From the IMG/VR virus record IMGVR_UViG_3300049136_000127, positions 1-30,771 of that record: a stretch of DNA of 30,771 nucleotides. The stretch is one strand, 5' to 3'. The notes under the pieces were generated by a model. The model did no database searches and was not told the origin of the DNA. It worked only from the letters and a program-made list of their open reading frames with translations. Below, piece by piece: positions 1 through 30,771 of this stretch (the first letter of the stretch is position 1; each line of letters begins with the position of its first letter). This stretch comes from a virus (taxonomy: Duplodnaviria; Caudoviricetes). The position numbers and the translations under genes were made by a program.

Positions 1-411
1 CCCCCGCCGCAGCCCGACATCATCGTGCACGCCGCGATCTATCTGCCCGCGCCGGACGAGCCCGCGCCCGCCCCCGGCATCCGGTGGTGGCAGACGTTCC
101 GGCCCGTCTACAACGCCGCCTGCGCTCTCGCCGGTTCGTCGCCCGGCATGCAGTGGGCCGACGTCCTCGTCGACGTCCGCACCGCGGAGGGCCTCGGCGG
201 GGCGTGGGTGATCGCGCTCGTTCCGCTCGGCGTCGTCGCCCTGGTAGACAACGTATGGAGCGTGGCAGCCGCGAACAGTGCGGCGGGTCTGTGGCTCCCC
301 CGCATCAGGGCCGCCGCATCCCGCGCCGCACTGTGGGCGCTGCTGATCGGTACCGCTGTGGCGCTGCCCGTCATGACCCTCGTTTACGTCGTTACAGGAG
401 TCCGCTCGTGA
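1..411 (+). CDS. Membrane protein, probably 5'-truncated by the window edge
   Basis: Frame open from base 1; several hydrophobic segments (GAWVIALVPLGVVALV, AALWALLIGTAVALPVMTLVYVV); stop overlaps next start (GTGA 408-411). Confidence 0.7.
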   Translation, partial: PPPQPDIIVHAAIYLPAPDEPAPAPGIRWWQTFRPVYNAACALAGSSPGMQWADVLVDVRTAEGLGGAWVIALVPLGVVALVDNVWSVAAANSAAGLWLPRIRAAASRAALWALLIGTAVALPVMTLVYVVTGVRS

Positions 412-992
412 TCACCCTCGCCGCCGTCGACGGCATGACGACCAACACCCTTACCACCGCCGGACTTGCAATCGGCGTCGGACTGCTCGCCTGGGAGCAC
501 GTGCGGTGGTGGCGCGGCGGCGGTGGTGGCGCCGTAGCTGCGGGCGGCGGCCCCGGTGGGGGCGCCGCGAAGGACCCGAAGGCGCTGATTCCGTTCTGGT
601 TCGGTGTCACGTTCGGCACACTCGCCGTCGCCTGCCCGGCCGGACTGCTCGGCGCCGGCGCCGGATTCCTCCGCTGGGGAGGCAACGGCATCGGCGAATG
701 GCTGATGTCCACCATGACCGGGCAGCACGCGACCGCCATTGCGACCGCCGCCACGCCCCGTCTTGACGAGCACGGCGCCATCGTCGTGACCGCGCTCGTG
801 TTCGTGCTGTGGTTGCTGCGTAAGACGTTCGCGAAGCTAGTCCGGGGCAAATTCTGGTGGGGCGTTCTGGCCGGAACGCTGCTCGCAATCAGCACCGGCA
901 CTTTCGCGATGATCGGCAACCTGGTCGTGCCTGGCGCCAACGATCTCGGCGCGTGGGCCGTGAACGGGCTCGTCCATGGGGCGCTGCTGTGA
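408..992 (+). CDS. Multi-pass membrane protein (about 194 aa)
   Basis: GTG at 408 after AGGAG; about four hydrophobic segments; GTGA coupling at both ends. Confidence 0.75.
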   Translation: MITLAAVDGMTTNTLTTAGLAIGVGLLAWEHVRWWRGGGGGAVAAGGGPGGGAAKDPKALIPFWFGVTFGTLAVACPAGLLGAGAGFLRWGGNGIGEWLMSTMTGQHATAIATAATPRLDEHGAIVVTALVFVLWLLRKTFAKLVRGKFWWGVLAGTLLAISTGTFAMIGNLVVPGANDLGAWAVNGLVHGALL

Positions 993-1786
993 CCGCCGCA
1001 CCGACCACGATGCAGTGGCTCCGCGACGCAGCGCAGCGCATCAGCCGCGGATCGGGGCGCCTCACACTCCTGATCGCCCGCCGCATCACCCGCTGCAGCG
1101 TCGATCGGCTCCGCGCGTGGGGGAGCGGCATACAGCAGTGGCTCGGCGCGGCGTCCGGGTTCGACTGGCTGCTGCGCGTGGCGATCCTCGTCGCGGTCGG
1201 GCTCGTCGCCCGCGAGGCGCTGCTCGCCGTCGCCGGCGGGCTCGCCGCCCGGATCGGTACGGTCGCCGGGTCGCTGCTCGGGTGGGCGTCGCTCGTGTGG
1301 ATCGTCGTGACATACCGCATCGGCCGCGAGGACTGGCAGCCGCGCGACAAGCAGATGTCTGGGGCGGCGCCGGCCGTCGAGCAGGACCCCGAGCACGACA
1401 TGGGCGTCGCCGAGCCACCCGCCGGGCCACCGCCCGTATCCCCCGTCGCTCTCGTTGCCGCAGTCCGCGATATCGGCACCCCGCACGCCCAGCTCAAGCC
1501 GATCGCCGAGCACCTCGGTACGACCACCGACGCGGTGCGCGCCGCGGCGGCCGGGTTGGGGTGGCCGGTGAAGGACGTCCGGATGCAGGGCCGGTCGGCG
1601 TCGGCCGGGCTGCGCTGGGACGAGGCACCCTCCCCTCTCCCCGGCGACCCCTCTCCGGGCGTCGTCGGTGCAGGTCAGCACGCCGACGACAACGACGACG
1701 ACACCGCCCAGGCGTCATTCGTGACAGTGCCGGACGACACCAACCCCGTGCGCACACACGTCGTGTGGCGCCAGAAGGTCACATGA
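989..1786 (+). CDS. Membrane-anchored protein with a putative C-terminal (winged) HTH
   Basis: GTG at 989 overlapping upstream TGA; two hydrophobic segments, Pro-rich linker, then HAQLKPIAEHLGTTTDAVRAAA helix-turn-helix-like pattern. Confidence 0.7.
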   Translation: MTAAPTTMQWLRDAAQRISRGSGRLTLLIARRITRCSVDRLRAWGSGIQQWLGAASGFDWLLRVAILVAVGLVAREALLAVAGGLAARIGTVAGSLLGWASLVWIVVTYRIGREDWQPRDKQMSGAAPAVEQDPEHDMGVAEPPAGPPPVSPVALVAAVRDIGTPHAQLKPIAEHLGTTTDAVRAAAAGLGWPVKDVRMQGRSASAGLRWDEAPSPLPGDPSPGVVGAGQHADDNDDDTAQASFVTVPDDTNPVRTHVVWRQKVT

Positions 1787-1797
1787 GAGGACACGAG

Positions 1798-1992
1798 ATG
1801 GACAACCGCGAGCACCTCGCACGGCAGGCGGCCGGCGCCGTCGACGACGTGATCGAGCAGCACGAGCGCGGCGAGGCTGTCGACCCGGTCGACGTCGTCG
1901 TTCTGCAGGCCAATTTGCGCGCGGCGCAGGCCGCCGGAATCCATCCGTTCGAGCTCGACCAGTACCGGCGTACCGCGCCCCTGCGCGACTGA
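1798..1992 (+). CDS. Small hypothetical protein (64 aa)
   Basis: ATG 1798 preceded by GAGAGG; GC-biased third positions; alternative start 1783. Confidence 0.65.
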   Translation: MDNREHLARQAAGAVDDVIEQHERGEAVDPVDVVVLQANLRAAQAAGIHPFELDQYRRTAPLRD

Positions 1993-2009
1993 CGTACGCC
2001 CCCTATGCC

Positions 2010-2052
2010 CCGAGGGCGGGCCGCATCCGCCAAGACACCGGCCCGCCCTCGG
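2010..2052. promoter_or_regulatory. 14-bp perfect inverted repeat with a CGCCAAG-containing loop
   Basis: CCGAGGGCGGGCCG (2010-2023) / CGGCCCGCCCTCGG (2039-2052), intergenic. Confidence 0.5.
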
Positions 2053-2086
2053 TCACCTATCCCGCACAGGAGACAGGAGCACCATC

Positions 2087-2269
2087 ATGGCCTTCCGCCG
2101 ATCCGTTCCCCAAGCCGAACTGCGCGCCAAGATGACCGAGGAGCAGCAGCGGCACCACGCCACGAGCTACCAGGGCAACCGCGGCGGGCACTTCCCGCTC
2201 ACGCAGGCGCAGCGCATGAACGAGGAGACCGAGTACACGGTCGAGCGGGCCGACAAGCGAAAGAAGTAG
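2087..2269 (+). CDS. Small charged hypothetical protein (60 aa)
   Basis: AGGAG SD upstream of ATG; typical codon bias. Confidence 0.75.
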   Translation: MAFRRSVPQAELRAKMTEEQQRHHATSYQGNRGGHFPLTQAQRMNEETEYTVERADKRKK

Positions 2270-2348
2270 CGCCACACCCCGCCCGCCACACTCGCGCCCC
2301 GTACCGCCACACTCGCGGTGCGGGGCGCCGTCACGAGAGGATCCGTTC

Positions 2349-2615
2349 ATGAGTGAAGATCTCACCCGCGCCGACGGCGAGCTGCTCAAGCTGCGCGCCA
2401 GCATTCACGCTGCGGTCGGCAATGACTGCCAGATTCAGCACCGCCTCGACGAGTTCGAGCGTGCCGTCGAGAAGCGCGCGGCCGAATGGCTGCGTACGCA
2501 GGGAACCCCGACGAATTCCGCCCTGATCGGTCGTCTCGCCGAGACGCTCGACCCCGACACCGACGACCAGGTGCCGCCGTGGCGCCCCTCGCGCAACGGG
2601 CCTGCACGCATGTGA
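2349..2615 (+). CDS. Hypothetical protein (88 aa)
   Basis: GAGAGG SD upstream of ATG; followed by a terminator-like hairpin. Confidence 0.65.
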   Translation: MSEDLTRADGELLKLRASIHAAVGNDCQIQHRLDEFERAVEKRAAEWLRTQGTPTNSALIGRLAETLDPDTDDQVPPWRPSRNGPARM

Positions 2616-2638
2616 CGGCAGCCTCTTGACGGACCGTC

Positions 2639-2682
2639 CGACGCCCCGCTCGGCATCCCCGCCGGGCGGGGCGTCGCTGTTC
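2639..2682 (+). terminator. Hairpin ending the upstream operon
   Basis: CGACGCCCCGCTCGGC / GCCGGGCGGGGCGTCG stem (one G-U pair), weak CTGTT tail. Confidence 0.55.
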
Positions 2683-2788
2683 CCCCAAGGAGACAAAGGG
2701 CGCATGTCCGACTCGATCCTTTGTGACCTCAGACACATTTGTACCGGCCGGTAACGGCGGTGCCTGAGCACCCTCGACATCCCGGATC

Positions 2789-2854
2789 GCAGCATTCCGC
2801 GAGCATTCTGCACTCAAACTGAACGCAAACGCGCGTCAAACTGCGATGAATTGC
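2789..2854. repeat. Six degenerate, phased 11-bp tandem units (iteron-like)
   Basis: gcagcattccg/cgagcattctg/cactcaaactg/aacgcaaacgc/gcgtcaaactg/cgatgaattgc; CAAAC at 2815, 2826 and 2837. Confidence 0.6.
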
Positions 2855-3038
2855 ACGCTGCATCTATCGGCAAACGAAACACATCATCGCAGGTCAACGC
2901 GTTTTGTCCCTGGGGGACTCCCCGGTCCCTCGCGCGCGCGTGTTCCCCTCCCCTCCCCTCCGGTCTATGGCGGGGGTAGAGAGAGCAACTACCGGTAGTG
3001 GCGGGCGCGCGATCGATCTCTCTCACTGCCCCCGCCGC

Positions 3039-3067
3039 TTGCAAATCCCCCGAACCTGTCGCAGTCT
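3039..3067 (+). promoter_or_regulatory. Putative sigma70/HrdB-type promoter for the late region
   Basis: TTGCAA (3039-3044), 17-nt spacer, CAGTCT (3062-3067). Confidence 0.45.
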
Positions 3068-3072
3068 GGCGA

Positions 3073-3400
3073 GGCAGACGACGGCTGCCCAACAGCCGGA
3101 ATCACACAGCCTCAACAGCGCCCCCGATGCCGACACCGGCCGGGGGCGCTGCTCATTCCCCCCACACCACAGACCGGCTGGCGCACCCCCGTCGCCGACC
3201 GGAACGGCGCCGCCTCCCGATCCGGTCCGAGGCGGCGCCGCCCCACACTCGCGCGGGGCGGATCAAGTCACGAACCATGGCGGGTTTGCTGCCCGCCCCG
3301 CGCGTACGACCGTCCGCTGCTCGGCGACGGGATCGGAGAGATCTCCCCCGCGGGCGTAACCGCGATCGCGGGGCGCGCGCAGCGCCCGAGCAGCGGACAC
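3073..3400 (+). ncRNA. Candidate structured leader RNA / ncRNA (tandem hairpins ending in a four-way junction)
   Basis: Stems at 3116-3151, 3174-3202, 3205-3240, 3250-3304 and 3312-3398 separated by A/C-rich linkers; no credible ORF. Confidence 0.45.
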
Positions 3401-3426
3401 CCCACCCGACGAGAGGACACCGCCCC

Positions 3427-3681
3427 ATGCGCGTACGCCCGTCGGACGGGACACACGAGATCGAGATCGACACCGACACCCCCCTCGCCGAGATCGAGGC
3501 CACCCTCGGCCGGCTACTCGACCGGCTGCGCGCCACAGCCGAGCAGCCCCACCAGTCGCCGCCGTTCGGGTTCACCGGCCGCGACCTCGACGGCGTCAGC
3601 CTCGACAGCAGCACCGAACGAGCCGAGCGGTACGACGACGGCCGCGACCAGGACGACGAGACCGAGGACAAACAGCAGTGA
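3427..3681 (+). CDS. Small acidic hypothetical protein (84 aa)
   Basis: GAGAGGA SD then ATG 3427; GTGA overlap with the HNH gene. Confidence 0.7.
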   Translation: MRVRPSDGTHEIEIDTDTPLAEIEATLGRLLDRLRATAEQPHQSPPFGFTGRDLDGVSLDSSTERAERYDDGRDQDDETEDKQQ

Positions 3682-3977
3682 GCGGAGGATGGGCCGACAG
3701 CAACCGACGCAGCGAGCTGCCCGCCGACTGGCCCGAGCGACGGGCGTACGTGCTCGCCCGCGACGAGTACAGGTGCCGATGGCACGAGCAACGCAGGGTG
3801 TGCGGTCGTGCCGCGACCGACGTCGACCACATCACGCCCGGCGACGATCACCGATACGAGAACCTGCAGGCACTCTGTCGCGACCATCACGCGATCAAGA
3901 GCAGCCGCGAAGGGAACGCCGCGCGCTGGTCGGTACGCATGACGCGACCGGCCGAACGACATCCCGGTCTGATCTGA
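3678..3977 (+). CDS. Phage HNH endonuclease (HK97 gp74-like packaging cofactor)
   Basis: VLARDEYRC...C...ATDVDHI...NLQALCRDHHAIKS motif; position next to the predicted cos and upstream of terminase. Confidence 0.9.
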   Translation: MSGGWADSNRRSELPADWPERRAYVLARDEYRCRWHEQRRVCGRAATDVDHITPGDDHRYENLQALCRDHHAIKSSREGNAARWSVRMTRPAERHPGLI

Positions 3978-4028
3978 CCGAGCGCCCCCCTGGGGGGTGA
4001 CTCCCCCTCCCCCCCCCGATCGGAGCCT

Positions 4029-4038
4029 CGGGAGGTGC
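4029..4038. other. Predicted cos site (10-nt 3' overhang CGGGAGGTGC)
   Basis: Directly after HNH, preceded by C/G tracts and followed by TGTGG...CTGTACGGGTCTG, resembling recalled actinophage cohesive ends; exact cut position inferred. Confidence 0.55.
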
Positions 4039-4241
4039 TGTGGGCGTCTGTCTGTACGGGTCTGGGGAAAACGGCCACGCTGCGGGGCGTGGGCGGCGCG
4101 CAGGGCGGCGCGCACGGGGTCGGTGGGGTGATTTGATGCCCGGCGGCGAGGGGGCCGCAGAGGGCGTCTCACCCCATCGGCACCGACTAACGGAACGGTA
4201 AACACGCAGCTCACAGGGTGTTTTGGCGTTACAACACCCGC

Positions 4242-4253
4242 TATCATGAGGGT
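4242..4253 (+). promoter_or_regulatory. Putative -10 element for a leaderless transcript
   Basis: TATCAT (4242-4247), 6 nt, then ATG 4254. Confidence 0.5.
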
Positions 4254-4853
4254 ATGAACACGCGACGCTGCGAGCACTGCGACGAGCACCTCGGCGCACG
4301 GCACGCACACAATGCCCGGTACTGCTCGGGCCGCTGCCGCACCGCCGCGTGCCGCAAGCGTCGGACGATCCCCGCCGAGCTCACGAGCCGGCCGCGGTGG
4401 ATCCGGCGCACCCCGCGGAAGGTTCCGATCACGGTCGGCGGCGAGACGGCGAGCAGCACCGACCCGTCGACCTGGTCGCGGTACCGCGACGCCGCGGCGA
4501 GCAACGCCGGCGCCGGGCTCGGGTTCGTGCTCGACGGCGACGGGATCGTTGTGCTCGACCTTGACCACTGTCTCGACGGCGACCAAGTCGCACCGTGGGC
4601 GCAGGGCGTGCTCGACGCCGCGGCCGGCTGCTGGGTTGAGGTGTCGGCGGGCGGCGACGGGCTGCACGTGTGGGGGCACGGCCGGTTGCCGGGCGGCGCG
4701 GGGCGCCGGCTGCGGCTCGGCGACGGCACGGTCGAGGTGTACGGCACTGCTCGCTATGTGGCCGTAACCGGACGCACCTTCGGCGACGCCCTGCGACGCC
4801 TCGGCGATCTGTCCGAGGTGCTCGATATGCTCGGGCTCGGGGGTGGGGAGTGA
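4254..4853 (+). CDS. Stand-alone NrS-1-type primase-polymerase (AEP) catalytic domain with an N-terminal Zn finger
   Basis: ASSTDPSTWS, GLGFVL, DLDHC (DxD), EVSAGGDGLH (His motif), VEVY..RYVAVTG; N-terminal CEHC...YCSGRC. Confidence 0.85.
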   Translation: MNTRRCEHCDEHLGARHAHNARYCSGRCRTAACRKRRTIPAELTSRPRWIRRTPRKVPITVGGETASSTDPSTWSRYRDAAASNAGAGLGFVLDGDGIVVLDLDHCLDGDQVAPWAQGVLDAAAGCWVEVSAGGDGLHVWGHGRLPGGAGRRLRLGDGTVEVYGTARYVAVTGRTFGDALRRLGDLSEVLDMLGLGGGE

Positions 4854-5602
4854 ACGACCGTAGGTGCGTGGCTTGTTCGGCGCCGATCGTCGGTCGTCGA
4901 GCCGACGCGGTGTACTGCTCGACTGTCTGCGCGAAGCGGGCAGCGGGTCGGGCGCGGAAACAGCGCAACCGCAAGGTGCGTGATCTGTCCGAGACGGCTG
5001 AGTGTCCGCAGTGCTCGACGCGGTTCGAGGTGTGGGCGCCTCGCCAGTGCGGTGGGTACGCGCGTCGGTCGTACTGCTCGCAGCCGTGCACGAAACGCGC
5101 CGAGGCCGCTCGCCGCCGACAGACTGAGTCAGGTCGTCGCTATTACGAGCACTACCGCGACGCCGGGAAGTTCGCCGAGAACAATCGCCGGTCGAGGGCC
5201 GCGCGGCGCCGGTCTGCGGTGTATGTCTGCGCCTACTGCACGACGGCAGTCGAGGGCACCGAGGATCAGCAGCGCGTGACGTGCGGATCCGACGAGTGTC
5301 TACGTGCCAACGCGCGACAGCACACCACAACGCGGAACGCTCGTAAGCGCGGTGCAACCGTCGAGACGTTCCGGTACTCCGAAATCTTCGAGCGTGACGG
5401 TTGGGTCTGCGGGATCTGCTGCGAGCCGGTCAACCCCGAGCTGCAGTTCCCGGACCCCGGCAGCGTCTCGCTCGACCACATCCACCCGATCGCCCGTGGC
5501 GGCGAGCACTCGCGGGCGAACGCTCAAACGGCTCACCTCGGTTGCAACCTGCGGAAGTGCGCAACGGTGCAAGCCGAGCGCGTAATCGACTCGCTGCTGT
5601 AG
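4850..5602 (+). CDS. HNH endonuclease with three N-terminal Cys4 Zn-finger repeats (homing-endonuclease-like)
   Basis: IFERDGWVCGIC...SLDHIHPIARGGEHSRANAQTAHLGCNLRK; CVAC..YCSTVC, CPQC..YCSQPC, CAYC..TCGSDEC; GTGA overlap. Confidence 0.9.
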   Translation: MNDRRCVACSAPIVGRRADAVYCSTVCAKRAAGRARKQRNRKVRDLSETAECPQCSTRFEVWAPRQCGGYARRSYCSQPCTKRAEAARRRQTESGRRYYEHYRDAGKFAENNRRSRAARRRSAVYVCAYCTTAVEGTEDQQRVTCGSDECLRANARQHTTTRNARKRGATVETFRYSEIFERDGWVCGICCEPVNPELQFPDPGSVSLDHIHPIARGGEHSRANAQTAHLGCNLRKCATVQAERVIDSLL

Positions 5603-5604
5603 CG

Positions 5605-5645
5605 CCCGACACGGGTCGCGCGGCGGCGCACCCGACACGGGAGGT
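5605..5645 (+). promoter_or_regulatory. Twin CCCG-ACA-CGGG hairpins, the second overlapping the SD
   Basis: CCCGACACGGG at 5605-5615 and 5631-5641; SD GGGAGGT 5639-5645. Confidence 0.6.
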
Positions 5646-5652
5646 ACAGCAC

Positions 5653-6465
5653 ATGGCACGCCTGCAGATCCTCGAACTGCCCGAGGGCACCGACGACGTG
5701 CGGCCGCCGTACGTGCTCGTCGTCGACGAGACGACGCCGCAGCGCGTCGTGATCGGCATGGATCAGGGCGCGGTCCCGGACTACTGGCAGCGGGTCGCCG
5801 ACGCGATCGGCGCGCGCGGGGTGATCGTCACGGCCGAGACGGTCGAGATCCCGGCGAACGACGTCTCGGTCGAGTTCCGCGAGGGGCTGCAACAGCACCT
5901 CGGGGAGATGTACGAGACGGCTCGGCGGTCGCTGTCGGAGTCGGAGACGCTCGGGCACAAGCTGCTGCAGCGCGCCGAGATCGCCGAGGCTGTGACCGCG
6001 CAGACGAAGGGACTCTTGGAGCGTCGTACGCGGACGCTTCGCGAGCGTGCCGAGCAGGCCGAGGCCGGACGAGTCGCCGCCGACAACATGCTGCGGGCGG
6101 TCTGCGAGGTGTTCGGCGGCCCCCATCAGGATCCGGTGATGAAGGCACGCGAGACGCTGGCCCGCGCCGAGAATGCCGAGGCCAAGCTGCAGGCGCTCGC
6201 CGAGGCGCAGCAGCGTGAACTCGTCGAGCGCATGGACGCGATTACGGATGCGCTCGGGCTCGACCGGCTGCGCGACTGGGACGAGATCGTGTCGGCGATC
6301 AAGCGGCAGCGGCAGATCGATGTCGACGGCGGGCACCGGTTCGTCGCCATTCCAGAGCGCGACGGCGGGCTGTGCTGCTCGGTCTGCGGTGTCACCCGGG
6401 ATCTGTGGGCTGACCTGCCGGGCACCCCGACGTGCGCCGCGATCAAGGAACGGGGGTACTTCTGA
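5653..6465 (+). CDS. Hypothetical coiled-coil protein with a C-terminal Cys/His cluster
   Basis: Strong SD, ATG 5653; long helical E/A/R-rich middle; HRF...CCSVC...C at the end; TGATG overlap with TerS. Confidence 0.75.
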   Translation: MARLQILELPEGTDDVRPPYVLVVDETTPQRVVIGMDQGAVPDYWQRVADAIGARGVIVTAETVEIPANDVSVEFREGLQQHLGEMYETARRSLSESETLGHKLLQRAEIAEAVTAQTKGLLERRTRTLRERAEQAEAGRVAADNMLRAVCEVFGGPHQDPVMKARETLARAENAEAKLQALAEAQQRELVERMDAITDALGLDRLRDWDEIVSAIKRQRQIDVDGGHRFVAIPERDGGLCCSVCGVTRDLWADLPGTPTCAAIKERGYF

Positions 6466-6950
6466 TGGCAGGCAACGGCCCCGCCCCGAGCGACCGCAAG
6501 GTACGGCGCAACAAGGACACCATCCCGCAGACCGTGCTCAGGTGGGAGCGCGCCGAGGCGCCCGAGCTGCCCGAGTTCCGCATCGAGCGCGACGGCGAAC
6601 TCGTCGAGTTCGTGTGGCCCGAGCGCACCCGCGAGTGGTGGCAGATGTGGATCGACTCGCCGCAGGCCGAGCACTTCGGGTCGTCCGACTGGCAGTACCT
6701 ACTCGACACAGCACTGATCCACGCCCGGCTGTGGCGGGGCGACCTGTCGGCGGCCGCCGAGCTGCGGCTGCGGGTCGCGGCGTTCGGGGCGACGCCCGCG
6801 GACCGGGCCCGGCTGCGGATGGTGTTCGCCGAGGCGGACGGCGCCGACGGCGGCAGCGGCCGGTCGGGTGGGCCGAGCGCACGTGAGCGATACGGGAACC
6901 TGCGGCCGCTGCCCGGTGGTAAGGCGGCGGGCGGCAGCAAGGGCGCGTAG
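6465..6950 (+). CDS. terS: Terminase small subunit (actinophage type)
   Basis: MAGNGPAP..., WPERTREWW...SPQA...DWQYLLDTALIH...AAELRLRVAAFGATPADRARLR; directly upstream of TerL. Confidence 0.85.
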   Translation: MAGNGPAPSDRKVRRNKDTIPQTVLRWERAEAPELPEFRIERDGELVEFVWPERTREWWQMWIDSPQAEHFGSSDWQYLLDTALIHARLWRGDLSAAAELRLRVAAFGATPADRARLRMVFAEADGADGGSGRSGGPSARERYGNLRPLPGGKAAGGSKGA

Positions 6951-6965
6951 CTTCGGGGGTTCGTC

Positions 6966-8642
6966 ATGCCGTGGCGTGGCCCGGAGTACGAGGGAGAGTT
7001 TCCGACGCTCGGGTACTACGTCCTCGATTGGATGATCGAGAATCTCGCGCAGCCCGGCCGGGACGACGGCGAGCCGTTCGTTCCGACCGCCGAGCAGGCC
7101 GAGTTTCTGCTGCGGTACTACCAGGTCGACCCGCGCACCGGCCGGCGGGTGATTCACCGGGCGCTGCTGTCGCGGCCGCGCGGTTGGGGCAAGTCGCCGT
7201 TCGTCGGGGCGATCGCGCTCGCCGAGGCGTGCGCCGATGTCGTCGCCGATGGGTTCGACGCCGACGGCGAGCCGGTCGGCCGGCCGTGGCACTCGCTGCG
7301 TACGCCGCTCGTGCGTATCGCCGCGGTGACCGAGGATCAGACCGACAACACGTGGATCCCGCTGCGGGAGATGGCTCGCGGCGGGTCGCTGTCGACCGAC
7401 TATGGGCTCGAAGTCCTCGACACGGTCATCTATCTGCCGCGCGGGGAGATCTCCCCGATCACGTCGAGCGCGACCTCGGCGAAAGGCGACCCTGCCTGTT
7501 TCGCGTCGCTCGACCAGACAGAGGAATGGACCGCGACGAACGGCGGCGTGCGCCTCGCGAAAGTGATGCGGTTCAACGCCGCGAAACTCGGCGGGTCGCT
7601 GATCGAGACGCCGAACGCGTTCACCCCGGGTATGAGCAGCGTCGCGGAGCAGTCGGCCGCCGACTATCAGGCGATCCTCGACGGCCGGTCACGGGCGCGG
7701 GGCATCCTGGTCGACCACCGGGAGGCGCCGCCGGATACGGACATGACCGACGAGCGGTCGCTCGTCGCTGGGCTGCGGTACGCCTACGGCTGCAGCTCGG
7801 ATCATCCCGACGGGTGCGTGCTGCACGACCCGCCGTGCGAACCCGGCTGGTCACCGATCGAGCGGCTCACCTCCGAGTTCTACGACACGTCGAATGACGT
7901 GCAGGATCTCCGGGCCGACTTCCTGAACCAAATCACTCACGCCAGTGACGCATGGTTGACCGAGCCCGAGGTGCGCGCGTCGTCCGACCTCGGCAAGACC
8001 GTCGAGCCGGGCGACCGGATCGTGCTCGGGTTCGACGGCTCGCGGAAACGGGCCCGGGGCGTCACGGACGCGACCGCGTTGATCGGCTGCCGGCTCAGCG
8101 ACGGGCATCTGTTCACGCTCGGCGTGTGGGAGCAGCCCGAGCGGATGCCGGTCGGCCCGGACGGCGAACCGGTCGAGTGGCAGGTGCCGGTCGTCGAGGT
8201 GCTCGCCGCGGTGCACGAGGCGTTCGCGACGTACGACGTCGTCGGCATGTACGCCGACCCCGCCAAGTGGGAAAGCCACGTCGCGGACTGGGAAGCGGCG
8301 TACGGGCCGCGGCTCAAGGTGCAGGCGACCCGGAACCATCCGATCGAGTGGTGGATGACCGGCGGCCGCAGCACGTTGATCGTGCGGGCGCTGGAGAAGT
8401 TCCATACCGCGCTGGTCGAGGGCGAGTTGACGCACGACGGGTCGAGCGCACTCGTGCGGCATCTGGTCAACGCGCGCCGCCGACCGAGCAAATCGGGCCT
8501 GCAGATCGGCAAGGCGCACCCCGACAGCCCGAAGAAGATCGACGCCGCGGTCGCGGCCGTGTTGGCGTGGCAGTGCCGGCTCGACGCGATCGCGAAGGGC
8601 GTCGCGGCGGTCGAGGAAGAGATGTACGGCGGCACGTTCTGA
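6966..8642 (+). CDS. terL: Terminase large subunit
   Basis: Walker A RPRGWGKS; Walker B-like FASLDQ; RNase H-like nuclease LGFDGS...DATAL...KIDAAVA. Confidence 0.95.
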   Translation: MPWRGPEYEGEFPTLGYYVLDWMIENLAQPGRDDGEPFVPTAEQAEFLLRYYQVDPRTGRRVIHRALLSRPRGWGKSPFVGAIALAEACADVVADGFDADGEPVGRPWHSLRTPLVRIAAVTEDQTDNTWIPLREMARGGSLSTDYGLEVLDTVIYLPRGEISPITSSATSAKGDPACFASLDQTEEWTATNGGVRLAKVMRFNAAKLGGSLIETPNAFTPGMSSVAEQSAADYQAILDGRSRARGILVDHREAPPDTDMTDERSLVAGLRYAYGCSSDHPDGCVLHDPPCEPGWSPIERLTSEFYDTSNDVQDLRADFLNQITHASDAWLTEPEVRASSDLGKTVEPGDRIVLGFDGSRKRARGVTDATALIGCRLSDGHLFTLGVWEQPERMPVGPDGEPVEWQVPVVEVLAAVHEAFATYDVVGMYADPAKWESHVADWEAAYGPRLKVQATRNHPIEWWMTGGRSTLIVRALEKFHTALVEGELTHDGSSALVRHLVNARRRPSKSGLQIGKAHPDSPKKIDAAVAAVLAWQCRLDAIAKGVAAVEEEMYGGTF

Positions 8643-8658
8643 CGAGAGAGGGGGCGAC

Positions 8659-10095
8659 ATGCTCGACGAGACGCCCGAGCTCGACAACCCGGATTACATG
8701 CTGCTGCGCCTCGGGCGTCAGCTTCGTAAGCGCGCGGGTGTTCTCGACGAGTGGTGGCGGTACTACCGGGGCCGGCCGCCGCTGCCGATGCTGCCGAAGA
8801 ACGCCGAGGCGGCGTTCTTGGAGTTCCAACGCAAGGCCAGGACGAACTTTTGCGGCGTGATCGCGAACTCGACGGTGCACCGGCTGCGCGCCATCGGCGT
8901 GACCGGCCGGGACGGCGAGCCGGACGCGAACGCGTCGCGGTGGTGGCAGTTGAACCGGCTCGACTCGCGGCAGAAACTCGTCTGGCGGGTCGCGATGGCG
9001 CAGTCGGTCGGGTACATGCTCGTCGGCGAGCATCCGACCCGGACCGAGGACAACAGCCGCCCGTCGCCGCTGATCACGGCCGAGCATCCGCGCGAGGCGA
9101 TCGTCGAGCGGGACCCGGCGACCGGCGAACCGCGCGTCGGGGTGCGGGCGATACACGACGACATCGACGGCCACGGCTATGCGTGGGTGCTGTACGACGA
9201 CGTGACGTACGCGTACCGGACGCGCGAGCGGTGCACGCCGACCCGGCTGCCGTGGGGCCCGGACTCGTGGGAGCCGCTCGACGACGGCGTCGAGCATGAC
9301 CTTGGCGGGGTGCCCCTGGTCGAGTTCGCGCGTATGCCCGATCTCGGCGAGGATCCCGAGCCCGAGTTTGCCGTCGCCATGGACATTCAGGACCGCGTCA
9401 ACATGGGCGTACTCAACCGCATGGCTGCGTCGCGGTACTCCGGGTTCCGGCAGAAGACGGTCACGGGGCACAAGTTCGCGAAGCGCACCGATCCGGCGAC
9501 CGGGCTCACGGTCGTCGAGCAGCCGTTCGTCCCCGGGCCCAACAACGTGTGGGTGTCCGAGGGCGAGAACGCCAAGTTCGGGCAGCTCGACGCGACCGAC
9601 CTGACCGGGTTCCTCAAGGAACACGCGTCGGACGTGCGCGACATGCTGATCGTCAGCCAGACACCCGCGTACTACTACGCCGGTGACCTCGTCAACATCG
9701 CCGCGGACACCGTGGCGGCGCTCGACATCATGCACGTTGCGAAGTGCCGTGAGCACATCGCCGCGTTCGGCGAGGGGCTCGAAGACGTGATGACCCTCGC
9801 GGCGCGGCAGGCTGGCGTCGAGGACGACTACACGGAGGCCGTCGTCCGGTGGGCGCGGCCCGAGTACCTGTCGCCGGCGGTGCGCGCGGACGCGGCGACG
9901 AAACTCAAGTCGGTCGGGTATCCGCTGGACATCATCGCCGAGGACCTCGACGAGTCGCCCGAGCGGGTGCGCCGGATCAACGCGAGCGCCGCGGCGGCCG
10001 CGCTGCTCGGCGCCTCGCTGCTGCCGGCCAACCCGGCGCCGACTGCGGGCAACACGCTGCCCGTCGACGACGGAGGGGTCGGCGGTGGCGAGTGA
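8659..10095 (+). CDS. Portal protein (SPP1 gp6-like)
   Basis: 478 aa after TerL; YYRG, RTNFCGVI, HDLGGVPLVEF, AKFGQLD motifs. Confidence 0.92.
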   Translation: MLDETPELDNPDYMLLRLGRQLRKRAGVLDEWWRYYRGRPPLPMLPKNAEAAFLEFQRKARTNFCGVIANSTVHRLRAIGVTGRDGEPDANASRWWQLNRLDSRQKLVWRVAMAQSVGYMLVGEHPTRTEDNSRPSPLITAEHPREAIVERDPATGEPRVGVRAIHDDIDGHGYAWVLYDDVTYAYRTRERCTPTRLPWGPDSWEPLDDGVEHDLGGVPLVEFARMPDLGEDPEPEFAVAMDIQDRVNMGVLNRMAASRYSGFRQKTVTGHKFAKRTDPATGLTVVEQPFVPGPNNVWVSEGENAKFGQLDATDLTGFLKEHASDVRDMLIVSQTPAYYYAGDLVNIAADTVAALDIMHVAKCREHIAAFGEGLEDVMTLAARQAGVEDDYTEAVVRWARPEYLSPAVRADAATKLKSVGYPLDIIAEDLDESPERVRRINASAAAAALLGASLLPANPAPTAGNTLPVDDGGVGGGE

Positions 10096-10891
10096 GGCGT
10101 TGCAGGCGGCGCTCGCCGAGCGGTACGACTCGCTGTCGGCGTCGCTGCGGGATCGGCTGATCATGTTCGTGCTGTCGGCGTTCGACTCGCTCACGTCGTA
10201 CCGCGACGCCGACGCGGCCGAGTTCCTCGACCGGGTGCTGCCGGTTGTGCTCGCCGCACAGCAGACGATGGGGCAGATCACGGACGCGTACCTGTCGGCG
10301 CTGCTCGCTGACATGCTCGGCACCGCGGAGGCCCCAGGCGGGGTACGGCTCGCCGAGGATCTGCGCGGCGTGCCGCCCGACGAGGTGTATCACCGGCCGT
10401 TCGTCACCGCGTACACCGCCCTGAGCCAAGGTAAGGCGCTCGGCGAGGCGGTCGGCGAGGCGCGTACGCGACTGCTATCGATCACGGAAACCGACTTGCA
10501 ACTCGCCCGGACACATGCGGCGCAGCAGTCGATGACCCGGGGCGGCGCGCAGTTCTTCCGGCGCCGCCTGTCGGGCTCGAAGAACTGCGCGTTGTGCGTG
10601 ATCGCGTCGACGCAGCGATACCGGGTTGAGAACTTGATGCCGATCCATCCCGGCTGCCACTGCAAGCCCGAGCCGCTCGTCGGAAAGCGGGACCCGGGGC
10701 AGGTCATCGACGAGTCGTTGCTGCGCGAGGCGCACGACGCCGTCGCGAAAGGCGTCGGAAAGTCCGACGCGGGCGGCCGGGCGCCGGACTACCGCGAGGT
10801 CATCATCACGCGGCAGCACGGCGAGTACGGGCCACTGCTCGCGGTCCGACGCCACGACTTCACGAGCAAGGACGACTTGCCGGGCTCGTGA
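10085..10891 (+). CDS. MuF-like minor capsid / head maturation protein
   Basis: Position after portal; CALC...PIHPGCHC motif. Confidence 0.75.
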   Translation: MASEALQAALAERYDSLSASLRDRLIMFVLSAFDSLTSYRDADAAEFLDRVLPVVLAAQQTMGQITDAYLSALLADMLGTAEAPGGVRLAEDLRGVPPDEVYHRPFVTAYTALSQGKALGEAVGEARTRLLSITETDLQLARTHAAQQSMTRGGAQFFRRRLSGSKNCALCVIASTQRYRVENLMPIHPGCHCKPEPLVGKRDPGQVIDESLLREAHDAVAKGVGKSDAGGRAPDYREVIITRQHGEYGPLLAVRRHDFTSKDDLPGS

Positions 10892-10895
10892 TCCC

Positions 10896-10945
10896 TGCGC
10901 CGACACGGCGCACCCCTACACGCTCACCCCACCCCGACACGGGAG
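10896..10945 (+). promoter_or_regulatory. Twin CCG-ACA-CGG hairpins, the second overlapping the scaffold SD
   Basis: TGCGCCG-ACA-CGGCGCA (10896-10912) and CCCG-ACA-CGGG (10933-10943), SD GGGAG. Confidence 0.6.
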
Positions 10946-10951
10946 ACACAC

Positions 10952-11704
10952 ATGCACGCGCGCACTCTGCCTCGCCATGCCCGTACCGGGCTGCTCGCCG
11001 TCGGCTGGCGCAAGCCGCGCCCCGGCGAGGACCCGGCCGAGCTGTACCCGGTCTGGCCGATCCTCGGCGGCGGCCCGGACGACGGCGGCGACGACGACGG
11101 CGACCAGGACGACGACGCCGACGACTCCGACACGGACGACGGCGACGACGACGAGGGCGACGAGGAGCCTGACGCCAAGGCCGAGGCTGAGAAGTACAAG
11201 GCGCTCATGCGGAAGTGGCAGGAGCGGGCGAAGGGCAACGCGGCCGCCGCGAAGGAACTCGCCAAGCTCAAGCGCGAGGGCATGAGCGAGGTCGAGAAGA
11301 AGGTCGACGAGGCGGTCGCCGCCGCGCGCGCCGAGGAGCGCGTCAAGTCCGGCGTACGCGTCGCTCGATCGACGTTCCTCGCGGCCGCCAAGGGTCGGAT
11401 CCCTGACCCTAAGGAAGTCGTCGAGGACATCAACCTGAAGAAGTACGTCGACGAGGACGGCGAGGTCGATGACGACGCGATCGCCGCGCTCGTCGACAAG
11501 CTCGCCCCCAGGTCCGACAAGGACACCGACGAGGACGACGACACCGACGAGCGCGACACGCGCCGCCGTCGTCGCCCCGGAAGCGGCTACCAGGGATCCC
11601 GCAACGGGACCGGCCGCAGCAAGAGCAAGCGAGGCGCGGCCAACGGCGACGAACTGTTCGAAGAACTGTTCGGCCGCAAGCCGCGCACGACTTCACAGAC
11701 CTAG
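10952..11704 (+). CDS. Capsid scaffolding protein
   Basis: Acidic low-complexity tract, coiled coil (KYKALMRKWQERAK), YVDEDGEVDDDAI; upstream of capsid genes. Confidence 0.85.
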   Translation: MHARTLPRHARTGLLAVGWRKPRPGEDPAELYPVWPILGGGPDDGGDDDGDQDDDADDSDTDDGDDDEGDEEPDAKAEAEKYKALMRKWQERAKGNAAAAKELAKLKREGMSEVEKKVDEAVAAARAEERVKSGVRVARSTFLAAAKGRIPDPKEVVEDINLKKYVDEDGEVDDDAIAALVDKLAPRSDKDTDEDDDTDERDTRRRRRPGSGYQGSRNGTGRSKSKRGAANGDELFEELFGRKPRTTSQT

Positions 11705-11714
11705 GAGATAGGCC

Positions 11715-12104
11715 ATGGACCTGAGTCTGACGACTCAGACGTTCGGGGCGGACGATCAGTCGTGGCTCGGCAGCATGCACGGCACGCAGGCCACCGAGTC
11801 CGTCACCCTCGACACGTCGACGTTCACCGCTGGGACGCACTACCCCGACGGGTATTTCAAGAGCGGCATCCCGCTCGGCAAGATCACCGCGGGTGGCAAG
11901 TACGGCCCGTACGACGGGGCCGCGACCGACGGCAGGCAGACCCTCGTCGGGTTCCTGTTCGCCGCAGTCAAGGCGCCCGCGTCGAACACGGTCGACGTCG
12001 CCGGCGCGATGCTCGTGCACGGCAAGGTGCGCAGCTCGCGCCTGCCGGTCCCTGTCGACGCCGCCGGGCAGGCCGACGTCGCCGGTTCGATCCGGTTCAT
12101 CTGA
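11715..12104 (+). CDS. Head decoration protein (lambda gpD-like position)
   Basis: DQSWLGS.HG...SGIPLGKITAGGKYGPYD...DGRQ...GFLF; between scaffold and capsid. Confidence 0.8.
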   Translation: MDLSLTTQTFGADDQSWLGSMHGTQATESVTLDTSTFTAGTHYPDGYFKSGIPLGKITAGGKYGPYDGAATDGRQTLVGFLFAAVKAPASNTVDVAGAMLVHGKVRSSRLPVPVDAAGQADVAGSIRFI

Positions 12105-12119
12105 GAGGGGGTGGCGTAG

Positions 12120-13175
12120 ATGGCATGGGTTCTCGACACCGAGTACATCGAGCCCGAGGAACTGACCGCGGTGATCCGCCGTTCGCTCGCCGAGCAGCAG
12201 ATCAACACGTTCACGCTGGGCCGGTGGCTGCCGAACGTGACGATCGACGACGTCACGTTCGAGTACAACAAGGGCGGCACGGGCGGGCTCGCCGAGGCGA
12301 GCGTCTACCGGTCGTGGGACGCCGAGTCGCGGATCGCCCGGCGCGAGGGTGTCTCGAAGGTCATGGGCGAACTGCCCCCGATCAGCGAGGCGATCCCGCT
12401 CAACGAGTACGACCGGCTGCGGATCCGCAACCTCGACGACAACAACCCGGTGCGCCGGGCGATCGCGCGGGACGCGTACCGGCTCGCGACGAACATCGCG
12501 GCGCGGTTCGAGGTCGGTAAGGGCGAGGCGCTCGCGAACGCGCAGTTCACGATCAACGAAAACGAGGTCGTGCTGCCGCCGGTCGACTTCGGCAGGAAGC
12601 CCGAGCACTCGGTCACGGCGGCGGTGCTGTGGTCGGATCACGCGAACGCGCGGCCGCTCGACGACCTCGAAGCGTGGGTGTTGGTGTACGTCGACACGAA
12701 CGGCGCCCCGCAGGACCGGATGCTGATGCCGCGTACGGTGCTCGCGCACATGAGGCAGTGCGATCAGGTCGTGCGGCAGGTGTACCCGCTCGCCCCGGCC
12801 GGCTCGTCGCCGATGGTGTCGGTCGAGCAGCTGAACTCGGTGCTGAGCAGCCTCGATCTTCCGTCGATCGAGCTGAACGACGCGCGCGTCAGCGTCGACG
12901 GCACCCCGACGCGGATCCTGCCGGCCGACGCGCTCGTGTTCGTGCCCGCCCCGGGCGAGACGGAGGCCGCGCAGCCGACGGATCTCGGCGGGTTCCTGCT
13001 CGGGACGACTGCCGAGTCCCTCGAACCGGAGTACAGCGCGGTCGACGGCCGGGCCGGTGTGGTCGCGGCCACGTGGAAGACGAAGAACCCGGTCCGGCTG
13101 TGGACGCACGCGGCGGCGGTTGGCATGCCGGTCGTGCGTGAGCCGAACCTGACGCTCAAGGCGAAGGTGATCTGA
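12120..13175 (+). CDS. Major capsid protein (lambda E-like family)
   Basis: 351 aa after the decoration protein; ELPPIS...LNEYDRL, VDFGR, W..P..DL pattern. Confidence 0.9.
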   Translation: MAWVLDTEYIEPEELTAVIRRSLAEQQINTFTLGRWLPNVTIDDVTFEYNKGGTGGLAEASVYRSWDAESRIARREGVSKVMGELPPISEAIPLNEYDRLRIRNLDDNNPVRRAIARDAYRLATNIAARFEVGKGEALANAQFTINENEVVLPPVDFGRKPEHSVTAAVLWSDHANARPLDDLEAWVLVYVDTNGAPQDRMLMPRTVLAHMRQCDQVVRQVYPLAPAGSSPMVSVEQLNSVLSSLDLPSIELNDARVSVDGTPTRILPADALVFVPAPGETEAAQPTDLGGFLLGTTAESLEPEYSAVDGRAGVVAATWKTKNPVRLWTHAAAVGMPVVREPNLTLKAKVI

Positions 13176-13516
13176 TGGCTCGACTGAACGCGTACGTGAC
13201 CGTCGACGGGCAGTGGTACGGGCCCGACGACGAGGTACCCGCCGACGTCGCGAATCGGATCGGCGCGCACGCGTGGGACGACGACGGCGGCCAGGACGAC
13301 GGTGGCGAGCCAGCCGACGTCGGGTTCGACGACTCCGGCGCCCAGCAGTCGCCCACGGGCGCGGGCGAGGCGCCGCCCCGGTCGGGCCGCGGCTCGGGCA
13401 TCGACGCGTGGCGGCGGTTCGCCGAGCAGAACGGCGTCGGTATCGACTCGGACATGAGCCGCGAGGAGATCATCGCGGCCGCCGAGGACGCTGGCCTGGT
13501 CGAGCGGGAGGCGTAG
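13175..13516 (+). CDS. Small head-associated protein with a C-terminal helical domain
   Basis: TGATG overlap with capsid; PPRSGRGSGIDAWRRFA...SREEIIAA. Confidence 0.7.
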   Translation: MARLNAYVTVDGQWYGPDDEVPADVANRIGAHAWDDDGGQDDGGEPADVGFDDSGAQQSPTGAGEAPPRSGRGSGIDAWRRFAEQNGVGIDSDMSREEIIAAAEDAGLVEREA

Positions 13517-13519
13517 GGC

Positions 13520-13933
13520 ATGGCGGCGTTCGCGACCGTGCAGGACTACACCGATCGCGTCGCCGTCACCCTGCCCGAGGGCAGTCCGAAGCGCCGGCAG
13601 GTCGAGGCGTACCTCGACGACGCGTCGGCGCTCATGCGGCGGCACATTCCGGCCGGGTACGAGCCGGACCCGGCCACGCTCAAGGCGGTCGCCGTGTCGG
13701 TCGTGCGCCGGGTCATGGCGAACCCGGGCGGATACAGGCAGAGGACGATCGGCCAGTACTCCGAGACGCTCGGCGAGGACGGCGGGCTGTACCTGACAGC
13801 CGAGGAGATCGCGCAACTGCAGCCCGAGGACAACACCGACCCGGGCGCCGACGCGGCGTACTCGCTCGGGCTGGCCGATCACGGGCTGCCGGGGTGGCAG
13901 CCGGACCCGGTCGAGTACGGGCGGTGGCTGTGA
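13520..13933 (+). CDS. Head-to-tail adaptor
   Basis: FATVQD...YLDDASAL...VVRRVMANPGG...TIGQYS...GLYLT pattern and position. Confidence 0.8.
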   Translation: MAAFATVQDYTDRVAVTLPEGSPKRRQVEAYLDDASALMRRHIPAGYEPDPATLKAVAVSVVRRVMANPGGYRQRTIGQYSETLGEDGGLYLTAEEIAQLQPEDNTDPGADAAYSLGLADHGLPGWQPDPVEYGRWL

Positions 13934-14283
13934 TTCCCGACGACGTGCTGCCGCACCTCGTGGACGTCGAGCACCCCGGTACCCGAACCGACCGCTACAG
14001 CAACGAGGTCGCCGACTGGTCGGCGTCGACACGGGCCGAGGTCGCCGCGTGGCTGCAGCAGAACACGGCCGGCGAGGACTCCGACCAGCGCGACGCGCAG
14101 ATCGGCGAGTGGCTCATGATCTGCAACCCGGTCACCGCCGACGGGCAGCCGCTCACGGTGTACGGCGCCGACCGCGTGCACTGGCAGGGACTCGCGTTCG
14201 AGGTGCTCGGCCCGCCCGGACCGGCATACACCCCGGTCGAGTTGCACCACTACGAGATACGACTCAAGAGCGTCGAGGGGTGA
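13930..14283 (+). CDS. Head-to-tail stopper
   Basis: GTG 13930 overlapping the upstream stop; DRYSN..DW...DRV.W.G..FEV.G.P...HH.E..LK.VEG. Confidence 0.8.
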   Translation: MIPDDVLPHLVDVEHPGTRTDRYSNEVADWSASTRAEVAAWLQQNTAGEDSDQRDAQIGEWLMICNPVTADGQPLTVYGADRVHWQGLAFEVLGPPGPAYTPVELHHYEIRLKSVEG

Positions 14284-14287
14284 CGTC

Positions 14288-14557
14288 ATGGCTCGTTCAC
14301 GGATCGTCCCCAACCGACAGGGGATCGTGTCGTTCCTACGCGCCCCCGAGACACGGGCGCTGATCGAGCGGAAAACCAAGGCGGTCGCCGACGCGGCCGC
14401 CTCGGCATCCGAAGCTGGCGGGCAGTTTCGGGTCGACGTCGAGACCGGCGACCGCCGGGTGCGCGGTGCCGTGATCGGCGACTACTCGACCAACGACCCC
14501 GAGGTGTCGCGGCGGGCGCTGCTGCGAGCCCTCGACGCCGCACGGACGGCCGAGTGA
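14288..14557 (+). CDS. Neck/tail-completion protein (HK97 gp10-like position)
   Basis: 89 aa between stopper and terminator; ends RALLRALDAAR. Confidence 0.7.
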   Translation: MARSRIVPNRQGIVSFLRAPETRALIERKTKAVADAAASASEAGGQFRVDVETGDRRVRGAVIGDYSTNDPEVSRRALLRALDAARTAE

Positions 14558-14964
14558 TGGCCGCGCCCGTCGGGTTCCCGGACGGCGTCGCCGTCGTGCG
14601 GGCGTACCTGCGCGAGCAGCTCGTCGCCCGCGGCACCGACGTGCCGGTCGGCACCCGCGTGCCCGAGCAGCGGCCGCCGCGGTTCGTGCGCCTCGAACGA
14701 GTCGGCGGCATGCGCGTCGACCTGGTCACCGACCGGCCCCGGATCGACGTGCAGTGCTGGGGCGACAGCGAGGAGTCGGCGCACGATCTCGCGCAGCTCG
14801 CCCGCGCGCTGCTGCTCGCGATGCCGGGATGGCGCGGCGCCGTCGCGTACGACGTCGCCGAGGTCGGCGGACCGAACACGCTCCCCGATCCGGCGTCGGG
14901 GCAGCCGCGGGTCGTGTTCGCCGTCGAGGTGTCGCTGCGCGGCCGCGCGCTCGACGCCCCCTGA
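14557..14964 (+). CDS. Tail terminator protein
   Basis: VGTRVP..RP.RFVRLERVGG...DRPRIDVQCWG...A.DLA; directly before the major tail gene (alternative GTG 14554). Confidence 0.8.
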   Translation: MAAPVGFPDGVAVVRAYLREQLVARGTDVPVGTRVPEQRPPRFVRLERVGGMRVDLVTDRPRIDVQCWGDSEESAHDLAQLARALLLAMPGWRGAVAYDVAEVGGPNTLPDPASGQPRVVFAVEVSLRGRALDAP

Positions 14965-15040
14965 TCACCGCTCACCCGTCAACAGACAGCGCCCCCGGAC
15001 CGCTCGCGGCCGGGGGTTTCCCACGGAGGGACACAGCAGC

Positions 15041-15691
15041 ATGACCACACCCCCGCCCCCGGTGTCGCTCGAAACCGGGCTGCACACCGAGTACATCCGT
15101 AAGCAGCTCGTACAGGCGATCTTCGCCGCCGACTACTCGACCGCAGCGATCACGGCGCCGTTCAACACGACCGACGGCACGCTGTCGGCGGTGCCCGCCG
15201 GATACGTGCCGGTCGGGTACACGACCGACGACGGGATCACGTTCCCGTCCGATCTCAGCATGTCCGACGTGACGTCGTCGCAGTCGGTCGAGCCGACCCG
15301 CTCGGACGTCGAGTCGGACATCCTGTCGGCGTCGTTCGCGCCGCAGGAGACGAACGCCGCGACGGTCGCCCTGTACGAGGGGCTGCCGCTGTCCGGTGAG
15401 GGCGCGCTGCCCGCCATGGGTACGGCGTGGCAGTGGGACCGGGCCGCGAGCCTGGCGAACCCGTTCCGCCGGCTGCTGTTCATCGGGCTCGACTACGGCG
15501 ACGACGGCGGTGAGATCTACGTGATCAAGTTCTTCCCGCGGGCCCGGCTCACGAGCCGCGACGACGAGCAGTGGGCGCGCTCGACCGAGACGCAGCGCCC
15601 GGTGACGTTCAACGCGTACCGCGACAGCGACCTAGGCACGTCGTGCCGGAACTGGGTCGACGGCCCCGGGTGGCGCACGCTCGGCGCGTAG
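15041..15691 (+). CDS. Major tail (tube) protein
   Basis: PVGYTTDDGITF...PTRSD...FFPRA...PVTFNAY.D motif; 216 aa; SD GGAGG. Confidence 0.88.
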   Translation: MTTPPPPVSLETGLHTEYIRKQLVQAIFAADYSTAAITAPFNTTDGTLSAVPAGYVPVGYTTDDGITFPSDLSMSDVTSSQSVEPTRSDVESDILSASFAPQETNAATVALYEGLPLSGEGALPAMGTAWQWDRAASLANPFRRLLFIGLDYGDDGGEIYVIKFFPRARLTSRDDEQWARSTETQRPVTFNAYRDSDLGTSCRNWVDGPGWRTLGA

Positions 15692-15703
15692 CAACCCCTG
15701 ATC

Positions 15704-15765
15704 GGGCGAGGGGCGGCGGTTCTGGGTGAGCCCCGACCGCCCCTCGCCCCCTTGCATGCTCACCC
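15704..15765 (+). promoter_or_regulatory. Putative H-type pseudoknot between the major tail and chaperone genes
   Basis: Stem 1 15704-15716/15737-15749 (13 bp); loop GGGTGAGC 15724-15731 complementary to GCTCACCC 15758-15765. Confidence 0.5.
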
Positions 15766-15795
15766 GCTGCTCGCCCGAGAAAGAGAGACACGATC

Positions 15796-16128
15796 ATGAG
15801 CAAGCCCAACGGGAAGCGGTACCGGCTGGAGACCGTCAAGCGGTCGTACGTCGACGCTGTCGGCGGCGAGCGCGTCGACTTCGAGTTCGGCCCCGACGAG
15901 GCGCCGCAGGTGTTCAGCTTCCCGCACCCGGTCTTCGCGCCCGACGACATGCAGCAGCAGCTCAACGAGGCGAAGGGCGACGAAGCCGGCGCGCGCATCC
16001 TGCTCGGCGACCAGTACGACGACTTCGTCGCGTCCGGCGGTGACGTCACCGCTCTGATGCTGCTGTACGTCGGCATCCGGAATGAGGCGCAGGACAAGGT
16101 GAGCAAGGTGCGCCCTACGAAGGGGTAG
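15796..16128 (+). CDS. Tail assembly chaperone (gpG-like)
   Basis: 110 aa between major tail and tape measure; ends ...VRPTKG*. Confidence 0.85.
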   Translation: MSKPNGKRYRLETVKRSYVDAVGGERVDFEFGPDEAPQVFSFPHPVFAPDDMQQQLNEAKGDEAGARILLGDQYDDFVASGGDVTALMLLYVGIRNEAQDKVSKVRPTKG

Positions 16129-16583
16129 GGCCCGGCGACGACGTTGTCGAGACCTACACGTACACCGTTCTCGACGTCCTCGGTGAGCACCCCGAGGCGG
16201 TCGAGGCAGACCTCGCCCACCATTACCCCGGCTACGGCCGGGGCGGGCCGCTCGCCGCCTACTGGCGGGGCGAGATCACGCTGCGGCTGCTGCGCGTCCT
16301 GGTCGAGCACCTGCCTCCGGACGGGGCGACAGCCCGAGCGCACAACGGTCATGCGTGGCGGCAGATCGACTACGCGGCCGCTGACAGCCGCGACTTGCTG
16401 CATCTGCTGCTGACGGCGTTCGTCAACGCCAACCGGGACCCGAAGAAGAGCAGTTCGCTGCCGTGGCCTCAACCGTCGTGGCGACCGGGTGACCCCATGC
16501 CCGACGAAGCGAAGGCCGAGCAGGACAAGGCGCGCGCGAAAGCGGCGTACGAGCACATCCTCGCCCAGACCAAGGGGGAATGA
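16113..16583 (+). CDS. Tail assembly chaperone frameshift extension (gpT-like), reached by a -1 shift
   Basis: -1 frame open 16086-16583 with no start codon until TTG 16395; encodes AVEADLAHHY...LRVLVEHLPPDGATARA...W, typical of gpT parts. Confidence 0.8.
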   Translation, partial: PYEGVGPGDDVVETYTYTVLDVLGEHPEAVEADLAHHYPGYGRGGPLAAYWRGEITLRLLRVLVEHLPPDGATARAHNGHAWRQIDYAAADSRDLLHLLLTAFVNANRDPKKSSSLPWPQPSWRPGDPMPDEAKAEQDKARAKAAYEHILAQTKGE

Positions 16584-16586
16584 CGT

Positions 16587-19500
16587 ATGCCGGTCGAGGT
16601 CGGCGTCGGGTACGTGTCCGTCGTCCCCGAAGCAAGGGGCTTCGGCCGGCTGCTCAATCAGCAGATCAGCGGCGAGTCGGAACGGGTCGGAATCTCGGCC
16701 GGGCAGGAAGCCGGGCAGGGGTTCCTCGGCGGCATCGGCGGCAAGTTGAAGGCAGGCGTCGCCGGCGTCGCCGCCGGCGCCGGCGCCCTGTTCGCGATCG
16801 GGTTTGCCGAGGCAGTCGAACAGGACAAGAGCAACGCCCGGTTGGGCGCGCAGCTCGGGCTCACTGAGAAGGAGTCGGCTCGCGCGGGCAAGATCGCGGG
16901 CTCGGTCTACTCGAAGGGGTACGGCGAGTCGATCGATCAGGTCAACGACAGCTTGAAGGCGCTCGCGCAGAACGGCGTCGCGAGCATCAACGCCCCGAAG
17001 AAGGAGATCGCCGGGCTCAGCAAAGCGGCGCTGAACCTCGCCGAGACGTTCGACGCCGACGTCGGCGAGTCGGTGAAGGCGGCCGGGCAGCTCATCCGAA
17101 CGGGCATGGTCAAGGACGCGAAGGGCGCGTTCGATCTGATCACCCGCGGGTTCCAGACCGGCGCCGATAAGGCGGGCGATCTGCTTGACACCCTGAACGA
17201 GTACAGCACGCAGTTCCGCGACTTGGGATTGACCGGGTCGCAGGCGGTCGGGCTGCTCACGCAGGGACTCAAGGCCGGCGCGCGCGACTCGGACATCGTC
17301 GCCGACGCGCTCAAAGAGTTCGCGATCAGGGCGAAGGACGGCAGTGACACCACGAAGCAGGGGTTCGACGCGATCGGGTTGTCGGCCGACGCGATGGCGC
17401 AGACGTTCGCGAAGGGCGGGCCGGGCGCGGCGAAGGCGCTCGACATGACCCTCGACCGGCTGCGGGCGATCGAGGACCCGGCGAAGCGGTCGCAGACTGC
17501 AGTACTGCTCTTCGGTACCCAAGCCGAGGACTTGCAGCAAAGTTTGTTCGCTCTCGACCCGTCAAAGGCGGCCGGCGCGCTCGGCACGGTCGGCGGCGCG
17601 GCCGACAAGATGGGCAAGACCCTGCACAACACTGCCTCGAATCAGATCGAGGTGTTCAAGCGGCAGGCTTTGCAGGGACTCGCCAATTTCGCGAACAAGT
17701 ACGCGTTGCCCGCGCTCAAGTCGTTCGGCGGGTTCCTGAATCAGTACGTGCTACCGCCCGCGCAGCGGGTCGGCGGCGCCGTGGCCGACGTGCTCGTGCC
17801 CGCAGTCGAGGGCACCGGTGAAGCGTTCATGGGCGCCGTGCAGTGGGTCCGGGACTACGGGGCGTGGCTCATCCCGCTCGGTATCGCGATCGGCGGTATC
17901 GCCATCACGGCCGGGATCTCCACGATCGCCACATGGGGCATGACCGCGGCGTTCACGGTGTACCGCGGCATCATCCTCGCGACGACTGCTGTCACGCGCG
18001 GGTGGGCGGTCGCGCAGGGCGTGCTCAATGCGGTGATGAGCGCGAACCCGATCGGGCTCATCATCACGGGCGTGCTCGCGCTCGGCGCCGCCCTGGTCGT
18101 CGCGTACAACAAGAGCGCGACGTTCCGCGGCATCGTGCAGGCAACTTGGGCCGGAATCAAGGTCGGTTGGGATTACCTGTGGGGCGCGCTACAGGTCGGG
18201 TTCGGCTACTTCATGACCGGGCTGCGGGCGATCGGCTCGGCGGCGTCGTGGCTGTGGTCGACCGTGCTGAAGCCGACGTTCTCGGCGATCGGTACCGGTG
18301 CAAAGGTGCTGTTCGCGGTCGTCGCGGTCGTGCTGATCACTCCGCTCGTGCTGGCCTTCAAGGCACTTGCTGCGGTCGGTTCGTGGCTGTGGACGAACGC
18401 GCTCGGTCCGGCGTTCCGGGCGATCGGCGCGGGCGCGTCGTGGCTGTGGTCGAAAGCGATCAAACCGGCGTGGGACGGCATCGTTGCCGGGACGTCGTTC
18501 CTGTGGTCTGGAGTAGAGGCCATCTTCGGTTGGTTCAAGGCCGGTATCCGTGCGCTCGGCGCTGTGGGAACGTGGCTGTACCGCACCGCGATCAAACCGG
18601 CCTGGGACGGCATCGTTGCCGCGTCGACGTTCCTGTGGTCCGGTGTGCAAGCCATCTTCGGGTACTTCAAGGCCGGAATCAGCGCCCTCGGCGCGGCCGG
18701 GTCGTGGCTGTACCGCAACGCGCTGAAGCCCGCGTTCGACGGGATCTCGTCGGCGGCGGGGTGGCTGTGGGACAAGGGCTTGAAGCCCGTGTTTGACGCC
18801 GGTAAGCGGGGCGTCGCACTGTTCGGTGGAGCGTTCGAGACGGCGCAGAAGGCCATCGGCAGGGCGTTCGACAAGGTGCGGGACGCCACGCGGAAGCCCG
18901 TCGCGTTCGTGGTGAACACGGTCTACACGAACGGGATCAAAAAGGTCTGGGACAAGGTGGCCGGGTTCGTCGGGCTCGACCCGCTGCCGGCCGCCAAGTT
19001 CGCGCGCGGCGGCCGCACCCGCGGCGGCACGCCGGGCAAGGACAGCATCCCCGCGTTGATGATGGCCGACGAGTTCGTCGTGAAGCGCGACAGTGCCCGC
19101 AAGGTCGGGTTCGGCACGTTGAACTACATCAACCAGTACGGCGAGTTGCCGGTGCAGCGGTTCGCCGACGGCGGCATCGTGAGCGACGTCGCGGGGTGGT
19201 TCGGCGACAAGGCACGGAAGATCGGCGGCGCCGTGATGGACGGCGTCGACTTTCTGTCGGACCCCGGCAAACTGTGGGACAAGGCGACCGGGTTCATCCG
19301 CGACAAGATCGCGCAGATCGGGACGAGCAAGGTCGCTCAGATGGTCGGGAAGGTCCCGATCAAGATGTTGTCGAGCCTGAAAGACAAGGTCGTCAAGGCT
19401 GCGGCGTCGTTCGTCGGGGTCGGCGGCGGGGGCGGCGGTTCGTGGGCGCGGCCGGTCAAGGCAGCTCTCGGGACCCGGTACGGCGTTGCTGGCCGCATGT

Positions 19501-20153
19501 GGTCGTCCGGGTACCACACCGGAAGCGACTTCCCTGCGCCGACCGGTACCCCGGTGGGGGCGGTCGCGATGGGCAGGGTCGCCTCGGCGGCGTCGGGTGG
19601 CCCGTACGGCAACCACATCACGATCAGTCATGGCGGCGGGCTGTCGTCGATGTACGCGCACCTGTCGGCGATGATGGTCGGCGCCGGGCAGTTGGTGAGG
19701 CGCGGTCAGCGGATCGGGTCGGTCGGGTCGACCGGCAACAGCTCGGGCCCGCACCTGCACCTTGAGGCACGCCGCGGCGGGCGAACCGTCAACCCCGAGC
19801 CGTTCCTCGGCTACGCCAACGGCGGCCGGCCTCGCCCTGGCGAAGTCGCGTGGGTCGGCGAACGGGGCCCCGAGCTGCTGCAGTTCGGCGGTGGTCAGAC
19901 CGTCATCGACCATAAGTCGTCGGTTGCAGCAGTCGGCGCCGCGATGGTTCGGGACATGGCCCGGAGTCTGCCGCAGCCGGTACCCGCTGCTGCGGCGGTG
20001 CGGGCGGCGCTCCCGACCGGAGGCAGGCAGCCGGCGGTCGGGTCGGGCGACACCTACAACATCTATCCGCGCACGCTCGACATGACCGTGCGCGACCTGG
20101 AGCTGCTGCAGCGGCGACAGGATGCGCTCGCTCGGGTGGGGAGGCCGCATTAG
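16587..20153 (+). CDS. Tape measure protein with a C-terminal M23 peptidase domain
   Basis: 1188 aa, Ala/Gly-rich, Trp-periodic repeats; HTGSDF, YAHLS and GPHLHLE M23 motifs. Confidence 0.95.
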   Translation: MPVEVGVGYVSVVPEARGFGRLLNQQISGESERVGISAGQEAGQGFLGGIGGKLKAGVAGVAAGAGALFAIGFAEAVEQDKSNARLGAQLGLTEKESARAGKIAGSVYSKGYGESIDQVNDSLKALAQNGVASINAPKKEIAGLSKAALNLAETFDADVGESVKAAGQLIRTGMVKDAKGAFDLITRGFQTGADKAGDLLDTLNEYSTQFRDLGLTGSQAVGLLTQGLKAGARDSDIVADALKEFAIRAKDGSDTTKQGFDAIGLSADAMAQTFAKGGPGAAKALDMTLDRLRAIEDPAKRSQTAVLLFGTQAEDLQQSLFALDPSKAAGALGTVGGAADKMGKTLHNTASNQIEVFKRQALQGLANFANKYALPALKSFGGFLNQYVLPPAQRVGGAVADVLVPAVEGTGEAFMGAVQWVRDYGAWLIPLGIAIGGIAITAGISTIATWGMTAAFTVYRGIILATTAVTRGWAVAQGVLNAVMSANPIGLIITGVLALGAALVVAYNKSATFRGIVQATWAGIKVGWDYLWGALQVGFGYFMTGLRAIGSAASWLWSTVLKPTFSAIGTGAKVLFAVVAVVLITPLVLAFKALAAVGSWLWTNALGPAFRAIGAGASWLWSKAIKPAWDGIVAGTSFLWSGVEAIFGWFKAGIRALGAVGTWLYRTAIKPAWDGIVAASTFLWSGVQAIFGYFKAGISALGAAGSWLYRNALKPAFDGISSAAGWLWDKGLKPVFDAGKRGVALFGGAFETAQKAIGRAFDKVRDATRKPVAFVVNTVYTNGIKKVWDKVAGFVGLDPLPAAKFARGGRTRGGTPGKDSIPALMMADEFVVKRDSARKVGFGTLNYINQYGELPVQRFADGGIVSDVAGWFGDKARKIGGAVMDGVDFLSDPGKLWDKATGFIRDKIAQIGTSKVAQMVGKVPIKMLSSLKDKVVKAAASFVGVGGGGGGSWARPVKAALGTRYGVAGRMWSSGYHTGSDFPAPTGTPVGAVAMGRVASAASGGPYGNHITISHGGGLSSMYAHLSAMMVGAGQLVRRGQRIGSVGSTGNSSGPHLHLEARRGGRTVNPEPFLGYANGGRPRPGEVAWVGERGPELLQFGGGQTVIDHKSSVAAVGAAMVRDMARSLPQPVPAAAAVRAALPTGGRQPAVGSGDTYNIYPRTLDMTVRDLELLQRRQDALARVGRPH
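18456..18710 (+). repeat. 132-bp (44-codon) tandem duplication inside the tape measure gene
   Basis: GCGATCAAACCGGC(G/C)TGGGACGGCATCGTTGCCG starts at 18456 and 18588. Confidence 0.8.
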
Positions 20154-21140
20154 ATGCCGCTGATCACCGCACCGGTAGTCACCCCGCCCGACACGGGCGG
20201 GGGCGGCTCTACACCGGTCCCCCTACCCGAGATCGGCTACGCGACCGCCACGTACACCGACCCGACCGGCACGGTATGGCCACTCACCGACGAGTCGGCC
20301 GGATGGTTCACGCTCGCCGACGGCGTGTCCGGGCTCGGCGCGACGCCGTACGAGTTGACCACCGACGAGCACCCAAGGGGCGGCGCGCGACTGCGGCACG
20401 CGCAGCCGCAGCCGAGGGCGATCGTGTGGCCGCTGTACGTCTACGGCGACACGCACGTCGAGTTCGTCGGCCGGTGGCGGGCGCTCGCAACGGCGTTCAC
20501 GCGCACCCTGCGCGAGGGGCCCGACGGTCGACGCACGCCCGGTTGGCTGGAGATCTCCCGGCCGGACGGAACCCGGCGCCGCATCGCGGTGTACTACCGC
20601 GAGGGGTTCGAGGGGCGCGGGTCGCGGGGATCGGGGATCGTCTCGGACGCCGCAGCGATCACGCTGTGGTGCGAAGACCCGTACTGGCTCGATCCCGTCG
20701 AGATCGCCGTGCACCGGGAAACGGGCGCCTTGAGTTCGTTCTTCACCCCGTACCCGACGATCTCGTCGTCGCAGGTGCTCGGCGAGACCGAGGTGAGCAA
20801 TCCCGGCGACGTCGTCGTGTGGCCGCAGTGGACCGTCACCGGTCCGGCGTCGCTGATCACGTTCACGCATCAGGGCACGGGCGAGTCGTTCTCGCTGAAC
20901 CCGTCGGCGGCCGCCGTCGGACACGGCGCGCTGCTCGCCGGGCAGCGGGTCACGATCACGACCGACCCGCCGTCGGTCCGCTATCAGGACGGCGCGAACT
21001 GGGTCGGCGGGCTCAACTGGCCGAGCGCCGTTCTGTGGGGACTCGCGCCTGGTGAGAACCCGGTGACGTTCCAACTGGACGGGTCCGGCCCCGGCAGCGC
21101 CGTCGATCTGCGGTTCAACCCGCGCTATGAGACAGCCTGA
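20154..21140 (+). CDS. Distal tail (Dit-like) minor tail protein
   Basis: First gene after TMP; LWCEDPYW, NPGDVVVWPQWTVTGP, LWGLAPGEN. Confidence 0.85.
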   Translation: MPLITAPVVTPPDTGGGGSTPVPLPEIGYATATYTDPTGTVWPLTDESAGWFTLADGVSGLGATPYELTTDEHPRGGARLRHAQPQPRAIVWPLYVYGDTHVEFVGRWRALATAFTRTLREGPDGRRTPGWLEISRPDGTRRRIAVYYREGFEGRGSRGSGIVSDAAAITLWCEDPYWLDPVEIAVHRETGALSSFFTPYPTISSSQVLGETEVSNPGDVVVWPQWTVTGPASLITFTHQGTGESFSLNPSAAAVGHGALLAGQRVTITTDPPSVRYQDGANWVGGLNWPSAVLWGLAPGENPVTFQLDGSGPGSAVDLRFNPRYETA

Positions 21141-21160
21141 ACGAAGGGGGCGGCGGGCGG

Positions 21161-22321
21161 GTGTCCGTGCAACTGCTCATCACCGACAAGAACCTCGCCG
21201 TGCAGGGCGACCCGCTCGACGGGTGGACGAACCTCGACGCGACAAAGAGGTTCAACGAGCCCGGCTCGGGCAGCGTCGACCTGCCGGCCCGGCCGGACAT
21301 CATGGCGCAACTGCAGCCTGGGAACCGGCTCGTGGTCATCCGTGACCGCGCGGTGTGGATGGCCGGCCCGCTGGAGATCCCCGCCGACTTCTCGTGGTCG
21401 GTCACCGAGTCGCCGGGGCACGGACGGGTCACCGTCAGTTTCTCCGACGATCTCGCGATCGTGGCCGGCTACATCACGTGGCCGACACCCGCGAACGCAT
21501 GGACGGCGCAGCTCGCGAACACGTGGAGGAAGATCACGAACACGAACGCCGAGACGATCATTCGCGCCCTGGTCAACGAGAACTGCGGTCCGGGCGCCCG
21601 CGCCGAGCGGCGCATCCCGAACTTCGCGCTCGACGCGATCGCCGGGGCGGGCACCTCGACGAGCGTGCGCACGCGGTTCGAGGCGCTGCTCGACACCTGC
21701 AGGCGCGTCGCTGTCGACGGCGGCGAGATCGGGTTCCGCACGCGGCAGACGTCGACACAGATCTTGTTCGGCTGCTATCAGCCGCGCGATCTGACGGCGA
21801 CTGCGCGGTTCAGTATCGGTCTGGGCAACCTGCGCTCGATCCAAGTGAAGCAGTCCGCGCCGGACGTCACGCACGCGCTGATCGGCGGTACTGAACCGGA
21901 GACCGGCACGACGGGGCGCACCTACGTACAGGCCGCCGACACTGCGGCGGCCGCCACGTGGTGGCGCGTCGAGCGGTACGTCGACGGCTCCGCGGAGAAC
22001 GACACGAACGGGGAACTCACGCAGGCCGGTAAGGAAGAGATCGCGGGCGGCGCTGCCCCGGTCGAACTCGCCACGGTCACGGTTGACACCGAGGATCTCA
22101 AGGCCGGCAGAGACTTCGATCTCGGCGACAGGGTCACCGTCGCCCTTCCGTACGGCGTCGAGATCGCGAACCTTGTGCGCTCGATCCACCTGCAGGCGAC
22201 CCCGAGTTCGGGCGAGTACGTCACGACGCTGATCGGCTCGCCCGAGGCCACGACCGACCCCGCGACAGTCAAGGCACTGCGCACCCTCGGCCGCCGCCTC
22301 GGCCGCCTCGAAACCCGATAG
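21161..22321 (+). CDS. Baseplate hub / Tal-like minor tail protein (ReqiPepy6 Gp37-like)
   Basis: Second gene after TMP; RFNEPGSG, GRDFDLGDRVTV, C-terminal RRLGRLETR. Confidence 0.8.
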   Translation: MSVQLLITDKNLAVQGDPLDGWTNLDATKRFNEPGSGSVDLPARPDIMAQLQPGNRLVVIRDRAVWMAGPLEIPADFSWSVTESPGHGRVTVSFSDDLAIVAGYITWPTPANAWTAQLANTWRKITNTNAETIIRALVNENCGPGARAERRIPNFALDAIAGAGTSTSVRTRFEALLDTCRRVAVDGGEIGFRTRQTSTQILFGCYQPRDLTATARFSIGLGNLRSIQVKQSAPDVTHALIGGTEPETGTTGRTYVQAADTAAAATWWRVERYVDGSAENDTNGELTQAGKEEIAGGAAPVELATVTVDTEDLKAGRDFDLGDRVTVALPYGVEIANLVRSIHLQATPSSGEYVTTLIGSPEATTDPATVKALRTLGRRLGRLETR

Positions 22322-22338
22322 CAAAGGAGGGGCCCCGA

Positions 22339-23274
22339 GTGGCTCAAGACTCGTGGCCGAGCCCGGCTCGCAATGAACGGGCAGTCACCGATATCGAGTA
22401 CGAGAAGATCGCCCAGCGGTTCTCCGACGACGGCGTCTACGGCGAACCATCCGACTTCGCGGTGGTGTCGGCCGGGACGGGCCTGTCGGTGAACGTTCGC
22501 GCGGACGTGTACGCGTCTGTACGCGGGCACGCCTGGTACTCCGGGTCGACGACCGACAGCCTGCCCATCGCGGCCAACAGCTCCGGGTCGACCCGTATCG
22601 ACTGGGTGGTGCTGCGCCTCGACCGCTCCACCTGGACGGTGCGCGCCGTGGTGCGGCAGGGTACGCCCGGTGCAGGCGCCCCGGCCATGGTGCGCGACGA
22701 GGGCAGCACTGGTGTCTACGAGGTCCCGCTCGCCCGCGTGACGGTGCCAGCCGGTGCCACCTCAGTGACCGTGGCCCGGGCCGAGCTCTACGTCGGATCG
22801 CGGCTGCGTCCCTGCCGATCGACGAGCAGGCCCACCGCGCCCCGCCTCGGTGACGTCGCGTTCGAGATCGACACGGGCCGCCTGATCTTGTGGACGGGCG
22901 CGTCGTGGACTGTGATCTCCTCGGACTCCGGCGTGGTGATGGTGAACAGCTCCGTCTCCGCTTGGAGCGTGGAAACGGACTCCGTCCTCCGGGAGCGCAA
23001 CGGCAACGTGCACCTGCGGCTCGGCTCGTTCAAACGGACGGCGGGCACACTCAGCGGGACGTCTGCGTCCCGTCTGCCGGCGCTCATCCCCTCGCAGTAC
23101 CGGGACCCGACGCGTGATCACTACGTCATCGGCTACGTGACCGGAGTGGAGATCGCCCGCATCACGGTCTACTCAGCGGCGAGCGACCGGCCCGGGCAGG
23201 TCTGGCTCACGCAGCACCCCGGCATCTCCACGAACGATGCCGTACTGACCAGCGACGCAAGTTGGGTGGTGTGA
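22339..23274 (+). CDS. Minor tail protein
   Basis: MAQDSWP...RIDWVVLRLD...YEVPLARVTV pattern of actinophage tail-tip proteins. Confidence 0.75.
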   Translation: MAQDSWPSPARNERAVTDIEYEKIAQRFSDDGVYGEPSDFAVVSAGTGLSVNVRADVYASVRGHAWYSGSTTDSLPIAANSSGSTRIDWVVLRLDRSTWTVRAVVRQGTPGAGAPAMVRDEGSTGVYEVPLARVTVPAGATSVTVARAELYVGSRLRPCRSTSRPTAPRLGDVAFEIDTGRLILWTGASWTVISSDSGVVMVNSSVSAWSVETDSVLRERNGNVHLRLGSFKRTAGTLSGTSASRLPALIPSQYRDPTRDHYVIGYVTGVEIARITVYSAASDRPGQVWLTQHPGISTNDAVLTSDASWVV

Positions 23275-23275
23275 C

Positions 23276-23881
23276 ATGGCACGGTCGACGTATGGCGCGA
23301 CCCTCGCCGACTATGTGGTGCAGCCCTCGGACGGGCTGTGGGCCGTGGCTCCGAACACAGTGATCACGTTCTGGGACGCGTGGGACGGCGGCGCGCAGTA
23401 CACCGATCTCCTCGATGCGGACAGCGTCCCGATCACCGAGGTCGTCGCCGACACCCAGGGGTTCATTCCCTTGTTCTTCGGCCCTGACCGGGTGACGGGC
23501 ATGTGGGCCGACGCGGGCGGCGGCTCACGCGCATGGATGCAGGCCCACACCAGCAGCGCCGGTGCAGCAACGAAGGGCCTCGTCATCGCGGCACCGGCCG
23601 GTGCTGTCTCCTACGTCATTTGGCGTGCGCCGCGCGCGTGCACGGTCACGGCCGTGCACGGCTACCGGCAGGGCGGCACCGGCGCCACCATCAACGCCAC
23701 GAAGAACGGCGTCGACCTCGCGGCAACCGACCTGTCGCTGTCCACGGACGCCACGTGGATGACGGCCCCGGCGCTGCAGAACACGGCCGTGGAGACGGGA
23801 GACACGCTGGCCGTCACCGTCCGCTCGACCACCGGGGCACCGACCGCGGTCACCATCCAGATCGACGTGGAGGGAGCCTGA
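23276..23881 (+). CDS. Minor tail / fibre adaptor protein
   Basis: TFWDA..GG.QYTDLLD...G.IP.F.GPD.V..MWADAG N-terminal module plus a small beta-rich C-terminal domain. Confidence 0.7.
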   Translation: MARSTYGATLADYVVQPSDGLWAVAPNTVITFWDAWDGGAQYTDLLDADSVPITEVVADTQGFIPLFFGPDRVTGMWADAGGGSRAWMQAHTSSAGAATKGLVIAAPAGAVSYVIWRAPRACTVTAVHGYRQGGTGATINATKNGVDLAATDLSLSTDATWMTAPALQNTAVETGDTLAVTVRSTTGAPTAVTIQIDVEGA

Positions 23882-25431
23882 TGGGGCCGCTGATGATCCT
23901 CGATGACCAACTGCCGATGAAGCCTGGCCCCACGAGCCTGGCGCTGGAGTCGGTGGCGGGGCCGCCCGAGTTGCTGCGCGTATCCGACGAGCAGGGTCTG
24001 CTGGCGACGCTGACCGTCGGCGCGAAGACGGTGACGATGAGAGGGCAGACGCGGACGTTCACGGAGCAGAAGCGGCCGTTCGTCGACAGCTTCGACCGGA
24101 CCACCAGCAGCGGGTGGGGTCCATCACCTGGGGGCGGGACCTGGTCCAACAGCAACGGCACCGACGCCGACTACAGCGTGTCCGGCGGCTACGGGCTGAT
24201 CACCATGACCGCGGCCAACGCGTCCCGGCACACGTCGGTACAGGACGACATCACCGACCTCGACGCGCGCCTGTCGTGGTCCCTGGACGTCATGCCCACT
24301 GGCAACGCGTCCTCCCTCGCACTGTCCTTCGCCTACACCAGCTCGACCAGCCAGTACCGGGCCCGCTTGTCCGTCCTGACTACTGGCGTCGTCCAGCTCA
24401 CCCTCGAACTCCAGACGTCCGCGGGGACGACGACCCTCGGCGCCGCTACACAGGTCGGCACCGGGTACGTGGTCGGCGACGTCTGGCACATCCGCGCCCA
24501 GCGCGCCGGCACAACCATCCGCTGTCGCGCATGGAAAGACGGCACGCCCGAGCCGGCCACGTGGACCCATGAAGTTGCCGACGGTGCCCTCGGCGCGGGC
24601 CGTATCGGCGTCCGCGGCATCGCGGCGACGGGAAGCACGGCGATCCCGTTCACGTTCCGCGTACACGACATTGAGCTGTACTCCGGCACATGGCCCGACC
24701 CGCCCGTCATTACACACAACACGTGGGTGCGTCTCCTGAACGCTCCTTTCGACGGCGTCTGGACGCCCGAGATCGCCGACCAGATCCGCGCCTGGGCGAC
24801 CGACGACACCCCCGATGCCCTCGCCTACGCGATGATGTATGTCACCGGGGCGCCGCCGGTCACGAGTCCTGCTCTGGGCGGCGCTCAGATCGCCGGTCAG
24901 TCCAGCTACGGCCCGAACGATGTGGACGGCACCCGCATGGAGGGCGCCGACTTCCACGAGTACATGGGGCTGCCGTGGGCGTTCGTCAACGGCGAGACCG
25001 CCCCTGTTGCGGACCCGAAGTGGCAGCGGTGCCTGGACTGCAGCGGATTCGTGCGGATGGTCTACGGCTACAACATGGGAATCCCCATGGTCAGGAACAC
25101 CGGCTTCGATGGCATCAACCTCCCGCGCCGGACACGGGATATCGGTCCCACCGGTCCCGGCGTGATCGTCGCCCAAGGTGTCGGCAGTCCGCCGCCGCTC
25201 ACCGCCATGCAGATCGGTGACGTGCCCCACTTCGATGCCACCACCGAAGCCACCGTCGGCGAGGTCGACCACAACGGCATCTACCTCGGCGTCGACAGCC
25301 AGGGGCACCCGCGTTTCATCAACAGCAGGAAAACCCCGAACGGGCCGACCATCAGCGACCTCGGCGGTTCTTCCGCGCTCGACGGCACCGGCCTCTACGC
25401 CACCAGCCTGCGCATCATCAGGCGGTTCTGA
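23881..25431 (+). CDS. Tail-module protein with a beta-sandwich (lectin-like) region and a C-terminal NlpC/P60 peptidase
   Basis: ATG 23881 (TGATG overlap, SD GGAGGGAG); LDCSGFVRMVYG, LPR, GD..HF and DHNGIYLG NlpC/P60 motifs. Confidence 0.8.
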   Translation: MGPLMILDDQLPMKPGPTSLALESVAGPPELLRVSDEQGLLATLTVGAKTVTMRGQTRTFTEQKRPFVDSFDRTTSSGWGPSPGGGTWSNSNGTDADYSVSGGYGLITMTAANASRHTSVQDDITDLDARLSWSLDVMPTGNASSLALSFAYTSSTSQYRARLSVLTTGVVQLTLELQTSAGTTTLGAATQVGTGYVVGDVWHIRAQRAGTTIRCRAWKDGTPEPATWTHEVADGALGAGRIGVRGIAATGSTAIPFTFRVHDIELYSGTWPDPPVITHNTWVRLLNAPFDGVWTPEIADQIRAWATDDTPDALAYAMMYVTGAPPVTSPALGGAQIAGQSSYGPNDVDGTRMEGADFHEYMGLPWAFVNGETAPVADPKWQRCLDCSGFVRMVYGYNMGIPMVRNTGFDGINLPRRTRDIGPTGPGVIVAQGVGSPPPLTAMQIGDVPHFDATTEATVGEVDHNGIYLGVDSQGHPRFINSRKTPNGPTISDLGGSSALDGTGLYATSLRIIRRF

Positions 25432-25447
25432 CCTACCTCTCGTTCAC

Positions 25448-25476
25448 GCCCCGCGCCGCCGGCCGGGGCCTTTTTC
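25448..25476 (+). terminator. Rho-independent terminator after the tail module
   Basis: GCCCCG...CGGGGC stem followed by CTTTTTC. Confidence 0.6.
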
Positions 25477-25500
25477 ATGCCCACCGAAAGGGACTCACCC

Positions 25501-25770
25501 ATGGGTGACACTGACCGGCCGATCCCCGAACGGGACGGCGATCAGGAAGCGCAGGCGCAGCAGCTCGTGCGGACGAGCAACGGCCCGACCGTCGACAACG
25601 AGTCCGAGCTGCTCGCCGAGCAGTACGGGCCGGCGGACATGGCGGGGTACCACTCGCAGCCCGAGCCCGCCGACCAGGACGACGACGAGCCTGTCGAGGG
25701 CGACGTCGCCGAGCCGGCCGACCAGGACGACGCCGCCGAGGGCGGCAGCGAGGGGGCCGAGTCGGCATGA
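25501..25770 (+). CDS. Small, highly acidic protein upstream of the endolysin
   Basis: AAGGGA SD, ATG 25501; EPADQDD twice; ATGA overlap with endolysin. Confidence 0.7.
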   Translation: MGDTDRPIPERDGDQEAQAQQLVRTSNGPTVDNESELLAEQYGPADMAGYHSQPEPADQDDDEPVEGDVAEPADQDDAAEGGSEGAESA

Positions 25771-26699
25771 GCGTCGACGGGATGATCGCGCAGGCCGAGA
25801 AGTCGATCGGGCTCGGCGAGCCGAACGCGATTCAGCAGTGGTACCGGCAGCGCAACGGCGCCGCCTACGCCTACAACTTCCCGTGGTGTAACGCCGCGAT
25901 CACCTACTGGGCGACGCAGACCGGCGAGCGCGAGGCGGTGCTGTTCGGCACCGACTACGCGTACACCGTGGCGCACGCCGCGAGGTTCAAAAGCGCCGGG
26001 CAGTGGCACGCCGGCGCGAAGGGGATCCGGCGCGGCGACATCGTGTTCTTCGATTGGGGCGGCACGAACGACATCGCCCGTATCGATCACGTCGGCATCG
26101 TGACCGGTGTCAGCGGCGCGCACGTCTACACGATCGAAGGCAACACGGCGAACGTGTGCGCCCGCCGCGTGCGCACCGAGGCCGAGATCGCCGGATACGG
26201 CCGCCCGAAGTACAAGGCAGCGAGCGGAAGCTCGGGCTCGTCGAAGTCGACGAGCGGCACGTACAAGGTCAAGAGCGGCGACACCCTCGGCGAGATCGCC
26301 GCCGCGCACGGCACGACCGTAACGGCGCTCGCGAACCTGAACGGCATCAGCAATCCGAACAAGATCACCGCCGGGCGAGTGCTCAAGCTGCCGGCCCGCA
26401 CCTCGACGGCGAAGCCCGTCGTCAGCCTCGAGAAGCTCGTCGCCGCGTTCAAGAACGACGCCCCGAAGAAGGGCACGCCGGTCTCATACGAGCCGACGCG
26501 GTACGTCGAGGCCGCGCTCGTCGCCGAGGGTCTGCTCGCCTCGCAGTACGCCGACGGTCACGCCGGCACCGCGACCCGCAGCGCGTACACGCTGCTGCAG
26601 CAGCGCTACGGCTACCGCGGCCGCGACGCCGACGGGCTGCCCGGCTTGTCGTCGCTCACGCGGCTCGGCAAGGCGCACGGGTTCACCGTCGTCGACTGA
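25767..26699 (+). CDS. Endolysin: CHAP catalytic domain, LysM and a C-terminal peptidoglycan-binding region
   Basis: PWCNA...GDIVFFDW...DHVGIV...TIEGNT (CHAP); YKVKSGDTLGEIA...N.ISNPNKI..G..LKLP (LysM); DGHAG/DGLPG repeats. Confidence 0.92.
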   Translation: MSVDGMIAQAEKSIGLGEPNAIQQWYRQRNGAAYAYNFPWCNAAITYWATQTGEREAVLFGTDYAYTVAHAARFKSAGQWHAGAKGIRRGDIVFFDWGGTNDIARIDHVGIVTGVSGAHVYTIEGNTANVCARRVRTEAEIAGYGRPKYKAASGSSGSSKSTSGTYKVKSGDTLGEIAAAHGTTVTALANLNGISNPNKITAGRVLKLPARTSTAKPVVSLEKLVAAFKNDAPKKGTPVSYEPTRYVEAALVAEGLLASQYADGHAGTATRSAYTLLQQRYGYRGRDADGLPGLSSLTRLGKAHGFTVVD

Positions 26700-26758
26700 C
26701 AGCCGGCCCGGTCGCCGCCGGGCGGCTGGGCTCACCCATCTACGGAAGGGGGCCGGTC

Positions 26759-27073
26759 ATGACCGGTCTGTTCATCAGCATCATGCGCACGGCCGTGCCG
26801 CTCGTCGCGGGATGGCTGCTCACCCTCGCGGCCCGCGCCGGGTTCGACATCGACTCGACCGCCGTCACGGGTGCCGTGACGATCGCGCTCGCGTTCGTGT
26901 ACTACCTCGCGTTCCGGCTGCTCGAACTGCTCGGCGAGCGGCTCAACGGGACGTTCCTGCAGAACCTCGCCGGCGTGTTCCTCGGCTACGCCCGCCCGCC
27001 GGCGTACCCCAAGCTCGAGCAGCTCGAACCGGTCGACGGCGCCCGCTACCTGCCCGAGGCCGGCAAGGGGTGA
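26759..27073 (+). CDS. Holin-like membrane protein
   Basis: Follows endolysin; two hydrophobic helices, RT.VP..AGW...YY..FR.LE...LG...PP.Y. Confidence 0.7.
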   Translation: MTGLFISIMRTAVPLVAGWLLTLAARAGFDIDSTAVTGAVTIALAFVYYLAFRLLELLGERLNGTFLQNLAGVFLGYARPPAYPKLEQLEPVDGARYLPEAGKG

Positions 27074-27124
27074 CACCGGCCTTACGGCCGCGATCACACC
27101 GCACTGCACAACCGGAGGTAGCGC

Positions 27125-27457
27125 GTGGACGCTGCGACGCTCGGCGCCGTCGGAACCATCGTCGTCGGCATCGCGGCGGCCGCCGCTGCTCTGATCGGTC
27201 ACCGCGGAGCGAACGCGGCGCAGCAATCGGGCGCGGTGCTCGGCGGGTACTCGACGCTCGTCGACAACCTGCAGGAAGAACGCGACAAGCTGCAGACGAA
27301 GCTCGTCGAGAACGAGCGGCTGCTCGCCGCGGCGTATGCCGAACTCGCCGCCGAGCGTGCCGATAAGGCCGCGCTGCAGGGGCAGATCACCACGCTCACC
27401 GCCGAAAACAGGCAGCTACGCGACAGGATCGTCGAGCTCGGAGGGCAAACCACGTGA
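27125..27457 (+). CDS. Membrane-anchored coiled-coil protein (lysis cassette)
   Basis: GGAGG SD; N-terminal hydrophobic helix then heptad-like LQEERDKLQTKL...LTAENRQLRDRI. Confidence 0.8.
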   Translation: MDAATLGAVGTIVVGIAAAAAALIGHRGANAAQQSGAVLGGYSTLVDNLQEERDKLQTKLVENERLLAAAYAELAAERADKAALQGQITTLTAENRQLRDRIVELGGQTT

Positions 27458-28122
27458 AGCGCCGTCGACATGCTCAGCCGATCCTCGCGCAACGGTGGCG
27501 ATCCCTCGCGGTCGCCGCCGTGCTGCTCGTACTGTCCGGCGCCGTCGTCCTCGTGTGGCTGCGGATCGACGCCGAGGCACGCCGCGCCGATGGCCTCGCG
27601 GCCGAGGCGAACTTGAGGGGCGACGCGGTGAGCGCGCTCGCCGGCGACGTGCGGGTGTTGCGCGAGCAGCTCCGGGCCGAGGGGGCGACGCCGGCCGTGC
27701 CGGACCCGTCGCGGGCGATCGAGGATCTGCCGGCGCGGGCCGAGGTGCCGGTACCGATCCCCGGCGCGACCGGGCCGCGCGGCCCGCAGGGCGAGCCGGG
27801 CAAGCCGGCGCCTACGCTCACGCCGTCGCCCGGCGCGACTGGGCCGCAGGGTGAACGAGGCGAGCCCGGCGACACGGTAACGGGCCCGGCCGGTCCCTCC
27901 GGGCCGTCGGGACCGTCTGGGCCGCCGGGAAGGGACGGCGCCGACGGCCGTGACGGGCAAAACTGTCCCGACGGCTACTCGCTGCAGGCGCCGAGCTGGG
28001 ACCCGGACGCCCTGGTCTGCCGCCGCACCGGCGCGCCCGATCCCGAGCCCGAACCCGAGCAGCCCGGCAACAACACGCCGTTGCCCCTGGCGCTCGACCG
28101 GCAGCGCCGTCAGTACCCGTGA
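27454..28122 (+). CDS. Membrane-anchored collagen-like protein
   Basis: Basic N-terminus, TM helix, coiled coil, Gly-X-Y runs, CPDGY...C motif; GTGA overlap. Confidence 0.85.
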   Translation: MKRRRHAQPILAQRWRSLAVAAVLLVLSGAVVLVWLRIDAEARRADGLAAEANLRGDAVSALAGDVRVLREQLRAEGATPAVPDPSRAIEDLPARAEVPVPIPGATGPRGPQGEPGKPAPTLTPSPGATGPQGERGEPGDTVTGPAGPSGPSGPSGPPGRDGADGRDGQNCPDGYSLQAPSWDPDALVCRRTGAPDPEPEPEQPGNNTPLPLALDRQRRQYP

Positions 28123-28127
28123 ACTGT

Positions 28128-28166
28128 GCCCTCTCCCGCCTTCGGGCGGGAGAGGGCGGTTTTTTC
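28128..28166 (+). terminator. Strong rho-independent terminator ending the late operon
   Basis: 13-bp perfect stem with a cTTCGg loop followed by GGTTTTTT. Confidence 0.9.
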
Positions 28167-28186
28167 GTGCCCGGTACCCTGCCCGC

Positions 28187-28828
28187 ATGATTCGCGCTGT
28201 GATCTTCGACGTCGGCGAAACTATCACCCGCGATGACCGGTACTGGGCATCGTGGGCCGACTGGCTGGACGTCCCCCGGCACACCCTGTCGGCCCTCGTC
28301 GGGGCAGTCGTTGCGCAGGGGCGCGACAACGCCGACGCCCTCCACCTCGTCCGGCCAGGCATCGATGTGGCCGCCGAGTATCGGGCCCGCGAGGACGCCG
28401 GTCGCGGCGAGCACCTCGACGAGAGCGACCTCTACGACGACGTCCGCCCGGCACTGGCCGAGCTGCAGCAGCTCGGGGCGCGGGTCGTCATCGCTGGGAA
28501 CCAGACCGCCCGCGCGGGTGAACTCTTGCGGGCCCTGGACCTGCCGGCCGATCTGGTGGTGACGTCCGGAGAGTGGGGCGTGGCCAAGCCTGCCCCAGAG
28601 TTCTTCCGTCGCGTGATCGACGTGGCGCAGGCGGTCCCAGCCGAGACGCTGTACGTCGGCGACCACCCCGCCAACGACGTGATGCCCGCTGCGGCGGCCG
28701 GGCTACGCACCGCGCACCTTCGGCGCGGCCCGTGGGGGCATCTGTGGGCGGACGACCCGGGCGTCGTGGAGACGTCGGACTGGCGGATCAACAGCCTCAT
28801 GGATCTGACCGCCATCGTGGGCCAGTAG
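28187..28828 (+). CDS. HAD-superfamily hydrolase
   Basis: Motif I FDVGET, motif II AGNQ, motif III AKP, motif IV VGDHPAND; TACCCT 6 nt before ATG suggests a leaderless mRNA. Confidence 0.9.
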   Translation: MIRAVIFDVGETITRDDRYWASWADWLDVPRHTLSALVGAVVAQGRDNADALHLVRPGIDVAAEYRAREDAGRGEHLDESDLYDDVRPALAELQQLGARVVIAGNQTARAGELLRALDLPADLVVTSGEWGVAKPAPEFFRRVIDVAQAVPAETLYVGDHPANDVMPAAAAGLRTAHLRRGPWGHLWADDPGVVETSDWRINSLMDLTAIVGQ

Positions 28829-28924
28829 CTCGCCCCGCCCAGTCGATGCCAGACGAGGCAAGTCGGTACCCGCGGCGGGACGTCGCGGCTACCGTTCAGA
28901 GTGGACGCACCGAACGGAGCCAGT

Positions 28925-30106
28925 ATGCCCAGCCTCAGCATGCGCGAGGTAGGCCAGCGCATCGCCACGATCCGCCGCGCCCGCCGGATGACGCAGGCCC
29001 AGCTCGCCCGAGCAGCCTTCGTCTCCCTTGCCACCGTGAAAGCATGTGAACGCGGCGCCCGCTCGCCCAGCGACGACACCCTCGACTCGATCGCCGCCGC
29101 GCTCAGCGTCGACCCCAGCCACATCGTCACCGGCAGCACCCGCACCGACAGCCGCGTCCACGCAGCGATTCCCGCCATCTCGGCCGCTATCAGCGCCTAC
29201 GACATCCCAACGGACACCGCGCCCCGTCCACTGCCCGAACTCGACGCTGCCGTGGGCATGCTGGTGGAGTGGCGGCTGGGCGCCCAGTACGCACGCATCG
29301 CCGAGCGCGCGCCGCAGCTCCTCGCCGACACCCTCACGGCGCTGCACCACACCGCGAGCGCCGACCGGCTCCGCGCCGCCCACCTGCTCGCGGTGACCGC
29401 GCGGTCCGCTGACGCAGTCGCCTACAAGTACGGCCACCGCGACCTGTCCGCGCGCCTCGTCGAGCTGATGCGCTGGGCCGCCGACCAGACCGACGACCGC
29501 ATCGCCCAAGCCACAGCCGCCTACGTCCGCACCGAGACGTTCTTCGCCGCCCGCGCCCACACCCAAGGTCTCACCGCGCTGGAGCGGGCCATCGACGCCA
29601 GCCCCAGCCCGCTCGGCCGGGCCGCAACCGCCGCGCGCGGGGCACTGCACATGCGGGCCGCCGTCATCGCAGGGCGCGCAGGTGACGCCGACGCCGCAGC
29701 CCTGCACCTCGCCGATGCTCGCCGCTTGGGCGACACACTCACCGAGGACGCCTACGACGGCACGGCGTTCGGCCCGGACTCCGTGCGCGCCCACGAGGTG
29801 TCCGTCGCGGTGAGCCTGGGCCAAGACCATCTTCAGCGCGCTCTCGACGTGGCGGAGGAGTGGACACCTCCCGAGTCTCTGCCGGCTGAGCGGCAGTCCG
29901 GGTTCTGGATCGAGCTGGCCCGTGCCCAGGTCTGGGCCGGGCGCCCTGACGACGCCTTCGAGTCGCTGAAAGTCGCGCGGCACATCGCGCCGCAGCACAC
30001 CCGCGAGCACCCGTGGGCCCGCGAGGCCGCTGCGACGGTACGCCGCCTGAAGCGAGCGGACGCCGAGTCACTCACTGCGTTCTCGGAGTGGATCGGCGCC
30101 ATCTGA
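28925..30106 (+). CDS. XRE-family HTH transcriptional regulator with a long helical (TPR-like) C-terminal region
   Basis: GQRIATIRRARRMTQAQLARAAFVSLATVKACERGARSP HTH; Ala/Arg-rich helical repeats; start 28925 (GGAG SD) or GTG 28901. Confidence 0.9.
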   Translation: MPSLSMREVGQRIATIRRARRMTQAQLARAAFVSLATVKACERGARSPSDDTLDSIAAALSVDPSHIVTGSTRTDSRVHAAIPAISAAISAYDIPTDTAPRPLPELDAAVGMLVEWRLGAQYARIAERAPQLLADTLTALHHTASADRLRAAHLLAVTARSADAVAYKYGHRDLSARLVELMRWAADQTDDRIAQATAAYVRTETFFAARAHTQGLTALERAIDASPSPLGRAATAARGALHMRAAVIAGRAGDADAAALHLADARRLGDTLTEDAYDGTAFGPDSVRAHEVSVAVSLGQDHLQRALDVAEEWTPPESLPAERQSGFWIELARAQVWAGRPDDAFESLKVARHIAPQHTREHPWAREAAATVRRLKRADAESLTAFSEWIGAI

Positions 30107-30107
30107 G

Positions 30108-30126
30108 GGGATACACGCTGTATCCC
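30108..30126. promoter_or_regulatory. Operator-like palindrome
   Basis: GGGATACA-cgc-TGTATCCC immediately after the XRE stop, with no U tail. Confidence 0.6.
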
Positions 30127-30190
30127 TTGCGCCCCTTGTAGCGACCCATCATCTGTCCGTAGCCAACGAACAGGCAGATGGGAGCCGGTG

Positions 30191-30397
30191 ATGAGTAGCC
30201 GCACCGAGCCGCTAGTCAGAGTCCACGGTCCCGTGAGCATCGCCCGTCTCCACGGGCGGGCTTGCTGGTACTGCGGAGCCGTCGGCCGAGCACTGCTACC
30301 GGCAGGCCGCGCCCAGCGAGGAACCGGTCGCATGTGGCCCATCGTGTCCTGCGGATGCCACAAGACGCCCGCCCAGACCGCTGGAGGGCCCCGATGA
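30191..30397 (+). CDS. Small putative Zn-binding protein
   Basis: GGGAG SD; CWYC...CGCH; ATGA overlap with the next gene. Confidence 0.6.
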   Translation: MSSRTEPLVRVHGPVSIARLHGRACWYCGAVGRALLPAGRAQRGTGRMWPIVSCGCHKTPAQTAGGPR

Positions 30398-30771
30398 CTC
30401 CTGCAACTCACAGCATGGAGGCCCGGAGCGCCAAAGACGACTGGGACGCCGTCCGCGTCCCGCGCCAGCTCGGCCTCGCCGCGATGTCGATCCTGGGCAC
30501 GCGCGCCGGCGCGGTCGTCGAGGACCCGATGCAGGCAGTCGTGTACTTCTTCGTACCCGTCGGGACCGCCGCAGGGTGGGCCGCGGAGAACACCTACCCG
30601 CTGCCCGGCGGGGAGACGGTGCCGCTGCCGCCGGCCCGCCGCACGGACGGGCCCGGCCCGCACTGGCGAGTGCGCCCCGGGGAGGACCGCTGGATTACCG
30701 ACCCGGCCGCCCTGCACGCGGCCCTCGAGGACGCCTTCGGACCCCGCATCGGCGAGGAGTCGACCGCATGA
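30394..30771 (+). CDS. Small protein resembling a degenerate prim-pol-like fold common in Streptomyces
   Basis: GGAGG SD; WDAVRVP...GAVVED...YFFVPVGT...W...VPLPP...PGPHW pattern; no DxD catalytic motif. Confidence 0.6.
   Translation: MTPATHSMEARSAKDDWDAVRVPRQLGLAAMSILGTRAGAVVEDPMQAVVYFFVPVGTAAGWAAENTYPLPGGETVPLPPARRTDGPGPHWRVRPGEDRWITDPAALHAALEDAFGPRIGEESTA

Follow-up and report, generated by a model that had tools for sequence, protein, structure and literature searches.

A short NrS-1-type polymerase domain protein encoded beside cos in actinobacterial phages and satellites

Packaging at cos is thought to require nucleases and a ligase, not DNA synthesis. What, then, would a DNA polymerase domain do beside cos? 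The question is raised by one gene of the window, which is the whole 30,771-nt stretch of IMG/VR record IMGVR_UViG_3300049136_000127 analyzed here, a provirus record with a siphovirus late module (HNH, terS, terL, portal, capsid, tape measure, endolysin). It is most closely related to Streptomyces prophages and phage VWB. A preliminary description, made from the letters alone, had read this gene as a minimal primase-polymerase that may belong to an undescribed system for processing genome ends. The features referred to below are:

3678 to 3977, plus strand: small HNH endonuclease of the terminase-associated type (phrog_333, E 8e-33), context
4029 to 4038, plus strand: putative 3' cohesive overhang at cos with a length of 10 nt (11 if 4028 is counted in); the left genome end would lie at 4039
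4053 to 4060, plus strand: conserved motif TGTACGGG, 14 nt in from the left end, present in carriers and non-carriers of the gene alike
4227 to 4233, no strand: CGTTACA box (YGTNACR), predicted finger binding site or operator
4242 to 4247, plus strand: TATCAT, a -10-like hexamer 6 nt before the ATG, predicted leaderless promoter
4254 to 4853, plus strand: protein of 199 aa with a Zn-finger and an NrS-1-type AEP catalytic domain (PHROG 8643), lacking helix-bundle domain and helicase
4269 to 4355, plus strand: Cys4 finger and basic helix (C6, C9, C24, C28, R29, R34), predicted DNA-binding tether
4365 to 4832, plus strand: AEP core (D102, D104, S131, H138, E161, R167, Y168)
4850 to 5602, plus strand: multi-finger HNH endonuclease, homing-endonuclease-like, a window-specific passenger outside the conserved unit
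6465 to 6950, plus strand: terminase small subunit, terS (PF25673, E 4e-30), context
6966 to 8642, plus strand: terminase large subunit, terL (phrog_9, E 2e-65), context

The reading frame is real, with an ATG at 4254 and a TGA ending at 4853. The PHROG 8643 profile matches over its full length (residues 4-182 on profile positions 2-177 of 179, E 3e-67); the Pfam Prim-Pol match is weak (E 4e-6). In the PDB, residues 48-177 match the catalytic domain of the NrS-1 primase-polymerase (E 9e-19), and only about 22 residues follow this stretch. Pfam finds neither a helix-bundle domain (HBD; PF22763/PriCT) nor a helicase in the protein, so the preliminary description was right that there is no helicase and no room for the bundle. 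The HBD is confined to long relatives, and in 129 of 152 aligned stretches the protein continues for fewer than 60 residues past the match. The structural comparison with NrS-1 proposed at that stage agrees with the profile searches: an AF2 model (pLDDT 91.8) has the NrS-1 N300 structures as its best Foldseek matches (PDB 6k9a, E 1.6e-12, TMq 0.67, rmsd 2.6). NCBIfam gave no match to the 199-aa protein, and no family of the PADLOC models (2023 library) matched it at E 0.1.

The AEP motifs and the N-terminal Cys4 noted from the letters are intact, and the motifs map residue for residue on NrS-1: D102/D104 correspond to D78/D80, S131 to S108, H138 to H115, E161 to E139 and Y168 to Y146, with NrS-1 numbers that were assigned manually along the 6a9w alignment and checked with the residues that PMC8718748 names. 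Using the motif II and III definitions of PMC5862659, motif I (hhhDhD) reads VVLDLD with D102/D104, motif II (sxH) reads GLH with H138 and motif III (hD/E) reads VE with E161. Of the NrS-1 serine loop (S108-P109-S110) and the sugar-gate tyrosine Y146, S131 and Y168 are retained, and P109 and S110 are A132 and G133 in the window copy. The G133 position is a serine in 124 of 128 short relatives, and S110A in NrS-1 merely lowers activity (PMC8718748). Conservation was scored in 131 aligned stretches from short (at most 260 aa) 50%-cluster representatives, with gapped rows set aside, and is nearly complete at the active site (D102 in 130/130, D104 in 128/130, S131 in 127/128, H138 in 121/126, E161 in 117/122). 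A catalytically dead protein, which would have spoken against the earlier proposal, is not what this conservation predicts.

HBD mutants of NrS-1 lose priming and keep primer extension (PMC8718748), and the first 200 residues of NrS-1 cannot synthesize DNA without a primer (review PMC8775771). Since HBD and helicase are both missing here, these data predict a primer-dependent polymerase, not a primase, and the primase part of the earlier name is unlikely to be apt (PMC8718748, PMC8775771). PHROG 8643 proteins stand outside the NrS-1 replicases by HBD, by helicase and by genomic context.

The Cys4 finger is common to the polymerase and phage HNH nucleases (phrog_1271, phrog_8660). The 199-aa protein contains no HNH nuclease domain; its N-terminal finger alone matches HNH families. 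An ESM Atlas search with the finger gave a best value of 0.82, a mere lead. In seven relatives, placed on several branches of the catalytic-core tree, an HTH stands where the finger would be. The one HTH variant with known context, from a metagenome locus, directly precedes terS-terL, and a scan of viral contigs for this variant returned finger-type loci. The core tree itself (146 rows, each with at least 115 aligned residues) groups all 72 finger-type proteins in one clade (SH-like support 0.81) that leaves out 17 of 18 long forms.

The gene shows purifying selection, with a median dN/dS of 0.30 and a maximum of 0.57 (232 close pairs among 164 loci, one dropped), compared with 0.17 for TerL. 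Broken copies are rare, one clear and two doubtful among 199. The gene, though optional, is maintained, unlike a decaying passenger. The polymerase and TerL diverge together across 165 carriers: no pair combines at least 85% identity in the AEP protein with less than 60% in TerL, and none of 294 pairs with TerL identity of at least 90% falls below 60% in the AEP protein.

The putative cos of the window was placed by aligning it with the genomes of Samy, Krakatau, Poushou and Juicebox at their physical left ends, which read 14 nt and then [TG]GTACGGG; the polymerase ATG would lie 215 nt to the right of this cos. The Samy overhang, called from read termini, ends in AGGTGC, as does that of the window (PMC11302927). 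In an annotated phage collection 34 records match the polymerase, and where records begin at the physical end it is gene 1 (Samy, Bauer, eight cluster F mycobacteriophages and five corynephages), with the match beginning 189-231 nt from that end. The gene-neighbourhood survey suggested in the preliminary description covered 297 fetched loci holding the gene, equal to 213 distinct proteins, in a sample biased toward relatives of Streptomyces-centred queries. The proposed linkage to cos holds up well in it. In 192 of the 213 distinct carriers terL lies within 3 kb, on the same strand in 188 and on the opposite strand in four; twelve others are terL-less loci with a tape measure gene that resemble satellites, five are of other kinds and four are too short. 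None of the 213 lies in a replication module.

Three arrangements about cos were found: forward at the left end (188), inverted there (xhp1, L105) and inverted on the right-end side (L289, L328). In xhp1 the inverted gene lies between the physical end and terS; in L289 and L328 it lies between the small HNH gene and cos, where cos was read by eye. The gene tracks cos rather than an operon. Of the 154 carriers with sufficient upstream DNA, 58 showed a strict cos pattern, with the left end at -176 to -216, and 21 a looser one; the other 75 have cos types outside the search pattern. In SF3 (L007, 5128-7575) the genes after the polymerase are annotated on the opposite strand and there is no terL within the fetched flank, which suggests an inversion or an assembly oddity. 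PHROG 226 and RefSeq call the TerS of 6465-6950 a "minor tail protein", yet Pfam Terminase_7 matches it.

The leaderless-type promoter proposed earlier, about 200 bp from cos, gains support from comparison. A generic sigma-70 promoter and terminator scan of the window returned nothing, and TATCAT at 4242 fits a TANNNT hexamer that precedes the start in 194 of 208 homologues, 6-7 nt away in 192 and 9 nt away in two; a transcript of the homologous gene is known from Samy. A YGTNAC/GTNACR box occurs at -48 to -12 in 150 of 208 carriers (shuffled mean 18, maximum 29), and a CGTAC variant in 29 further carriers. Its distance to the -10 ranges from overlap to about 10 nt, which is operator-like rather than like a -35. 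The box travels with inverted genes, and it is absent from the short cos-terS intervals of the non-carriers Minnie, DRBy19, prophiGD11-1, L221, L222 and L258-L262; some longer non-carrier cos intervals hold scattered matches. The CGTAC variant pairs with the finger helix RAA in 28 of 29 loci, and in 148 of 149 loci that have the standard box the helix has other residues; these pairings are spread across 15 groups of the core tree. This covariation could reflect physical linkage alone, since box and finger lie about 100 nt apart. A strict box was not found within 200 nt in 38 of 183 carriers, and in xhp1 there is none between cos and the inverted gene.

The downstream HNH gene, the hairpins and the origin-like cassette, proposed earlier as parts of the same system, are not conserved parts among carriers. 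The downstream HNH gene (4850-5602) has a DNA match in one of 114 carriers with long flanks. The upstream small HNH gene is of the ordinary terminase-associated type, also present in non-carriers, and is a probable source of nicks at cos. Hairpins are real at 3116-3151 (z -6.2) and at 3205-3240, the latter within a stretch of z -4.1 (mononucleotide shuffles), and the hairpin stretch is matched in 12 of the 114 carriers; these hairpins are possibly structured RNA or terminators. The 2620-3000 stretch is matched over half its length in four of the 114. A repeat search of 2600-6600 returned GC-rich chance repeats alone and no iteron array, and no AT-rich origin was seen beyond one 100-nt bin at 51% GC. 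Nothing origin-like was identified in these searches.

Several minor observations concern these neighbours. The HNH protein of 4850-5602 has several fingers of the same type as the finger of the polymerase, and similar genes occur immediately upstream of cos in eight further carriers and, in Minnie, at the right end. Both hairpins are strong GC hairpins in the non-coding stretch before the small HNH gene, and they are kept in close relatives alone. Between HNH and terS, an ORF at 5653-6465 (270 aa, coiled-coil-like) has no family match and DNA matches in 20 of the 114 carriers. In five non-carrier phages (L258-L262) about 450 nt of AT-rich, tandem-like repeats lie between the small HNH gene and terS.

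The suspected connection to nuclease and packaging functions reappears in protein fusions. Four proteins (P0164, P0139, P0338, P0198) join the AEP domain to three TerS families, and P0209 carries a tail matching no assigned family. Each TerS fusion is a singleton cluster of neighbouring genes, and these fusions may be read-throughs; no second copy of the P0198 type was present among 79 matches. Fusions to HNH-type nucleases are of two kinds, one seen in P0321 with its 99 members and the other in five clusters grouped about P0339. No genomic loci were found for the P0321 fusions, and the A2 scan for HNH-fusion loci gave one locus with the nuclease part alone.

Expression can be followed in one relative, Samy, in published bulk-culture RNA-seq (PMC11302927, S3 Table and rows of S1 Data); no RNA data set is listed among the sequencing runs that hold the gene. 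Of ten conditions with poor or no induction, six have gene 1 in the most-expressed group; S3 Table does not include terS, terL or portal among its most-expressed genes (PMC11302927). Normalized means at MP24 are 193 for gene 1 (660 nt), 13 for terS (447 nt), 5 for terL (1710 nt) and 1060 for the repressor (777 nt); under inducing HT they are 4321, 13691, 32756 and 4524, respectively (PMC11302927). The margin of gene 1 over terS is small in MM (126 vs 54) and SAF (94 vs 42), and the rise from MM to HT is 28.8-fold for gene 1 compared with 198-fold for terS and 274-fold for terL (PMC11302927). The published table gives gene 1 (L002, 185-844) an antisense index of 0.64 (PMC11302927), and unlabelled paired columns suggest that antisense RNA exceeds sense RNA in the lysogen at MP24 (24 h). 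Gene 1 of Samy is transcribed on its own, apart from the late operon and already in the uninduced lysogen, and it is not co-expressed with terS/terL. Expression in the lysogen, together with about 29-fold induction vs 200-270-fold for the terminase, indicates that it is not a late packaging gene; the late replication switch entertained in the preliminary description is weakened accordingly.

The gene is unevenly distributed. In a TerL-similarity survey of 77 loci, in which those with too little upstream DNA were left out, all 19 readable loci with at least 61% TerL identity were carriers, as were 15 of 16 at 43-44% and one of about 17 at 47-56%. In cluster F the gene is present in 14 of 283 records (eight phages) with the same terS-terL. 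There the first 21 nt are common to carriers and non-carriers; the cassette begins immediately behind them, stands in place of nt 22 to about 120 of the left end otherwise found, and rejoins inside the start of terS. Seven cluster F carriers show no variable sites in nt 1-855 vs 93 in nt 856-2880: the cassette is a recent gain that has since spread across backgrounds. Patchy spread and an identical cassette are features of cluster F; in the Streptomyces clades the gene is fixed and intact.

The elements at the 12 terL-less loci are small and carry varying subsets of capsid/scaffold, TerS, HNH and integrase genes, with the polymerase gene kept right after a cos-like stretch. By gene content they would be satellites resembling EPIPs outside the Mycobacteriaceae. 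The EPIP tape-measure satellites (PMC12822802) are alike in having tape measure, capsid/scaffold, TerS and integrase and no terL or portal; the available part of the EPIP main text names no primase or polymerase, and the carrier elements come from Streptomyces and other actinomycetes. In three satellite-like loci there is a separate helicase-like gene (AAA_25 or DUF3987), and no helicase was seen in the other satellite flanks scanned. As side observations, the satellite loci (L043, L057, L064, L067, L071, L078, L080, L081, L082, L083, L087 and L118, also L093 and L169) from Streptomyces and other actinomycetes combine integrase, capsid/scaffold, TerS, HNH, cos-like site and polymerase without terL or portal; their tape measure gene encodes 1000-1560 aa, and some that carry the helicase-like genes adjoin FtsK/SpoIIIE-like genes.

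To what extent is this new? PHROG 8643 is labelled "DNA polymerase/primase" and includes VWB gp30 and gp1 of Samy, Krakatau, Poushou and xhp1, which are the same family over their full length in the same position, a label given by similarity alone. Our literature search, limited to open-access papers, found no published function or cos linkage for a PHROG 8643 protein, term searches of the xhp1 literature gave no mention of the gene, and the accessible part of PMC5862659 does not treat the short cos-side family. The family is already catalogued and its catalytic domain known; what seems to be undescribed is the tie to cos. NrS-1 (PDB 6a9w, 7rr3) and the phage and SaPI primase-helicases share the catalytic fold and D78, D80, S108, H115, E139 and Y146, but the window protein lacks the HBD and helicase, has an N-terminal finger, lies at cos instead of in a replication module and belongs with the short forms to the separate clade described above. 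AgaPP, a stand-alone PrimPol of mobile elements associated with pAgo, performs terminal transfer, end joining and break repair (PMC11724360) and could serve as a functional model for repair at cos; however, it primes, binds an adjacently encoded helicase and sits by pAgo (PMC11724360), a context with no counterpart here. The window has small HNH, cos, terS and terL in the same order as the HK97-type HNH-TerS-TerL module (PMC9410871), with a 3' overhang type of cos. We know of no polymerase that is part of an HK97-type cos cleavage module.

The explanation that we favor, tentatively and at clearly less than an even chance, is a primer-dependent repair polymerase stationed at cos, where its finger would hold it on GT(N)AC boxes and it would mend nicks and 3' ends. 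The finger would bind the box beside cos and could at the same time repress the gene's own promoter, given that the box adjoins the -10 or overlaps it. Lacking the HBD, the enzyme would extend primers without priming. Its substrate would be a 3'-OH at cos, left by HNH or terminase nicks or by frayed cohesive ends, either in a prophage whose cos is cut in place by its own, a helper's or a superinfecting terminase or HNH, or in circularizing or concatemeric DNA. Fill-in or end joining would leave a ligatable cos. Position, a conserved active site under purifying selection, primer extension without the HBD in NrS-1, box-finger pairing, HTH swaps, fusions, lysogen expression in Samy and the precedent of AgaPP count in favor of repair at cos. 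Yet a 10-11 nt overhang should anneal, so that ligase alone would be sufficient. Most cos phages do without the gene, as the cluster F records (14/283) and the loci at 47-56% TerL identity (1/~17) show, and the cos interval is also a natural intergenic slot in an HNH-cos-terS module. The co-divergence with TerL means that much of the linkage is inherited, not independent. Further points against are the 38 of 183 carriers without a strict box within 200 nt, the lack of one between cos and the inverted gene of xhp1, the possible read-through origin of the TerS fusions, the match to the strict cos pattern in no more than 58 of 154 carriers, and expression data from one relative in bulk culture with the antisense index of 0.64.

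Expression of this moron-like kind, from its own promoter in an uninduced lysogen, would also suit an exclusion factor that tails or fills the 3' overhangs of rival cos phages as they enter and so blocks their circularization, with the finger serving autoregulation or marking self. The gene is optional, was recently swept into cluster F and is kept by satellites, and terminal transferase activity is known for a mobile-element PrimPol (AgaPP, PMC11724360). We consider this unlikely, though worth keeping in view: exclusion needs no cos address, yet at most five of the 213 copies lie outside a recognizable packaging or satellite module, no PADLOC model matches, the TerS and HNH fusions are unexplained and the phage's own cos ends would be at risk. 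The fusions fit better with a lytic partner of HNH-TerS-TerL, which would extend the HNH nick with strand displacement to give rolling-circle concatemers or process packaging ends. Co-divergence with TerL, the rise of Samy gene 1 on induction and the promotion of cos cleavage by the HK97 HNH protein GP74 (PMC9410871) are in line with such a role. It is rather unlikely, however, given a 29-fold rise vs 198- and 274-fold for terS and terL in a gene that is on before them, a processivity that should be low without helicase or HBD (PMC8718748), a DNA polymerase encoded by Samy itself and the absence of the gene from most close cluster F relatives.

The cluster F cassette, invariant up to nt 855 and bounded just past the first 21 nt and inside the terS start, also recalls a selfish element that would use the terminase cut as a break and its own polymerase to copy itself into a co-infecting genome, a nuclease-free form of homing. 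A finger common to phage homing-type HNH proteins and the occurrence in either orientation agree with this. Fixed homing elements are expected to decay, unlike the polymerase gene, which is fixed in whole clades (19/19 and 15/16 in the bands given above) under purifying selection with almost no decay; one recent acquisition followed by ordinary flank recombination gives the same cluster F pattern, and we regard the selfish cassette as improbable. Action unrelated to cos is more doubtful still: either a replication or re-priming enzyme in a convenient intergenic slot, helped by a helicase in trans or with its finger standing in for the HBD, or a DNA-binding regulator without catalysis. The closest relatives are replicative primase-helicases, and the AAA_25 or DUF3987 genes of the three satellite-like loci are of the kind that partners AgaPP (PMC11724360). 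On the other side are the absence of all 213 carriers from replication modules, the lack of a helicase in the other satellite flanks scanned and the invariant acidic triad, which argues against a non-catalytic role.

The proposed readings in which the protein would act at its own, a partner's or a rival's cos cuts or ends jointly hold most of the weight. A broader statement of them, which we would put a little short of even, is that the biology of 3'-overhang cos sites in Actinobacteria could include this protein as a fourth, optional part: a polymerase tethered to the site and acting on the terminase or HNH cut, which guards its own cos in the lysogen, disables or converts rival cos ends, or both. 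A polymerase domain at cos in phages and satellites of Streptomyces, Mycobacterium, Corynebacterium, Arthrobacter, Bifidobacterium and Actinomyces points to an unrecognized reaction at genome ends, and there is a good chance of a new reaction at cos. On that broader statement, cos would be a contested site that is actively defended, not a passive sticky end. These ideas are directly testable with near-isogenic cluster F carriers and non-carriers in M. smegmatis, with the Samy lysogen and its transcriptomes, and with the protein itself, which is small.

The modular build of the family may also be of practical use, as the AEP core predicted here, primer-dependent, 150 residues long and fitted with an exchangeable DNA-binding head, would be a useful minimal enzyme. 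A different build is seen in P0187, a protein of 610 aa with two tandem NrS-1-type domains followed by an HBD, in which the motifs of the first domain are degenerate.
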